From Candidatus Saccharimonadales bacterium (GTDB lineage: Bacteria > Patescibacteriota > Saccharimonadia > Saccharimonadales > JACDBH01), in NCBI GenBank assembly GCA_041752595.1, contig JBGSWE010000004.1, positions 23,057-87,056 on the forward strand: a DNA stretch of 64,000 bases, in the 5' to 3' direction. This document shows positions 1 to 64,000 of the stretch, one piece after another (position 1 is the stretch's first letter; every line of letters starts with the position of its first letter). A program made the translations under genes and the position numbers. The notes under the pieces were generated by a model that was not told where the DNA came from, did no database searches, and worked only from the letters and a program-made list of their open reading frames with translations.

Positions 1-414
1 GGTGATGGTAATTTAATCGTCGTAGATTATAAAGCTACCAGCAAAGACAAAGAGGTTAGTATTGATTCTGATTGGCAAATCGCCTATAAACGCCAACTAG
101 AAGTCTACCAATGGTTGCTTCGTCGCAATGGTTTTAGTGTTAGCGACACGGGTTATTTTGTTTATACTAACGGTCGAATGGATTTGGATGGTTTTAATGA
201 CAGGGTAGAATTCCGCACAAAAATTATTCCATACACAGGCTCCGATAATTGGATAGAACCAACAATTATAAAAATGAAAAAATGCATGGACGGCGAAATG
301 CCAGGGGTGGGTATGGCTGCAATGGGAGGGGAGTGCGACTACTGTGCCTACGCAAAAGCTCGTACCAAATTAACAATTGAAGCAATAAATAATAAGAAAC
401 CTGCCAAAAGATAA
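1..414 (+). CDS. PD-(D/E)XK (RecB/Cas4-like) nuclease family protein, C-terminal part; the 5' end lies outside the window
   Basis: Frame 1 is open from base 1. The translation GDGNLIVVDYKATS...QLEVYQWLL carries the D-x-K and QxxxY elements of the PD-(D/E)XK fold. A C-terminal Cys cluster (KKCMDG...GGECDYCAY) resembles Cas4/AddB-type nucleases. Confidence 0.55.
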   Translation, partial: GDGNLIVVDYKATSKDKEVSIDSDWQIAYKRQLEVYQWLLRRNGFSVSDTGYFVYTNGRMDLDGFNDRVEFRTKIIPYTGSDNWIEPTIIKMKKCMDGEMPGVGMAAMGGECDYCAYAKARTKLTIEAINNKKPAKR

Positions 415-435
415 ATAAAGTCCTATAATAATAGT

Positions 436-1731
436 ATGATTGATATCAAATATATTCGTGAAAACCAAGAACACGTCGCGCAAAAAAGCCTTGAAAAGGG
501 CTATCCAGTCGATATTAACAGATTGCTGGAGCTAGATAACGAGCGTAGAGATTTGTTAAAACAAGTCGAATCACTAAGGACTAAGCGTAATGAAAACTCT
601 AATAAAATGCAGGGCGGTAAGCCAGAACAAAGCATTATAGACGAAGGCAAACAGATCAAAGTTGAGCTTAGCGAAAAAGAAGCTTATTTAAATCAAACAG
701 ATGACCAATATATTGGATTAATAAAACAAGTACCCAATATGCCGCTAGATGATGTTCCAGTTGGTAGCTCGGAAGAAGAGAACCAAGTTGTAATGGAATG
801 GGGCGATAAGCCAGCCTTTGACTTTGATCCCAAAAATCATGCTGAAATTGCTGAAGCAAGGGGTTGGATAGACAAGGAGCGTGCAGCAAAAGTCTCAGGT
901 AGTCGTTTCGCCTATGTTAAGGGTGATTTAGTAAAACTTCAGTTTGCCTTGATCACATGGATAACAGGTGTTCTTACTGATTCAGACAAGATCCGCGAAA
1001 TAGCTGAGCAAGCAGGACTAGATATAGACCATAAGCCATTCACACCAGTTTTGCCCCCACTTTTACTAAAAACAGACATCTATGACGCTATGGATCGGCT
1101 TGAGCCCAGGGATGACCGCTACAAAATAGAAGGCGAAGAGCTATGGTTACAGGGAAGTGCTGAACATGTTCTTGGGCCCATGCATTCGGGCGAGACTTTT
1201 GAACCAAGTGATTTACCTATTCGCTACCTTGGGTATGCTACTAGTTTCCGTAAAGAAGCCGGAACTTATGGTAAAGACATGGAAGGCATAATCCGGATGC
1301 ATCAGTTCGACAAACTTGAGCTGGAGAGTTTTACAACCGCAGAAAACGGTTACAATGAACACTTATTGCTAATTGCGATTCAGGAATATATTTTACAGCA
1401 ATTAAACTTACCTTATCGTAAAATTATGAAGTGCACCTATGATATTGGTAAACCAAATGCACGCGGAGTAGATATGGATGTATGGCTACCAGGACAAGCT
1501 AAATACCGCGAAACCCACACCGCAGACTACATGACAGATTACCAATCCAGAAGATTGAAAACTAGAGTAAAACTAGGTGATGATATGGGGTTTGTGCACA
1601 CAAATGATGCGACTGGTTTGGCATTAGGTCGAGGTATGGTTGGAATAATTGAAAATTATCAAACTATTGACGGACGTGTCCGGATACCAGATATTCTGAA
1701 AACTTACATGAATGGTCTTGAGCAGCTATAA
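436..1731 (+). CDS. serS: Seryl-tRNA synthetase
   Basis: 431 aa with the typical MIDIKYIRENxE start and an N-terminal coiled-coil arm, followed by a class II core (FRKEAGTYGKD, RMHQFDKLE, GLALGRGMVGIIENYQ). Confidence 0.95.
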   Translation: MIDIKYIRENQEHVAQKSLEKGYPVDINRLLELDNERRDLLKQVESLRTKRNENSNKMQGGKPEQSIIDEGKQIKVELSEKEAYLNQTDDQYIGLIKQVPNMPLDDVPVGSSEEENQVVMEWGDKPAFDFDPKNHAEIAEARGWIDKERAAKVSGSRFAYVKGDLVKLQFALITWITGVLTDSDKIREIAEQAGLDIDHKPFTPVLPPLLLKTDIYDAMDRLEPRDDRYKIEGEELWLQGSAEHVLGPMHSGETFEPSDLPIRYLGYATSFRKEAGTYGKDMEGIIRMHQFDKLELESFTTAENGYNEHLLLIAIQEYILQQLNLPYRKIMKCTYDIGKPNARGVDMDVWLPGQAKYRETHTADYMTDYQSRRLKTRVKLGDDMGFVHTNDATGLALGRGMVGIIENYQTIDGRVRIPDILKTYMNGLEQL

Positions 1732-1751
1732 AATAAAAGGAAGGAAATATT

Positions 1752-2123
1752 ATGATCAGGAAACTTGAAATTACAGGCGTTCATATAGACACTGACGAAA
1801 AAGTAAAGAAATACGTCAGAAAAACTGTAAATAAGTTAGAACGTTATATTCCTAGGCATGCGCGCAAGAGTGTACATGTAGATGTAAAACTAAGCGAGAA
1901 CAAAAACCAACAAAACCGCAAATGTACTGCAGAATTTATTTTTCATTTGCCCCAAGAAACTCTTACAGCTAAAGAATCTACAATTAATCTTTTTGCTGCA
2001 ATAGATATTGTAGAAGCTAAAATTCAGAATCAACTCAAAAAGTACAAAGACACACACGCCAACCCTAAGTTTCATCAGAGAATTACTCAAAAATTTAAGG
2101 CTCGTAACCCAAACCAAATTTAA
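1752..2123 (+). CDS. hpf: Ribosome hibernation/RaiA-HPF family protein (short form)
   Basis: 123 aa. The N-terminus ITGVHIDTDEKVKKYVRKTVNKLERY and the later AAIDIVEAKIQNQLKKYKD match the sigma-54 modulation/S30AE family pattern. Confidence 0.8.
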   Translation: MIRKLEITGVHIDTDEKVKKYVRKTVNKLERYIPRHARKSVHVDVKLSENKNQQNRKCTAEFIFHLPQETLTAKESTINLFAAIDIVEAKIQNQLKKYKDTHANPKFHQRITQKFKARNPNQI

Positions 2124-2207
2124 CAACACATAACAACATATTTAAGGTGTTAATTTGTTCATAGAACTGATACAATTAGCCTTAGCAAAAAACAGAGGGG
2201 CTAATAC

Positions 2208-4817
2208 TTGATGAACAATAAGTACTTAAAACGCATTTTGGGTGATCCACAAGCTAAAACACTTCGACGCTTACGAAAGCGTATAAGTCTTGTTAATAAT
2301 TTAGAGTCAAAGTACAAAAAATTAACAGATGCAAAACTCAAAGAACAAACTAAAGTATTAAAAAAACGACTTGAAAAAGAGTCGCTAGACGCAATACTTC
2401 CAGATGCTTTTGCGGTGGTGCGCGAGGCTGCCAGACGCTCATTAAATCAGAGACATTTTGATGTCCAGGTGCTTGGTGGAATGGTTTTGCATGAAGGCAA
2501 CATTGCAGAAATGAAAACTGGTGAGGGTAAAACCCTGGTTGCTACACTTCCGCTTTACCTCAACTCATTAACCGAAAAAGGTGCTCATTTCGTGACGGTT
2601 AATGATTATCTGGCTCGAATCGGTGCTGGCTGGATGGGTCCTGTCTATGATTTCTTAGGCGTAACAGTTGGTGTTATTATCCCAGATCAGTCATATATTT
2701 ATGACACTAGTTATGTTGACGAGAGTCATGACGACGAGCGTTTTAAGCACTTACGTCCATGCACACGCCAAGAAGCCTATGCGGCCGACATTACATACGG
2801 CACAAATAACGAGTTTGGTTTCGATTATCTACGCGATAACATGGTTCGTGAAACAGATCAGCTACGTCAACGCGACCTACACTTTGCGATTGTTGACGAA
2901 GCAGACTCAATCTTAATTGACGAAGCACGCACACCTTTAATTATTTCAGCTCCTGCAGTAGCCTCAGGTGCTAGCTATCTGCAATTTTCTAAGGTTGTTA
3001 GAAATCTAAAACCAGAACATTACGAAATTGACGAAAAACGTCGAAGTGTAATACTTACGGATGCTGGTGTCGAAAAAATAGAAAAGATACTAGGCATTAA
3101 AGATCTATATTCAACAGATAATATTCGTAGTATTTACCATCTTGATCAGTCGCTTAAGGCGCAATTACTTTTCAAGCGCGATAAAGATTATGTCGTATCT
3201 TCAGATGGTGAAATCGTAATTGTAGACACATTTACTGGTCGTTTGTTAAGAGGGCGAAGATATAACGAAGGTTTACACCAAGCAATCGAAGCCAAAGAAA
3301 ATGTAGAAGTACAACAAGAATCTATGACACTTGCAACTATCTCGTTCCAGAACCTATTTCGTTTATACGAAAAACTATCAGGTATGACTGGTACCGCAAC
3401 CACCGAAAGTGAAGAATTTCACCAAATATACAAGCTTGATGTTGTCGAAGTTCCACCAAACAAAAAACTTATACGTACCGATAAAGCTGATCGAATTTAT
3501 AAATCAGAAACAGGCAAGTTCAATGCGATTGTTAATGAAGTTAAACAATTAAATAAAAAGGGACAGCCAGTTCTAATTGGTACTGTTTCAATTGAAAAAA
3601 ACGAAGCACTTAGTAAGGCGCTAAAAAAAGCAGGAATTAAGCACTCTGTACTAAATGCTAAGAATAATGAAAAAGAAGCTGCTATTGTTGCCGATGCCGG
3701 ACAAAAAGGTTCCGTAACATTAGCTACAAACATTGCTGGTCGTGGTACAGATATAGTTCTAACAGATGAAACGAGAAAACTTGGTGGACTATTTGTACTT
3801 GGTTCTGAGAGGCACGAATCTAGGCGTATCGACAACCAATTAAGGGGCCGCTCAGGCCGACAGGGTGATCCAGGCGCTACTCAGTTCTTTGTAAGTACTG
3901 AAGATGAGCTAATGCGTATTTTTGGCGGCGATAAAATTGGTAGTCTTATGCAAAGACTCAAGGTTGACGACGAAACACCAATAGAAAACAGACTAATTAG
4001 CAAAAGCCTAGAATCAGCACAGAAAAAAGTCGAAGGCTTTAACTTTGATACACGTAAAAATGTCGTTAAATATGATGACGTAATGAACCGACATCGTAGA
4101 GCGGTTTACACAATGCGCCGCGAAATACTACTCCAAGCAGATATAGTAAAACGCATTAAAGTTTTTATTAGCGAAGAGGTGAATGCATTGGTTGAATCCC
4201 CAGAATCATTAACTGGCGAGTTTGAAAACATACTCAAAAACGTATTTCCGTTTGACGAGCCTACACTTGATAGACTTTTTGACACCGACGCATCTAAGTT
4301 TGCTAAAACTCTCGAAACAGAAGTTGAGGAATTGTACGCATCTAGAGAATCTGCCTTCGGTGCAGAAATTATGCGCAAAGTAGAACGCGATATTTACCTG
4401 CAGGCACTAGATAATCTTTGGATGCAACACCTTGAGAACATGGACCACCTAAGACAGGGTATTCATTGGCTTAGTGTTGGTCAACGAGACCCACTTGTTG
4501 AATATAGGCGTCAGTCACAAGTAATGTTTGCAGAAATGCAGTTACAGTTAAGAACTCAAGTACTACAAAGTATATTTAATTCTAGTCCTTCTGACTTAAG
4601 TAGAATTAACGAGCCTATCGAAACCGAACTAACAAAAGCTGCTAGAAGTTCTGTTGATAACGCAAACAAGATTCTTAGCGTAGAAGAATTTGATGAAGAT
4701 GATTTTGTATCAAGTGGTAGCCAACAAAGCTCAACTAAATCAGTTACAAATAAAGCAACTAAACAAAAACAACGAAAAGCTGAACGTCAGCGAAAAAAAG
4801 CAAAACGTAAAAAATAA
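2208..4817 (+). CDS. secA: Preprotein translocase ATPase SecA
   Basis: 869 aa with MKTGEGKTLVATLP (Walker A), FAIVDEADSILIDEARTPLIIS (DEAD) and LATNIAGRGTDI. The tail is Lys-rich with no Cys zinc motif. The TTG at 2208 or the ATG at 2211 could be the start; an AGAGGGG SD sits at 2194-2200. Confidence 0.97.
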   Translation: MMNNKYLKRILGDPQAKTLRRLRKRISLVNNLESKYKKLTDAKLKEQTKVLKKRLEKESLDAILPDAFAVVREAARRSLNQRHFDVQVLGGMVLHEGNIAEMKTGEGKTLVATLPLYLNSLTEKGAHFVTVNDYLARIGAGWMGPVYDFLGVTVGVIIPDQSYIYDTSYVDESHDDERFKHLRPCTRQEAYAADITYGTNNEFGFDYLRDNMVRETDQLRQRDLHFAIVDEADSILIDEARTPLIISAPAVASGASYLQFSKVVRNLKPEHYEIDEKRRSVILTDAGVEKIEKILGIKDLYSTDNIRSIYHLDQSLKAQLLFKRDKDYVVSSDGEIVIVDTFTGRLLRGRRYNEGLHQAIEAKENVEVQQESMTLATISFQNLFRLYEKLSGMTGTATTESEEFHQIYKLDVVEVPPNKKLIRTDKADRIYKSETGKFNAIVNEVKQLNKKGQPVLIGTVSIEKNEALSKALKKAGIKHSVLNAKNNEKEAAIVADAGQKGSVTLATNIAGRGTDIVLTDETRKLGGLFVLGSERHESRRIDNQLRGRSGRQGDPGATQFFVSTEDELMRIFGGDKIGSLMQRLKVDDETPIENRLISKSLESAQKKVEGFNFDTRKNVVKYDDVMNRHRRAVYTMRREILLQADIVKRIKVFISEEVNALVESPESLTGEFENILKNVFPFDEPTLDRLFDTDASKFAKTLETEVEELYASRESAFGAEIMRKVERDIYLQALDNLWMQHLENMDHLRQGIHWLSVGQRDPLVEYRRQSQVMFAEMQLQLRTQVLQSIFNSSPSDLSRINEPIETELTKAARSSVDNANKILSVEEFDEDDFVSSGSQQSSTKSVTNKATKQKQRKAERQRKKAKRKK

Positions 4818-6109
4818 TGAGACATACAGTTGAGAAAATAGTTCTAGAAAACGGCGCAGAGGGTTTGCTTATAGATGTTCCTGATGCAAGTGTTATGACT
4901 TTCGAATTTAATTTTCGTGCTGGTGAATATTTGGTAGAACCTAGCAAATGGGAAACCCCACATATCATGGAACACGTACTTCTTGGCGCAAACAAAAAGT
5001 TCCCAAAAGCTCGTATGTTTCAGGCCGAGTTTGAGAAAAACGGAGCCTACAATAACGCCAGCACTGGTGTTTATGATATAACCTACGAAGCAGAATGTGC
5101 CGACTTTGAATGGGATCGTATTTTAGATCTAATGATACTTGCGATTAGTCAGCCACTTTTTTTGCAAGAAGAATTCGATGCAGAGCTAGGTAACGTCCGC
5201 GAAGAATTGAATGGTCGAGCTAATAACCACTTCAGGCATCTCTCACTTGCAATGAGAAAATACTGCGGTTACCAAGCCATGACAGATAGGGAACGATTAA
5301 AATTATTGTTAAATAACAAAAAAACTGACATCGAGGAACACTATAAAAAAACTCACACAACCTCTAATATGCGGTTTGTTATTGCTGGGGGCATCAAAGG
5401 ACATAAAGCAACTATTATTCGTATGCTAGAAGGCACTACGCTGCCGAAGGGCAAGGGTAGAATTGATCTTCCTCTAGAGGAGCCAATCAAACAAGATAAA
5501 AGTCTATACCTGCGTAACCCAAGCGTTAAAAATGCATATTTTATTATTGATACTTTCCACCATGAAAGACTAGACGAACCTGAGTGGGACGCAGGGCAGT
5601 TAATAAATACCATGCTTACAGAAACTCTTTATTCCAGAATACTTGGCGCAGCAAGAGAAAAAGGCCTGGTTTATCATATGAGTTCTGGTTTTAATCAATT
5701 AAGCCAAAATGTGTCATGGTGGTTTGGTGCACAAATTATGCCAGGAAATGCCAATGCATTATTTAAGATAATTGTAGATGAGTTAAATAGAGTTAGATCT
5801 GGTGACGTTGCTGAAGAAGATATAGAAGCCGCAAAACAATATATGCTTGGACGTTACCAAAGAGCGGGTCAAACTGTTTCCGGTACGGCTGCAGGCTATA
5901 CTAATCGGTATTTTTTTGAAGATACAGTAGACGATTACTACGCATTACCCGAACGTATAAAAGCCGTTACTAAGACAAGAATAGTTAACACAACCGAACT
6001 TATGTTTACGGATAATATGTGGAATATGGGAATACTCGGATCTGCTGGACGGCCTTTTGTAGACGAACTTAACGATCAGATTTCTGTACTTTGGTCTAAG
6101 GATAAGTAG
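4817..6109 (+). CDS. M16 (pitrilysin/insulinase) family zinc peptidase
   Basis: 430 aa with the inverted zincin motif HxxEH (HIMEHVLL) near the N-terminus and a downstream Glu-rich region. The start overlaps the secA stop. Confidence 0.85.
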   Translation: MRHTVEKIVLENGAEGLLIDVPDASVMTFEFNFRAGEYLVEPSKWETPHIMEHVLLGANKKFPKARMFQAEFEKNGAYNNASTGVYDITYEAECADFEWDRILDLMILAISQPLFLQEEFDAELGNVREELNGRANNHFRHLSLAMRKYCGYQAMTDRERLKLLLNNKKTDIEEHYKKTHTTSNMRFVIAGGIKGHKATIIRMLEGTTLPKGKGRIDLPLEEPIKQDKSLYLRNPSVKNAYFIIDTFHHERLDEPEWDAGQLINTMLTETLYSRILGAAREKGLVYHMSSGFNQLSQNVSWWFGAQIMPGNANALFKIIVDELNRVRSGDVAEEDIEAAKQYMLGRYQRAGQTVSGTAAGYTNRYFFEDTVDDYYALPERIKAVTKTRIVNTTELMFTDNMWNMGILGSAGRPFVDELNDQISVLWSKDK

Positions 6110-6110
6110 T

Positions 6111-7181
6111 ATGGAGAATCTTTCAAAGCGTATAAAATCGTTAATAATAGCGATAAATGATGCGACTGAAAAGATAAAACTCAAAGATTTAATTGTTGAG
6201 AAGGATAAACTTGAGGCCGAAATAGCCAACAAAGATTTTTGGAATGATAGCAATAATGCAACTGTCATATCAAAAAAGTACGCAGCATTAAATGCTCGCA
6301 TTGAACCTTGGATAAATATTCAAAGCGACTGCAATGAAATACAAGAGCTCATTGAGCTGAGCGATGACGAATTAAAAAGCGGCATTTCTATTCAGTTAGT
6401 AAATGCAGAAACTAAATTTGAAATTCTAAAAAAAGAACTAAGATACAGTGGTCCATACGATAGCTATGATGCGATTGTTAGTATTTATGCCGGAGCAGGA
6501 GGTGTAGATGCTCAAGACTGGGCGGCAATGCTACTGCGTATGTATATTAGATGGTCCGAACAGCACGGCGTTTCTTATCAAACTGTTATGGAGTCGGCCG
6601 GTGAAGAAGCTGGTATTAAATCTGTCACCTTAGAGCTTGGGGGTAGCATGGTATACGGTAAGCTAAAAGGTGAACACGGCGTTCATAGACTAGTTAGGTT
6701 GAGCCCGTTTAATGCAGATAATTTGCGCCAAACAAGCTTCGCTAAAATAAATGTTTTACCTAAGATCGACCAACCCGAAGAGGTAGAAATAGACGAAAAG
6801 GACTTAAAAATTGATGTTTATAGAGCTGGTGGTCACGGTGGTCAAAGTGTTAATACGACAGATTCAGCAGTACGAATAACTCATCTACCCACCGGCATAA
6901 CAGTTGCAATTCAAAATGAAAGGTCTCAATTACAAAATAAAGAAACTGCTATGACCATTCTTAGATCTAGATTGGCGGTTTTAAAAATTGAGCAACACGC
7001 TGAAAAAGTTTCAGAAATTAAGGGACCTAACGAGCAAGCTTCATGGGGAAATCAAATAAGAAGCTACGTACTTCACCCATATAAAATGGTTAAAGATCTC
7101 AGAAGTGGTGTAGAAACTAGCGATACGGAATCAGTTCTAGACGGATCAATAGATATTTTTATAGACAGTTTCGAGGCATAA
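6111..7181 (+). CDS. prfB: Peptide chain release factor 2, contiguous ORF
   Basis: It carries the RF2-specific SPF motif (RLSPFNADN) and the GGQ motif (GGHGGQSVNTT). The 356-aa ORF has no internal frameshift site. Confidence 0.93.
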   Translation: MENLSKRIKSLIIAINDATEKIKLKDLIVEKDKLEAEIANKDFWNDSNNATVISKKYAALNARIEPWINIQSDCNEIQELIELSDDELKSGISIQLVNAETKFEILKKELRYSGPYDSYDAIVSIYAGAGGVDAQDWAAMLLRMYIRWSEQHGVSYQTVMESAGEEAGIKSVTLELGGSMVYGKLKGEHGVHRLVRLSPFNADNLRQTSFAKINVLPKIDQPEEVEIDEKDLKIDVYRAGGHGGQSVNTTDSAVRITHLPTGITVAIQNERSQLQNKETAMTILRSRLAVLKIEQHAEKVSEIKGPNEQASWGNQIRSYVLHPYKMVKDLRSGVETSDTESVLDGSIDIFIDSFEA

Positions 7182-7206
7182 GTAATTTGGTGATATACTT
7201 TAGTTA

Positions 7207-8097
7207 ATGAAACGTCATGGTGGGTATATTTTTGTTGCAGGTCTTGTATTGATTGGTTTATTTGGTTTTGTAAATTCGCCAAGAGCTAGTGCAGAAAGCT
7301 GTAAGGATGTCTCTAATTTAGGGGCAGTGCAGTTGTTTATTCCAAATTTAAAAAGTGCTGGAGAATATCAGCTATGGGTAAGAATGCAGAGTCCTTCAAA
7401 TGCAGCTAAAGTTTTAGTAGAACTAAATAAAACGGAATGTTTTGAAGTAGGAAGCACGCTATTAACACCCAACACATGGTCTTGGGTGCCTTATTATACA
7501 AATAACCAGAACAAAACTATTAATTTCTTAAAAACAGAAGGTAATTTAATAAATCTTATTGGAGTACAGTCTTCGGTTAAGATTGACAGAGTATTAATTA
7601 GTGATCCGGGTTGTGCTCCCGAAAATTTTGGAAACAATTGTAGCCCAAGTTACGAGCCAGCGATTGCTAACACTAATGAAGTTAGAATAATCACTCAAAA
7701 CTCAAACAATCCAGTCAGCGGCAATGTAACTATCAGCGAAACACCATTTACACTCTCTGAAAGTTTAGTTTCGCTAAGCTATAGCGCTCAGGGACGTACT
7801 TTGCAGTCTGCCACTTCAGCAGTTCCATTTGACTCAACTTTAATTGAAAATGGTAAACACACTATTTTAATTCAGACTAGCCTATCTGACGGCACTGTAA
7901 TCAAAGAATCAACGGTTATAAGTGTTGATAATCCTGAGTCAATATTATCACCACTTTTACGTACTCTTCGTCAACAAAAAAGCTCACTATTATTGATCGG
8001 AATCATTGTTGGAGCATTAGCTATTGCACTAATTGCTATTTCTTTAATTAAAAAAATTTACATAAAACGTAGAGAAAGAAAATTTCACGGTTTTTAA
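7207..8097 (+). CDS. Secreted, C-terminally membrane-anchored protein with a CBM-like and an Ig-like region (hypothetical)
   Basis: It has a signal peptide (MKRHGGYIFVAGLVLIGLFGFVNSPRASA) and a beta-rich body (AGEYQLWVRMQSPSNAAKVLVELN). A C-terminal TM (LLLIGIIVGALAIALIAISLI) is followed by a basic tail. Confidence 0.5.
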   Translation: MKRHGGYIFVAGLVLIGLFGFVNSPRASAESCKDVSNLGAVQLFIPNLKSAGEYQLWVRMQSPSNAAKVLVELNKTECFEVGSTLLTPNTWSWVPYYTNNQNKTINFLKTEGNLINLIGVQSSVKIDRVLISDPGCAPENFGNNCSPSYEPAIANTNEVRIITQNSNNPVSGNVTISETPFTLSESLVSLSYSAQGRTLQSATSAVPFDSTLIENGKHTILIQTSLSDGTVIKESTVISVDNPESILSPLLRTLRQQKSSLLLIGIIVGALAIALIAISLIKKIYIKRRERKFHGF

Positions 8098-8124
8098 TAA
8101 GCGCGACCAGTTTGCTATAATAGA

Positions 8125-8811
8125 TTGGTGATATTACTTGACCGTGTAAGTAAGACCTATAATCGCAAAGGTGCTACTGCATTGGAGCGAATTTCTTTGC
8201 ATATTGAAGCTAAAGAGTTTGTAATTATTGTCGGCGCATCTGGTGCGGGCAAATCTACGTTACTAAAATTATTAACAAGAGAAGAGAAGCCAACAAGTGG
8301 CAAAATAATTGTTGGAGGTATTGATTACGAAACACTAAGTGATCGTGATGTGCCAAAACTACGCAGAAGAATAGGTGTGGTATTTCAAGATTTCAAATTG
8401 TTACCCAATAAAAATGTTTTTGAAAATGTTGCATTTGCCCTAGAAATTATAGGAATAAGTAGTAAAGAAATAAAACATACTGTACCTAAAGTCCTAGACA
8501 TAGTTGGACTTAAAGGAAAAGAAAAAAGCATGCCACAAGAACTTTCTGGCGGCGAAAGGCAGAGAGTAGCTATAGCCAGAGCGATTGTTAGGCAACCAAA
8601 AATTCTTATTGCTGATGAGCCAACCGGCAATCTAGATCCAAAGCATGCCTGGGACGTTATAAGGGTGCTTGAAAAAATTAACAAATACGGAACTACAGTT
8701 TTGCTAACAACTCACAACCAAGAGATTGTAAATAAACTTAAACGAAGAGTAATTACAATTTCTGACGGCAAAATAGCCAGTGATCACGCAAGTGGGGAAT
8801 ATACACTGTGA
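8125..8811 (+). CDS. ftsE: Cell division ABC transporter ATP-binding protein FtsE
   Basis: Walker A GASGAGKST, ABC signature LSGGERQRVAIARA and Walker B ILIADEPTGNLD are present. The start codon is TTG and the gene overlaps ftsX by 4 nt. Confidence 0.93.
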   Translation: MVILLDRVSKTYNRKGATALERISLHIEAKEFVIIVGASGAGKSTLLKLLTREEKPTSGKIIVGGIDYETLSDRDVPKLRRRIGVVFQDFKLLPNKNVFENVAFALEIIGISSKEIKHTVPKVLDIVGLKGKEKSMPQELSGGERQRVAIARAIVRQPKILIADEPTGNLDPKHAWDVIRVLEKINKYGTTVLLTTHNQEIVNKLKRRVITISDGKIASDHASGEYTL

Positions 8812-9749
8812 AATCTAGAAAACTTGTAATGTTTGGCAGAATTTTAAAGGGTGGAGTAGTTAATTTCTTTAGAAATGCATGGCTCGGTGTTGCTGCAATG
8901 GCAATTATGGTAGTAACTCTTAGCATTGTGCTTTTTTCGTTCATCGCTAACGCAACTTTTTCTAACACAATTCAAGATATTCGCGATCGCATCGACGTGT
9001 CAGTATTCTTAATAGACGAGATAACACCCGAACAGAAAGAAGATTTAATTACTCAACTCAAAGACATCGAGAATGTCAGGGAAGTTGTTTTTATTTCAAA
9101 AGACCAAGCTTTAGCTGATTATGTTGCACTTAATAGTGACAATATAGATTTGCAACTAGCCATTTCACAGACAGACAACCCCTTACCGGCAAGTCTTAGG
9201 ATTAAACTCCTAAACCCGGACATAATTGATGAGCTAAAAGTATTTTTAGATAATCCTGACATCAAAGCCCTACAATCGGACGAAACTTCTTATTCTGGCG
9301 ATAGAAAAGAGGCAATAGACAAAATCGCTCAGGCCACTACATTCATTAGGCAAGCAGGTATTATTGGGGTGGTTATTTTCGCTGCGATATCAGTTTTAAT
9401 TATATTTAACACAATCCAAATGGCAATTTTTAACCGTCGAGACGAGCTGGCTATTATGCGACTACTAGGAGCCGGTAGGTGGTATATACGTGGGCCATTT
9501 TTGGTAGAGAGCATGCTTATAGGCATTTTTGCCGCATTAATTTCGGTTGCACTCTGCAAAGGTATATTTACAGTTGCTTCCCAAACGCTAGGTGCAAGTA
9601 GTTTTGGGCTGCTTGATATCTCTTATTCCAGTACTTTTTTTGCAGATAACTTCTGGTACATATTGGGCGTACAGTTAGCGATCGGCATATTTATCGGTGT
9701 GACTTCTTCGTTTATTGCGACCCAACGTTATCTAAGACTAAAAGACTAG
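8808..9749 (+). CDS. ftsX: Cell division permease-like protein FtsX
   Basis: 313 aa with an N-terminal TM, a large extracytoplasmic loop and three C-terminal TMs. It is coupled to ftsE. Confidence 0.88.
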   Translation: MKSRKLVMFGRILKGGVVNFFRNAWLGVAAMAIMVVTLSIVLFSFIANATFSNTIQDIRDRIDVSVFLIDEITPEQKEDLITQLKDIENVREVVFISKDQALADYVALNSDNIDLQLAISQTDNPLPASLRIKLLNPDIIDELKVFLDNPDIKALQSDETSYSGDRKEAIDKIAQATTFIRQAGIIGVVIFAAISVLIIFNTIQMAIFNRRDELAIMRLLGAGRWYIRGPFLVESMLIGIFAALISVALCKGIFTVASQTLGASSFGLLDISYSSTFFADNFWYILGVQLAIGIFIGVTSSFIATQRYLRLKD

Positions 9750-9765
9750 TATAAACATAAACAGA

Positions 9766-9793
9766 TTGATTTTGTTTGATTTTGTGCTACAAT
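9766..9793 (+). promoter_or_regulatory. Sigma-70-like promoter (TTGATT-16-TGcTACAAT)
   Basis: The -35 TTGATT is at 9766-9771 and the extended -10 TGcTACAAT ends at 9793. The -10 overlaps the ATG at 9792, which argues for the downstream start at 9849. Confidence 0.45.
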
Positions 9794-9848
9794 GTATTTA
9801 CAAACAAACTACAAAAATAAAAAATATGAAACAGTTAAATCAATCTAT

Positions 9849-10991
9849 ATGCGCAAACGAATAAGTCTACTCATCATTGCAATAGTATTAAGCGTCGGCT
9901 CCTTTGCCAGCGTTAGGTTTGTGGCAGCTCAGAGTTTACAAGAGCAGATTAATGGTCTTCAGAACGAAAATAATGACACTAAGCAGCAAGTAAACGCTCT
10001 TAAGGTTGAAGCCGCTAGCTACCAAGACGCAATCAATTTATTACAAGGCCAAATCAACCAATATCAAGCAGAGATTAACCAACGTCAAGCAGAATCAGAA
10101 AAAATAAAATCAGAAATTGTTGTAGCAGAAGCTGAGCTACTTAAACAAAAGGATTTGCTTGGTCAAAATATCAAAGCTATGTATCTAGAAGGTGATATTA
10201 CTACGATTGAAATGCTAGCCACCAGCAAAAATCTCAGTGATTACTTTGACAAGCAACAATATAGAGAAGTGGTAAAGAACAAGATCAAAACTACTGTAGA
10301 CAAAGTGACTACTCTTAAAACAGAACTTCAAACCAAAAAAGAAGAAGTAGAAAAGATTATTAAACAACAAGAAGAACTGCGTGCTGCTACAGCTGTGCAA
10401 AAAGCCGAACAGGATAGGTTGCTCGGTTTTAACAAATCCCAACAGGCAGAATACAACGCTCAAGTAAAAGAAAACCAAGAAAAAATCAATGAGCTAAAGC
10501 GACTGCAGGCAATCGAAAACGCTCGTTTGTTTGGCGGTAGTGGTGGACTACTTGGTGGTGGTGGTTATCCCTGGGGATTAGCACCATGTGTACATACTGG
10601 TCAAATTGAAGGATATTGCTACAACTATGACTGGGGTGTGGGTGGTAGTCCATGGAACTGGCAAACTGGTGGTTATGGATATCGTAACTGTACCGACTGG
10701 GTGGCATTTAGGGTGAGAGTTGCTGGAGGTTACGTACCTGCAGGACTCGGAAACGCAAAAACCTGGGATGACCGCGGTCCTAGCTATGGTTTTGCTGTAA
10801 GTAGTACACCTCGTGTAGGTGCAGCGGCAGTTAGTAACAGCGGATTTTATGGACACGTTATGTATGTAGAAGCTGTAAATTCGGACGGCACCATTATTGT
10901 TAGCGACTACAATCGTGCCGGTACAGGCAAGTATGATATGAATGAACTCTCAGCAGCAACAGCATCAAACCTTCGTTATGTATACTTTTAA
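9849..10991 (+). CDS. Secreted coiled-coil plus CHAP-domain peptidoglycan hydrolase (PcsB-like architecture)
   Basis: A signal peptide begins at MRKRISLLIIAIVLSVGSFASVRFVAAQS, followed by about 200 aa of Q/E/K-rich heptad coiled coil and a Gly linker. The CHAP domain shows the catalytic Cys (YRNCTDWVAFR) and His (YGHVMYVEAV). The ORF-track start at 9792 lies inside the promoter. Confidence 0.8.
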   Translation: MRKRISLLIIAIVLSVGSFASVRFVAAQSLQEQINGLQNENNDTKQQVNALKVEAASYQDAINLLQGQINQYQAEINQRQAESEKIKSEIVVAEAELLKQKDLLGQNIKAMYLEGDITTIEMLATSKNLSDYFDKQQYREVVKNKIKTTVDKVTTLKTELQTKKEEVEKIIKQQEELRAATAVQKAEQDRLLGFNKSQQAEYNAQVKENQEKINELKRLQAIENARLFGGSGGLLGGGGYPWGLAPCVHTGQIEGYCYNYDWGVGGSPWNWQTGGYGYRNCTDWVAFRVRVAGGYVPAGLGNAKTWDDRGPSYGFAVSSTPRVGAAAVSNSGFYGHVMYVEAVNSDGTIIVSDYNRAGTGKYDMNELSAATASNLRYVYF

Positions 10992-11056
10992 TATTCTCAG
11001 TAAACCCACAGCGTTAGCGTGATACAATACCCCTTAACTAAAGGGGATAAAAACAC

Positions 11057-12286
11057 GTGGATCATCACAATAATCAAACTGTAGAAGTGCAAAAAAATAC
11101 TAATAAGAAAAAGCCGTTAATGAAATATGTTGGTATTGCCGTATTTACAGCCGCCGTTTTCGGTATGGGCTGGTTGATTGGCGGTGGTAAAGTACAAGTA
11201 AACCAATACAGTTCAATTGAAACTAATAACAATTTACCCGACAAACTTGATTATTCCAGTATTGACACTATCTATAATTCATTAAAAGAAAACTTTGATG
11301 GTGAGTTAGACGAAGCAAAACTAATTGAAGGACTCAAAAGTGGACTCGCAGAAGCCGCAGGCGATCCATATACAGAATATTTTAATCCGGAAGCAGCTAC
11401 AGACTTCCAGGCTGGTATTGATGGAACATTTGAGGGTATTGGTGCACAGCTAGGCAAAGACGCTGAAAATAATATTATTATAGTGTCCCCAATTGCAGGA
11501 TATCCTGCCGAAAAAGCTGGCTTAAGGCCCAAGGATATAATTGCAGAAATTGACGGTGAATCAGCATATGATCTTACTATCTCAGAGGCAGTTGATAAAA
11601 TCCGCGGCGAAAAGGGAACTTCAGTCAAACTTACAATAATTCGTGACAACAAACCAATAGAAGTAGAAATTACCAGAGAAACAATAGATATACCAAGCGT
11701 CAAAACAGAGATAAAGGACGGTGTGGGAATAATGACAATTAGTCGATTTGGTGATGATACTGTAGTGCTAGCAAAAAAGGCAGCTGACGAATTTAAAGCT
11801 GCTAATGTTACGGCAATAATTCTAGACCTTCGTAGTAATCCTGGTGGATATCTAGAGGGCGCAGTTGACGTATCTAGCTTGTGGCTAACAAAAGGTACAA
11901 CGGTATTAACAGAAAGACGAGATAACGTAGTAGTAGAAACCCTCAAAGCCAATGGTAGTGCACCGTTAAAAGGTATCAAAACTATAGTGCTTATTGATGA
12001 GGGTAGTGCTAGCGCCTCTGAGATAGTAGCCGGCGCACTCAAGGATAACGATGCAGCAACTCTTCTTGGTCAAAAATCCTTTGGTAAAGGTTCAGTACAA
12101 CAACCGGTCACATTAAAAGACGGTGGACTACTCAAAGTTACAATCGCTAGATGGTTTACACCAGATGGCAAAAACATTGATAAAGAAGGTATAGAACCAG
12201 ATCAAAAAGTTGAACTTACAACAGACGACATTGCTGCAGACAGGGACCCACAGCTAGAAGCGGCCCTCAAGTCATTAAACCAATAG
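11057..12286 (+). CDS. ctpA: S41 family carboxy-terminal processing protease
   Basis: GTG start and an N-terminal TM. The PDZ region contains GYPAEKAGLRPKDII, and the S41 core contains LIDEGSASASEIVAGALKD and KSFGKGSVQ. Confidence 0.9.
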   Translation: MDHHNNQTVEVQKNTNKKKPLMKYVGIAVFTAAVFGMGWLIGGGKVQVNQYSSIETNNNLPDKLDYSSIDTIYNSLKENFDGELDEAKLIEGLKSGLAEAAGDPYTEYFNPEAATDFQAGIDGTFEGIGAQLGKDAENNIIIVSPIAGYPAEKAGLRPKDIIAEIDGESAYDLTISEAVDKIRGEKGTSVKLTIIRDNKPIEVEITRETIDIPSVKTEIKDGVGIMTISRFGDDTVVLAKKAADEFKAANVTAIILDLRSNPGGYLEGAVDVSSLWLTKGTTVLTERRDNVVVETLKANGSAPLKGIKTIVLIDEGSASASEIVAGALKDNDAATLLGQKSFGKGSVQQPVTLKDGGLLKVTIARWFTPDGKNIDKEGIEPDQKVELTTDDIAADRDPQLEAALKSLNQ

Positions 12287-12359
12287 ATACTTGCCCTTTT
12301 CTATAGAGCTGTTGCTGTGTTAGCATTAGTCATAGATAAACAGAGGGAGAACTAGGGGC

Positions 12360-13958
12360 GTGGCAAAACGACCAACTAAGTATGTGTTCGTAACAGGGGG
12401 AGTACTTTCAGGCGTAGGAAAGGGTATTACGGCCGCCTCTATTGGTAATATACTTAAATCCCGGGGGCTTAATGTAAATATCCAAAAATGTGACCCTTAT
12501 CTAAACGTAGACGCCGGTACGCTTAACCCCGCAGAACATGGTGAGTGTTTTGTTACCAAAGACGGCGCAGAAACAGACCTTGACCTAGGCCACTACGAGA
12601 GATTTTTGGATATCGAGCTTACTCAATCAAGTTCATTTATGAGTGGCAGGGTTTTACAAAGAGTAATTACAGACGAAAGGGCCGGCAAATACTTAGGTAA
12701 AACTGTACAATTTATTCCACATGTAACCTCTGCGATCCAGGACGAAATACAGGCTACAGCAGAAGGTTTTGATGTACATATTGTAGAAATTGGTGGTACG
12801 GTTGGCGACTACGAAGGCCTAAGTTTCATAGAAGGTATCCGCGAACTTGCAATGAGAGTTGGCAGGGAAAACTGTGTATTTGTTCATGTTGTTTATCTGC
12901 CATATCTAGGTGCAAGCAAAGAAATTAAAACCAAGCCTGCTCAGAACGCAGTCCGTGAACTTAGGGGCCTTGGAATAGTGCCAGATGTTCTTGTTGCACG
13001 CTCAGAAACACATGCCGATAACAGTGTGATAGCAAAACTTAGCTTATTCAGCGGTGTCGAAAAAGAGGCTATAATTTTACTACCAAACGCCAGTACCATT
13101 TACGAAGTACCCCTAACTTTTGAAGCCAAAGGAATAGACAAAGTAATTACCGACAAGCTTGGCCTCAAAGCAGGTAAGCCAAATCTCAAAGAATGGCGTC
13201 AAGTTGTAGAACGAGCCAAAAACGGTCACCAAAAAACTCTCCGCATTGGTATTGTTGCAAAATATCTAAACAATAATGACACATACATGTCTGTTTTCGA
13301 AGCTCTAAATGCTGCCGCATGGCAATATAAATCCAAAACAGAACTAGTTTGGATAGATGCCGAAAAATTAGTCACAGAAAAAGACGTAGCTAAAGCTGTT
13401 AAAGATGTTGATGGTATTGTCGTGCCCGGGGGCTTTGGTCCAAGAGCTATAGAGGGCAAAATTATAGCCGCCCAATATGCACTTAAAAACAAGCTACCAT
13501 ATCTAGGGTTATGTCTTGGTATGCAGGTAGCCGTAATAGCCGCTGGACGTAACTCAGGTCTAGAAGATGCAAATTCAACAGAGTTTAATTTAGATACAGA
13601 ACACCCCGTCATTAGTACTATGGCGAGTCAAAAGGGCAAAGAAAACACAGGCGGAAGCATGCGCCTTGGCAATTACGATGCAGTACTTGTCAAAAATTCC
13701 TTAGCCCATAAGCTTTATAAGCATGAAACAATCGTAGAACGCCACAGACATCGCTATGAATGCAACAATGACTACAGAGACCAGTATCAAAGTTGGGGCA
13801 TCGTAGCCTCTGGTACGTCTCCTGATAGCCATCTCGTAGAAATCATCGAGGCAATTGACCACCCATTCTTTATTGGTAGCCAGTTTCACCCAGAATTTAA
13901 GTCTCGTCCCAATAAACCCCACCCAATGTTTAGTGGATTTATAAAGACACTGTTGTAA
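12360..13958 (+). CDS. pyrG: CTP synthase
   Basis: 532 aa with YVFVTGGVLSGVGKG, the GATase Cys in GLCLGMQ, and HRHRYE. Confidence 0.97.
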   Translation: MAKRPTKYVFVTGGVLSGVGKGITAASIGNILKSRGLNVNIQKCDPYLNVDAGTLNPAEHGECFVTKDGAETDLDLGHYERFLDIELTQSSSFMSGRVLQRVITDERAGKYLGKTVQFIPHVTSAIQDEIQATAEGFDVHIVEIGGTVGDYEGLSFIEGIRELAMRVGRENCVFVHVVYLPYLGASKEIKTKPAQNAVRELRGLGIVPDVLVARSETHADNSVIAKLSLFSGVEKEAIILLPNASTIYEVPLTFEAKGIDKVITDKLGLKAGKPNLKEWRQVVERAKNGHQKTLRIGIVAKYLNNNDTYMSVFEALNAAAWQYKSKTELVWIDAEKLVTEKDVAKAVKDVDGIVVPGGFGPRAIEGKIIAAQYALKNKLPYLGLCLGMQVAVIAAGRNSGLEDANSTEFNLDTEHPVISTMASQKGKENTGGSMRLGNYDAVLVKNSLAHKLYKHETIVERHRHRYECNNDYRDQYQSWGIVASGTSPDSHLVEIIEAIDHPFFIGSQFHPEFKSRPNKPHPMFSGFIKTLL

Positions 13959-13988
13959 GTTTTTAACTGATAAGATAACATAAGACTT

Positions 13989-14390
13989 ATGGAAGAAAAT
14001 ACAGCTCCAACCTCAGCACGCCGAAAGAAAATTTTATTAGTAGAAGACGACGAAGGTCTTGCCCAAGTTTATGTTACTCGCCTCGATATAGAAGGCTTCG
14101 AAGTGAAAAGGGTACCAAATGGTGAGGATGCTCTTGCATCTGCACTTCAATTCAAGCCAGACCTCATACTATTAGATGTTATGATGCCCAAAGTAAATGG
14201 TTTTGATGTTCTTGATATTTTGCGTAACACCCCAGAAACCACAAACATCAAGGTAATTATGCTCACAGCCCTTAGTCAGGAGGCTGATCGCAAAAAGGCC
14301 GAAGAAATGGGTGTCGACGATTATCTAGTAAAATCCCAAGTTGTTATCTCCGACGTTGTAGAACGCGTCAAAATGCACCTCGGCAACTAA
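13989..14390 (+). CDS. Single-domain response regulator (receiver only)
   Basis: It has the acidic pair LLVEDDE, the phospho-Asp in DLILLDVMMP, LTA and the conserved Lys in LVKS. There is no output domain. It is about 60% identical by eye to the N-terminus of 53346..55010. Confidence 0.9.
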   Translation: MEENTAPTSARRKKILLVEDDEGLAQVYVTRLDIEGFEVKRVPNGEDALASALQFKPDLILLDVMMPKVNGFDVLDILRNTPETTNIKVIMLTALSQEADRKKAEEMGVDDYLVKSQVVISDVVERVKMHLGN

Positions 14391-14412
14391 GTAGCTTAAT
14401 TATATTTTATTA

Positions 14413-14438
14413 AACACCTCTAGGTAGGGGTGTTTTTT
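14413..14438 (+). terminator. Rho-independent terminator
   Basis: Stem AACACCTC/GGGGTGTT with loop TAGGTA, followed by a T-run. Confidence 0.6.
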
Positions 14439-14450
14439 AATGCAACAGTA

Positions 14451-14479
14451 TTGACAAAAAACAAAGCTTATGCTAAGAT
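14451..14479 (+). promoter_or_regulatory. Sigma-70-like promoter (TTGACA-17-TAAGAT)
   Basis: An exact -35 hexamer, a 17-nt spacer and the -10 TAAGAT sit 25 nt upstream of the ATG at 14504. Confidence 0.5.
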
Positions 14480-14503
14480 TATATCCATAGGAATAAAACA
14501 AAA

Positions 14504-15910
14504 ATGTTAGAGCAAATACAAAATAACAATGCACAAACACTAGATCAACCCGATGCTAATACTGAACATCAGCTTGATCGTATAGAGGGCGTGCCTTCGA
14601 CAGAAGTATTTGCTTCAGAAGAACAGTTATCGGATTTAGTTTTGGATTCAATGAAAAATGGGACAATAACAACAAGTTACATTGAGCAAGGAAGGGGTGA
14701 TTTTAAGCCATTCGTACGATTGGATCAACAAGATGTCGACGAGACCAGGCTACAGGGCTACGATAAACAATACAAATCTGGCACCATTGGCGAGCTACCG
14801 TTTAGAGATATAGATGTAGCAATTAGAAAAACAGAAGAAGAAGTATCTACCCGAGTTGGAGAAACAGTCTTTTCGGAAAATAGTTGGTATCTAACCGAGC
14901 CTAATCTGAAAGAAGATGTTGCTAATGGGCGGGTTTCTGAACAGTTTATCGCTACTGATGGTAAAAGAGAAATTAGAATTGTAAACTTTTCTGGTACCAA
15001 ATTAACTGATGAACAAGCCGAACAGATGCACCAAGTAATAAAAACAGTATCTGCTATAAGCGGGGGTGCTTCATTTGATGCAGTAAATGCGATTTGTTTT
15101 CTTGGTTCTGACAAATTTAAGGGTGACGTAGTAGGTTCGGCCAGAGGAGTAACAGGCGTTATAGTTCTAAACGAAAGCCTAATTAATGGAGAAGCAGATG
15201 CTCGGCCTGATTTAAAGTTTAAAGATATTGACCAAAACGGACTGGAAACTACTTTAGCCCATGAAATGGCACATCTAGTTGAGTTAAAAGATCCACAGTT
15301 TGGCGCATATGCTAAAGGGACTGGATGGGAAACAGCGGTTAATGCATTTACAGATGATCAAGGAAATGCAGTTAGAGATAGTCGGTCAGTTCTTAAAACA
15401 CCTAGTATGGTGGCTATTAATGATAAAGAAGATAAAGCCCAAATGGTAAGTGCTGTTAACGAGTTTGGTGTTGATCAGACTACAGCCGCAAAACCCGTTA
15501 CAAGATATGCTTATACAAATGAACGCGAAGATTTAGCTGAGGCGTTTGTTGTCTACGCTAACTCCGATAGAGACGATGTTGCAAGTCTTGATTCATTGCG
15601 CCGGGGAGCACTAGAAGGTGTGATGAGAAGGGCTGCAAAAGCCGGTGATGCTATACACGGACCTTTAAACATACAGATGATCCAATTAGATCCTTCTGAA
15701 AAGATTGGCGCTCGAATTATCCCCAAAAACTACACCATAAGCGAACCTCATTTTACTTATTCTAATCCTGAAAATAAGGGTGAACAAGCTGCGAAGGCTA
15801 AGAAAGCTCCAACGGTTGAGGAAGCATATACAGAGACTAGTAATACTTTTGTTGACGACTATGGTAATGAAGTTACAAAATACAATAAACGCTCGCCGAT
15901 AACTCACTAG
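14504..15910 (+). CDS. HExxH zinc metallopeptidase-like protein (possibly ATLF/M34-like), no signal peptide
   Basis: LAHEMAHLVE is followed about 90 aa later by NEREDLAEAFVVYA, resembling the HExxH...E-x-x-AEAF arrangement of lethal-factor/Pro-Pro endopeptidase-type enzymes. This was matched by eye only. Confidence 0.4.
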   Translation: MLEQIQNNNAQTLDQPDANTEHQLDRIEGVPSTEVFASEEQLSDLVLDSMKNGTITTSYIEQGRGDFKPFVRLDQQDVDETRLQGYDKQYKSGTIGELPFRDIDVAIRKTEEEVSTRVGETVFSENSWYLTEPNLKEDVANGRVSEQFIATDGKREIRIVNFSGTKLTDEQAEQMHQVIKTVSAISGGASFDAVNAICFLGSDKFKGDVVGSARGVTGVIVLNESLINGEADARPDLKFKDIDQNGLETTLAHEMAHLVELKDPQFGAYAKGTGWETAVNAFTDDQGNAVRDSRSVLKTPSMVAINDKEDKAQMVSAVNEFGVDQTTAAKPVTRYAYTNEREDLAEAFVVYANSDRDDVASLDSLRRGALEGVMRRAAKAGDAIHGPLNIQMIQLDPSEKIGARIIPKNYTISEPHFTYSNPENKGEQAAKAKKAPTVEEAYTETSNTFVDDYGNEVTKYNKRSPITH

Positions 15911-15925
15911 TTATAAAATATCTAA

Positions 15926-16198
15926 TTAAACGACTGTGACTTCGGTGCGCCAGACAGTTTTGCCTGTAAATGTTTTGATTTTTCGTTTGCGGAAAGTTAC
16001 AACACCATCACGATCTGCATGTATTGAGTAGTTGCGAGCTAATTTAGTGCCAACACCTGCGCGCTTTGTTAGACCTACTTGGCGGACGATAATCTGGCCA
16101 ACAGAAACTTTTTCGCCACCAAAAAGCTTAACACCGAGGCGAGGGCCACCGTTGTTGCGGTTGTTTTTACTTGTTCCACCAGCTTTTACATGTGACAT
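15926..16198 (-). CDS. rpmA: 50S ribosomal protein L27
   Basis: MSHVKAGGTSKNNRNNGGPRLGVKLFGGE...IIVRQ matches the L27 consensus. Confidence 0.95.
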   Translation of the reverse strand: MSHVKAGGTSKNNRNNGGPRLGVKLFGGEKVSVGQIIVRQVGLTKRAGVGTKLARNYSIHADRDGVVTFRKRKIKTFTGKTVWRTEVTVV

Positions 16199-16214
16199 AG
16201 GACTACTACTACCT

Positions 16215-17384
16215 TTACTTCTTTTCTAATACGACGAGCTCACGGGCGACAATCTGATCAGGGCGGTGATAAACCAGCTGATCTGTTCCCGCGTGTTCGA
16301 AACTCATACGAGTATAGCCTAATTTGTCTAATAAATCAAGCGTTTTAAGGTGTAGGAAGCCATTATTTTGCTTCCAGGCAGGAACTGCCAAACAAAGTCT
16401 TGTTCCAGAAGCTAACTGATTACCGATATTTATCAAAAATTGTTCGTGAATTTTATCGCAACCTGAACGAATTTGGTCCATTACGTGCCTTGGTGGTAGC
16501 GAGGTGAGTGGTTTGCCTAAATATGTTTCGCAAGCTACCACGCCAAGTGGCTTTTGCCACCTAAAGTTAACTGCATCGCCAATTTCTATTAGTCCTATGT
16601 TGTGCTTGGTATTATGGGTTGATTCTAGCCAGGCTAAGTTGGCAATAGCGTACTCGACCATTCTTGGCTCTAGATCCGTTCCGTAATAACTAAATCCCAT
16701 GAGAGCGGCTTCTTGTAAAATAACCCCAGTACCGCAAAAGGGGTCAAGTACCCTCATGTCCTTATCGGGATTTGTAAGATTGATAATTAATTGAGCTAGT
16801 TTGGGGGGTAGCATACCAACTCTGGCGTCTCTTTTGGGGCGATTTTGATCACGTCTTGAATATGCTTCGATGTCTTGTTCATTAGTCGTTAGGGCGATTA
16901 TTGTTTTGGAGCCATCTTTAACCATTACAAGTTCCCAGCCTGTTGCAGAGGTGAGCTGATTATGTAAAACCTGAGCACTATTTAGTTCGTTAGATTTATT
17001 GGGAATAATCCTAATAGAGCGGCCACTAGACTTAATTATTTTTTTAAGTCTTAAGCCTGTAGCGTTCATGACATCAGTACGGACATTTAAACCAAAACTA
17101 CTTAAGCCTAATTTGAATTTACCCTCCGGGATATATTGCAGGTGGTCTGGAATCATTTGGCCCAAGTATGTTTCTATCTTCTGCCAATCTGTAAAGTCGA
17201 GTATGTTCAGTATTTTAGCTAGTTTTACGCTGCCACCAAGTCTATTGAAGTCAATTTTTGTTGGTTCCATATCTAGACATACAGCGTCATTACTGATTAC
17301 GCGTAGCTTATCGGCCCCATAAAGGCTTTCTAGTTCGGCAATTCCAAGGCTTGGTTGGCGTCCAAGAATAATTATTGATTTCAT
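16215..17384 (-). CDS. Class I SAM-dependent methyltransferase (Trm11/RlmL-like, probable RNA methyltransferase)
   Basis: It has a THUMP-like N-terminal half and SAM motif I VLDPFCGTGVILQEAALMG. Confidence 0.6.
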   Translation of the reverse strand: MKSIIILGRQPSLGIAELESLYGADKLRVISNDAVCLDMEPTKIDFNRLGGSVKLAKILNILDFTDWQKIETYLGQMIPDHLQYIPEGKFKLGLSSFGLNVRTDVMNATGLRLKKIIKSSGRSIRIIPNKSNELNSAQVLHNQLTSATGWELVMVKDGSKTIIALTTNEQDIEAYSRRDQNRPKRDARVGMLPPKLAQLIINLTNPDKDMRVLDPFCGTGVILQEAALMGFSYYGTDLEPRMVEYAIANLAWLESTHNTKHNIGLIEIGDAVNFRWQKPLGVVACETYLGKPLTSLPPRHVMDQIRSGCDKIHEQFLINIGNQLASGTRLCLAVPAWKQNNGFLHLKTLDLLDKLGYTRMSFEHAGTDQLVYHRPDQIVARELVVLEKK

Positions 17385-17408
17385 TACTGTTATAATACTT
17401 GAATAGTT

Positions 17409-18485
17409 ATGGCACTGAAAATTAAAACCGATTTCAAGTTTTGGCTAAACATTATTACTTTTGCTGCTTTGCTGTTTTTGGTCTATATTTCTTGGGACCA
17501 AATTGTAGAAGCATTTCGTGAGTTCGATGGTTTAAAAACCTGGGCACTGCTACTTATGATTCCAATCCAAGGATTAAGTTACTTCGGTGTAGCTAAGTTC
17601 TATAAAATGTTTTTAGATAAACAAGGTGAATCAATCAGCCTTAAAGAATTCTATAAAGTTGCTCTAGAGTTAAATTTTGTAGGTAATGTATTTCCCAGTG
17701 GTGGCGTTAGCGGATTTAGTTACTTTAGTATCAGGATGAAACAGCTCGGCGTTCCTGCATCTAAAAGTGCATTAGCACAATTATTGAGGTTTTCGTTAAC
17801 TTTTGTTTCATTCTTGATTCTTTTAATGTTTGGTGTTTTTGCACTTTCTTTAAGCTCCAGCGCTGGCGGTTTTATAATTTTAGTCAGCTCAATAATTGTT
17901 TTGGGTATTATATTTGGAGCTGCAGTAGGTGCTTATATAGTTAGTAGTCCTCGTAGGATTAAGGCTTTCGTCAGCTGGTTACCTAAAGCTGTAAATTATG
18001 TTGCTAAAAAGTTTAAACGCAATAAAGCAAAAAGTTTAATAAATATTGAAAAAGTGGAGAACACTCTAGAAGATTTGAATAAGGACTATAGAGTTTTAAG
18101 AACTGACATGACGTTAGTAAAAAACTTGTTTAAATGGGCATTAGTTATCAATATCACAGAAGTTCTGACTATTTATATGGTTTATGTTGCGTTTGGTGAG
18201 CTGATTAACCCGGGTGCTTTGATTATTGCCTATGCAGTGGCTAATTTTGCAGGGCTAATAGCAATATTGCCAGGTGGGGTTGGAGTATATGAAGGCTTAA
18301 TGACAGCAACTCTAGCTGGTGCCGGCGTTCCAAAGGCTTTCGCTTTGTCGGCAACGGTTATTTATAGGGTTTTATCTATCGTCTTTTTCTTGCCGATTGG
18401 TTACTATTTCTACCACAAAGCGATAAAAGAAGGTGGTGTAATTATTAAGGATAATGACCATGCTGCCGCTTCTGACACCAAGTGA
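17409..18485 (+). CDS. Polytopic membrane protein, UPF0104/lysyl-PG-synthase-TM-like (flippase-like)
   Basis: About 8 predicted TM helices with a central basic loop (KKFKRNKAKS) and a PGGVGVYE motif typical of the family. Confidence 0.55.
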   Translation: MALKIKTDFKFWLNIITFAALLFLVYISWDQIVEAFREFDGLKTWALLLMIPIQGLSYFGVAKFYKMFLDKQGESISLKEFYKVALELNFVGNVFPSGGVSGFSYFSIRMKQLGVPASKSALAQLLRFSLTFVSFLILLMFGVFALSLSSSAGGFIILVSSIIVLGIIFGAAVGAYIVSSPRRIKAFVSWLPKAVNYVAKKFKRNKAKSLINIEKVENTLEDLNKDYRVLRTDMTLVKNLFKWALVINITEVLTIYMVYVAFGELINPGALIIAYAVANFAGLIAILPGGVGVYEGLMTATLAGAGVPKAFALSATVIYRVLSIVFFLPIGYYFYHKAIKEGGVIIKDNDHAAASDTK

Positions 18486-19554
18486 TTTCGTAGCTCTAGT
18501 TAATCAAACATTTGATTTTGCATTCCCAATTGTAGAAATTCAGGGTGAAGTAACAAACTATAAGGTCAGTAAGAATCGTTGGGTATATTTTGATATTGCC
18601 GATGATAATACTAAGATTCGTTGTTTTGGAACTGTTTACATGCTGCCAGGCCCGGTTGAAGACGGTATGGTGGTTCGAATTACTGCATCACCTAAATTGC
18701 ACCAACAATTTGGATTTAGTCTTAATTTACAAAGCTTACAATTTAGCGGCGAGGGCACAATTAAAAAGGCATCTGATTTATTGGCGTCACAATTAGACAA
18801 GGAAGGGCTTTTTGCAGAAGAGCGTAAAAGAATATTGCCTTATCCACCAACCAAAATTGCATTAGTAACATCTGCTGAATCAGCAGCCTATAAGGATTTT
18901 GTTAAGGTGCTTTCCGCCAGGCAGGGCGGGATAAATATAGAACTTGCAGATATTACGGTGCAAGGCGAATCTTCACCGGCCCAAATCGTAAGAGCAATAG
19001 AGTGGTTTAATAAAGTTGCAGAAATTGCTGATGTCTTAGTAATTATTCGTGGTGGTGGTAGTGCTGACGATCTACAAGCATTTAGTAGCGAACAAGTAGT
19101 TAGAGCAGTTGCTGCAAGTCGTATACCAACCATGGTAGCAATTGGACATGAGGTGGATATTTCTCTTGCCGAACTTGCGGCCGACAAAAGAGCTAGCACC
19201 CCCAGTAACGCAGCTGAGCTATTGGTGCCAGATAGAAAAGATATTTTAATCCGCCTAAAGCAAGACTTTGCCACATTACAAAAGTATACAAATGGTTTAT
19301 TAGAGAATCAGGCAAATATAAATATAGAAAATGCTAAGTTTCTACGTAATGTTTCAGCTGAGCCATTACAAAAATTCGAAACTAAACTAAATCAATCTTT
19401 ACGTACGCTAAAGGCGCTAAGCCCACAAGCAATTCTAGAAAGAGGCTATAGTATCGTTAGACAAAATCAAAAAGTAGTAAAAAGTTCAAAAAAATTAAAT
19501 GGTGTAGTACAGATTCAATTTTCTGACGGTAATGTAGGAGCCGAGGTACAATAA
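18454..19554 (+). CDS. xseA: Exodeoxyribonuclease VII large subunit
   Basis: The OB-fold N-terminus contains VEIQGEVTNYKVSKNRWVYFDIAD. The core contains IIRGGGSADDLQAFS and AIGHEVDISLAELAADKRASTPSNAAELL. Confidence 0.92.
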   Translation: MTMLPLLTPSDFVALVNQTFDFAFPIVEIQGEVTNYKVSKNRWVYFDIADDNTKIRCFGTVYMLPGPVEDGMVVRITASPKLHQQFGFSLNLQSLQFSGEGTIKKASDLLASQLDKEGLFAEERKRILPYPPTKIALVTSAESAAYKDFVKVLSARQGGINIELADITVQGESSPAQIVRAIEWFNKVAEIADVLVIIRGGGSADDLQAFSSEQVVRAVAASRIPTMVAIGHEVDISLAELAADKRASTPSNAAELLVPDRKDILIRLKQDFATLQKYTNGLLENQANINIENAKFLRNVSAEPLQKFETKLNQSLRTLKALSPQAILERGYSIVRQNQKVVKSSKKLNGVVQIQFSDGNVGAEVQ

Positions 19555-19558
19555 CATT

Positions 19559-19744
19559 ATGACTACAAATGAATTACAACTAGAACTAGAGCAAATAATT
19601 GATTGGTTTGAGTCCGAAGAAGCCGATATCGACGAAGCAGCTGCAAAATATAAGCGCGGACTAGAAATAGTAGAAGAACTAAAAAAGCGGCTTAATAATA
19701 CAAAAAATGAAATCACAAAGCTAAATAAAAACTTTAGCGATTAA
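19559..19744 (+). CDS. xseB: Exodeoxyribonuclease VII small subunit
   Basis: 61 aa with LEQIIDWFESEEADIDEAAAKYKRGLEIVEELKKRL. It directly follows xseA. Confidence 0.88.
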   Translation: MTTNELQLELEQIIDWFESEEADIDEAAAKYKRGLEIVEELKKRLNNTKNEITKLNKNFSD

Positions 19745-20241
19745 TGAATCCGTTATTACTATTTATAGTGATAGTTATTGGTCTTTTTGGTTTTGTAGTT
19801 TTATTCGGCGCCCCATACCTACCAACTTTATCTAAACAAAAAAAGACTGCACTTGATCTACTAAATTTAAAGCCTGGCCAAACCCTTATTGAACTAGGTA
19901 GTGGTGATGGGCGTATGCTTTCCTATGCCGCACAAAAAGGCATTAAGTGTATTGGTTATGAGCTTAATCCCATACTTGTTTTGTATAGTTGGGTCGCAAC
20001 TTATAAATATAGACATTTAATCACTATAAAATTCGCTAATTTCTGGAGAGTAAAATTACCGGAATGTGAGGGCATATACGTATTTTTATTAGATAGGTAT
20101 ATGTTAAAGTTGTATACTAAAATTACTCAAGAAATTACCAGTTCTGTCAAGGTTGTTAGTTTTGCTTTTATGTTTCCGAATATTAGGCCAATAACAGAGA
20201 AAAACGGCATGTATTTGTATAAAATTACAACATCAAAATAA
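19744..20241 (+). CDS. Small membrane-anchored class I SAM-dependent methyltransferase
   Basis: An N-terminal TM is followed by motif I LIELGSGDGRML and YELNP. Confidence 0.55.
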   Translation: MNPLLLFIVIVIGLFGFVVLFGAPYLPTLSKQKKTALDLLNLKPGQTLIELGSGDGRMLSYAAQKGIKCIGYELNPILVLYSWVATYKYRHLITIKFANFWRVKLPECEGIYVFLLDRYMLKLYTKITQEITSSVKVVSFAFMFPNIRPITEKNGMYLYKITTSK

Positions 20242-20283
20242 CGTATTTTAGATACTAGTAATTTATGGTACGATATTACTAAT

Positions 20284-20934
20284 ATGGTTAAGCTTGATCA
20301 AAGAGGGTCCTTACTTATCCCACTAGTATTGATGGGGCTATTATTTGTGTTTGCGCTTGGTTTTGGTACCTGGGCGTTTATGGGTCGTCAAGAATATAAA
20401 AACAATGTTGATGCAAAGATAGCGGAAGCTATAGAGGCAAACACTGAAAAGGTGGGCATAGATAAAGAAGCTGAATTTGCAGAAAGAGAAAAGTCACCCA
20501 ACAAAACTTATCAAGGGCCATCTTCCTCCGGATCTTTATCGATTGTATATCCAAAAAATTGGAGTGCATATATTTTAGAAAACGGATCTGGTAGTACAGT
20601 ACTGGATGGCTATATACATCCCAATTTTGTTCCTGATACTAAGTCAGATATTTCTTTTGCGCTAAGGTTTGAGATACTTGATAATGAATACGACGAAATA
20701 GTAAAAAGATATGAAACCAAAGTAAAATCTGGCAAACTGACATTCGTTCCTTACAGAGCCCCCAAGGTTGATGATGCTTTAGGCGGAGTTTTTACTGGTG
20801 AAATTGATACTAAAAAAACGGGCACCCTAGTATTGTTGCCAGTTAGGGACAAAACAATTCTTATCTGGACTGAAGGCCAAGAATACAAAGCTGATTTTGA
20901 TCGAATGTTAGAACAACTTACTTTCAATCAATAA
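20284..20934 (+). CDS. Hypothetical membrane-anchored protein
   Basis: One N-terminal TM (LLIPLVLMGLLFVFALGFGTWAF). I recognised no other motif. Confidence 0.45.
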   Translation: MVKLDQRGSLLIPLVLMGLLFVFALGFGTWAFMGRQEYKNNVDAKIAEAIEANTEKVGIDKEAEFAEREKSPNKTYQGPSSSGSLSIVYPKNWSAYILENGSGSTVLDGYIHPNFVPDTKSDISFALRFEILDNEYDEIVKRYETKVKSGKLTFVPYRAPKVDDALGGVFTGEIDTKKTGTLVLLPVRDKTILIWTEGQEYKADFDRMLEQLTFNQ

Positions 20935-21019
20935 CATCTGTCAGGTAAAAAAATACTACAATATATTTGCATTCAGCATGCTATACTTTGATAAGTTCAA
21001 ACAAGGGTAACAACGTTTT

Positions 21020-21766
21020 ATGGGTAAGGCAAATGACTATACTGATGCTCATCAGTATTCGCAAGAATTGATAGACGATTTATTCTCGAGTTTAGCCGAG
21101 CAAGTAAAAATGCCTTTTGTTCAAATCGCCTATGCCGCAGAGTTAATGGGTTCAAACCAAAACGAATTTGATTCAGAAGTTCTCAGAAAAACCATTGCAC
21201 TATCAAGTAAAAATGCCCTTAGACTAATAGATGCATATTTGTTAAGTATTACTTTGCAGCGCCAGGGCAGGATGCAGCTAGAACCAGTTTCGGTTAGCTC
21301 GGTTCTTTATGATTCGGCTCAAACCCTAGAACCATTTGCAAAAGCACTAGGCTGTAAAATCAAGCTTAATTTAGTTGGAAAATATGAACCAGTGATGGCG
21401 CATAGATTAGCCCTGCAGTCTGCGTTGGTAAGTCTTGGTTATAATTTTATAGAGGCAGCAACTAGTCAAGAATCTAACGAACCACCAGTCGTCAGCTTTG
21501 TAGTTAGAAGACGCTCTGGCGGTATTAGCACCGGGGTATTTTCTAATAATGTTAATCTCAGTAGCACGCTTTTAGAACGGGCTAAAAAAATGCACGGCAA
21601 AGTTCACCAACCACTTCCAAATTTTGATAGCGGCAGTGGCATCGGCCTATTTATTGCCGAATCTTTGTTCTCACAACTAGATACATCTATGAAGATTGCT
21701 CAAGAAAAGGGCCTGCACGGGATTGCTGCAACCCTCACGCCAAGCCGACAATTAAATCTCGTATGA
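21020..21766 (+). CDS. Soluble histidine-kinase-like protein with a degenerate H-box (Glu in place of phospho-His)
   Basis: The DHp-like segment SLAEQVKMPFVQIAYAAEL aligns by eye to SHELRTPLTSILGYAEL with E at the His position. An N-box-like LGYNFIEAA and a G2-box GSGIGLFIAESL are present, but I saw no G1 box, TM or sensor domain. Confidence 0.5.
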   Translation: MGKANDYTDAHQYSQELIDDLFSSLAEQVKMPFVQIAYAAELMGSNQNEFDSEVLRKTIALSSKNALRLIDAYLLSITLQRQGRMQLEPVSVSSVLYDSAQTLEPFAKALGCKIKLNLVGKYEPVMAHRLALQSALVSLGYNFIEAATSQESNEPPVVSFVVRRRSGGISTGVFSNNVNLSSTLLERAKKMHGKVHQPLPNFDSGSGIGLFIAESLFSQLDTSMKIAQEKGLHGIAATLTPSRQLNLV

Positions 21767-22188
21767 TAAAGCAATTAAAACCAAATAAACAAGATAACAT
21801 TATTATCCTAGAGCCAGACAAGGTGATAGCAGGTCAAGTTCAGAAATATTTAAATTCGCTTGGTTATAAAACAAGTTGGTGCAAAAATGCCCAAGAAGCT
21901 ATAAACGTTGCAGATCAAAACCCACCCAAACTTGTAATTATAGAGCTTTTCCTTGTAGCACATAGTGGTATGGAGTTTTTGTATGAATTTAGGTCATACA
22001 ACGAATGGCGAAATGTACCAGTAATAATCTTTAGTCGCATACCAAGATCTGAGCTTCCTGCTCCAGACAAAGCTCTTAAAGAGCTGGGAGTTGATTGTTT
22101 CATGTATAAACCAGAAACTTCGCTTAAGCGTTTAGGTGAAATGGTTAAGGCGCTATTGCCGCCAAAAGTTAAAAATGAAGCAATTTAA
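21763..22188 (+). CDS. Receiver-like (pseudo-receiver) protein with Glu at the phospho-Asp position
   Basis: PKLVIIELFLVAHSGMEFL aligns to pDlvllDlmmPgmdGlel with E for D. The N-terminal acidic pair is EPD, while the Ser (IFSR) and Lys (MYKP) are retained. It overlaps the upstream kinase-like gene by 4 nt. Confidence 0.55.
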   Translation: MIKQLKPNKQDNIIILEPDKVIAGQVQKYLNSLGYKTSWCKNAQEAINVADQNPPKLVIIELFLVAHSGMEFLYEFRSYNEWRNVPVIIFSRIPRSELPAPDKALKELGVDCFMYKPETSLKRLGEMVKALLPPKVKNEAI

Positions 22189-22861
22189 TACAGAAGGATT
22201 AATACTTCGTCGAACAGACTATGGGGAAGCTGATCGTATAATTACCCTACTAACTCAAGATTTCGGCAAAATTAATGTAATTGCAAAAGGAGTTCGTAAA
22301 CAAAAAAGCAAGTTGGCTGGGGGGATAGAACTTTTTAGCATTTCAGAGATACATTTCATTAAAGGTAGGGGGAGCATAGATACTCTAGTTTCAACTCGCC
22401 TCATTAAATATTATGACTATATTGTAAAAGATTACGATCGTACCCAGTTAGCTTATCAAGCTTTAAAGACCATACACAAGATTACAGAAGATAATGAAGG
22501 TGGTGAGTATTTTGAAATAGTTAACGAAACATTGTCGGCATTGAATCGCCCTGAACTACCAATTAAACTGGCAGAACTTTCGTTTCTGGTGAGGTTGCTT
22601 GGCCGGTTTGGGCATTTGCCGGATTTTACGGTAGATGTAAATGGAGACAAGTTAGATCAATCATTAAACTATAACTTTGATAACGAAAAGGTGGCTTTCG
22701 TACACAGCGAAAACGGGATGTTTAATAAAAACCACATAAAACTGCTAAAACTGCTTTCTTTTAATAGTGCTGAATCATTATTGAGTATTCAGGGAGTTAA
22801 CGATTTCTCTAATGATCTGTTACCGATAATACGAAACCACAGCGTTAACTACTTATCATAA
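22175..22861 (+). CDS. recO: DNA repair protein RecO
   Basis: MKQFNTEGLILRRTDYGEADRIITLLTQDFGKINVIAKGVRK is the typical RecO OB-fold N-terminus. I chose this start over the ORF-track 22136 on homology grounds. Confidence 0.88.
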   Translation: MKQFNTEGLILRRTDYGEADRIITLLTQDFGKINVIAKGVRKQKSKLAGGIELFSISEIHFIKGRGSIDTLVSTRLIKYYDYIVKDYDRTQLAYQALKTIHKITEDNEGGEYFEIVNETLSALNRPELPIKLAELSFLVRLLGRFGHLPDFTVDVNGDKLDQSLNYNFDNEKVAFVHSENGMFNKNHIKLLKLLSFNSAESLLSIQGVNDFSNDLLPIIRNHSVNYLS

Positions 22862-22878
22862 AAGTAGTTAAAAAGGAA

Positions 22879-22907
22879 TTGACAAAACTGTTATAAATTG
22901 CTATAAT
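22879..22907 (+). promoter_or_regulatory. Consensus sigma-70 promoter (TTGACA-17-TATAAT)
   Basis: Both hexamers are exact with a 17-nt spacer, located 26 nt upstream of the ATG at 22933. Confidence 0.55.
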
Positions 22908-22932
22908 AATTTACGTTAAATTAAACATTGAT

Positions 22933-23241
22933 ATGACTAACAATCTTCCTAAATCAGCAGCATTATTAAATCACGAAGCAGACAATGCATCTGCAGTGGC
23001 TTTTGAAAAGCAATCTGGAATGCCCGTAGATACTGTTCCAGTTATTGCGGATCCAGCACCGCGCTCTACTCATTTTATTGAAAAACCTATATTACCTCCT
23101 GCAAAGTCAGATGACGAATTTTTAGAAGAGTTTTATGAAGAAACCGGCTTTATGCAAACAAGGGAAGTCGGCAACGTGGCTACTGACAATGTAGTTGAAG
23201 TTGATTTTACTGAACCAGCCCAAGAACACGTCGTAGCTTAA
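22933..23241 (+). CDS. Small acidic hypothetical protein
   Basis: A 102-aa ORF sits behind a consensus promoter. I recognised no motif. Confidence 0.4.
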   Translation: MTNNLPKSAALLNHEADNASAVAFEKQSGMPVDTVPVIADPAPRSTHFIEKPILPPAKSDDEFLEEFYEETGFMQTREVGNVATDNVVEVDFTEPAQEHVVA

Positions 23242-23295
23242 GTTTTTGACTACATTCTGTCACTGTTTTGGCTAAATATGATATACTATTTATAT

Positions 23296-24600
23296 ATGAG
23301 TAGTAAAAACCAAGACGTTGCTATGGACGAGATTATTTCGCTTGCAAAGCGAAGGGGTTTTATATATCAAGGATCAGAAGTTTACGGAGGACTTAGTGGT
23401 ACCTGGGATTATGGTCCACTTGGAGTTGCTTTAAAACGGAACATCACTAGTCTTTGGTGGCAGATGTTTGTTGAAGATAGAGATGAAATGTATGGTGTTG
23501 ATGCAGCTATACTTATGAATCAAAAAGTCTGGCAGGCAAGTGGTCATGTAGATACATTTACCGATCCTTTAATTGAGTGCAGAGAGTGTAAATCTCGCTA
23601 CCGTGAAGATCAAATAGATGTTAGCAAATGCCCGAACTGTGGCAAAAAAGATACATTTGGAAAGGCACGTCAGTTTAATATGATGTTTAAGACAAATGTA
23701 GGCCCAGTTGATGATGAGTCTAGTGTGTCATATCTACGACCAGAAACAGCACAAGGTATTTTTACTAACTATAAAAATGTTGTTGATAGTTTCTATCCAG
23801 ATTTACCGTTTGGATTAGCGCAGATTGGCAAGGCTTTTCGTAACGAAATAAGCCCACGCGATTTTATATTTAGATCTAGAGAATTTGAACAAATGGAAAT
23901 TGAATATTTTGTAAATCCCGATAAGTGGGAGGAAGCATTTGAAGCCTGGCGATTAGATATTCATGTTTGGCTAGAAATGCTAGGTTTAGATAAAGAAAAA
24001 ATACACGAACTAGAAGTACCAGATAACGATCGAGCACATTATAGTAAGCGAACGATTGATTTTGAATATGATTTTCCTTTTGGCAGGAAAGAACTGCTTG
24101 GTCTAGCTTACAGAACAGACTTTGACCTTATGAATATTCAGAACAATTCAGGCAAAAACATGGAATATACCGAAAAGGGAAGCAACAATAAGTTTACTCC
24201 ACACGTTATAGAGCCGTCGTTTGGACTAGAAAGAACTATAGTAGCTGTACTTTCGGCTGCATATAAAATTGATGAGCAAAACGGTGAAAAACGAGTATAT
24301 TTAGCGCTACCGCATCATCTTGCACCGGTTAAGTTTGCCGTATCGCCGCTACTAAAAAATAAGCCAGAACTTGTTAGTAAAGCCCGTGAAGTATTTGTAA
24401 CACTAAAGAAAAAATACGGTGCCGTAATGTGGGACGATAATGGAAACATTGGTAAACGATACAGGCGACAAGACGAAATCGGCACGCCATATTGTGTGGT
24501 AATAGATTTTGAAACACTAGAAGACGACAGTGTAACTGTAAGAGACCGTGACACCACAAAACAAGTCCGTAAAAGTATAGAAAATATCACAATTAATTAA
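23296..24600 (+). CDS. glyQS: Glycine-tRNA ligase (homodimeric GlyQS type)
   Basis: LAKRRGFIYQGSEVYGGLSGTWDYGPLG, YLRPETAQGIF and FRNEISPR are present. An extended -10 TGaTATACT at 23279-23287 lies 8 nt before this ATG. Confidence 0.95.
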   Translation: MSSKNQDVAMDEIISLAKRRGFIYQGSEVYGGLSGTWDYGPLGVALKRNITSLWWQMFVEDRDEMYGVDAAILMNQKVWQASGHVDTFTDPLIECRECKSRYREDQIDVSKCPNCGKKDTFGKARQFNMMFKTNVGPVDDESSVSYLRPETAQGIFTNYKNVVDSFYPDLPFGLAQIGKAFRNEISPRDFIFRSREFEQMEIEYFVNPDKWEEAFEAWRLDIHVWLEMLGLDKEKIHELEVPDNDRAHYSKRTIDFEYDFPFGRKELLGLAYRTDFDLMNIQNNSGKNMEYTEKGSNNKFTPHVIEPSFGLERTIVAVLSAAYKIDEQNGEKRVYLALPHHLAPVKFAVSPLLKNKPELVSKAREVFVTLKKKYGAVMWDDNGNIGKRYRRQDEIGTPYCVVIDFETLEDDSVTVRDRDTTKQVRKSIENITIN

Positions 24601-24676
24601 GCTATTAATAAATATGCTTGAAAGCCAAGTATTTTCGGCGCATATTATAAGCATAACTATTAAATAGGAGATTAAT

Positions 24677-25102
24677 ATGGATGTCCAAATAAATTTACTA
24701 GCCGTATTTATTGCTGGTTTATCTTCGATGGTAGTGGGAAGTATATGGTATTTACCAAAGGTGTTTGGTGGTGAATGGTCAAAACTTACTAAAGTAGATT
24801 TAAAGAAGAAAGTTAATAACAGTGATATGGCAATTATGCTGGGAGCTACATTTGTTATTTCACTAATTACAGCCTATGTACTGGCTTATTTTTCATATAT
24901 TTCTTATAGCTTTTTCGATGAAACATTTCTTAGATCTAGCTTAACAACAGCTTTATTGGTTTGGCTCGGATTTAATTCAGTAAGATTTATGACTCATGAT
25001 ATGTTTGAGGGTCGTAGAAAGAAACTAACTCTTATTAATATTTCTAACGAACTCGTGACCATATTAGTCATGGCGTTAATAATTGGGATGATTGGTGTAT
25101 AA
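24677..25102 (+). CDS. DUF1761-like small membrane protein
   Basis: Four TMs, with the N-terminus LLAVFIAGLSSMVVGSIWYLPKVFGGEW typical of DUF1761. An AGGAGA SD is present. Confidence 0.55.
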   Translation: MDVQINLLAVFIAGLSSMVVGSIWYLPKVFGGEWSKLTKVDLKKKVNNSDMAIMLGATFVISLITAYVLAYFSYISYSFFDETFLRSSLTTALLVWLGFNSVRFMTHDMFEGRRKKLTLINISNELVTILVMALIIGMIGV

Positions 25103-25126
25103 AACACCGTGTTATAGTAAGAGCTG

Positions 25127-25729
25127 ATGAGACCTTTCAAAAAGAAGATACAACCTAACAAACCAAACAACTACGCTTTTATCGATAGCCAGAACCTCAA
25201 CCTAGGTACTCAAAAGATGGGTTGGAAAATGGATTGGAAAAAGTTTCGTGAATGGCTAAAAAACGAATATGATGTCGAAAAAGCCTTCATGTTCATAGGC
25301 TACATGCCAGATTTTGAAAAGCTATATGATCAACTTCATTCACAAGGCTATTTGGTAGTACTTAAGCCAACTCTCGAGATGTTTAACGAACCAGCTCAAG
25401 AGGGTGAAAAAGCAAAGACTGATGACAAAGAAGAAAAGCGGGCAGTCAAAGGCAATATTGATGCCGATCTGGTACTGCATGTCATGAAGGAAAAGAACAA
25501 CTACAACAAGGCTTTGATTGTTTCGGGTGACGGAGATTTTTATTCTCTTATAGAGCATCTTGATCAAGAAAATAAACTTCTTAAAGTGTTAACTCCAAAC
25601 TGGCAATATTCTAGCTTACTAAAACCTTATGAAAAATATATAGTTCGCTTAGATCAAAAACGCCAAGAACTACGCTATCCAGATTTCCGCAAGAGAAACA
25701 CTCATCAAAAATCAAATACAAAAAAGTAA
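25127..25729 (+). CDS. NYN (LabA-like) domain protein, putative RNase
   Basis: YAFIDSQNLNLG, GNIDADLVL and IVSGDGDFYSLIEHL supply the acidic residues characteristic of the NYN/PIN-like fold. Confidence 0.75.
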   Translation: MRPFKKKIQPNKPNNYAFIDSQNLNLGTQKMGWKMDWKKFREWLKNEYDVEKAFMFIGYMPDFEKLYDQLHSQGYLVVLKPTLEMFNEPAQEGEKAKTDDKEEKRAVKGNIDADLVLHVMKEKNNYNKALIVSGDGDFYSLIEHLDQENKLLKVLTPNWQYSSLLKPYEKYIVRLDQKRQELRYPDFRKRNTHQKSNTKK

Positions 25730-25743
25730 AATTTACATTTCTT

Positions 25744-25791
25744 AACTATCAGCTATCAACTATCATCTATTGCCTATAAAATAGGCAATAG
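25744..25791 (+). promoter_or_regulatory. Four tandem heptads (AACTATC AGCTATC AACTATC ATCTATT) followed by an 11-bp-stem hairpin abutting the helicase ATG
   Basis: The heptads span 25744-25771. The hairpin CTATTGCCTAT-aaa-ATAGGCAATAG spans 25767-25791. The 14-mer AACTATCATCTATT also occurs twice upstream of pth. Confidence 0.4.
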
Positions 25792-27339
25792 ATGACGCAA
25801 TCAGAGGCACTAGCAATATTGGAATCTGGCCAGTCGGTTTTATTAACCGGTGCTGCTGGTACTGGCAAAACTTTTGTTCTAAACCAATTTATTAAAAGAG
25901 CTCGAAGAGATGGAAAAAGCATTGCGGTCACCGCAACTACTGGTTTGGCGGCGACTCATCTTGGTGGCGTGACAATACATGCTTGGTCGGGTATTGGAGT
26001 GAGGGAATCTTTAGATGGAATGTTTTTCAACAAAATCAGTAAACAACGGGCAGACATTATTACGAAAGCTGATGTACTTATAATTGACGAAGTAAGTATG
26101 CTTCATGATTATCGATTGGACATGATAGAGGAGGTTACTAGACGAATCAGGGGAGGTGATAGGCCATTTGGCGGGCTTCAGGTTGTATTATCTGGTGACT
26201 TTTTTCAATTGCCGCCCGTTAACAGACAAGACTCAAAGCAAGGAGGCTTTGTAACAAGTTCAAATATCTGGCTAAACGATAGTTTCCAGGTTTGTTATCT
26301 AGAAGAGCAGTTTAGGCAATCAGACGACGATGATTATAGTGCAATATTAAACGGAATAAGAGCAGGGCAATTAACGCGCAGACAACTAGATACCCTTCAG
26401 TCAAGGTCAAATATAGAAGTAGATCCGTCAGTGACTCGTACAAGACTACTTACTATTAATATTGATGTCGATACAATCAATCACCAACATTTAAGCGAAT
26501 TAGAAACAGAAGAATATGAGTTCGAAATGGAAACAAGTGGTCGCAAGCAATATGTAGAGAGTTTGCTTAAATCTTGTTTGGCGCCACAAACACTTCGCTT
26601 AAAACGTGGAGCATTTGTTATGTGTATCAAAAATTCTCAAGACAAAAAGTATGTAAATGGTTCGCTTGGTGTTATTGAGGATTTTGAACCAGGTAGCGAT
26701 TATCCAATTGTAAAATTAACTAATGGTAAAGAAATTACCATCAAACCGGAAACCTGGGAGCTCATAGACGGCGATAAGCGTCGTGCCACTGCTACGCAGC
26801 TACCACTAAGACTTGCGTGGGCTATCACGGTTCATAAAAGTCAGGGTATGACACTAGACTCAGCTCAAATTGATCTGAGCAAGGCATTCGTAGAAGGCAT
26901 GGGTTACGTGGCGCTTTCAAGAGTTCGAAGTTTAGATAATTTAGTTCTTGATGGTATGAATGGCATGGCGCTACGTACTAGCCCATTAGCTAGAGCGTTA
27001 GACGGAGAGTTACGGGCACGCAGTATAGATACGAGGGACGAACATACCGATACAATTAAGGTTTGGGTAGAACAAGAAGAAGCGGCTAAAAACCAGCCCG
27101 AAAAAGTTCTAGAACCTGAGTCAAATAAGAAAAGTTGGTCAGAAAAGTTAGCTAAAATGCGTGAAGAATATCCGAACGCCTACAAAAGCTGGACAGAAAC
27201 AGAAGACGTCAAACTTGTTAAATTATTTGCAGCCGATAACAGCGTAAAAGCATTAAGTAAACTACTAGGCCGACACCCTGGCTCAATTCGGGCTCGTTTA
27301 AAAAAGCATTTCGGTGACGACGTGGTATTTATAAAATAA
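25792..27339 (+). CDS. Pif1/RecD-family (SF1B) DNA helicase with a C-terminal Myb/SANT-like tail
   Basis: LLTGAAGTGKTF (Walker A), LIIDEVSML (Walker B), VLSGDFFQLPPV and AITVHKSQGMTLD are present. The C-terminus contains WTETEDVKLVKLF...LGRHPGSIRARL. Confidence 0.88.
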   Translation: MTQSEALAILESGQSVLLTGAAGTGKTFVLNQFIKRARRDGKSIAVTATTGLAATHLGGVTIHAWSGIGVRESLDGMFFNKISKQRADIITKADVLIIDEVSMLHDYRLDMIEEVTRRIRGGDRPFGGLQVVLSGDFFQLPPVNRQDSKQGGFVTSSNIWLNDSFQVCYLEEQFRQSDDDDYSAILNGIRAGQLTRRQLDTLQSRSNIEVDPSVTRTRLLTINIDVDTINHQHLSELETEEYEFEMETSGRKQYVESLLKSCLAPQTLRLKRGAFVMCIKNSQDKKYVNGSLGVIEDFEPGSDYPIVKLTNGKEITIKPETWELIDGDKRRATATQLPLRLAWAITVHKSQGMTLDSAQIDLSKAFVEGMGYVALSRVRSLDNLVLDGMNGMALRTSPLARALDGELRARSIDTRDEHTDTIKVWVEQEEAAKNQPEKVLEPESNKKSWSEKLAKMREEYPNAYKSWTETEDVKLVKLFAADNSVKALSKLLGRHPGSIRARLKKHFGDDVVFIK

Positions 27340-27369
27340 CTGTATATACAATCTGTTACAATAAACTTC

Positions 27370-28656
27370 ATGGCAAAAGAAAATTCAAAATCAAAAAGTG
27401 TCGACACATATAGTTTCCCTAAAGATTTTTTGTGGGGAGCCAGCACTGCGGGCCACCAGGTAGAGGGCGGAAACTATGACCAATGGACAGTTTGGGAGCT
27501 TGATAACGCCAACGAACTTGCAAAAACCGCAGCCGATAGACTGCGTTGGCTACCTGATTGGCAAGAGTTTAAAGATGAGGCCGAAAAACCAGATAACTAT
27601 GTCTCAGGCAAAGGCGTTGATCACCTACATAGGTACAAAGAAGATTTTAGTATATTAAAAAAACTTAATCTCAACGCCTTTCGTTTTGGTATTGAATGGA
27701 GTCGTGTTGAGCCAGACAAAGGTGTTTGGGATAAAAAAGCCATAGATCATTATCATAACTACATTGCCGAGCTTAAGTCCCAGGGCATTGAGCCGGTATT
27801 AAATCTTTGGCACTGGACTCATCCAGTTTGGTTCGATGAATTGGGCGGATTTAGTAAACGTAAGAACGTAAGTCATTTTGAACGTTTCGTAAAAAAAATA
27901 GCTGAAGAGTTTGGGCCAGAAATAACCTATGTTATTACTGTTAATGAACCTAATGTCTATGTACTATATCCAGAATTTAACGGAAACGTACCAGTACCGC
28001 CAAGTCAGCCAAAATGGAAAAGATTACTTACATTCTTATGGCTTATTCGCGCACACAAACAAGCCTATCAGATACTAAAAAGTATGCATCCACACCTCCA
28101 GGTTAGTGCTGCCGTGCAGATGGCAAATAATAATCCAAAACAAAATAATTGGCTAAGTAAGCTAGCTGTTAAATTCAGCGACTGGACATTTAATTATCTA
28201 TTTTATGACCTAAGCAAACAACAGATTGATTTCGTGGGATTTAATTACTATTTTACAAATTATTTCGACGGTATTAAACAATCAAACCCGTCACAACCAC
28301 ACAACGACCTTGGGTGGTATATGGAGCCAAGTGGAGTTGGTGAAGTAGCGACCAAGCTATGGCTACGCTATAAGAAGCCCATAATGATTACGGAGAACGG
28401 ACTAGCTGACGCAAATGATGCTCAGCGCCAGTTGTGGCTAGAAGAAACCATGCATTCTATGATGATTGCGCGCAAGGCAGGAGTTGACCTTATCGGTTAT
28501 ATGCACTGGAGTTTGTTAGATAATTTTGAGTGGGTTTATGGCTGGTGGCCAAAATTCGGCTTAATCAAAGTTGATAGAGAGCGCGGCATGAAAAGGATAG
28601 TCAGACCAAGCGCTATCTGGTGGTCAAAAGAACTAGCCAAAATCAAACACGAGTAG
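27370..28656 (+). CDS. Glycoside hydrolase family 1 (beta-glucosidase-like)
   Basis: It has FLWGASTAGHQVEGG, the acid/base TVNEPN and the nucleophile ITENG. There is no signal peptide. Confidence 0.9.
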   Translation: MAKENSKSKSVDTYSFPKDFLWGASTAGHQVEGGNYDQWTVWELDNANELAKTAADRLRWLPDWQEFKDEAEKPDNYVSGKGVDHLHRYKEDFSILKKLNLNAFRFGIEWSRVEPDKGVWDKKAIDHYHNYIAELKSQGIEPVLNLWHWTHPVWFDELGGFSKRKNVSHFERFVKKIAEEFGPEITYVITVNEPNVYVLYPEFNGNVPVPPSQPKWKRLLTFLWLIRAHKQAYQILKSMHPHLQVSAAVQMANNNPKQNNWLSKLAVKFSDWTFNYLFYDLSKQQIDFVGFNYYFTNYFDGIKQSNPSQPHNDLGWYMEPSGVGEVATKLWLRYKKPIMITENGLADANDAQRQLWLEETMHSMMIARKAGVDLIGYMHWSLLDNFEWVYGWWPKFGLIKVDRERGMKRIVRPSAIWWSKELAKIKHE

Positions 28657-28707
28657 AAGTTGTAAAAATTACTTAGACTATGCTAAGAAGCTCTGTAACC
28701 TGGGGGT

Positions 28708-30243
28708 ATGAGTGAAAATATTACGGAACAGGGCGGTTTGCCAGTTTATGACTGCGAATGCGCAGATGATTACCGGATAGGAGATAGCTTGGTACTGCGC
28801 GGACTTACTGCTGCACTACAACAGCAATTAGTTGGTAAATCTCAAGAAGAAAATATTAGCAAATGGACACCAAAAGACTCGGCCGAGCGTTTTCCGTCAA
28901 TTGAAGCAGTAGAATCTCGGGTTGCCGATACAGACATGTATGCACTTGTAGAAAGAAGCAAAACCGGAGCCGAAGACTTAGCTGGCCTTATCTGGTTTAG
29001 TGAGCGTCCAAAGCATGGCTGTAACTATACCTTTGCGATTAGGATGTACGATGGTTATGCAGGTAAAAGTTTAGCGAGCGAGTTCGCTGATACTGCTATT
29101 AAAGATTTTCAGCTTCTACATCCTACAGAGCGGAGTATTTGGCTGCGAGTCAATACTGCAAACCATGCTGCACGTAATCTCTATGAAAAGTTAGGTTTTA
29201 CCAGTAGTCTAATAGATGAGTCAGGGGAGATTATGAATAAAATTATAGATGCTAAAAATCCAAAAATCGTCGTTATAGGTGGTGGTACAGGCAGTTTTAC
29301 CGTGCTGAGTGGCCTCAAACACTACACAGACAACATCACAGCCGTTGTTAACATGTCGGATGACGGTGGTAGTAGTGGTGAACTACGCGACGAACTTGGC
29401 ACTTTGCCACCCGGTGATGTGCGACAGTGCTTGGTTGCTCTAAGTGATAATGATGTTATGCGCCGTATCTTTGAGTACCGTTTGAAGGGTGTATCTGGCA
29501 AACTAGAAAACCATCCGCTAGGCAACATTTTACTCAGCGGCATTGAACAGATGACTGGCAATTTCGAGGAGGCAGCTGATCTGCTGGGCAAACTTCTTAA
29601 TATAAAAGGAAGGGTGGTACCAGTTACAATTGCCCAGGCAAAGCTCCACGCTCGAAGGAAAGACGGCAGTGTTATTAAGGGTGAGGAGACGATTGGGCAC
29701 ATGAACTTTGGTACCGAACGTCCGGATATTTGGCTCGAGCCTGATGCACGGATAACCGAAAGTGCACTAGCTGCAATAAAAGATGCAGATATTGTAGTTA
29801 TTGCCCCTGGAAATTTATATGGCAGTCTAGCTCCGGCGCTGGTTGTAAAAGGTATTAAAGATGCGCTACTAGCAACTAGAGCTAAGCGTGTTTATATATC
29901 AAATTTAGTTACAAAACCAGATCAGACAGAAGGTTTCAAGGTACACGATTTTGCTGACGAGATTGAACGATTTATTGGCGCTGAGGTTCTTGATTATGTC
30001 CTTTACAATACTGACGAGCCAACCCCATCAATGATTAGCAAATATACTCGTGACGGTGAACACGTTCTAGAGTTTGACTTAGAACAATTATCAATCAAAC
30101 CATATGAGGCAATTGGTTTGCCTTTAATAGCCAAAGAACCGGTTGTCCATAGCGAAAACGATAGGCTAAGGAGTCGTCGCACACTTATTCGGCATGATTC
30201 AGAATTGCTTGCCAAAGAGGTGATTAAGTTGTTATCAAGATAA
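28708..30243 (+). CDS. Fusion protein: N-terminal GNAT acetyltransferase plus C-terminal YvcK/CofD-like (gluconeogenesis factor, UPF0052) domain
   Basis: Residues ~20-175 form a GNAT core (FAIRMYDGYAGKSLASEF...ANHAARNLYEKLGF). Residues ~185-511 contain KIVVIGGGTGSFTVLSGLK...VVNMSDDGGSSGELR...PPGDVRQCLVAL. Confidence 0.8.
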   Translation: MSENITEQGGLPVYDCECADDYRIGDSLVLRGLTAALQQQLVGKSQEENISKWTPKDSAERFPSIEAVESRVADTDMYALVERSKTGAEDLAGLIWFSERPKHGCNYTFAIRMYDGYAGKSLASEFADTAIKDFQLLHPTERSIWLRVNTANHAARNLYEKLGFTSSLIDESGEIMNKIIDAKNPKIVVIGGGTGSFTVLSGLKHYTDNITAVVNMSDDGGSSGELRDELGTLPPGDVRQCLVALSDNDVMRRIFEYRLKGVSGKLENHPLGNILLSGIEQMTGNFEEAADLLGKLLNIKGRVVPVTIAQAKLHARRKDGSVIKGEETIGHMNFGTERPDIWLEPDARITESALAAIKDADIVVIAPGNLYGSLAPALVVKGIKDALLATRAKRVYISNLVTKPDQTEGFKVHDFADEIERFIGAEVLDYVLYNTDEPTPSMISKYTRDGEHVLEFDLEQLSIKPYEAIGLPLIAKEPVVHSENDRLRSRRTLIRHDSELLAKEVIKLLSR

Positions 30244-30248
30244 TATAC

Positions 30249-30277
30249 TTGACAATTAGCTAAGCATAAGCTATAAT
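30249..30277 (+). promoter_or_regulatory. Consensus sigma-70 promoter (TTGACA-17-TATAAT), placed for a near-leaderless transcript
   Basis: Both hexamers are exact. The -10 ends 9 nt before the ATG at 30287. Confidence 0.55.
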
Positions 30278-30286
30278 GCTGTTATT

Positions 30287-30736
30287 ATGAACGAAAACAA
30301 ACAAAATAGACCTCGTAGATTTCATCACCAGCCTGGTACCGATCCATTTAAGCACCAGGCCACTCGCCCCGTACAAGAGGCTACTAAAAACGACACTCGT
30401 AGTTTGCGCCGCATTTTATTCGCTGGCGGGGTTGCTGTAACTGCCTTGTTTACTCTTAACGCTATAAAAAGTGGCACTAGCGCTGAAGGTAGTACTCCTC
30501 GACCAACCATTGAAGTAGAAGCAAAAGAAGGTGATTCTTATTGGAGTATGCAAGAAGCCGAAGGTGACAGTGGTCGTGAATTAGGTGAAGTTGTTTTAGA
30601 TGCAATGGATTTACCTCAAAATGACCAAAAAGGCACCGGTGACATTGATGGAATTGGTGATGGTATGGCAGATGAAGTTCATCCCGGCATGATAGTAACC
30701 TTGATTGATGATCCTAGTACTCCATCTCAACCCTAA
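30287..30736 (+). CDS. Hypothetical single-pass membrane protein with an acidic C-terminal region
   Basis: 149 aa with a basic N-terminus and a TM at ILFAGGVAVTALFTLNAI. Confidence 0.45.
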   Translation: MNENKQNRPRRFHHQPGTDPFKHQATRPVQEATKNDTRSLRRILFAGGVAVTALFTLNAIKSGTSAEGSTPRPTIEVEAKEGDSYWSMQEAEGDSGRELGEVVLDAMDLPQNDQKGTGDIDGIGDGMADEVHPGMIVTLIDDPSTPSQP

Positions 30737-30750
30737 TTGTTAGAAAGATA

Positions 30751-30792
30751 AACAAAAAGAGCCTCAGTACATATGGGGTTCTTTTTGTTTTT
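30751..30792 (+). terminator. Rho-independent terminator (15-bp stem with two G-U pairs)
   Basis: AACAAAAAGAGCCTC pairs with GGGGTTCTTTTTGTT around a 9-nt loop, followed by T residues. Confidence 0.55.
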
Positions 30793-30899
30793 ATAGTGTC
30801 GTTTGTCTAAACCAAGACACTATATATGGTGTATTTGTCCACATGCAGAAATATCTGTGGATAACCTCGAACGATCAGGGGCAATTTATAAAAAAACAG

Positions 30900-30954
30900 T
30901 TGCATGTGGGTAAGCGTGGGTAGTATGCTCTATTCAGTGGGTAAGCGTGGGTAG
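30900..30954 (+). promoter_or_regulatory. Putative MraZ operator: two copies of GTGGGTAAGCGTGGGTAG (four GTGGG boxes) overlapping a candidate promoter
   Basis: Exact 18-bp direct repeats lie at 30906-30923 and 30937-30954. Box starts at 30906, 30916, 30937 and 30947 give 10/21/10-bp phasing. TTGCAT (30900-30905) and TAGTAT (30921-30926) flank the first pair, and the site is 60-110 bp upstream of mraZ. Confidence 0.6.
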
Positions 30955-31015
30955 CCAAAATAGCCACCCGAAGTAAAAACAAAAACCACTAACAATAACA
31001 ACAATAAGGACCAAG

Positions 31016-31369
31016 GTGGACTATTTCGAAAGAAAACTCGATGACAAGCGGCGGTTAACCATACCAGCCGAGTTACGCGCCGAGTTTGCAAGCGGAGCAG
31101 TTCTAACCAGGGGCTTTAAAGACTATCTGCACCTGTACCCGAAAACGGTATGGGACGAAGAAGTCGAGCCGCAGCTGAAAGGATCAATCCTAGATGAGCG
31201 CACGGCCGATTTAAACGTTCAATTCCGAATGGGAAGAGTAGAAGCAGTAATAGACGAGAAGCAAGGCCGTATAACCCTGGAACAGCATCACCTTGACTAT
31301 GCAGGTATTACGCGGGAGCTCATTGCCGTTAGGGCAGGGCGATACTGGCGAATTCAGGCAAAAGCTTGA
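31016..31369 (+). CDS. mraZ: Transcriptional regulator MraZ (short, 117 aa)
   Basis: GTG start. Two SpoVT/AbrB-like halves are visible, with LDDKRRLTIPAELR and DEKQGRITLEQHHLDYAGI. It is the first gene of the dcw block. Confidence 0.85.
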   Translation: MDYFERKLDDKRRLTIPAELRAEFASGAVLTRGFKDYLHLYPKTVWDEEVEPQLKGSILDERTADLNVQFRMGRVEAVIDEKQGRITLEQHHLDYAGITRELIAVRAGRYWRIQAKA

Positions 31370-31759
31370 ATTAAGCTATCCAGCTAAATGTTCATTAACA
31401 ATTTATAAACGAACAGCAAATCGTTACGTATCGGATTATTAAATCTGAATATTGTAATAACCGACTCGAGGTCAGCGAATCGGCAGCCATCAAGTGGCAT
31501 ATGGGGCACCACTTTATAAAAACCCTTGCACCTTACTTTAAAAAAACACCTCCCAAAAACTCCACCTCACAATAAGTCTCTCAAACACTTATTCAAGGTT
31601 AATCTTTTCGTAAAAAGATTGTTTCAGTAGCAATACTGCATCTCGTATATCTTTTAACGGACAAAACTTGGTTAACCTTAAACAAAAACAAAAACAACAA
31701 AAAAACAAACAGTTGGCTGCTGGTTCGGTGACCTTGCAAAAACAAAAAAAAGCAAAAAC

Positions 31760-32677
31760 ATGCACCAAAACAAAAACCAAAATAAAAATATACATTTTCC
31801 AGTTCTAACAAATAGCGTACTGCAAATTTTAGACCCAAAATCAGGGGACAGTTACCTTGATTTAACGGCCGGGTACGGTGGGCACGCTTCGTTAGTATTG
31901 GAACGCACCTTACAAGAAGATCAAACAGTACTGGTCGATCGCGATCAGATGGCTATTGATCAATTAAAGATACTTTTCTTAGGTCGTGGCGTCCAGATAG
32001 TGCACAAAGACTTTCTGAGCGCAGCCAAAGAACTCTTACTCCAAGAGCGTACGTTCGATATTATTTTGGCGGATTTGGGCTTGTCGTCACCGCACCTTAA
32101 TACAGCGAGTCGAGGGTTTAGCTTTCGTTTTGATGTGCCTTTAGACATGCGTATGGATCAAAGACAGGAATTGACGGCAGATACGATAGTAAATACGTAT
32201 TCTGTAGAAGAACTGACTGAGATCCTGAGTGTTTATGGCGAAGAGCCAAAGGCAGCTCAAATAGCAAAAATACTGGTGCTAAACAGGCCGGTAAAAACAA
32301 CCCAACAACTTGCTAGTCTCATTGCCCAAGCTTGGCCGGGGTACAGCAGGATAAACCCAGCTACTCGAAGTTTTCAAGCACTTCGAATTGCTGTGAATGA
32401 TGAGCTTCGTCTGGTCCAAACAGCGTTGCCTGTCATGACAGACCTGCTTGCTCCGGGTGGGCGACTTGCCATAATTACATTCCATAGTTTGGAAGACCGT
32501 ATTGTTAAGCAGTATTTTGCTGATATAGCAGGAGATCGCTATGATACCGAATTCCGACACATTACCAAAAGGCCAGTCATGCCAGGGCAAGAAGAATTAG
32601 TTTCCAATCCGCGGTCGCGTAGTGCAAAACTACGTGCTGTTGCAAAAATAAACACAAAAAAGAAAGGAGATGCTTAA
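31760..32677 (+). CDS. rsmH: 16S rRNA (cytosine1402-N4)-methyltransferase
   Basis: HFPVLTNSVLQIL, YLDLTAGYGGHA, ADLGLSSPHL, SFRFDVPLDMRM and FHSLEDRIVK are present. Confidence 0.95.
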   Translation: MHQNKNQNKNIHFPVLTNSVLQILDPKSGDSYLDLTAGYGGHASLVLERTLQEDQTVLVDRDQMAIDQLKILFLGRGVQIVHKDFLSAAKELLLQERTFDIILADLGLSSPHLNTASRGFSFRFDVPLDMRMDQRQELTADTIVNTYSVEELTEILSVYGEEPKAAQIAKILVLNRPVKTTQQLASLIAQAWPGYSRINPATRSFQALRIAVNDELRLVQTALPVMTDLLAPGGRLAIITFHSLEDRIVKQYFADIAGDRYDTEFRHITKRPVMPGQEELVSNPRSRSAKLRAVAKINTKKKGDA

Positions 32678-32684
32678 AGTTATG

Positions 32685-32793
32685 CCTATACAGGTTAAAA
32701 GCAGCTCCAGAGCGTATAGGATCAAAGTCAGAGTACTTTGATTCCTGTATTCCTTCAGGGATGTCCCGGGTTCGCCCGGGGCACCTGAAGAGG
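32685..32793 (+). other. Three consecutive hairpins, the last GC-rich with a UUCG loop, in the rsmH-ftsL spacer
   Basis: Hairpin A is CCTATAC/GTATAGG (32685-32720). Hairpin B is GGATCAAAGT/ACTTTGATTCC (32719-32745). Hairpin C is CCTTCAGG..CCCGGG-TTCG-CCCGGG..CCTGAAGAGG (32752-32793). Confidence 0.35.
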
Positions 32794-32896
32794 TAAAAGT
32801 TGCTATATTACTTGTGAATATAATTTTACAAAAATAATAGTCCTGTAAATTTAGGTAAACAAAACAAAGCATCCCTGGTAACAGGGGATAATATTA

Positions 32897-33244
32897 ATGA
32901 CATATTCCAGTTCGCTGGCTATGAGTCGTCAGCGTTATGCTCGCCGCAATCAAAATGTGGTGACGCACAAACGCACCTATGTAGGCTTAGGGCCAGTTAG
33001 CAATACCATTATTCTTATAATTTTGGGTTGTGTTTTGGGACTGCTGTATTTGACGCAGGTAACAAAAACAAATGCCTATGGTTATAAGATAAACGAGCTC
33101 AGAAACGAAGCCGTTACTTTGCAGACACAGCATGATGAACTAGAAGTTGCATCGGCGCGACTGCAGTCGCTAGAACGCGCTAAAAGTAGTCCTGTATCAG
33201 AAGCGATGGTTTCGGTTGCCCCTAGTGGTGTTGTACAAAACTAA
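32897..33244 (+). CDS. ftsL: FtsL-like cell division protein
   Basis: 115 aa with a basic N-terminus, one TM (IILIILGCVLGLLYL) and a short coiled coil. It occupies the position between rsmH and ftsI. Confidence 0.55.
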   Translation: MTYSSSLAMSRQRYARRNQNVVTHKRTYVGLGPVSNTIILIILGCVLGLLYLTQVTKTNAYGYKINELRNEAVTLQTQHDELEVASARLQSLERAKSSPVSEAMVSVAPSGVVQN

Positions 33245-33271
33245 ACTAACAGATCAAAAGAGCTTTAACAC

Positions 33272-35071
33272 GTGCCAATTGTCCAGCCAAAGACTGTGGC
33301 CTCTCGTGGAAATAGTTCACGTGTAGATACCACACATCTAACTAGCCCCTCTAAACGGGCCCAAATAATATATGGGCTATTACTTTTGGTGTGCGCGGTT
33401 TTTATCGTTAGATTGTTTTATTTGCAAGTAATTCGGCATGACTATTATTCAAGCGCTGCCTCAGATTATCAGCTCAAAGGTTATCAAATACCTGCTGAGC
33501 GAGGAATCATTTATGCCCAGAACGGTTCTGAAAAAACCGCACTTGTACTAAATGAGATTAAGTACACGCTATTCGCTGATCCAATTTATATAAAAGATGC
33601 TAATAAAAGTGCAATTGACTTAGCTAAAATTACAAACGGCGATGCCAATAATTATCTCGAATTATTAAAAACTCCAGAAACTAGATATGTAGTGCTAGCA
33701 AAAAAACTTAGCACCGAGCAACACAAAGAAGTAATGAAACTAGATATTCTTGGTGTTGGTACAAGGGAAGAGACTTACCGCACATACCCACAGGGTCAAT
33801 TGGCATCACAATTACTTGGCTTTGTGAACGAAGAAGGCGAAGGGCAATATGGGATAGAACAGTCGCTTCAAAATAGTATTGCCGGTCAACCGGGTGAACT
33901 CAAGGCAATTACCGACGCAAAAGGCGTGCCTTTGGTTACGAACCCCGATAACGTACTCGTGGAACCAAAAAAAGGTGAAGCGGTAACGCTAACTATTGAT
34001 ATTGGCATGCAACGACAAGCTGAAGAGCTGTTGAAGGCTGGTTTAGAGCGCTCTGAGAGCAAATCCGGTAGTGTTGTGATAATTGATCCAAATAGTGGCT
34101 CAATAAAGGCTATGGCAAATTATCCAACTTATGACCCATCAAAAATAGCTGATGTAACCAATATAGCCGATTTATCAAACCCAGTTGTTACTTCGCCACT
34201 CGAAGTTGGGTCGGTTATGAAAGCATTAACAGCCGGTGCTGCAATCGATCAGGAGGTTGTTAGCTCAGGAACAGCATTTTATGATGCTGGATTTGTAATG
34301 GTGGGAGACCGTAAGATCACGAACGTTCGTAGCAGTGTTGGTACACAAACAGTTGAATCAACCCTGGTTAATTCATTAAATACGGGAGCTGTTTGGTTAT
34401 TAAAACAGATTGGTAGAGGTGAAATAAATGAGCGAGCAAGACTGACCTGGCATGATTATATGACAAAACGCTACTTTTTGGGTGAGCCAACAGGGGTTGA
34501 ACAGGCGGGAGAGGCAGGTGGCTTTATACCTAAACCAGAAGATAACGATCAAGGAATAAATGTAACATATGCAAATACGGCATTCGGTCAGGGTTTGACA
34601 GCAACACCTTTGCAAATGGCGGCGGCATTTTCAAGTATTGTTAACGGTGGTACATATTATCAACCAACACTTATCCACTCAACTAAAAATATTGACGGTA
34701 CTGAAGAGATAAAACAACCTGTAGTAAAAAAAGAAAATGTTATTAGTAGTTCTGCATCTAATGAAATGATAACGCTACTTGAAAGGGTTGTACGTCAGAA
34801 CATAGCAAGTGCTACCAGGGAGGGCTATAGAATAGGCGGCAAGACGGGGACCGCTGAATTTACTAATCCAGATAACGGGGAATACTATAAAGACCGTTTC
34901 AACGGTACATATATGGGTTTTGTGGGCGGCGACAAACCAGAGTACGTTATATTCGTGCGAGTTAATGAGCCTAAGATTCCAGGGTTTGCTGGTTCTGCGG
35001 CGGCGGCTCCACTATTTCGGGATTTGTCCAATATGTTGTTAGATAACTTTGGGGTTACGCCAAAACAGTAA
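33272..35071 (+). CDS. ftsI: Class B penicillin-binding protein (FtsI/PBP2-type transpeptidase)
   Basis: It has a TM anchor and a dimerisation domain. The transpeptidase motifs are SxxK (GSVMKAL), SxN (NSLNTG) and KTGT (GGKTGTAE). Confidence 0.92.
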   Translation: MPIVQPKTVASRGNSSRVDTTHLTSPSKRAQIIYGLLLLVCAVFIVRLFYLQVIRHDYYSSAASDYQLKGYQIPAERGIIYAQNGSEKTALVLNEIKYTLFADPIYIKDANKSAIDLAKITNGDANNYLELLKTPETRYVVLAKKLSTEQHKEVMKLDILGVGTREETYRTYPQGQLASQLLGFVNEEGEGQYGIEQSLQNSIAGQPGELKAITDAKGVPLVTNPDNVLVEPKKGEAVTLTIDIGMQRQAEELLKAGLERSESKSGSVVIIDPNSGSIKAMANYPTYDPSKIADVTNIADLSNPVVTSPLEVGSVMKALTAGAAIDQEVVSSGTAFYDAGFVMVGDRKITNVRSSVGTQTVESTLVNSLNTGAVWLLKQIGRGEINERARLTWHDYMTKRYFLGEPTGVEQAGEAGGFIPKPEDNDQGINVTYANTAFGQGLTATPLQMAAAFSSIVNGGTYYQPTLIHSTKNIDGTEEIKQPVVKKENVISSSASNEMITLLERVVRQNIASATREGYRIGGKTGTAEFTNPDNGEYYKDRFNGTYMGFVGGDKPEYVIFVRVNEPKIPGFAGSAAAAPLFRDLSNMLLDNFGVTPKQ

Positions 35072-35197
35072 AAAGCGTATAATTATTAGTAGGAACAAAA
35101 AAATAAAAATGATTAAAACAGTTCAAATTATCATAAAAAAACAGTTGCTTACATTCAATACCAACGTATTTAGTGTTTTTATTTCAGGAATTAGGTT

Positions 35198-36442
35198 ATG
35201 AATGTCATTTCAGCACGAGCAAATCTAAGACCAGCTGATTCACCCAGGAGGCGGCACAGACCCGACTATTGGCTTCCAGTAATAGCCACAGCACTACTAG
35301 TTATTGGTTTAGTGGTCGTATATTCGATAAGCCCAGGCATTAGCGCCTTAAAAGGGGTGTCTGAAAGCTACTACATCAGTAAGCAGTTAATTGCTATTAT
35401 GATGGGAGTTTTGACGTTTATTATTTTGTCGCACGTACCATACACTTACTGGCGCAAGGTTGTAAAACCGCTTTGTATTATCGCTTTTTTGTCCGCAGTT
35501 GCAGTATTTGCATTTGGTGAAGAAATTAACGGCGCACATCGCTGGATTCAGGTCGGGGGAGTGTCATTTCAGTCTGCAGAATTAATCAAATTTGCTCTGT
35601 TAATTTGGATGGCAGATTTTTTAGCGCGCAGAAAAAGCGAAGCTAAGCTAGGTGATTCTAATTTAACTTTAAAACCAATCGGTATAGCCTTCGCTGTAAT
35701 TGTTATAGTGGTTGCTATCGCACAGAGTGATTTTGGATCTACGGCAGTCATGGTAGGAATGGGCGCGGCTATGATGTTTGTAGCCGGCGTACCTCTTAAA
35801 AAGTTGTTAATTGCAGGACTAGTACTAGTAGCTATTGCGGGTATGTTAATTGCAAGTTCTAGTTATAGGCGTGACCGCGTAGCAACATTCTTGAACCCAA
35901 CTGCCGATTGCCAAAATACTGGTTACCAATCTTGTCAGGCACTGATTGCGGTGGGCTCTGGCGGATTGTTTGGCCTAGGTCTAGCTCGTAGCGTTCAAGC
36001 ATTTGGTTATTTACCAGAGGCGGCTAACGATTCTATTTTTGCAATTATTGCAGAAAAGTTTGGATTTTTAGGTGTTTCATTAATTATAGCTACTTTCGCA
36101 ATATTTTTCGGCAGGTTAACAAGAATAATAACTAGAGCTCCAGATGATTTTAGCCAGTTACTAGTTACTGGAATGCTGGCTTGGTTTGCTGTTCAGACTA
36201 TAATTAATATCGGTGCAATGGTTGGATTACTACCCCTAAAGGGAATTACTCTTCCATTCATAAGTTACGGCGGTACCAGCCTGCTGTTTGTAACTGGTGC
36301 GCTTGGAATAGCTTTCCAGATATCACGTTATTCTAGTTTATTAGGTAATTTAAATGAATCAGGAGCTAATTCGTATGAAGATTCTTCTTATAGGCGGGGG
36401 CAGCGGCGGCCACATTACGCCACTTCTCGCCGTAGCGCTTGA
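35198..36442 (+). CDS. ftsW: SEDS-family peptidoglycan glycosyltransferase FtsW
   Basis: A polytopic protein with SFQSAELIKFALLIW, PEAANDSIFAIIAEKFG and LPFISYGGTSLL. Confidence 0.92.
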   Translation: MNVISARANLRPADSPRRRHRPDYWLPVIATALLVIGLVVVYSISPGISALKGVSESYYISKQLIAIMMGVLTFIILSHVPYTYWRKVVKPLCIIAFLSAVAVFAFGEEINGAHRWIQVGGVSFQSAELIKFALLIWMADFLARRKSEAKLGDSNLTLKPIGIAFAVIVIVVAIAQSDFGSTAVMVGMGAAMMFVAGVPLKKLLIAGLVLVAIAGMLIASSSYRRDRVATFLNPTADCQNTGYQSCQALIAVGSGGLFGLGLARSVQAFGYLPEAANDSIFAIIAEKFGFLGVSLIIATFAIFFGRLTRIITRAPDDFSQLLVTGMLAWFAVQTIINIGAMVGLLPLKGITLPFISYGGTSLLFVTGALGIAFQISRYSSLLGNLNESGANSYEDSSYRRGQRRPHYATSRRSA

Positions 36443-37526
36443 ACTTAAGTTATTACATCCTGGCGTTGAGCTAATTGGTGTTTGTGAAAAAAACGCCAAG
36501 TTCAAATATCTTTTTGATGAATGTAAGTCGATTGACCAAGTTTATGAGGTTTCGGCGGGTAAATATCGTAGATATACTGGACTAAAATGGTATCAACGTT
36601 GGTTTGATGTAAAAACACTGTTTTTAAACATTCGTGACGTGGGACGTACATTTAAGGGTTACAAAGAAGCCAAACAGTTGTTAATTAAATTAAAACCCGA
36701 TGCGATCCTAATAAAGGGTGGGTTTGTAGCTGTGCCAGTTGGAAAAGCTGCGGCAAAACTAAGTATTCCATATCTTTCACACGATTCTGACTCTACCCCA
36801 GGATTAGCCAACAGGTTAATTGGTGATAAGGCTGTTAAGCATGCTACTGGTATGCCCGCAGAGCTATATAGTTACCCTAAAGAAAAGACCGTTTACACCG
36901 GTATCCCTGTATCGAAATCATTTCAAAGGGTTTCAAGTAACATGCGTCATAATTATCGAAAAGAGCTAGGACTAGGTGGGTGCAAACAGGTTATAACAAT
37001 TGTTGGAGGCAGCCAGGGGGCAGGGCAACTTAACTTAGATATAATAAGTATCTCAAGTCGTTTAATGAATAGTTTTAAAGATCTAGGAATAATACATGTA
37101 ACAGGTCATATGCACGAACAAGACAGCAGAGACAGATACGCTCAAGTATTAAAAAGTGAAGAAATTGATAGAGTAGTAGTGCAGGGCTTTGTAGATAATA
37201 TATACGTCAGTCAAGGTGCGGCTGATTTAGTAATAACAAGAGCAGGCGCAACCCAGGTCGCAGAACTGTCGCTACAAGCGCTGCCTATAATTGTGGTCCC
37301 CGGTCAGTTAGCGGGCGCTCATCAAGATAAGAATGCGGAGTATCTAGAAAAGCAATCTGCAAGTCTTTACGTTAAGTATGGCGATACAGAAGCGCTATTT
37401 AGCGCAATTGGATCTTTGCTAAATAACCCTGATAAGGCCAAGAGTATGGCCGATAATTTACACAAACTTGCAAAACCAAATGCAGCTAGGGAGCTGGCAT
37501 TATTAACCTTAAGCATAGTTAAATAA
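36375..37526 (+). CDS. murG: UDP-N-acetylglucosamine-lipid I transferase MurG
   Basis: MKILLIGGGSGGHITPLLAV is the N-terminus. An AGGAG SD sits 9 nt upstream, and TRAGATQVAEL is present near the C-terminus. The gene overlaps the ftsW tail. Confidence 0.92.
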   Translation: MKILLIGGGSGGHITPLLAVALELKLLHPGVELIGVCEKNAKFKYLFDECKSIDQVYEVSAGKYRRYTGLKWYQRWFDVKTLFLNIRDVGRTFKGYKEAKQLLIKLKPDAILIKGGFVAVPVGKAAAKLSIPYLSHDSDSTPGLANRLIGDKAVKHATGMPAELYSYPKEKTVYTGIPVSKSFQRVSSNMRHNYRKELGLGGCKQVITIVGGSQGAGQLNLDIISISSRLMNSFKDLGIIHVTGHMHEQDSRDRYAQVLKSEEIDRVVVQGFVDNIYVSQGAADLVITRAGATQVAELSLQALPIIVVPGQLAGAHQDKNAEYLEKQSASLYVKYGDTEALFSAIGSLLNNPDKAKSMADNLHKLAKPNAARELALLTLSIVK

Positions 37527-37528
37527 CA

Positions 37529-38425
37529 ATGTTTTCCAAAAAATCTACCAAAAACCAAGATTCTAATGAGCTTCGAACTCGCGCCTCAAATCGTTCGCAG
37601 TACAATTTTTATTCTAAATCTACACAAAACAGATCCAGTGGTGATTTACAGACTGAAACTAGCAGACCTGGTTCTATCAGGCGACGCTTAAGACTGTTCC
37701 CAACCTACATAGCCTTAGGAGTGATCGGAATGAGCTTGTTATTTAGTTTGACGCTTTCATCAAATCCAAGTGTTAACACTGTTGGCGATCAAGATTCACC
37801 ATATAGAAAATTAGAAGATTATGCCAAAGCCGTAGATGAAATTATGTCTAAAAATATCAGTAATAAATCTAAAATAACCGTAGACACCCAAGATGTTGAA
37901 ACTAAATTAATGGATCAATTCCCAGAACTTAGTGCTGCTGCACTTCGCTTGCCAGTCTTAGGACGTAAACCAAGCCTAATAATTGCAATCGAACCGCCAG
38001 CAATACTACTAACCACGCGCACTAAGAGTTATGTGCTCGATAAGTCAGGTACAGTAGTAGCTGATTCGCAAAAATTAAACCAAGAAACAAGATCAAGCTT
38101 AGTGGTGGTACAAGATCAAAGTGGACTAGAAATTACAATTGGTGGGCAAGCAGTTACAAAAGAAACGATACGCTTTATTACTGAAGCAATAGCCCAATTA
38201 AGCGCTAAAAACTATAATATCGAACAACTAACCCTACCCTTAAATGCTAATCAGTTAGATATTAAATTAAAGGGTTACGAATACTATATTAAAACTGATA
38301 TAGCAAGATCGGCTCAGCTTCAGATAGGCAGCTTTCTAGCCGTCAGGGAACAGCTCGAAAGGGAGGGCTTGTCCCCAAAAGAGTACGTAGATGTAAGGGT
38401 AGAAGAAAAAGTATTTTATAAATAA
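37529..38425 (+). CDS. ftsQ: FtsQ/DivIB-like cell division protein
   Basis: It has a cytoplasmic N-terminus, one TM (FPTYIALGVIGMSLLFSLTL) and a POTRA-like extracellular region. It lies after murG. Confidence 0.5.
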   Translation: MFSKKSTKNQDSNELRTRASNRSQYNFYSKSTQNRSSGDLQTETSRPGSIRRRLRLFPTYIALGVIGMSLLFSLTLSSNPSVNTVGDQDSPYRKLEDYAKAVDEIMSKNISNKSKITVDTQDVETKLMDQFPELSAAALRLPVLGRKPSLIIAIEPPAILLTTRTKSYVLDKSGTVVADSQKLNQETRSSLVVVQDQSGLEITIGGQAVTKETIRFITEAIAQLSAKNYNIEQLTLPLNANQLDIKLKGYEYYIKTDIARSAQLQIGSFLAVREQLEREGLSPKEYVDVRVEEKVFYK

Positions 38426-38918
38426 TTTTTTGGTTAATTAACCTAGGTTAACTAGGGTAGTGCCCTAGTGCTCTGCTACGTGTTCATATTTTGTTCATAA
38501 ATAAATAATATAAAAAAACTATATTATTATATCAAAATAGAAAAATGCAAATATTGCAAATAGAGTAGGGCGAGGTAGGGGTGTGGAAAACTTGTGAAAT
38601 AAAGCTAAAAAGTAATGTATTTCACGAAAAGCAAATAGTTTATCTAAAAAACCCATGTAAACGGAAATAGCATCGTAGTAACAAACAGTGCAATTAAAAT
38701 AAAAGAGGTCTAAATAAGTGATTAGTAGCATATGTTTATTATCTGTGCCCTGTTAGGGGGGTATGTGTAATCAACTATTATGTAAATATGCATGTCGTAA
38801 AAGATATAATGTGCGACATGCTTGCTATTTATATTATACTACTCTTCTGACCTTACTTAAGTCCTGTTAATTCCTTTTTGTTTTAAATTTTGAAACGTTT
38901 TTTAGCGGTTTGCCCTTT

Positions 38919-41552
38919 TTAGCGTAGACGTATGATTTCTTCAGTTGATTCCATGTTGCCACTCAAATTAGTTGGCTGCACTATTTGTTCGCTTTTTGTA
39001 TGATTAATTTCTGTAGCAGGTTTTTTCTTTCGTGAGCGGGTGCGTTTGGGTTTATGTGCCTGCTCTTCTGGTTTAGGAGCGTGCTGAGGAGCATTATTTT
39101 GATTATGGTTGTGAGTACTCACCTTTTGGGTGGAATCTTCTTGGCGGGGCTGTACTGGCCTTTGGAAGTGTTCTTTGGGTGGTGTAGGAGGTGTATTTGG
39201 TGTATATTTTGGTGCATTTGATACTGGGCTAGGAGATTGCGACTTAGATGCCATATTATCAGCAATTCGTTGTTCAATTTCAGTTTTGTCCATCGCATAC
39301 ATTTGCCTAGAGTAGTCTACTATTGTATCTGTAAAATCTACTTGATTGGGTGGTTGATTTAGTGTAGATCCACTAAATGGTGATGATTTTTCGCCGCTGA
39401 TTGTCATAGTAGCTACAAAGTTGCGGTTATGTAACTGCATCAAATCTGCCGGTTCAAACTGTGGGGCGTAATATTTTGATAAAAAGGCTGCATCATCAGC
39501 ACCAACCCGGAAGCTAACCATAGATCCAACATTACCGAATACCGCGTCACGTACAACTGGATCCATCTGTGATACGTACTGATTTGCAATAGTTAGGTTT
39601 AGACCGTATTTTCTAGCTTCTGACAAAATAACCGCAAAACTATCAGTTGCAAAGTTTTGAAATTCGTCAACATATAGATAAAATGGTCGCCTTTGATCGA
39701 GCGCTACATTTGCTCGGGACATTGCTGCTAACTGAATCTTAGTTACTATTAAAGATCCAAGAATTGCGGCATTATCCTCTCCGACTAGACCTCTAGACAG
39801 GTTTACGATTAGAATTTTGCCTTCGTCCATGTGCTTCCGTATATTAAAGGTACTTTTTGTTTGGCCGACAATGTTTCTAATCATTGGATTAGCTACAAAT
39901 GCTCCAACTTTATTAAGTACAGGTGCGACCGCTTCTGAGGCGAACTTGTCGTTCCAACTAGCATATTCAGTTACCCAAAATGTTTTTACTACAGGGTCGG
40001 TTATATGACTAATTACGTCGTCTCTAAACTTTTTCTCTGTTAGCATACGAGTAATATCGAGCATTGTTGACTCAGGGTAGTCTAAAAGAGCTAGAATTGT
40101 ATAGCGTAGGATGTATTCAAGCCGTGGCCCCCAAGACTCAAACATTCGCTTAAGCACACCAACTAGCTCTGAACTAATATGATTTTTGAGTGCAGGATCG
40201 GTAACTTCTAGCGGGTTAAAGCCGATCGGGAAGTTTGTATCTGCCGGGTTGAAGTAAATGACATCTTTAATGCGCCTTTCAGGAATAAATCTAAGCATAT
40301 CAACTGCGTAGTCACCGTGAGGATCAATTACACAGAAGCCTTCATTGTAGTAAATATCGGATAGGGTTAATAACTGCAAGAAACCACTCTTACCAACACC
40401 TGTTTGTCCAATTACGTAGATATGACGACCACGATCACTTCGGTTGGCGCCAAAAATAGTGTTTGTACCCCTGAAGTTAGTGACTCCAAACAGACTTAGC
40501 TGGTTCTCGTTGCCACCTTGTTGAATTGGGATGTTTGCTGGCGGTTCGGCGGTCTTGGTAGTCGCCCAAACAATATTTGGGGTTTCTACTGTTGTGTGCG
40601 GCAAATGGAATAAGCTAGCTAGCTCCTCTATATTTAGTATATAGCCGCTATCTATGAAAAATCTTGCTTGGTATTCGGCTAGTTTATCAACGCTAAAACT
40701 CGCTCCCTTACCCATAAATCCATTAAGGTTTGTGGTATTAAATTGCTTAAACGCGCCCTGGATTGCTTGCATTCGTAATTTTGCTAGTTGTTCGCTATGA
40801 CCGGCGTAAACCATTCTAATTTTTACTTGGTAACCTAATTTCGTACCCTTCTCTTCTATAGCTTTGATGCGGGATTTGTCCCGTTCTGATAATTCTGGAG
40901 CTTCGGCTTTTGTAGTTGGCTCGGGTGGTCGAATAAGGGCGCCAAAAGCTTGGCCAACATATGATGCGCCACCTCCATTACCAAAGAAGCCCCCTCCCCC
41001 ACCCTGGATGCGCTTAATCATCTTACTACCACGTTTGTGCCAGTCGTCACTAATTGGTCTGGCGACTATTTGAATCCAGATTTCTTCATCTGGTTCATCA
41101 AGCTTTGCAAGCGTTGCGGTTATTGCTGCTAACGGGTCTACTTCGAAGCTTGGGAAGGTTTTGATAGGAATGGTTTCGTGATCTGTTAGTACTAGTTCTG
41201 AAGTATAAACAACAGATTGATGAAGTCTTCGTTTTGAGTAATCTTCGGTTTGTTCATAAATTTGTACTGTAGGATATTGGGCGTAAATTTGACCCTCTAC
41301 GTAGGCTTGTAAATGCTTGGGTGTCCAGATATAGAATCTTATTCTTTGACCGATAGCTACCATCTCTAAACTTAGGTGGTCCTGTAATGAGCCATCTAGG
41401 CGTAGTTCACGCTTATCACGTAGTATTCCATGTAGACTGGCTAGCATTTGCTCGGCCGCTAACTCTTTTTTGTCGTTGGTACGTGGAATCTCTAGCATCA
41501 ATAGTACTTCTTCGGATGCGTGAGTTTGTAGTTGTTTTCGTGAAAATATCAT
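38919..41552 (-). CDS. FtsK/HerA-superfamily P-loop ATPase, T4SS coupling-protein (TraD/VirD4)-like, soluble
   Basis: 877 aa with Walker A VIGQTGVGKSG, CVIDPHGDY and Walker B FYLYVDEFQNF. About 370 aa of unknown N-terminal domain contain a poly-Gly loop (QGGGGGFFGNGGG). I saw no TM segment. The roughly 130-aa C-terminal tail is Pro/Lys/His-rich. Confidence 0.75.
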   Translation of the reverse strand: MIFSRKQLQTHASEEVLLMLEIPRTNDKKELAAEQMLASLHGILRDKRELRLDGSLQDHLSLEMVAIGQRIRFYIWTPKHLQAYVEGQIYAQYPTVQIYEQTEDYSKRRLHQSVVYTSELVLTDHETIPIKTFPSFEVDPLAAITATLAKLDEPDEEIWIQIVARPISDDWHKRGSKMIKRIQGGGGGFFGNGGGASYVGQAFGALIRPPEPTTKAEAPELSERDKSRIKAIEEKGTKLGYQVKIRMVYAGHSEQLAKLRMQAIQGAFKQFNTTNLNGFMGKGASFSVDKLAEYQARFFIDSGYILNIEELASLFHLPHTTVETPNIVWATTKTAEPPANIPIQQGGNENQLSLFGVTNFRGTNTIFGANRSDRGRHIYVIGQTGVGKSGFLQLLTLSDIYYNEGFCVIDPHGDYAVDMLRFIPERRIKDVIYFNPADTNFPIGFNPLEVTDPALKNHISSELVGVLKRMFESWGPRLEYILRYTILALLDYPESTMLDITRMLTEKKFRDDVISHITDPVVKTFWVTEYASWNDKFASEAVAPVLNKVGAFVANPMIRNIVGQTKSTFNIRKHMDEGKILIVNLSRGLVGEDNAAILGSLIVTKIQLAAMSRANVALDQRRPFYLYVDEFQNFATDSFAVILSEARKYGLNLTIANQYVSQMDPVVRDAVFGNVGSMVSFRVGADDAAFLSKYYAPQFEPADLMQLHNRNFVATMTISGEKSSPFSGSTLNQPPNQVDFTDTIVDYSRQMYAMDKTEIEQRIADNMASKSQSPSPVSNAPKYTPNTPPTPPKEHFQRPVQPRQEDSTQKVSTHNHNQNNAPQHAPKPEEQAHKPKRTRSRKKKPATEINHTKSEQIVQPTNLSGNMESTEEIIRLR

Positions 41553-41724
41553 AATTTTTTAGTTAGTGCAAAAACATAAAGCATAGGCGCTTCAACAGCA
41601 CCTATAGATTATACATCTATTTCGCAGGTGTTATTAGTCCTATATTAGGCATTTAGATCAAACCACATATAATAATCAACTATATTTTTCGAATTGATAA
41701 ATAAACACTGTTTCTTGATGTTTA

Positions 41725-42798
41725 TTATTCAGCTAGCGCGTAGGTGGCTTTTGCAACGCGCTTGAACTGTGGCTTGCCCTGTAGGTTCAGCAGAATCGTA
41801 GTTTCTTTGACGTAACGGTTCTTTAGAACTCGCTTAACGATCTCGTCGCGGTGCAATGGTTCGTTGGCTTTCTTTAATACTTCTGTAATAACATCTGCAA
41901 CGGTTCCCTTTTTGTATCCCCACTCCTTGAGTGCATAGATTCCACGACCAATAAGTACAAAACGATCATCTTTAATTAGTTCGTTATGAATTGCTTGGGT
42001 AGTCACGTCTTTGCGCTTGAAAGAAGAATCTTTGATGGCGTCGGCAATTTCATTAAAGTGCATTTGTTTGCCGTTTTCGAATAAAATCACATAGATTTTA
42101 TCGCGAATGTTCTTAGGATTAACAGTTGGCCATTTTGTAAGACCCCAGCGGCCGTTTAGATGAGCAACTTGCTTGCTAATACTTGCAAGAGCGCGGGTGT
42201 GGGCAACGCTTTTGTCGCCGACTGCTTCAGAGATTTTTTCTATGCCACTTGGTTCGCCAATTGCTTTAATGGCGTCAACAACTGAGTTGACTTGGTCTTT
42301 TAGGATGCGGCTTTCGTGTTCTGAGGCAATTGCAACAGCATGAAAATAGAAGTCGTTTTCGTCCAAAACAATAAGTTTAGGACAAAGCATAGCAAGGAAA
42401 GAAACCTGTGCTTGATCAATCTTGGTGTTGTTCTTGGTAAGCTTTGCGCTAACGTCACTAATGCGACCAGCCATACCCATACTGTGTAGTTCTTGTATAA
42501 ATACTTCTTGAAGCTTTAATACTTCACTAAATTCGCCTTTGGTTGCGCTTGCTCGTAGTTTTGTGACTACGGCTTTCTCGAGCTGTCTAACACGCTCACG
42601 GGTGATACCAAGTAGTTCACCAATCTGTTCTAGAGTTTCTTTGCGGTCAAAAAGTCCAAATCGACGTGATACGATTTCTCGTTCGCGTTCGCGTTCAATA
42701 CTCTCAAGTACGTCTGTTACAACGCTGCTTATATTTAGTACTGCTTTTTGGGTAGATTCAGCCATAAAACTCGTTCTTTCCTGTTTAGAAACTGTCAA
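41725..42798 (-). CDS. Sigma-70 region-4 HTH protein with two HARE-HTH-like domains
   Basis: REIVSRRFGLFDRKETLEQIGELLGITRERVRQLEKAVVTKLR is a region-4.2 pattern. The later MHFNEIADAI...DDRFVLIGRGIYALKEWGY and PLHRDEIVKRVL...FKRVAKATYAL resemble the RNAP delta/HARE-HTH signature. Confidence 0.65.
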   Translation of the reverse strand: MTVSKQERTSFMAESTQKAVLNISSVVTDVLESIEREREREIVSRRFGLFDRKETLEQIGELLGITRERVRQLEKAVVTKLRASATKGEFSEVLKLQEVFIQELHSMGMAGRISDVSAKLTKNNTKIDQAQVSFLAMLCPKLIVLDENDFYFHAVAIASEHESRILKDQVNSVVDAIKAIGEPSGIEKISEAVGDKSVAHTRALASISKQVAHLNGRWGLTKWPTVNPKNIRDKIYVILFENGKQMHFNEIADAIKDSSFKRKDVTTQAIHNELIKDDRFVLIGRGIYALKEWGYKKGTVADVITEVLKKANEPLHRDEIVKRVLKNRYVKETTILLNLQGKPQFKRVAKATYALAE

Positions 42799-43090
42799 AA
42801 TTAACCTGTAATAAGTATTATTCTAACAGCTATATTTTTAATTGTCAAACAAATTTCATCACTTGTTTTTCTAATGCCTATTGTAGCACCAAATGGCACA
42901 AAATGCATAATACGTTTATGGTAATTTACCACGTCATATTTTTGCTAGCAGTGTTACGATAGTGGATAACTATATTATTTTCTTACTTTTCGCTGTTTTC
43001 AGCTCTTCAGAACAATCACACAATCGTTGAAGTAAGAAATCTGGAGTAGTATGGTAAGGGGTTTTAGAGGTTCCCTGTGGGGAGGTAGCG

Positions 43091-43121
43091 AAAAAAACGC
43101 CAGAGCTCCCCATTCGGGCGC
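43091..43121 (-). terminator. Probable rho-independent terminator
   Basis: On the minus strand the sequence reads GCGCCCGAATGGGGAGCTCTGGCG followed by T7, starting right after the TGA at 43123-43125. The stem is short and the loop large. Confidence 0.4.
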
Positions 43122-43122
43122 A

Positions 43123-43539
43123 TCACAACACCTTGAGATGAAGTCTGTACTGTTTGAGTAATTTGATGACTTCATCCAAGTTCTCAGGCATAAAGTTTTC
43201 GATATCAAGCAAGTCATCTTCTGTTTTCTCGATGAGCTCGCCGAGGTTGTGTATTCCACTATTTTCAAGATGAGTTCGCAACACACCGGTGATTACGCCC
43301 ATCATGTAAAGATCCTGTGGCGTGATGCTTAATATCGAATATCGTGAAATTTCATCGGTATTGTTCAGGCTATCAATTGCTCTCCTTAGAGCCAGGAGAC
43401 AGGTTTCGAAGCCTTCTTCATGTCCTTGTTCTTTGCCAACTTGTATTCCAGCGACGTATCCTTGATCGAATCCTTGGTTGAGAAGTTTGATTACAGCCTC
43501 AACAAGTTCGGGGTCTGCTTTTTCGGTTTTTTCTCCCAT
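43123..43539 (-). CDS. Free-standing RNA polymerase alpha-CTD-like (helix-hairpin-helix) protein
   Basis: The C-terminus GVLRTHLENSGIHNLGELIEKTEDDLLDIENFMPENLDEVIKLL matches the alpha-CTD pattern SVR..N.L...GI.t.GdL...te.eLl.i.NfG.KSl.Ei. The start was moved to the ATG at 43539, which has GGAG 4 nt upstream, because a TTGACA promoter element (43627-43632) lies inside the longer ORF. Confidence 0.55.
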   Translation of the reverse strand: MGEKTEKADPELVEAVIKLLNQGFDQGYVAGIQVGKEQGHEEGFETCLLALRRAIDSLNNTDEISRYSILSITPQDLYMMGVITGVLRTHLENSGIHNLGELIEKTEDDLLDIENFMPENLDEVIKLLKQYRLHLKVL

Positions 43540-43745
43540 TTTTCTCCAGATGTGTAGGTGCGAGTTCCCTGTTGGAACTACGGAATCGCCATGCGAGCGC
43601 ATAACTAAAATACATAATATCACATCTGTCAATAAACTTGGATAACTAGTCGATGTTTCACGCACTTTTCACGAAACATCTAAATCCAAATCGTCCCAGC
43701 TCCGCCAGCTGGCGAATTATCAAAAGAACATTAAAGATAATTAAA

Positions 43746-46052
43746 TTACTTCTTTTTGGTAGTTTTTCGACGCACAAACTTCTTAACCGGCGCCTCATCA
43801 AGCAATTTCTTGGCCGCCTTCTCATCTAGTGTCGTAGGATCAATATCCTTAGAAATGCGGGCGTTCTTCTTGCCATCGGTCACATAAGGGCCATAAGGGC
43901 CACGTAGGACCTTGATGGTTCCAAAATCTGCAACATTTCGCTCGGCATTTTGTTTAATCTTCTCAACTACAAATTCTCTGGCCTCAGATTCGGTAATCGT
44001 AAATGGGCTAAGTTTTTTAATAGAAACATACATTTTATCGACTTTGACATAAGGTCCAAAACGGCCAATATCAGCATAGATTTCTTGGCCATCAGCCGTT
44101 TTACCTACCAAACGAGGTAAGTCAAACATCGGCAAAGCTTGTTCGAGTGTTACGTTGTCCATAGTTGTGTCATCTGGCATAGGGGCAAATTCTGGTTTGA
44201 TTTCTTCGTCTGCAGTATCGCCGCGTTGTAACATTGGACCATAGCGGCCAAATCTAACTACTATAGGTTTGCCACTTTTTGGATCGTCGCCTAGCTTTCG
44301 TGACTGACTAGTTTCTTCCCTGGTAACATCGGCCGAGGCTTTGATGAGTGGCTTAAATTCATTATTATAAAATTCAGAGATCATCTTGTTCCAAGATGTT
44401 TTGCCGTCGGCAATATCGTCAAACTCTTTTTCTGCCCCAATGGTGAAATCATAATCAACAATTGGTGCAAAATATTTGGTCAAAAAGTCGGTAGTAACTT
44501 CTGCAACTGGTGTTGGAATTAGTTTGTTTTTGTCAGCACCGGTAATGACCTTTTCTTCTTTGCCCCCAAGATCCTCACCGTCAAGAATAAGGGTATTTAT
44601 GATTCGTTCCGTGCCTTCGAGGTCACTTTTTTCTACGTAGCCACGGTCTTGAACTGTTGAAATCGTTGGCGCATAGGTGCTTGGCCGTCCGATACCCATT
44701 TCCTCAAGTGCTTTAACAAGGCTTGCCTCTGAAAATCTAGCCGGTGGTCGGCTAAAAGTTTCTGTTGCATGGATAAGACCGGGCGTTAGTTCTTGGCCTT
44801 GTTTCATTTCTGGTAGGATTATGTCGTCCTTGCCACCACCGTACACTCGGAGGAAACCATCAAAAAGTAACACTTCCCCCTTAGCTATATAATATTCAGA
44901 TTTTTCTTTTCCGTCTTTTGTATTTACAGAAATTTTGACCTCAGTTTTATCAACTTTAGCTGGCGACATTTGTGAAGATAAAGCACGTTGCCAGATAAGG
45001 TTATATAGCTTCTTCTGTTGGGCATCGTCACCAGCTGTATCTTTGTTAAAATCCGTTGGACGAATAGCTTCATGAGCTTCTTGAGCACTAGAATTCTTAG
45101 TTTTGAACTGGCGTACTTGGTGATATTGCTTGCCAAAATTCTTTGTAATGTAATTTTCGGCATTGGCAATTGCCTGACCAGACAAAATAGTGCTATCAGT
45201 ACGCATGTAGGTAATATGACCAGATTCGTACAGTCTTTGAGCTAGTGACATGGTTTGGCGGACAGAATAACCAAGCTTACGCGAGGCTTCTTGTTGCAAG
45301 GTGCTGGTAGTAAATGGTGCGCCGGGGTTACGAGTGCCTGGTTTTTGCTCGATAGATGAAACTGTGTAGCTAGCACCAATACAACTCTTTAAAAACGATT
45401 CTGCGGTTTTTCGGTCGGCTAATTTTTCTGATAATTCGGCCGGAATTGTAGCTTTGCCACTGATAAAATCGCCAGTGATTTTGTAGGTGCTGTCTGATTC
45501 GAAGGCGCGGATGTCGCGTTCACGCTCTACGATAATACGAACTGCAACAGATTGAACTCGTCCGGCAGATAAGCCAGCTCTTACTTTTTTCCATAATACT
45601 GGTGATAATTCGTAGCCAACCAAACGGTCCAAAACGCGGCGCGCTTGTTGCGCGTCTACTAGTCTTAAATCAACATTTCTTGGGTTCTCGATTGCAGCTA
45701 GGATCGCTGGCTTTGTGATTTCGTGAAACACGATTCGCTTGGTTTTCTTGGGGTCTAGACCAAGTGCCATACATAGGTGCCATGATATAGCCTCGCCTTC
45801 GCGGTCTTCATCGGATGCTAGCCAAACGGTGTGTGTTTTAGCAAGCTTTTTTAGTTCTGCTACTGTGCGCTTTTTTTCTGGAGAGATTTCGTAAGTTGGT
45901 TCAAAATTATTAGCTTTGTCAATGGATAAACCCTTCTTGGGAAGGTCGCGGATATGGCCAAAACTGCTTTTTACGGTGTAATCTTTGCCTAGATATTTTT
46001 CGATTGTTTTTGCCTTGGCTGGTGACTCGACTATTACTAAATTTTTGCTCAC
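43746..46052 (-). CDS. topA: DNA topoisomerase I
   Basis: It has the TOPRIM LVIVESPAKAKTIEKYLG, the acidic DEDREGE and the active-site ITYMRTDS. The C-terminal repeats FGRYGPM, GRFGPYV and RGPYGPYV replace Cys4 zinc fingers. Confidence 0.97.
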   Translation of the reverse strand: MSKNLVIVESPAKAKTIEKYLGKDYTVKSSFGHIRDLPKKGLSIDKANNFEPTYEISPEKKRTVAELKKLAKTHTVWLASDEDREGEAISWHLCMALGLDPKKTKRIVFHEITKPAILAAIENPRNVDLRLVDAQQARRVLDRLVGYELSPVLWKKVRAGLSAGRVQSVAVRIIVERERDIRAFESDSTYKITGDFISGKATIPAELSEKLADRKTAESFLKSCIGASYTVSSIEQKPGTRNPGAPFTTSTLQQEASRKLGYSVRQTMSLAQRLYESGHITYMRTDSTILSGQAIANAENYITKNFGKQYHQVRQFKTKNSSAQEAHEAIRPTDFNKDTAGDDAQQKKLYNLIWQRALSSQMSPAKVDKTEVKISVNTKDGKEKSEYYIAKGEVLLFDGFLRVYGGGKDDIILPEMKQGQELTPGLIHATETFSRPPARFSEASLVKALEEMGIGRPSTYAPTISTVQDRGYVEKSDLEGTERIINTLILDGEDLGGKEEKVITGADKNKLIPTPVAEVTTDFLTKYFAPIVDYDFTIGAEKEFDDIADGKTSWNKMISEFYNNEFKPLIKASADVTREETSQSRKLGDDPKSGKPIVVRFGRYGPMLQRGDTADEEIKPEFAPMPDDTTMDNVTLEQALPMFDLPRLVGKTADGQEIYADIGRFGPYVKVDKMYVSIKKLSPFTITESEAREFVVEKIKQNAERNVADFGTIKVLRGPYGPYVTDGKKNARISKDIDPTTLDEKAAKKLLDEAPVKKFVRRKTTKKK

Positions 46053-46162
46053 GCGTATTCTCGATTCGGTTTTATTTAAAATTGCTCACGGCTATCTGCA
46101 TAGTTTAGCAGACGTTCGACGCGTAACAATAGCACGACCTACTATATAAGTGCAACAAAATG

Positions 46163-46333
46163 TTATTCGAGCCAGGCTTTGCCGGCTTTGTAGCCGACGT
46201 AAATGCCTAAGATTGGCCCAACAATTGCACCAAGCAAAAAACTCCATAGACCAAAGCCATCATCGAGCATTCCGCAGAGCCAAGTACCCAATAATCCGCC
46301 AATCGTTAAGCAAGTGATCATTAGTAGTCTCAT
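46163..46333 (-). CDS. Possible 56-aa two-helix membrane peptide (below the ORF-track cutoff)
   Basis: My translation reads MRLLMITCLTIGGLLGTWLCGMLDDGFGLWSFLLGAIVGPILGIYVGYKAGKAWLE. Support is hydrophobic periodicity only. Confidence 0.3.
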   Translation of the reverse strand: MRLLMITCLTIGGLLGTWLCGMLDDGFGLWSFLLGAIVGPILGIYVGYKAGKAWLE

Positions 46334-46392
46334 AAGATCAGTCTAGCACTTATTGATCACAACTAGACTAGCTTTTCACGAACATTTCATGG

Positions 46393-46902
46393 CTAAAGAT
46401 GAATTATATACATATAAGTAGGGCTAGTGATTGGACCGGGTACGGCCAATACCAGAATGCCAAGTTCTAAGGCGAACCTAGCGGTGTGTAACGAGCCGCT
46501 ATTTATAGCTGCCTTTGTTATCAGCACTGCTTCAGCTAAGCTTGCAATAATACGATTGCGAGCGACAAAATTAATCTTAAATGGTTCTGTCTGCTCCGGA
46601 TATTCAGTTACCAACAAGCCATGACTACTGGTAATCTGGTGGGCTAACTGAGTATGTGTGCGCGGATAAATTTTGTCCAGACCACTAGGAATAACGGCGA
46701 TAGTTTTGCCACCGGTTTGTACGACGCTTTGGTGGGCGATTGAATCTACCCCCAGCGCCAAACCGCTGACTGTAACTACGCCTTTTCCTGCCAGCTCGCT
46801 GGCGAATTTGGTCGTAACGGCACGGCCGTATGGGCTTACCTTACGGCTGCCAACTATAGCAATCCTCGGCTCTTTAAGAAGTGCATCAAGACTATCGCTA
46901 CT
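46393..46902 (-). pseudogene. dprA: dprA (DNA processing protein A/Smf) remnant, truncated at both ends
   Basis: The open frame SSDSLDALLKEPRIAIVGSRKVSPYGRAVTTKFASELAGKGVVTVSGLALGVDSIAHQ...RNRIIASL...SGSLHTARFALELGILVLAVPGP is the DprA Rossmann core. A TAA at 46903-46905 immediately precedes it and there is no ATG/GTG/TTG before the GSR motif. After PGPITSP the sequence diverges and stops. Confidence 0.6.
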
Positions 46903-46926
46903 TTAAGTAGAGTGATTTAGGGGGTT

Positions 46927-46949
46927 GAGGAAGTCTTAGGACTTCTTTT
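46927..46949 (+). terminator. Terminator-like hairpin upstream of the ncRNA promoter
   Basis: GAGGAAGTC-ttag-GACTTCTTT plus T; one pair is G-U on the + strand. No + strand gene lies upstream, so its role is unclear. Confidence 0.25.
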
Positions 46950-47010
46950 GGTAAATATCGTTTCAGTAAGCGTAATCATGTTGACAAATGGGCGATTAAG
47001 TTAAAAAGTA

Positions 47011-47039
47011 TTGACATAATCCCATAAATTTGCTAAAAT
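47011..47039 (+). promoter_or_regulatory. Near-consensus sigma-70 promoter (TTGACA-17-TAAAAT) with no ORF behind it
   Basis: The -35 is exact, the spacer is 17 nt and the -10 is TAAAAT. Its architecture matches the other promoters in the window. Confidence 0.55.
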
Positions 47040-47045
47040 AGCAAT

Positions 47046-47457
47046 CTGTAATTACCCATGTTGGTATTACGTACCTTATACCCCTATATTAACGTCTTCT
47101 TCACTGAAGACACTGGCATTTATGCCAGCATGTTAGATTGTTTTAGAGCGTGCTGATTAAAGTTGTTACCCTCCACTTTCTCTTAGCGCTTCTAATTTTT
47201 TAGAAAGCGCTCTAAAACAGACTAACCCCTTTAACCCCGCACTCCCACCTCGTTTTTATTGAGGCTAATTGGCGACGTGACGGTTATACCTCGGCAGTGG
47301 GCCGGCTCGAGTAACTTTACGAGATTACTCGACTCGGAGGACTTCAAGGTGGGTTGAAGGGTGTAATTTGGGGCTTAATCTTTATGATTGAGCCTAAATA
47401 GAGACTCTAGCGGTGCCCACCCCCTCTAGAGTCTCTATTTAGTTAAGCTGATTTTCG
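47046..47457 (+). ncRNA. Candidate ~410-nt structured non-coding RNA of unknown family
   Basis: At least eight hairpins or helices lie between the promoter and a perfect 17-bp terminal stem (47394-47410 / 47426-47442). Wobble pairs favour the + strand. The longest ORF is 32 codons with no SD. Confidence 0.45.
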
Positions 47458-47482
47458 ATACTAAAGAGTTAATAATTTAAAC

Positions 47483-48118
47483 TTACAAAAATTTTCTTGT
47501 CTCTGCCGGCAACGTCTCGCCGAATATGAATTCGTTAAGAAGCGCGTTTACTTCTGTAAAAAGGGTTTTCATGTCTTGTTGCTCGGATTTAGAAAATTTT
47601 TGAAGTACAAAATTTGCACTTTCAGTTTTGTCGCTGTATTCATTTTTGATTCCTATCCTAATACGGCCAAAATCTTTACCAAGATGTGAAATAATTGATT
47701 CTACCCCGTTATTACCAGCCGAACTTCCGCCTATTCTTGTGCGAATTTGACCAAATGCTATATCTAATTCGTCATGGACTACAATTGTCTGGGCATTCGT
47801 TATCTTAAAATAGCTCTGTACGGCCTGTACAGCCCCTCCAGACAGGTTCATATAGGTTGTTGGCTTTATGAGCACTACGCGGCTTTGGCCTATCCTGAGC
47901 TCCGCCAATTGGCATTTAAGGGCTTTTTTTTGACTCCAGGTACCGTTTTCTACGGCCAAAAAGCTATCAACACATTCAAAACCGATATTATGCCTAGTTC
48001 CGTCGTATTTTGCGCCCGGGTTACCCAGTCCAACTATAAGCTTAATCTGCTCCGAACCAATACTAACAGTGTACGGAATTTCAATTTGTGGCTGTTCTTT
48101 GCGGTGAAATAATCCCAT
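47483..48118 (-). CDS. pth: Peptidyl-tRNA hydrolase
   Basis: LIVGLGNPGAKYDGTRHNIGF and the later HDELD and GHNGV-like GNNGVES are present. The N-terminus carries a 25-aa extension. Confidence 0.92.
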   Translation of the reverse strand: MGLFHRKEQPQIEIPYTVSIGSEQIKLIVGLGNPGAKYDGTRHNIGFECVDSFLAVENGTWSQKKALKCQLAELRIGQSRVVLIKPTTYMNLSGGAVQAVQSYFKITNAQTIVVHDELDIAFGQIRTRIGGSSAGNNGVESIISHLGKDFGRIRIGIKNEYSDKTESANFVLQKFSKSEQQDMKTLFTEVNALLNEFIFGETLPAETRKFL

Positions 48119-48131
48119 ATGAGAACAAGTA

Positions 48132-48166
48132 TATAGTTAATAGATGATAGTTAATAGATGATAGTT
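48132..48166. repeat. Five tandem heptads (TATAGTT AATAGAT GATAGTT AATAGAT GATAGTT), i.e. 2.5 copies of a 14-mer, just upstream of pth
   Basis: The exact 14-mer AATAGATGATAGTT occurs at 48139-48152 and 48153-48166. Its reverse complement AACTATCATCTATT also occurs at 25758-25771. Confidence 0.6.
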
Positions 48167-48175
48167 TCAGATGGT

Positions 48176-48718
48176 CTATTCATCTACTTCGGCGGCTTCG
48201 GCTGCGTCCCAAATTTCTACCTGACGGGCGTGGTATCTAAGTAGTGCGACAAAACCAAGCCATGAAGCCAAAATTATCGGCATAATCCATAGAAAAATAG
48301 AAATTCTATCTGGGCGGTTATCGTTCAGATTACGTGCATAGTTTGGATTATCGGTAAAATAACCAACTTTTATAGTTTGGCCTGTGGAGTATTTCATGCC
48401 GTCATTTATTTGTTGGCGGACGCTTTTAGCCTGGCCGTCATTAGTTTCAAAATCAAAAGTTATAAATGTACCAATCGTACCAATTGAATCTGTTCTACCA
48501 CTACTTACATTCGTAACCTCGCCAGATGTTTGGGTAAGGTTGCCAGGATTAAATTTGGCAAACCATATTAATGCGCCGGCTAGGACACAGATTGCTGCAA
48601 TTAAACACGCAACCGACACAGTGGTATGTTTAATAAGTGGATCATGCTCGATGTCATCAACTAGTTGCTTGTAATAAACCTTAGAAATATTTGTCTTAGG
48701 CATAACGCGTGCGTGCAT
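48176..48718 (-). CDS. DUF3592-like membrane protein
   Basis: It has a TM (VSVACLIAAICVLAGALIWF), a beta-rich middle region and a C-terminal TM (IFLWIMPIILASWLGFVALL). Confidence 0.55.
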   Translation of the reverse strand: MHARVMPKTNISKVYYKQLVDDIEHDPLIKHTTVSVACLIAAICVLAGALIWFAKFNPGNLTQTSGEVTNVSSGRTDSIGTIGTFITFDFETNDGQAKSVRQQINDGMKYSTGQTIKVGYFTDNPNYARNLNDNRPDRISIFLWIMPIILASWLGFVALLRYHARQVEIWDAAEAAEVDE

Positions 48719-48755
48719 ACCACAATCGTATCATGATTATGCTTGATTGTATCTG

Positions 48756-50189
48756 TTATTTTTCGTTTTTACTGGGAGAATCTTTGTAGCGGCCTTTGGG
48801 GATTTGATCCGGACGAAGATGTTTTTTCCAGTCTAGTGTATCTTCTTTTTTGGTGCCGTGGACGCGAGGGGTGTGCTGGTCGATGTACCAGAATTTGATA
48901 GCTGTGCCTTCAAAGCCAAATGTTTCTCTAAAAGTACGCTCCATATGACGGCGATATGACCAGTGAAGGTATTTTAGCTGGGAACCAAACACTTTAAAGC
49001 TAGGGTACGGCATGCCTTCTTCTTGTACTACGTAGCGTAGTTTTGGTTGGCGGTTTTTAAGGCCAGCTGGTGGGTGTCTGTCTGTAGTTTTGTGTAGCCA
49101 GTTGTTGAGCTCGGTTGTTTTGACTCTTTTGGCACGCATATCGGCAATTTCTAGAACAATATCAAATATTTTTGATACGTTTTGCCCCGTAACACTACTG
49201 GTTACGATCATTGGCGCCCAAGGTACAAACTGAAAATCACGCTTAATTGTCGGGGTTAATTTGTCATGGGTCCATGCGTCTTTGTCTTCTAGTGCGTCCC
49301 ATTTACTAATAATTATCACCATCCCCTTGTGGGATTCAGAAATCATACCGGCGATTTTTTGGTCTAGCTGAACGCTAGATTCGTTAACGTCTACTAAAAG
49401 CAAACAAATATCGGCCTCTTCAATTGCGCTTAAAGATCGAATCACACTAAATTTTTCTACACCTCTTTCGATGCGTCCGCTTCTGCGTATACCAGCAGTA
49501 TCAAGTAACTCAATTTCGCGTTGCATGTACTTGACTGCAGTTCGGTTGACATCGCGGGTAGTGCCTGCTCTATCAGCAACAATCGCCTGTTGTTTTTTAG
49601 CTAGTGCATTAAATAGTTGTGATTTACCAACATTTGGTCTGCCCAAGATAGCTAGGGTTATGCGGTCGTCAGCTTCATTAATGCTTGCTTGAGGCAACAT
49701 ACTGGTTGTGTATTCAAACAGTTCTTCTAACCCAACACTTTGAGTGACTGAAATCATAAAAATGTCTTTTATACCGAGACGTTGGTAATCTTCGGGTTTA
49801 GCTTTGCGGGCTTGATCTGCCTTATTTACAGCCAAAATAACAGGTTTACGGGTTTTTAGCGCCATCGTAGCAACTCTTCGGTCTTCTTCTGTTAGCGTAA
49901 CTGGCGCTTCGATCATAACGATTATAACGTCTGCTGCATCAGCTGCTTGCATAATCTGTTCCTGAATCGTGAATTCAAAATCATCTTCTGCTGTTTTGAG
50001 GCCAGCGGTGTCTACTAGCCAGAAATCTTTGCCCTCAAAACTCGCTTTGCCGTACAAGCTATCGCGAGTAGTACCAGGTTCGTTAGCAATAATAGCCTCT
50101 CGTTTATGCAGGACCGCATTGAACAAGCTGGATTTACCAACATTAGCTCGGCCTACAATTGCTACAATCGGGACTTTGTTTTTACTCAT
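48756..50189 (-). CDS. der: Ribosome-associated GTPase Der (EngA)
   Basis: Two G domains (GRANVGKSSLFN, DTAG, NKAD; GRPNVGKSQLFN, DTAG, SKWD) are followed by a KH-like C-terminus. The start was set at the ATG at 50189 because a TTTACA-17-TATAAT promoter (50200-50228) lies inside the longer ORF. Confidence 0.94.
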   Translation of the reverse strand: MSKNKVPIVAIVGRANVGKSSLFNAVLHKREAIIANEPGTTRDSLYGKASFEGKDFWLVDTAGLKTAEDDFEFTIQEQIMQAADAADVIIVMIEAPVTLTEEDRRVATMALKTRKPVILAVNKADQARKAKPEDYQRLGIKDIFMISVTQSVGLEELFEYTTSMLPQASINEADDRITLAILGRPNVGKSQLFNALAKKQQAIVADRAGTTRDVNRTAVKYMQREIELLDTAGIRRSGRIERGVEKFSVIRSLSAIEEADICLLLVDVNESSVQLDQKIAGMISESHKGMVIIISKWDALEDKDAWTHDKLTPTIKRDFQFVPWAPMIVTSSVTGQNVSKIFDIVLEIADMRAKRVKTTELNNWLHKTTDRHPPAGLKNRQPKLRYVVQEEGMPYPSFKVFGSQLKYLHWSYRRHMERTFRETFGFEGTAIKFWYIDQHTPRVHGTKKEDTLDWKKHLRPDQIPKGRYKDSPSKNEK

Positions 50190-50199
50190 AATTACAACC

Positions 50200-50228
50200 A
50201 TTATAACAGAGGTATAGACTATTGTAAA
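50200..50228 (-). promoter_or_regulatory. Sigma-70-like promoter (TTTACA-17-TATAAT) 10 nt upstream of the der ATG
   Basis: Read on the minus strand: -35 at 50228-50223 and -10 at 50205-50200. Confidence 0.5.
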
Positions 50229-50283
50229 CACAAAAATTAAATGTTATAATTATATAAATAAATTTTACGAGTTATCTATTTAA

Positions 50284-52188
50284 ATGAACAAAGAAGAAGT
50301 ATTTGAGTCTGCAGTAACTCAAAACGAAGCTGCTATTTCTGAATTTGATGGTCTAGTTGAGTATGCGGTCGAGGTATGTTTAACCAACCCGGACGAATAC
50401 TTCAGGCGATTTAATGAGCGAGCTAAGGAGCTAGAAGCTTCAAAAGACCAACGCCCAGACCTATGGAAATCGCGCGCAGAACTAGAGCTACAATTTAATG
50501 GTGCCGTTCATGGGTTTAAGGTTGAGGGTTGGCCGAGTTGTCATGATATTGTTTCTGACCCAGAACCGTATTTGCCGCCTTCGGATCATATAGTTCAAGC
50601 TAAAATAGAAGCCTTTGGATCAGCAATTTTAGATGAAGCCTTTTTATGTTTGGGTGAAGATGCTCCAGAACAAGCCGCAAAATATGCATCTGCTACCACT
50701 GAAAAAGAACGTAACAAGGTTCAAATTTGGCTATACAACAGAATTATGGAAATTACTATCCTCCATGAAGAGCGTGAGGAAGAAAGATTAAAAGAGAGAA
50801 TAAAAGTATTAGCCGAAGTCTTCGGTAAAGAAGCCGAAGCTTTTGCGGCTTATTTTAAAACTGTAGATAACGAAGACATTACCGTAGAAGAAGTTGTTGA
50901 AGAAGTTAAAAATCCAGAATTAAATGAATGGATAAGGGCAGAGACAAATGTTCCAGAGATTTTTCACCCGGCAAGACTCAGTCCGAAACTTATAGGGGTT
51001 TATCCAGATAGCAAACTCGACCCAACTTGTTTGTCTAAATCTATTTTAGTATCTTCGTTTTTTGAAAAAGCTGGCGTTCCGTACTTACACGCCGGAGTTA
51101 TGCAGACTGCACCAGAAATTGGCAGGCTCGTTCAGCAGTTGTCCGTAGAAAACATCCTTTTATATGCATATAGAAATGGCATAAAATTACCAGACGATGT
51201 CTTAATGCTAATTGATGGTGTGGCTAGTGCATATAATCAAGTTGTTGAGAGTCAAAATAGTTTTCATGCTGCAGTAGTTGCTAAAGTTGCAGAAAAATAC
51301 TGGAGTTTAATTGATCCTAACTATGATGTATTGGTTGGTATTGAAGAGGAAGAATCGGAGCATTTAGAGGATATTCATCAAAAACTTGGTAATATTGCCG
51401 TTACTCAACCAGGTGTTGAGGTGGCTCTGCTTCAAGGATCTGCATATAATTTATCAGTGTTTTCTTCTGGGGTTAGTGGTGTTTTGCGTGAGTCACAAAA
51501 ACCCGAGGAACTGAAACCGGTCTTATTAGATATCGCAGAGAGCGATCAACCTATGCAGGAATTAAAAGACTATTTACTAAGTCGAATCACCGGTACTCAT
51601 ATTGGATTCGATAGAATGACTCACGCCGAAGTATATGACTTCTTTGTGGACGCTCTTTTAGGTGATAGAACAAATAAATCACAAGCCAAAATTGACTACA
51701 TTGATAAAATCCTGAACGATGCAATCACCACATATGTTTTTACTGATTTAGAAACAGAAGGCATAGAAAAGTGCATGAATAGATTAAAGAGTGACAATGC
51801 GTATCTAGTTAGGCGTACAGAAGACATTCGGATGGCTCCAGCTTACGTTACCATGAGAATATTATCTAATGTAGTAAATATGCTGATAAGACAGCCAGAA
51901 GTCTTAAAATTGCCCCATCTATCGATGGAACTTGGATTGCCGGCTTATAGAATAGGGGCATGTGTGCTAAGCGACTTCGATCTTTATAGCGGTGGCAATT
52001 TGCCTTTTAGTTTTTGGGCTAGCAATTGGGCCAGCTATGTTAATTTTGGAAATCACACTCCAGCAATTGAGGACGTAGTGCAGCATGAAATGGCTTCAAA
52101 ATTGTTTCAGGCTACAGATACAGACCTTTTGTCATATTTGTCATGTGGTGGTATAATAAGGAAGTCCCTCGAGCAAAAGGAGCATTAA
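50284..52188 (+). CDS. Large cytoplasmic protein with a transglutaminase-like Cys-His-Asp core
   Basis: DPTCLSKSILVSSFFEKAGVPYLHAGV matches G.C..fa.l...l.ra.GiPar.v.G. FHAAVVAKVAEKYWSLIDPN matches HAWvEv...g.W..lDPt. Both were matched by eye. Confidence 0.5.
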   Translation: MNKEEVFESAVTQNEAAISEFDGLVEYAVEVCLTNPDEYFRRFNERAKELEASKDQRPDLWKSRAELELQFNGAVHGFKVEGWPSCHDIVSDPEPYLPPSDHIVQAKIEAFGSAILDEAFLCLGEDAPEQAAKYASATTEKERNKVQIWLYNRIMEITILHEEREEERLKERIKVLAEVFGKEAEAFAAYFKTVDNEDITVEEVVEEVKNPELNEWIRAETNVPEIFHPARLSPKLIGVYPDSKLDPTCLSKSILVSSFFEKAGVPYLHAGVMQTAPEIGRLVQQLSVENILLYAYRNGIKLPDDVLMLIDGVASAYNQVVESQNSFHAAVVAKVAEKYWSLIDPNYDVLVGIEEEESEHLEDIHQKLGNIAVTQPGVEVALLQGSAYNLSVFSSGVSGVLRESQKPEELKPVLLDIAESDQPMQELKDYLLSRITGTHIGFDRMTHAEVYDFFVDALLGDRTNKSQAKIDYIDKILNDAITTYVFTDLETEGIEKCMNRLKSDNAYLVRRTEDIRMAPAYVTMRILSNVVNMLIRQPEVLKLPHLSMELGLPAYRIGACVLSDFDLYSGGNLPFSFWASNWASYVNFGNHTPAIEDVVQHEMASKLFQATDTDLLSYLSCGGIIRKSLEQKEH

Positions 52189-52191
52189 AAA

Positions 52192-52362
52192 ATGAATGAA
52201 AGTGATTTGGAAGCCGTCATCAAGCACTCCGGCGTCGGCAAAAGAACTGCTGCCAGGCTGAGAAAATCAAGCGAAATCTTGGCAGGTGGCACACCCGCCA
52301 AGCCAACTCGCACCGGTCACGGATCTTCCCGTCTCGACAACACACCCGTGCCGTCGATGTAG
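52192..52362 (+). CDS. Possible 56-aa basic peptide with an HhH-like motif (GVGKRTAARL)
   Basis: The ATG lies 3 nt after the upstream stop with AAGGAG 11 nt upstream (AAGGAG 52175-52180, ATG 52192). The tract is noticeably GC-richer than its surroundings. The ORF is below the track cutoff. Confidence 0.3.
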   Translation: MNESDLEAVIKHSGVGKRTAARLRKSSEILAGGTPAKPTRTGHGSSRLDNTPVPSM

Positions 52363-52583
52363 ACAACTCACTCTGGACGCGTGGCAGCCTGCTAAAACAT
52401 TTACGTAATCTACGTAAACGCAATAAACAGGCTGCCACAACTCCAATCATTCATTTACACCATTTCCTTTTCACAACCAAACAATTTTTCGCTCGCCTAC
52501 CCACCCTCATTTCCTGGCTTGAGCCACATTTTTTTATGGTTGTTGCTCGAGGTTTTTTCTTTTGTTAATAAAGAAGTCTATTG

Positions 52584-53243
52584 TTAAATATGTTTGTAAT
52601 CGCCAAGCTTCAAAGAATCTAGATTATAAGGTCCAAAATCGGTTCGGTGTAGGCTTGTGACTCGATAACCAAGAGCGGAGAAGGTGCGACGAATTTGGCG
52701 GTTGCGACCCTCAGTCATTGTAACTTCCCAAATTTTTGCGTCCGAATCTATTTTGGTTAGCATTAGCTTACTATTTCCATCTATAAGATTAATGCCATGA
52801 TCAGAAATCATTTGTTGATGAATTGGCTCAAGTGCATTGTTTAGGTTAACTATATATTTTTTTTGCTTTTGGTAGCGCGGGTGGGTTAGTTGATTTGCTA
52901 GCTCGCCGTCATTTGTGAACATAAGTAGTCCTGAAGAATCTTTGTCTAATCTGCCTACGCAGTTGAGATGACTAAACCTCCCTGGTAATAGTTCGTATAC
53001 GGTTTTACTGCCCTGGCCCTCCCTTGAGCAGACGTAACCTATCGGTTTATTCATTATAAGCGTAAGTATATTGCCACTGGGTGTAATAACAGAGTTGTCG
53101 AGGGTCACAACGTCAGAATCGATAACCATATCGCCTAGTTTTGCTAAAGTATTATTTATCTCTACCCTGCCATCTGACACAGCAGTATCTGCAGATCTAC
53201 GGCTCAGGTTGGTGTATTGTGCAAGGAACTTATTGAGTCTCAT
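52584..53243 (-). CDS. Pseudouridine synthase, RsuA/RluB family
   Basis: It has an S4 domain (MRLNKFLAQYTNLSRRSADTAVSDGRVEIN), the catalytic motif GRLDKDSSGLL, and REGRNRQIRR-like EGRNRQIRRTF. Confidence 0.9.
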   Translation of the reverse strand: MRLNKFLAQYTNLSRRSADTAVSDGRVEINNTLAKLGDMVIDSDVVTLDNSVITPSGNILTLIMNKPIGYVCSREGQGSKTVYELLPGRFSHLNCVGRLDKDSSGLLMFTNDGELANQLTHPRYQKQKKYIVNLNNALEPIHQQMISDHGINLIDGNSKLMLTKIDSDAKIWEVTMTEGRNRQIRRTFSALGYRVTSLHRTDFGPYNLDSLKLGDYKHI

Positions 53244-53345
53244 TACTCTAGTCTAGGGTTCATAAGGTTTAAAGTCCATAAGCTAAGACACCAGTCATCA
53301 CTCTAGTACTTATGACTTATTAACTTTTTACTCTCCGTAGCTTTG

Positions 53346-55010
53346 CTACAACGCTATTAGGTTGGGGTCTTGACCTTCTGGGTGGGCCTGTTGGCCGGGT
53401 GCGGGAGGTTGAGCCGGTGGAGGTGTAACACCTGCGCTACCAAGTATGTTGGCTACTTCTTCTTTTTCTTTTTCTTTTTCTAATAAAGCGTTAAGATCAG
53501 GTTTTTGGAAGACATCATTTATTGGGTGAATGACTTTCTTGCCTGCAACACCACTTTCTGGATAATCGGCTGATTCTAGCTTTTCATCTGCTTGAGTAGC
53601 TGGTTCCGGCGCGGCAACAACATCTGGAGTAGCGGGAGCGGCTTGTTCCGGCGCGGCGTTTTCGGTTGCCATGCTTCTAGTTTTTATTACATTGTTGGAG
53701 GTGTCTTCTGTGACCGTTTCTGTAGTTGATGGTTCGCTCACTTCTGGTGCGCTTGTAGCTGGTTCTGGTACAGGAGTAACAGGAGTAGGATCATCTGATG
53801 GCAGTATTAGATCTTTTTTCTCGATGTTATCAGTTTCTGTTCCCTCAACTTCAACTGCATTATTTTTTAAAAAATCTTCAATCTGATTTTCTACGGTGTG
53901 TTGTTCATCTTCTGTTGTTGGGGCAGATTTTACCTGCTCCTCTGGAGTGGGCAGAGTTAGTTCGGGTACTACGTCTTCTGTTTCTGTTGTTTCTTCTTCG
54001 GTTGTAGTTTCTTGTACGGGTGGTTCGGGCGTTGGGGCGGTAGTAGCATCTAATTCATCAGTTTTTTTTTCTGCAGATTCGTCTGGTGAATCTAATTCTT
54101 CACCAGCTTCTGAAGCAGACTCAAGTGCTGCTGCAGCTTCTTCTAGTGCCTTGCTATCTACAGGAGTAGCAACTGTAGCTGGTTCCTCAATTGTAGAAGT
54201 AGGTACAACAGGTTCTGGTGTTGGTTCTGTTGTTTCGACTGGAGCTGATACAAATGCAGGTTCTGGCTCTGAGACTGTTGAAGTTGGGGCAACGGGCTCT
54301 GCCTCTGCTACCGTAGAAGTAGGTACAACAGGTTCTGGTGCCGGGACAGCGTCAACTGTAGTAGTTTCTGAGGCTGGCACAGGACCGGCGATTTCTTGGA
54401 CGGGAGGTTCGATTGGTGGAGTAGCCAATGCAGCTGGTTCTGGTTGTGCTGCAACTTTTGAATCGTCAGTTAATGGAGGTTCTACGACCGGTGATGCAAC
54501 GACTGGTGGCTGTACTGGAGGCTCAGTTGGAGGTTCTGCGACTGGTGATGCAACGACTGGTACTACAGGAGCGGCTGGTTCTGGAGTTGTAGCTACTGCA
54601 GGTTGTGTTGTGGTAGTATCTGTCTGTTGCGCAGTTGCATCACCACCCTCTAAAACTTCTCTGGCAACACGAGCAACGTCTTCTAGGGTTACCTGTGACT
54701 TCACTAAGTACTTATCGGCCCCAAGTTTATCGGCCCGGTCTTTGTCTTCTGCTTGTGATAAGGCTGTCATCATTATGACTTTTGTATTCTTAGTCTCCGG
54801 AGTAGTACGCAGGATATCTAGCATGTCAAAGCCACTGATCTTGGGCATCATTACGTCTGAAATAATTAGGTCAGGCTTTTCTCGAACAGCTAGCGCTAGC
54901 GCTTCTTCACCATCATGGGCGGAAACGATTTCGTAACCTTCTGCGAGCAATCTAGCCTCGTAGATTTCTCTTAGATTGTTATCGTCCTCGACGAGCATTA
55001 TTTTTGCCAT
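53346..55010 (-). CDS. Response regulator receiver domain fused to a ~430-aa Pro/Glu/Thr/Ala/Val-rich low-complexity tail
   Basis: The receiver contains MLVEDDNN, DLIISDVMMP, MTA and LVKS. The tail contains repeated PEPVVPTSTV/EPVAPTSTV units, including a DNA repeat GTAGAAGTAGGTACAACAGGTTCTGGTG at about 54193 and about 54313. Confidence 0.85.
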   Translation of the reverse strand: MAKIMLVEDDNNLREIYEARLLAEGYEIVSAHDGEEALALAVREKPDLIISDVMMPKISGFDMLDILRTTPETKNTKVIMMTALSQAEDKDRADKLGADKYLVKSQVTLEDVARVAREVLEGGDATAQQTDTTTTQPAVATTPEPAAPVVPVVASPVAEPPTEPPVQPPVVASPVVEPPLTDDSKVAAQPEPAALATPPIEPPVQEIAGPVPASETTTVDAVPAPEPVVPTSTVAEAEPVAPTSTVSEPEPAFVSAPVETTEPTPEPVVPTSTIEEPATVATPVDSKALEEAAAALESASEAGEELDSPDESAEKKTDELDATTAPTPEPPVQETTTEEETTETEDVVPELTLPTPEEQVKSAPTTEDEQHTVENQIEDFLKNNAVEVEGTETDNIEKKDLILPSDDPTPVTPVPEPATSAPEVSEPSTTETVTEDTSNNVIKTRSMATENAAPEQAAPATPDVVAAPEPATQADEKLESADYPESGVAGKKVIHPINDVFQKPDLNALLEKEKEKEEVANILGSAGVTPPPAQPPAPGQQAHPEGQDPNLIAL

Positions 55011-55056
55011 AATTTGTTACATATTCCTTTTTGTAATGCTTATGATTGTTATTGTA

Positions 55057-56376
55057 CTATATTTTTGTTTCGGATGAAGAAATATTTGGTAATTGATTAG
55101 CTTCAGAGCGTTGCAGGGTGGTTGCTTGATCAGTTGTGAGGCGAGGTAAATTTATATAAAAAGTACTTCCTTTGCCGACTTCGCTGTCTACCCAAATACG
55201 GCCACGGTACATTTCGACAATTTTGCGACATATGAATAGCCCCAAACCGGTGCCACCAATTGTTCTGGTAGCCGAGTTGTCTACTCTATAAAATTTCTGG
55301 AATAAATGAGGTAAATCCTCTGCTGGAATGCCCGGTCCGGTGTCAGCAACCCTGATTTGTACAACATTGTTGTCGCCAGTTAAACCAATAGAAACTTTTC
55401 CAGTTTCTGTATATTTAACTGCGTTATCAAAAAGGTTTGTTATTACTTCTCTTAGTCTGTCTGGGTCTACGTGTACATAGTACAAGGGTTTAATTACATT
55501 GGTACTGCTGGCATCGATAATACTGTCCTGAGCACCAAGCACAAACTCTATGCCAAGACCCTTGTTTTGGGCCGAAAATTTGAGTGAATCGGTTAGGCCT
55601 TCTAGGTACTGACTCATTTCTACAACACTTGGATGGTTAGTAAGTCGACCATCCTCGGCTTTTGCACTGGTTAGGAGGTCCTGGAATAATTTGCCTAAGT
55701 GTTTTGTGCTGTCGTGGGCCTTTTCTAGGAAACTACGGGCTTTTTCGTCAATATTTACAACTTTGTCATTTAAAGCCAAAGCTAGGTAGCCTTCTATAGC
55801 TGCAACTGGGGTGCGCATTTCGTGAGAAGCAGTGCTTATAAAGTCAGCTCGTTGTTGCTCTTGTTTGCGCTGATTTGAAACATCACGGAAAATACCTACT
55901 GCACCAATTACGTTTTCTTCATCATCTTTAAGCGGTGAAACAGTGATGTTTAGTGACATTGTGGTTTTGGAGCGAGTCTGAAGCACTGCAGTGTTGTCGT
56001 GAACTACCTCTTTTTGTAAAAAGGCTCTAGCAAAAGGATGCTCAGTCTCTAGATAGGCTTCTCCTTTTTCGTTTTGAAGTGTTAGGACGCTTTTATAATC
56101 TATTCCAGTAGCTTCTTTTGGGTCCCAGCCAGTTATTAGTCCGGCTGCCGGGTTAAATAGTTGAATAGTTTTCTCGGCATCCAATAATATGACACCGTCC
56201 TCAATAGAATTAAGAATGATGTCTGACTTTAGCTTTTCGTTACGCAAATTGCTGGCAAGAGCATTAGCTGATCCTGCCTTTGGGTGACTAATATTTTTAC
56301 GTCCACGCCAAAGTAGAAACCCGACAGGCACAAGTATTACGATACTTGCTAGCACGATAACAATAAGGCTAATCAT
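55057..56376 (-). CDS. Sensor histidine kinase (TM-PAS-HisKA-HATPase)
   Basis: It has an N-terminal TM, a PAS-like region, the H-box STASHEMRTPVAAIEGY, the N-box LFDNAVKY, G1 DTGPGI and G2 GGTGLGL. Confidence 0.9.
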   Translation of the reverse strand: MISLIVIVLASIVILVPVGFLLWRGRKNISHPKAGSANALASNLRNEKLKSDIILNSIEDGVILLDAEKTIQLFNPAAGLITGWDPKEATGIDYKSVLTLQNEKGEAYLETEHPFARAFLQKEVVHDNTAVLQTRSKTTMSLNITVSPLKDDEENVIGAVGIFRDVSNQRKQEQQRADFISTASHEMRTPVAAIEGYLALALNDKVVNIDEKARSFLEKAHDSTKHLGKLFQDLLTSAKAEDGRLTNHPSVVEMSQYLEGLTDSLKFSAQNKGLGIEFVLGAQDSIIDASSTNVIKPLYYVHVDPDRLREVITNLFDNAVKYTETGKVSIGLTGDNNVVQIRVADTGPGIPAEDLPHLFQKFYRVDNSATRTIGGTGLGLFICRKIVEMYRGRIWVDSEVGKGSTFYINLPRLTTDQATTLQRSEANQLPNISSSETKI

Positions 56377-56491
56377 AATATGCTTATGATTATGGACGGA
56401 ATAGGTGTTGATTACAACCAGCTACCCTATAAATCTAGTTGTGTACTGATAAGATTGTGCTAATCTGTTTAAAAGGTGAAAAAGTAATAAC

Positions 56492-57289
56492 ATGTCCTAC
56501 GAGAATTATGAAAGAAGAGTTGATTTTTATAATTATGCTATAGGTTCTGCTCAGGAAGTATTGGGTCATCCCGATATTGATGCGCCCGACCACCCTTATT
56601 TGCCATGGCTTTCTAGAATGCTCGATGATGCCCCTATGGTAGTACCCGATAGGCAAAACGGCGTATTATATTGTGCTGATGCTATTGACGCAGTTAATTC
56701 TCGTGTGGCATTGTTGCCATTATTACCCGTTGATTGTAGACCTAATGTAGATGAAGCATATTTTACTACAGCGTCACTTAGTGTTCGAGAAGATAGTGCC
56801 ATACCGTTATTGCGGCGTTTATTTAGCGATAATGCTGCTTCTGCCATGCTTGATAGAAGGATTAAGTTGCCGCTAGTTACCTTATCTCCAGTACTCGCAA
56901 AACGAGGTAAAATACAGTTAGGCATTACACTAGCTCATGAGCTAGACCATATTCATAGAATGTTGCAGCAAGATGAACTATTTTGGCATGGTCCAGAAAG
57001 TGCTAGTACACACACAATGCTTGAAGTTGCCGCCTATAGACTAGAAGAAAAGCTTTATGAAGCTCATGAGCCAGAAACTTATGAATCAGAAAAAACAAAA
57101 ATAGAAAAACGTTATAAGACTAGAGACTTAAGTTATAGATATCGTTCTAGGGACACAGATCGCCACCTGCGCAGCATGAGATCAACGGCTTTTATAAATT
57201 TTATGCTGGATAGCCTGGGGGTGGAAGTTGGCACAAAACCAGGCCGCAAACTAATGCGCGCCATGAAGGATCAGGAACTACTAGCCTGA
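56492..57289 (+). CDS. Hypothetical HExxH protein (possible zinc metallopeptidase)
   Basis: LAHELDHIHRM has a candidate third ligand in MLEVAAY. There is no signal peptide. Confidence 0.4.
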   Translation: MSYENYERRVDFYNYAIGSAQEVLGHPDIDAPDHPYLPWLSRMLDDAPMVVPDRQNGVLYCADAIDAVNSRVALLPLLPVDCRPNVDEAYFTTASLSVREDSAIPLLRRLFSDNAASAMLDRRIKLPLVTLSPVLAKRGKIQLGITLAHELDHIHRMLQQDELFWHGPESASTHTMLEVAAYRLEEKLYEAHEPETYESEKTKIEKRYKTRDLSYRYRSRDTDRHLRSMRSTAFINFMLDSLGVEVGTKPGRKLMRAMKDQELLA

Positions 57290-57320
57290 TATTAAACGAC
57301 TAGTTTTATTACAAAATAAA

Positions 57321-57395
57321 TGGTGACCTCACCGGGAATCGAACCCGGATTGCCAGGATGAGAACCTGGTGTCCTAACCGTTAGACGACAAGGCC
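57321..57395 (-). tRNA. tRNA-Glu (anticodon CUC), CCA encoded
   Basis: Hand-folded cloverleaf: GGCCTTG tc GTCT aacggtta GGAC a CCAGG ttCTCat CCTGG caat CCGGG ttcgatt CCCGG TGAGGTC a CCA. It is 75 nt long. Confidence 0.9.
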
Positions 57396-57474
57396 ATAAA
57401 AGACCAAACAATCCTACCATAACAGAGGTGATTTGTCTATCTATGCCGCTAAATTATTAGTTATTTCGATTAGC

Positions 57475-58524
57475 TTATGATTTTTTATAGACAGTAATCC
57501 AGTCGACTTGAATATGGCCTTCTGAATTTTCTGGGGTTACTTCGCCACTCAATGTTGTTTCTGTTTGCAAAATATATCGCATTGGGGTGTTAGGAATTCT
57601 TTCGGTCCATTCACTTTTACCACCCGATGCATTGGTTATTAAATTGCCGTTTAAGAAGAATGAGGTTTTATCTGGCCCCCACTCTATTACGGCCGTATTC
57701 CAATCGGTATAAACTGCATTAGTTATAGCATAATATTGGTCGCTACCCAGCGTAGCATCTTGTTTATGCAAGAAACCAAAAATTTTTCCATTTAAGTTTC
57801 CCTCGGGGAAATCTATTTCTCCATCTCTTGGCCATACATTGCTTTTTGGCCATAAAAGCCATGCTGTTTTGTATCCTGCTGCATTATTAACCATTCGAGT
57901 GGGGTCTAAACGAAATCTAACAGCGTATCTACCGTATAGCTGGCCATTTACTCCATTGGGTCCAGTTGCATTCGGTCCATTTATCTTTGGTTCAGGCGCC
58001 GCTACTAATCGTCTTTTTGCACCATCTACTAGTTCTGTGTGTACCCAAATATCCATCATGCTGTCAGAGATAGATATAGTTTTTCCTGGGTGATACCAGC
58101 CACCAACGGTTTTATCATTACTACCTTGACCCCTAGTATCACGATATGGATATGGGTAACCACCCCATTTATCTGATACCGCTGTAGGGAAACTACCCAA
58201 AGGAACATTAGTATTAAAATCATCAGTAAATATTTGTTGCCAACCAGGTAGATCACCTGTCGGCATTGGTTCTCCTGAAGGAGATGGATTAGGCGCAGGT
58301 GTGGTTGTTTGTTTATATTCCAAATAACTCCCACCAGAAGCGGTTGTGTCAGCAACTACCGATGTACTTTGATTTGTTTGAGATGTTTCTGCCTCAAAAA
58401 TTATAGCTGCAGGTGCGGCAGCTTTGATGACAGCTAAAAAACTAAAAATTGATAAAAGAATAATAAAAATTAAGATATATGTTTTGTTTTTTGTAATTAG
58501 TTTCATAAATGCATTGTATGTCAT
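57475..58524 (-). CDS. Secreted glycoside hydrolase family 16 (laminarinase/beta-glucanase-like)
   Basis: The catalytic motif WPRDGEIDFPE fits E-[ILV]-D-x-x-E. It carries the signal anchor plus the shared leader module, and its ATG overlaps the upstream stop (ATGA). Confidence 0.78.
   Translation of the reverse strand: MTYNAFMKLITKNKTYILIFIILLSIFSFLAVIKAAAPAAIIFEAETSQTNQSTSVVADTTASGGSYLEYKQTTTPAPNPSPSGEPMPTGDLPGWQQIFTDDFNTNVPLGSFPTAVSDKWGGYPYPYRDTRGQGSNDKTVGGWYHPGKTISISDSMMDIWVHTELVDGAKRRLVAAPEPKINGPNATGPNGVNGQLYGRYAVRFRLDPTRMVNNAAGYKTAWLLWPKSNVWPRDGEIDFPEGNLNGKIFGFLHKQDATLGSDQYYAITNAVYTDWNTAVIEWGPDKTSFFLNGNLITNASGGKSEWTERIPNTPMRYILQTETTLSGEVTPENSEGHIQVDWITVYKKS
58327..58524 (-). repeat. Shared leader module, copy 1 (signal anchor plus EAE..SQT.QS.SVVAD.TASGGS)
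   Basis: About 80% DNA identity by eye over ~150 bp to 61307-61501. The rest of the two genes is unrelated. Confidence 0.7.
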
Positions 58525-60371
58525 AGGGTAGTTATATTATTTGTAACAAGTAGTACGGCATCCTGGGGTGAAATTGTGATTTGTCCGCTTACTATTGTTG
58601 GGTTTCCGTTTACATCAATTTTATACATCGGTCTACTTAAATTATATGTTTTACTTGTGGTGCTTGAATTAACAACTACCATCCCATTACTAAACACTCT
58701 TTCATATAAGTTAGTTGTACCAGATACTAATACTTCATTTAGATTTTCTGGATTTTTGAGCGGTGTGCCAAAGTTATAAAACATCATTTCATCTGGTCTT
58801 GTTACTCCCCATAACCCGCCGTATTGATACTTGTCATTTGTAGGCTCAAGTGCAAGGAGTAGTGAACCATAAGCAAATCTCTTGTATTGATCTACGTTAC
58901 CAGAAAAGTCATAGTTCCAACGAACCCAATAACCTGCGGGCCAGTTACCATTTTGGATTTTGAAGTTTTGATCCATTGCTGCTACATAATCAACGTTCCA
59001 TCCATCGTCGATCTTCATCCAGTGTTCCAGCATGCCTAAATCATAAGTGTCAGACAGTAACCCGTTTATACAGCTATTGTTTCGTTCGTTTGAATCGCCA
59101 AAAAAGTTATTGCCTGCAAATTTAACGCTAGGTAATTGTTGCCTTAAACCGGCTAATTTTTGCTTTTGGTATTCACCCCATTGATCGCGGGATATTTTGT
59201 TATCAATATCTTCACTCCAGTTAGTGACGTTACTACCACTAGAAGAAGCGTTATTATATTGATAACAACTAGAGACATCTAAATGAATTGTATTGTAGCC
59301 ACTTAAATTCACTCCAAAACTTGCTTTTATTCGGTTTGCAATCCAAGTAAAGCCCTCGGGCTTCCAAATTTTAATTGAATATCTAAGTGCCTTGTTAGGG
59401 CTATTTACGTTTGGTGAACCCGCAAGTGATTGATCGGAAAGCGCAGCAGTAGTGTTTCCAATATATGTCGGTGAAAAAACCCTAGAATTGGAGCTGTGAG
59501 GTGACTGTCCGGTATTAAATTGGCCACGTTCAACACCAAAGCTTACTATTCCGTTGTTTAGTGTAGGGTTTGTTGTAATCTTAAGAATCTCATTTTCAAT
59601 GCGAATCCAGGAAATATAATCTGCCGTACTATCGGAATAGCCGTTGCTATTAAGATCTTTTGAGTTTATAAACGGCCATGTTTCAGCGACTCCCGAAGGT
59701 CTATTTGATATTTGCGAAATACTAACTGTCGAAGAATTAGTGTTTATGTCCTGAGTTAAGCGACTTTCTTGAGAGTTATTATTGCCAGTAGTTGTGGTAG
59801 AGTAATTTCCTGGCCAAAACATACCTATTGCAAGAGGTGAAGTTTGTTCAAGGTTTTTTGCCTCATAAAACAAAGCATTGCTAGTACCCGAAGCCTGGCT
59901 TACATAAGAGCCATTCCTATACTGACTAGACATTAGCCCAAAGTCGCTAAGTCTTTGAGCAAAAGTTTTACCATTATTAAAAGAATTTTGTCCGAGCGAA
60001 AATGAGGCTGGATCACTTGCCTCGCCATGAATATGTTTATACCACTGAGCTAACTGTTGCACGCCGATGTCACTGTTTACCTGTTTTGCTTCTCCCGCAT
60101 TATTTACCTCACTAAACAAGTTAACAAATGGTTTATCTTGTGGCTGAGGAACCGAATTAAATTCCAAATAACTTCCCCCAGAAGCGTTTGAATCAGCAAC
60201 TACAGAAGCATTTTGGGTGGTTTGAGCAGATTCTGTTTCTACAGATACGCTACTAAGTACTGATGATTGAGCTACTACCCCAACCGTGACTAATAACAAC
60301 AACAACAAAACAAGAATGATAACTGCGTTGTTTCTTCTATTTGTTCGGAAAATATTATTTTTCATATTCAA
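58521..60371 (-). CDS. Secreted 616-aa protein, possibly a glycoside-hydrolase-like TIM-barrel enzyme
   Basis: It has a signal anchor and a diverged copy of the leader module (VETESAQTTQNASVVADSNASGGSYLEF). The body is Asn/Ser/Trp/Tyr-rich. I found no confident catalytic motif. Confidence 0.4.
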   Translation of the reverse strand: MNMKNNIFRTNRRNNAVIILVLLLLLLVTVGVVAQSSVLSSVSVETESAQTTQNASVVADSNASGGSYLEFNSVPQPQDKPFVNLFSEVNNAGEAKQVNSDIGVQQLAQWYKHIHGEASDPASFSLGQNSFNNGKTFAQRLSDFGLMSSQYRNGSYVSQASGTSNALFYEAKNLEQTSPLAIGMFWPGNYSTTTTGNNNSQESRLTQDINTNSSTVSISQISNRPSGVAETWPFINSKDLNSNGYSDSTADYISWIRIENEILKITTNPTLNNGIVSFGVERGQFNTGQSPHSSNSRVFSPTYIGNTTAALSDQSLAGSPNVNSPNKALRYSIKIWKPEGFTWIANRIKASFGVNLSGYNTIHLDVSSCYQYNNASSSGSNVTNWSEDIDNKISRDQWGEYQKQKLAGLRQQLPSVKFAGNNFFGDSNERNNSCINGLLSDTYDLGMLEHWMKIDDGWNVDYVAAMDQNFKIQNGNWPAGYWVRWNYDFSGNVDQYKRFAYGSLLLALEPTNDKYQYGGLWGVTRPDEMMFYNFGTPLKNPENLNEVLVSGTTNLYERVFSNGMVVVNSSTTSKTYNLSRPMYKIDVNGNPTIVSGQITISPQDAVLLVTNNITTL

Positions 60372-60412
60372 AATCTAAATAAAATAATTGATAAATCAAG
60401 CTCCACGAATCG

Positions 60413-61501
60413 TTAGAGTTCATTAATTACGGCTCCCCTACCGTCTGGTTTGGTGGCATCGTATTTATAATTTTCAGTCCACTGAGCCCAGCCTGGTCCG
60501 CCACTAGTGTAGCCGGCGCCGTAGCCAGTACTAGTAAAACGATTATTTATAGCCTTCATATTTGCGCCGTATAGGTTGAAATTGTACTCGAGGATCAGCT
60601 GGTAACCACCTCCGAGAAGATAGTTATTCTCAACTGTAACGTTGTTAATGAAGCCGCCATAAGGCTGAATAAACAATGAGCCAGTATCGTTGCCTGAGTC
60701 AATCTTAAAATAATTACCACGTACGGCCATAGAGCGGTTCGGGTTGGAACTAGTCGCGTAGTCACGAACTGTGAAGCTTTCATTATGCGAGCCGGTTGTC
60801 GCGCCATCACCGTAAGCGCGCAGCTTTTCGACATAGTTATTAATAGCATTTGCGGTATATGTAGTACCGGTATTATAAAAGGCTATGCCAGTACCCATGT
60901 CATGAATATAATTTCTCTCAAGGATGCCTACACCCATAAACGCTGCAGAGTAGGCGACTGTCTGATTTGTCATAAGCGAGCCGTCAAACTCGGAATCGGT
61001 GATCGTTACCTGTCCGGCCGCTTTGGTATCGGGGGCGTTAGGATTCCAGGTGGTTACAATGCCGTATGGCCCGTTTGAAGTCGGCTTAAAACAGCTTTTG
61101 GTGATAGTGATCGTACCACTGTACAAATAAACTGGAAACGTGAAACGCCTGCCTGTGATAACACTTCCCGCTGGGATAACTTCTGGGCCCGCGTAGGCTG
61201 GAAGTGAGTTGCAAGTAGTACCAAACGGAGCTAAACCGATATTTGTCGGATTAATTTCCCAGCCTTTAAATTCGGTCGATGAAGAATTGGAAGCGAATAT
61301 CATGGCACTCCCGCCTGAAGCCGTTGCATCAGCAACAACTGAACTACTTTGACTTGTTTGAGACGATTCTGCCTCAATAATTACAGCTGCCGGTGCTGCT
61401 GCTTTGATCACAACAAAAATACTAAAAATTGAAATAACAACAATAAAAACTATATATTTTCTGTTTCTCTGCGTGATTATAGAAAATACATAGTTTTTCA
61501 T
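60413..61501 (-). CDS. Secreted right-handed beta-helix-like protein (pectate-lyase-fold, putative polysaccharide-active)
   Basis: It carries the signal anchor plus leader module. Periodic N-x-[IVF] turns are visible (RNYIHDMGTGIAFYN, INNYVEKL, RGNYFKID, VENNYLLGG, INNRFTS). Confidence 0.45.
   Translation of the reverse strand: MKNYVFSIITQRNRKYIVFIVVISIFSIFVVIKAAAPAAVIIEAESSQTSQSSSVVADATASGGSAMIFASNSSSTEFKGWEINPTNIGLAPFGTTCNSLPAYAGPEVIPAGSVITGRRFTFPVYLYSGTITITKSCFKPTSNGPYGIVTTWNPNAPDTKAAGQVTITDSEFDGSLMTNQTVAYSAAFMGVGILERNYIHDMGTGIAFYNTGTTYTANAINNYVEKLRAYGDGATTGSHNESFTVRDYATSSNPNRSMAVRGNYFKIDSGNDTGSLFIQPYGGFINNVTVENNYLLGGGYQLILEYNFNLYGANMKAINNRFTSTGYGAGYTSGGPGWAQWTENYKYDATKPDGRGAVINEL
61307..61501 (-). 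repeat. Shared leader module, copy 2
   Basis: See 58327-58524. The protein segment is IKAAAPAAVIIEAESSQTSQSSSVVADATASGGS. Confidence 0.7.
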
Positions 61502-61502
61502 A

Positions 61503-61901
61503 TTAAAATTCTAATTTGTCTAAGTAGGCTACTAGTTCCTTAGGGGTTATTGCTGCTTTTATGAGATAACCATCGGCGCGGCTTTCTACCTCAGTCTTGG
61601 TCTTATCATCTTGGTCTAGATTGGTGGTGATAATAATTTTGCTTTTGAAATTAGCCGAAGTATTTGGATCACGCAGGGCGCGCAGTACTTCCATACCAGT
61701 TAGACCAGGAATCATGAGATCTAATAGAATAATGTCATATTCGTTTGTTTGGGCGACTTGTAACCCGTCCGTACCATTTAAAACCACAGTTGCGCTATAA
61801 CCAGCTTTTCTTAGTGCTCGTTCGTAGAGTTCACCAATGAAGTACTCGTCTTCAATACACAGTACTTTTTTACCTGCTGCTTTTTGTGGTGTTTCTGTCA
61901 T
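61503..61901 (-). CDS. Single-domain response regulator (receiver only)
   Basis: It has VLCIEDEY, DIILLDLMIPGLTG, ITTN and LIKA. There is no output domain. Its stop lies 1 nt before the next gene's ATG. Confidence 0.9.
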   Translation of the reverse strand: MTETPQKAAGKKVLCIEDEYFIGELYERALRKAGYSATVVLNGTDGLQVAQTNEYDIILLDLMIPGLTGMEVLRALRDPNTSANFKSKIIITTNLDQDDKTKTEVESRADGYLIKAAITPKELVAYLDKLEF

Positions 61902-61906
61902 ATTTT

Positions 61907-63442
61907 TTATCTTCGATACATTGAATGATTTTTGATCCAGCCGCTTGCCTGGCGTTCTATGCCATCTGGGTTGACTGCACCATCTTGTTTAATATTAGCA
62001 TAAGTAATAATAGAAAAACCAAATTTACTTCCCTGACCTTCTTTACTATTTACCCACACTTGACCACCATGGGCAGTGATTATGGATTTGACCAAGTAAA
62101 GCCCAAGTCCACTACCACCGACAGCACTCTTAGACCTGTGTGATCTATAAAATTTGGCAAACAACTCCGCTACGGTGCTTTCTGGCATGCCTGGACCAAA
62201 GTCTTCTACCACAGTTTCTATGTTACCAGATTTGCCTAAATGACTATGAACAATTATACGATTGCCCTGTCCGCTATATTTAATGGCGTTATCAATTAAA
62301 TTACTAACGACTTCGTAAATACTAATCCTATCAATTCCAACAGTTGGTAAGTTTGGATCGATGTCTAGTTCGATTGTTTTGCCGCGCACGCTCGCCCGCA
62401 GCTCTAGATCTTTAACAATTGCCGGCAATACCTCGTTCCAATTGGCCTCATTTAAATTAAGCGTCATTTGGTTTTGATCGACACGAGCCACATTTAGAAT
62501 ATTGCTAACAAAAGCAGTTAATGACTGAGCAGCGGCACTCATCTTACGCATAAATTCTTTGTGTTCAGGCGTTAAATCATCACCTAATTCATCCTCGAAT
62601 ACCTCTATGTAGCCGCGCAAAATAGTCAGTGGCGTTCTGAGTTCATGTACAGCAAGCGCAACATAGCTATTGGCCTCGTCTTGCTTGTCGTAACTGGGGG
62701 TATGGTCAAATAATGCCATTACTACTTCGTTATCATCCGTGTCGTCACGGCTAAAAGTGGCCGCCATATCAAACTGCTTTTCTGCTTTTTGACCATCCAG
62801 GTTTACCCTAACATGTTCCCAGCTTCTACTATCAGTTGCTCTAGTGCTACTGGCCGATGTAAGCCATTTATCAAAAGTGTCATCTGTACTAAACGACATC
62901 CTGAGAACGTCATAAACTGATTTGCCTATAAACTTATCTTTACTTAGCCCCAAAAAGTTACTAGCCGCTGTATTGCCACCTGTAATCACCTGCTCTTTAT
63001 TTAGAACAAATAGCGCTAATGGTACTTGATCAAGTAAATTATTATTATTAATTACCACTGACTCACTATCTGTTGGGGCAGATTCGGCGCGACTATTACT
63101 TGCCAGTTCGTAAATTTGCATTACTATTGCGCTCACAAGCTCTCGACCATATTTGAAATCATCTAATTTAGGTGGCGGTGTATCACTTTTGTTTGGGGAT
63201 ACATGCCAAACTGCTTGCCAGATTTTTTCGACTGGTCTAACCGAAAGTGAGTTAAGTAAAAAAAACGCGCTTACACTGCTGATGATAAAGACAACTATTA
63301 CCGCTAATACAACAAGCATCGGTTCGACGCCCAACATCTCCCTGCCGCCAATATAAATTGCGATACTAATAAAACCTGGCAAAAATACAGCAAAAAAGTT
63401 GAGATTTGTTAATTGTTGTTTGTACTTATTTAAATGGTTCAT
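61907..63442 (-). CDS. Sensor histidine kinase (2 TM-PAS-HisKA-HATPase)
   Basis: It has the H-box LAVHELRTPLTILRGY, the N-box LIDNAIKY, G1 DFGPGM and G2 GGSGLGL. Confidence 0.9.
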   Translation of the reverse strand: MNHLNKYKQQLTNLNFFAVFLPGFISIAIYIGGREMLGVEPMLVVLAVIVVFIISSVSAFFLLNSLSVRPVEKIWQAVWHVSPNKSDTPPPKLDDFKYGRELVSAIVMQIYELASNSRAESAPTDSESVVINNNNLLDQVPLALFVLNKEQVITGGNTAASNFLGLSKDKFIGKSVYDVLRMSFSTDDTFDKWLTSASSTRATDSRSWEHVRVNLDGQKAEKQFDMAATFSRDDTDDNEVVMALFDHTPSYDKQDEANSYVALAVHELRTPLTILRGYIEVFEDELGDDLTPEHKEFMRKMSAAAQSLTAFVSNILNVARVDQNQMTLNLNEANWNEVLPAIVKDLELRASVRGKTIELDIDPNLPTVGIDRISIYEVVSNLIDNAIKYSGQGNRIIVHSHLGKSGNIETVVEDFGPGMPESTVAELFAKFYRSHRSKSAVGGSGLGLYLVKSIITAHGGQVWVNSKEGQGSKFGFSIITYANIKQDGAVNPDGIERQASGWIKNHSMYRR

Positions 63443-63543
63443 ATTGCTTGAAATTGCTTATGCTTACTAATTATTGTACTCCCTGGCGTAACGATTAGTA
63501 CTATTTTAGTTTGAAACTAATTTAGAACTGATCTTAACTATTT

Positions 63544-63999
63544 TCATTGAATAGTCACACTATCGGCTTTATCTATCATCGTAAACCAGGTTTGGCCTGG
63601 ATTAAGTTTGATAGGAGCACCTGCTGCATCGGTTATTTGCCACTGCGCACTTCTACTTGCTTTTGCCCAGGTTCCTTTGGTGACAACACCATCCTGAAAA
63701 ACAAAAACCTGTCCAGATCCAACCGTGCCATATCGAGTATGCACCCTGTCTGGGTGGATTCCCTTGGTCATGACCGGGACAATAACTACATTTGGCGCAA
63801 GTTGTGTACCCGATTCGGCATCGACATGTGGTGTGCCGCCCTGCGCTCGCAAATATGTATTGCTAGCTTTGTCATAAGTGAAAACTACATTATATAAAGC
63901 ACTCGAAATCTTAAGATTTACTACATTTGCGGTGGCTACCTCCGCAGGAGCGGCTTCTTTGCGTGGAAGTCCTGTATAGGCTGGGTTTTTGTAACCACG
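63544..63999 (-). CDS. DUF3048-like protein, C-terminal part; the 5' end lies outside the window
   Basis: The frame is open to the window edge. FTYDKASNTYLRAQGGTPHVDAESGTQLAPNVVIV...VGSGQVFVFQDGVVTKGTWAK...LNPGQTWF fits the DUF3048 C-terminal pattern by eye. Confidence 0.55.
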   Translation of the reverse strand, partial: RGYKNPAYTGLPRKEAAPAEVATANVVNLKISSALYNVVFTYDKASNTYLRAQGGTPHVDAESGTQLAPNVVIVPVMTKGIHPDRVHTRYGTVGSGQVFVFQDGVVTKGTWAKASRSAQWQITDAAGAPIKLNPGQTWFTMIDKADSVTIQ

Positions 64000-64000
64000 T

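Follow-up and report, generated by a model that had tools for sequence, protein, structure and literature searches.

The window analysed here, a stretch of 64,000 nucleotides from a Candidatus Saccharimonadales bacterium, holds a 577-bp gap between pth and dprA, and within this gap an RNA gene is found on the plus strand at 47040-47446 (profile-HMM match E = 7e-64). It lies among the genes topA, dprA, pth and der, and only one copy occurs within the 64-kb window. The predicted transcript would start at about 47045-47047 and end in the U-tract at about 47440-47446, giving a length of around 400 nt, with both ends deduced from the promoter and the terminator; the homologues measure 338-512 nt, with a median of 411 nt. 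Positions 47040-47460 fold with a minimum free energy (MFE) of -154.4 kcal/mol, with z = -9.3 on the plus strand and z = -7.8 on the minus strand, and no shuffled sequence did equally well. An initial annotation had proposed an independently transcribed, highly structured plus-strand non-coding RNA extending from a promoter to a long hairpin, a reading that the homologues, synteny, conserved signals and covariation now back, and the promoter, the terminal hairpin and every other hairpin that it listed are present at their positions. The longest open reading frame (ORF) of the gap had been put at 32 codons and is in fact 38 codons long, with a TTG start on the minus strand.

The left ~90 nt of the gap (46907-46995, minus strand) are, as judged from translation and tblastn, where relatives have the 5' end of dprA, and lie outside the RNA. 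The upstream frame contains two in-frame stops and lacks a start codon, the first in-frame start being found at 46761, and tblastn with the 286-aa DprA of a relative (L006) matches only through residues 33-190, at 46417-46890, with nothing inside the RNA. The dprA copy of the window is a pseudogene, as had been recognised, and on the position of its remnant we rejected the reading of the RNA as decayed dprA coding sequence. It had also been held that the locus occupies the place of the 5' part of dprA, which implied an insertion. This did not hold, since relatives with an intact 286-aa DprA carry the RNA at the same distance, ~140 nt away and divergent, i.e. at its normal place, and the insertion reading was dropped on this synteny.

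A sigma-70-type promoter is predicted at 47011-47039 (plus strand), with the -35 element TTGACA at 47011-47016, a 17-nt spacer, TG at 47031-47032 and the -10 element TAAAAT at 47034-47039. It agrees with the consensus at 11 of 12 positions and has a TG-extended -10 element. The exact pattern TTGACA-N17-TAnAAT occurs four times in the 64-kb window, while 0.11 occurrences are expected from shuffles; the other three matches are situated ~10-55 nt 5' of protein ORFs, and the promoter of the RNA has no same-strand ORF downstream. The promoter, already read in the initial annotation, is kept in 96 of 97 homologues (TTGACA in 95, the 17-nt spacer in 95 and TG in 96). At the other end, a predicted intrinsic terminator at 47394-47446 (plus strand) consists of a stem (47394-47410/47426-47442), a 15-nt loop CGGUGCCCACCCCCU (47411-47425) and the sequence UUUAGUU. 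The terminal stem, previously described as a perfect 17-bp helix, is 17-20 bp long, and in the extended form 47394-47413 pairs with 47423-47442 (20 nt, 95%). Compensatory changes are seen in 15 of its 20 pairs, and the loop-closing pairs covary. The U-tract of the window itself is weak (UAUUUAGUU) and is clear in relatives, with at least five U in the 7 nt after the terminator in 98% of homologues, and the GC-containing stem and U-tract on the transcribed strand are those of a Rho-independent terminator; a simple terminator scanner overlooked the hairpin because of the 15-nt loop. The loop is invariant in nine genome loci that were recovered without using the loop motif. The metagenome copies were picked by this motif, and loop invariance is therefore independent only for the nine genome loci and the window.

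By nhmmer the element was found in all nine Saccharibacteria Pth loci, on the strand opposite to pth, and a motif scan of metagenomes gave at least 120 contigs with a homologue at the same place. The profile HMM matched 131 of 131 Saccharibacteria loci and none of 71 Pth loci from outside the Saccharibacteria. The gene order is maintained among the homologues, with dprA divergent from the RNA and pth convergent with it, and in one clade dprA is missing from the locus and the RNA is present. That the RNA is intact both beside the dprA pseudogene and at loci without dprA gives strong support to its independence from the adjoining genes. In relatives, unrelated accessory genes are situated 3' of the RNA, a situation that resembles, by analogy only, tRNA and tmRNA genes that anchor variable slots; neither an integrase, attachment repeats nor a tRNA-like 3' end was identified at the RNA loci. 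A single match in a viral collection (L201) adjoins RecT, FtsK-like and methylase genes; this does not speak for a viral origin of the RNA.

Segment lengths among the homologues are evenly distributed modulo 3 and the indels are not multiples of three, which argues that the locus is non-coding. Read as the plus strand, the helices contain 605 G-U pairs versus 84 A-C pairs, an asymmetry that favours this strand, as the initial annotation had also judged. Overall, 47040-47446 is almost certainly a genuine conserved RNA gene, and sequence comparison strongly supports the view that it encodes a ~400-nt structured non-coding RNA of a family without earlier description, occurring throughout the Saccharibacteria sampled.

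The predicted 5' half starts with a conserved tail, AGCAAnnU, and hairpin P1 (47047-47071, plus strand), which is found in the MFE structure and with which the folds of relatives agree; all five pairs of its main stem show compensatory changes (columns 9-13 with 42-46 of alignment A2). It is followed by J1/2 (47071-47087, plus strand), a conserved single strand with G(C/U)ACCUUAUA and a C-run, reading GUACCUUAUACCCCUAU in the window, which is conserved as a block in 114 sequences and in A2 and has a mean unpaired probability of 0.52. By complementarity, the GYACC of J1/2 could pair with GGUGC of the terminator loop, a pairing that lies outside the reach of covariation because both sides are invariant. 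P2 (47088-47137, plus strand) would be formed by AUUAAC at 47088-47093 (family consensus UCUAAC) and GUUAGA at 47132-47137, and encloses an insert which in the window consists of two hairpins (47094-47111 and 47113-47128) and which is very variable in length in the family. All six pairs of P2 can be formed in 74 of 84 sequences, with no compensatory changes, and the 5' strand is missing in three copies (L008, L083 and L184) and lost in another (L144).

The long-range helix P3 (47132-47226, plus strand) pairs GUUAGAUUGUUUUAGAGCG at 47132-47150 with CGCUCUAAAACAGACUAAC at 47208-47226, has 19 nt per side with 89% complementarity, and encloses P4 and P4b. A long-range helix had been noted here before, and it is present, its length of 11 bp having been underestimated. 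Compensatory changes occur in 8 of 10 pairs of the P3 core; of the outer part, GUUAG/CUAAC, 5 of 6 pairs are held in 82 of 84 sequences, with one doubly compensated variant, AAUAG/CUAUU. The GUUAGA at 47132-47137 thus has two possible partners, the 5' UCUAAC-like copy at 47088-47093 and the 3' ACUAAC at 47221-47226, and the competition between them is conserved. Alternative folds had been suggested from a 4-nt overlap between the long-range helix and an inner hairpin; this overlap is ordinary three-way-junction ambiguity, and the conserved competition lies elsewhere, in GUUAGA and the two CUAAC copies. Hairpin P4 (47152-47187, plus strand) has a basal stem GCUGA/UUAGC, an apical stem AAGU/ACUU (47160-47163 with 47175-47178) and the loop UGUUACCCUCC at 47164-47174, 11 invariant nucleotides that contain a CCUCC like that of an anti-Shine-Dalgarno (anti-SD) sequence. 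The sequence GUUGUUACCCUCC is invariant across 58 diverse sequences, the loop has an unpaired probability of 0.82 +/- 0.03 in 84 sequences, and one pair of the apical stem (A190-U208) is altered on both sides. P4b (47185-47211, plus strand), a variable hairpin formed by AGCGCUUCUAA and UUAGAAAGCGCU, has at most 4 nt in common with P3 at the three-way junction, and its place is taken in relatives by a hairpin of changing sequence and length (S3, 26-152 nt).

In the 3' half, the long-range helix P5 (47227-47361, plus strand) pairs CCCUUUAA(CCC) at 47227-47237 with (GGG)UUGAAGGG at 47351-47361 and encloses a central domain at 47238-47347. The P5 core is invariant, including a fixed U-G pair; in its flank a swap of AAC/GUU to AAG/CUU is visible by eye (A1/A2), of which the formal count credits 1 of 58 sequences (pair 308-508). 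The central domain has two architectures, type W, the rarer one and that of the window, in 8 of 84 sequences, and type M in 76 of 84, with compensatory changes in 14 of 32 pairs of the latter, and the hairpin noted earlier at 47302-47337 (plus strand) is confirmed within it. GGUGGG (47348-47353, plus strand) is near-invariant, being present in 127 of 130 copies, and in the window it makes up the loop of an alternative hairpin of local pairing at 47342-47359. A pseudoknot may join it to the CCCACC of the terminator loop, which we infer from their perfect complementarity, as neither side varies. The penultimate hairpin (47372-47394, plus strand) has compensatory changes in all eight pairs. RNAalifold gave 48 pairs, 26 of them compensatory; a mini-hairpin UCGCU/GGGUG in this prediction (A2 columns 493-496 with 503-506) probably stems from misalignment and was rejected, since by eye UUCGCU pairs with the upstream AGCGAG (with AGUGAG/UUCACU variants). 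The full structure contains 91 pairs, 56 with compensatory changes, and is paired to 91.3% versus 79.4% in shuffles; its covariation of 0.376 compares with 0.166 in shuffles, none of 500 reaching the observed value, and with 0.06-0.10 in slid controls. A predicted multi-helix fold made up of P1, a single strand, the P3 junction with P4, P5 closing a variable domain, the penultimate hairpin and the terminator is thereby strongly supported.

No Rfam 15 family was matched by the 64-kb window or the nine genome loci at the gathering score, by the region at E<=10, or by 20 short homologue loci at E<=5, the searches giving only chance miRNA-type matches on hairpins; the judgement by eye that known families are absent is thus borne out by the Rfam scan. 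ARAGORN reported neither a tRNA nor a tmRNA in the region, and our literature searches returned no description of this RNA. Covariance models of OLE, ROOL, GOLLD, raiA and HEARO were without match, as were the RNAIII and RsaE family models of Rfam. The minus-strand terminator loop GGGGGUGGGCACCGC resembles what we take to be a T-box motif, and a T-box leader (RF00230) was rejected, as its model is negative on both strands, it is the plus strand that carries the conserved promoter and U-tract, and the gene downstream on the minus strand is dprA. A tracrRNA or omega-RNA, considered from a likeness to a Cas9 repeat (GUUUUAGAGC), was dropped, since a nuclease gene is absent and the housekeeping synteny is fixed. 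GGUGGG with CCCACC and CCC recalls what is presumably the acceptor end of tRNA-His, and no weight is put on this likeness.

The most likely function would be that of a stable trans-acting RNA whose C-rich loops bind G-rich, SD-like RNA or else a protein. A stable primary transcript would be produced and act in trans, its covarying helices forming a rigid scaffold that presents invariant C-rich elements predicted to be unpaired, i.e. the P4 loop UGUUACCCUCC, which is like the CCUCC of the 16S anti-SD, and the terminator loop CGGUGCCCACCCCCU. These loops may then bind SD-like, G-rich stretches in target mRNAs by base pairing, in the manner of the C-rich loops of Staphylococcus RNAIII or RsaE/RoxS, and the duplicate CUAAC strands would vie for the single GUUAG, so that the 5' domain could switch between two folds. 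The C-rich loops of RNAIII pair with the SD regions of target mRNAs. Like RNAIII (RF00503) and RsaE/RoxS (RF01820), this RNA is predicted to be an independent transcription unit that has a promoter and a terminator to itself, and shares with RNAIII a predicted set of many hairpins over ~400-500 nt with unpaired C-rich apical loops, including that of the terminator. Unlike these RNAs it shows no sequence or covariance-model similarity to them, encodes no peptide, has the long-range P3 and P5 and possible pseudoknots, carries invariant loops of 11 and 15 nt versus the 4-nt CCCC/UCCC of RNAIII/RsaE, and is conserved over a much deeper lineage; target pairing is in our case a proposal. The anti-SD CCUCCU is kept in candidate phyla radiation (CPR) bacteria except for some Parcubacteria (PMC9297842). 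Complements of the two invariant loops were found in the 64-kb window only at the loci themselves. Fifteen invariant loop nucleotides exceed the usual need of a seed, class-wide conservation is unusual for base-pairing sRNAs, and the complementarities GGUGGG:CCCACC and GYACC:GGUGC suggest an internal use of the terminator loop in a compact tertiary fold, with which a protein-binding or catalytic RNA would fit better. Taken as a whole, a new family of ~400-nt non-coding RNAs with the proposed trans-acting mechanism is modestly favoured as the best explanation, while the pairing of C-rich loops to G-rich RNA as its mode of action can be put forward only tentatively.

A possible, if somewhat doubtful, alternative is that the RNA serves a protein complex as its RNA subunit or as a decoy, or is complete in itself as an "ornate" or catalytic RNA. 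Its invariant nucleotides would in this case build a tertiary core and a surface for protein binding and would not act as antisense seeds, and the RNA could be compared, as a housekeeping RNA of one lineage, to 6S, Ms1, OLE or ROOL. The presence in every Saccharibacteria locus examined and retention in reduced genomes of ~1 Mb are in line with this, as are the near-consensus promoter, the many long-range helices and complex junctions, and invariant blocks that exceed a typical seed length. The two complementarities of the terminator loop suggest pseudoknots that would bury it, but their sides are invariant and hence give no covariation test. Moreover, the genes next to the RNA are topA, dprA, pth and der and a linked conserved gene for an RNA-binding protein is absent, and the two architectures of the central domain leave a large part of the molecule without tight structural constraint. 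With OLE, ROOL, GOLLD and the raiA motif RNA it shares a length of several hundred nucleotides, restriction to a lineage, an elaborate covarying fold whose junctions and loops do not vary, and discovery by comparative genomics ahead of biochemical function. It differs from them in matching no Rfam model, in being limited to Saccharibacteria as far as sampled, and in its fixed position between dprA and pth, whereas those RNAs associate with phage, mobile elements or partner genes such as oapA-C. 6S and Ms1 RNA are abundant housekeeping RNAs that bind RNA polymerase. The present RNA is like them in its strong promoter, in being a non-coding structured transcript (stability and transcript being predicted here) and in its apparent universality in the lineage, but there is no rod with a central bubble, the ends are unpaired and the 6S model is not matched.

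A cis-acting leader, the fold of which would govern terminator read-through into a downstream gene on the same strand, appears improbable. At 51 loci the gap between the RNA and pth is at least 250 nt, and a co-directional ORF is nearly always found there, 0-230 nt past the terminator, and the competing CUAAC/GUUAG pairings are switch-like. However, in the window and at 25 of the 76 loci where a pth ORF could be recognised downstream, the terminator abuts the convergent pth or lies less than 250 nt from it, and the nearest long ORF is then pth or its antisense shadow; in the window all same-strand downstream ORFs lie inside pth. The downstream ORFs are also mutually unrelated (a kinase, a methyltransferase-like protein and a lipoprotein are among them), the large same-strand ORF "families" are antisense shadows of pth and der, and the long terminator stem of 17-20 bp has no conserved anti-terminator partner that we could see.

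It is very improbable that the RNA is a highly divergent universal RNA (RNase P RNA, tmRNA, 6S or SRP RNA) missed by the models, although its size of ~400 nt, strong promoter and lineage-wide presence recall rnpB or ssrA. The window has no Rfam match at E<=10 and the 20 homologues none that is consistent at E<=5, ARAGORN is negative, and its two ends are not paired with each other, as they are in all four families; a P4/CR-I-like sequence, T-arm, CCA end, tag ORF and central-bubble rod are all absent. RNase P RNA (RF00010/RF00011) was thus rejected on the lack of a match at these thresholds, on the absence of the P4/CR-I to CR-V motifs (GGAAAGUCC...ACAGAA..CGGCUUA) from the consensus, and on the absence of an end-to-end P1, the 5' end being a short tail with a local hairpin and the 3' end a terminator hairpin. 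For tmRNA (RF00023 and permuted forms), ARAGORN and Rfam were negative, a conserved tag ORF is absent and the indels are not in threes, and SRP RNA (RF00169/RF01854) was negative in Rfam. 6S RNA is a rod of ~180-200 nt whose ends pair and whose middle opens into a large bubble; here the fold is multibranched and 338-512 nt long, and Rfam was negative for RF00013 and its relatives. Most improbable of all is that the locus is no RNA gene at all but decayed coding sequence, a mobile insertion or a functional minus strand, be it a leader of dprA or the 3' UTR of pth. The good fold of the minus strand (z = -7.8), the decay of dprA in the window and the one copy that adjoins mobile-element-like genes would fit such a reading. 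Against it stand the same synteny in genomes with intact dprA, the tblastn remnant of dprA outside the RNA, indels that do not come in threes, a promoter and U-tract whose conservation is confined to the plus strand, the excess of G-U over A-C of 605 to 84, and the single copy in the window.

Returning to the favoured reading of a new RNA family, the identity of the key loops in more than 130 Saccharibacteria sequences, together with the lack of a match to any known RNA family, indicates that the RNA is probably an undescribed core component of Saccharibacteria cells. Saccharibacteria are tiny parasitic bacteria; they and other Patescibacteria are epibionts with minimal genomes and account for a large part of the diversity of bacteria. 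As this non-coding gene persists throughout the lineage, with a strong promoter and key loops that do not change, a central role for its 400-nt RNA in the cell is likely. One may speculate further that it is an essential, lineage-wide housekeeping RNA, the core of a new RNP or a ribozyme on a par with 6S, tmRNA and RNase P RNA in this clade, which we consider rather unlikely. If true, the invariant loops and pseudoknots would be the active or protein-binding centre of such an RNA, which would possibly offset functions lost from the ~1-Mb epibiont genomes, e.g. in translation or ribosome biology, given the similarity of the P4 loop to the 16S anti-SD end. A preprint on the TM7x transcriptome from 2022 stated that small RNAs had not been validated in Saccharibacteria/Patescibacteria (doi 10.1101/2022.03.25.485537), and a 2024 perspective on their unexplored biology does not mention small RNAs (PMC11665869). 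The new family would be one more of the few large, complex RNAs known from bacteria. It offers geneticists a defined target in cultivable strains, for which natural transformation and Tn-seq are at hand, and may double as a marker of the lineage.

The RNA encoded at 47040-47446 (+) is, to judge from its homologues, conserved and, as far as sampled, restricted to Saccharibacteria. A scan of the GTDB species genomes with the Pth protein of the window gave 80 loci, the best nine of which are from Saccharibacteria (Pth 47-54% identical) and the remainder from other phyla. The initial annotation had proposed a novel structured RNA, and an nhmmer search with the 577-bp gap as query bore this out in relatives, matching every one of the nine Saccharibacteria loci and no locus from another phylum, in each case downstream of pth and on the strand opposite to it. 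In the ten-way alignment there are blocks identical in every sequence, with a flanking protein only ~50% identical. A metagenome motif scan (TTGAAGGG and, 35-65 nt further on, GGTGCCCACCCCCTC) returned at least 120 matches, and at least 130 copies were gathered altogether, 114 of them distinct and full length and 101 with less than 85% mutual identity (338-512 nt, median 411). Since the metagenome copies were selected via the terminator-loop motif, only the nine genome loci and the window give independent evidence that this loop is invariant. A profile HMM of the gathered copies found 131 of 131 Saccharibacteria-type loci and 0 of 71 other Pth loci, and has a single match in the window (47040-47446, E = 7e-64).

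The features initially listed for 46906-47482 are all present in the sequence there. Its promoter, TTGACA-17-TAAAAT at 47011-47039 (+), was confirmed by a scanner with 11/12 agreement to consensus and a TG-extended -10, and is followed on the same strand by no ORF except antisense shadows within pth. Shuffles predict 0.11 exact matches to TTGACA-N17-TAnAAT in the 64-kb window, where there are four; the other three (22879-22907 (+), 30249-30277 (+) and 42820-42848 (-)) lie ~10-55 nt upstream of protein ORFs. In the 97 copies with sufficient upstream sequence, the promoter reaches at least 10/12 in 96, with TTGACA as -35 in 95, a 17-nt spacer in 95 and the TG extension in 96, while a U-rich tract lies 3' of the terminal stem in 98% of copies. 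Paired columns hold 605 G-U/U-G cells versus 84 A-C/C-A cells (G-U on the opposite strand), a ratio somewhat inflated by the derivation of the fold on the + strand. The locus is a predicted + strand transcription unit, and non-coding.

Two further observations concern these promoters. The one at 30249 has its 3' edge only 9 nt from an ATG at 30287, a spacing that points to an mRNA with little or no leader. At 47030-47045 a perfect inverted repeat, TTGCTA-AAA-TAGCAA, contains the -10 region and covers the extended -10 and the first predicted transcribed bases; both halves are kept in the family consensus (ttTGcTA.aAT.gCaa), and the repeat could serve a dimeric regulator as its operator, or simply reflect the combined constraints on promoter and initial transcript.

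The minimum-energy fold of 47040-47460 has -154.4 kcal/mol (z = -9.3 on the + strand, -7.8 on the - strand), and the longest ORF in the gap 46906-47482 is at most 38 codons. On the + strand, a 5' tail with conserved AGCAAnnU (~47045-47046) is followed by hairpin P1 (47047-47071) and the conserved single strand J1/2 (GUACCUUAUACCCCUAU, 47071-47087). The 5' strand of P2 (AUUAAC, 47088-47093) encloses, with GUUAGA at 47132-47137, two local hairpins (47094-47111 and 47113-47128). GUUAGA is common to P2 and to the long-range helix P3, which an inverted-repeat search placed at 47132-47150 with 47208-47226 (19 nt, 89%); the 11-bp helix initially described is therefore present and longer than was thought. 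P4 (47152-47187) carries an invariant loop, UGUUACCCUCC, at 47164-47174, and is followed by the variable hairpin P4b (47185-47211) and by ACUAAC (47221-47226), the 3' partner of GUUAGA. The long-range helix P5 (47227-47237 with 47351-47361) encloses a central domain of type W (47238-47347), and near-invariant GGUGGG lies at 47348-47353. After the penultimate hairpin (47372-47394) comes the terminator (47394-47442), a 20-nt terminal hairpin at 95% in the same search (47394-47413 with 47423-47442), with the invariant 15-nt loop CGGUGCCCACCCCCU at 47411-47425.

This structure is supported by covariation across the aligned copies. RNAalifold on 58 diverse copies gave 48 pairs, 26 with compensatory double changes. 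The block-wise consensus (91 pairs, 16 helices) has 91.3% standard pairs versus 79.4% in shuffles, both-side changes in 56 of 91 pairs, and a covariation score of 0.376 versus 0.166, reached by 0 of 500 shuffles; sliding the partners by 1-3 columns as a control gave 0.06-0.10, and segment-wise realignment of 84 copies agrees with the consensus. Well supported are the main stem of P1 (5/5 pairs), the P3 core GUUUUAGAGC/GCUCUAAAAC (8/10), the penultimate hairpin (8/8), the terminator stem (15/20) and several helices of the central domain. P2 (UCUAAC/GUUAGA), the P5 core CCCUUUAA/UUGAAGGG with its fixed U-G, and the core G-C and U-A pairs of the P4 stem AAGU/ACUU are invariant, so that covariation is uninformative there. 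The lengths of the variable segments between conserved blocks are spread evenly over residues modulo 3, which rules out any conserved reading frame.

The 4-nt overlap at the P3/P4b junction, earlier taken to suggest alternative folds, gives way to another candidate, namely the pairing of GUUAGA with either of two conserved partners, UCUAAC or ACUAAC. With the 5' UCUAAC it forms 6/6 pairs in 74 of 84 copies across an insert very variable in length, and with the 3' ACUAAC 5/6 pairs in 82 of 84. The 5' copy is missing in three lineages, and in one relative's locus (L144) the 5' match is lost and a doubly compensated AAUAG/CUAUU is formed with the 3' copy; the 3' pairing therefore looks constitutive, with the 5' copy as a frequent competitor. 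The central domain is of type M in 76 of 84 copies and of type W in the window and seven others. GGUGGG, kept in 127 of 130 copies, is the exact complement of CCCACC in the terminator loop, and that loop also contains GGUGC, the complement of GYACC in J1/2; both are possible pseudoknots in which neither side varies.

At the gathering score, Rfam 15 gave nothing, in agreement with the initial view that no known family is present, and at E<=10 only chance miRNA-type matches on the long hairpin. ARAGORN found no tmRNA or tRNA-like domain. RNase P RNA, tmRNA, 6S RNA and SRP RNA all require paired 5' and 3' ends; those of the RNA are unpaired, and no model of these four matched in 21 sequences. On the minus strand the terminator loop resembles the T-box motif; a T-box is nevertheless rejected, since both strands failed to match its model and the signals that set the orientation lie on the + strand. 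Family models of OLE, ROOL, GOLLD, raiA and HEARO gave no match. According to a preprint on the TM7x transcriptome, TM7x has no validated small RNAs (doi 10.1101/2022.03.25.485537). As neither the searchable literature nor Rfam 15 holds a description, and the RNA matches none of the known family models tried, we class it as a new family.

Almost all loci have the order topA, dprA (divergent), RNA, pth (convergent), der, with ~140 nt from dprA to the RNA start. The RNA sits at this usual place in the window, so that the earlier idea of an insertion or a replacement of the 5' end of dprA does not hold, and the RNA is shown to be independent of dprA. The decay of dprA itself was seen correctly (46393-46995 (-); two stops lie in frame upstream, and no start codon precedes 46761). 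Of the 286 aa of a relative's DprA, only residues 33-190 are kept (59% identity), and the C-terminal 96 residues have left no trace in the window, with the gene intact in relatives; taken together, this makes the window dprA a pseudogene. In one clade (loci L002, L003, L005, L007, L139, L151, L156 and L196) dprA is absent from the locus and topA lies upstream of the RNA at a distance of ~350 nt. In L002, L003 and L005 at least, J1/2 is without the C-run and P2 is at its shortest, which marks these parts of the RNA as dispensable. Between topA and the dprA remnant, a 56-aa hydrophobic ORF (46163-46333 (-)) has no Pfam match; it is probably a real small membrane protein, since counterparts (37-52% identical) occupy the same place in relatives' loci L002, L003, L117, L128, L165, L166 and L183. 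A type-W copy also occurs at 7940-8370 of L201, a contig filed as viral (IMGVR_UViG_3300049064_000004), beside genes for RecT, an FtsK/PD-(D/E)XK fusion and two DNA methyltransferases, with pth and dprA not nearby; either a mobile element may have integrated next to the RNA gene, or the contig may be misclassified.

As to function, we tentatively propose a stable trans-acting molecule whose scaffold would present C-rich loops for pairing with SD-type sequences. The loops are invariant and predicted unpaired (probability 0.82 for that of P4), and contain CCUCC and CCCCCUC, complementary to SD-type sequences; the anti-SD CCUCCU is kept in CPR bacteria other than some Parcubacteria (PMC9297842). 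A protein-binding (RNP), catalytic or otherwise housekeeping RNA fits nearly as well and is only slightly less probable, in line with the long invariant stretches, possible internal pseudoknots and lineage-wide retention.

A cis-acting leader is quite improbable, because the terminator directly abuts the convergent pth in the window and in about one third of relatives with recognisable pth. Where RNA and pth lie at least 250 nt apart, as they do in 51 relatives, an ORF co-directional with the RNA is almost always found in the gap (noted in loci L001, L006, L009, L111, L129, L150, L163 and others). These ORFs, of 90-540 aa, belong to unrelated families resembling Ser/Thr kinase, methyltransferase and lipoprotein, which favours a variable gene slot over a dedicated role in cis-regulation; the ORFs may be transcribed by read-through that starts at the promoter of the RNA, or insertions may be especially frequent at this site. 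A divergent universal RNA and non-functional DNA are both very unlikely.

For pairing through C-rich loops, the loops' complementarity to SD sequences and the retention of the anti-SD in CPR bacteria make RNAIII and RsaE/RoxS the closest working analogy. In these RNAs apical C-rich loops, that of the terminator included, pair with ribosome-binding sites, and the likeness lies in the C-rich apical loops, one of them in the terminator hairpin, through which the Saccharibacteria RNA may act in trans.
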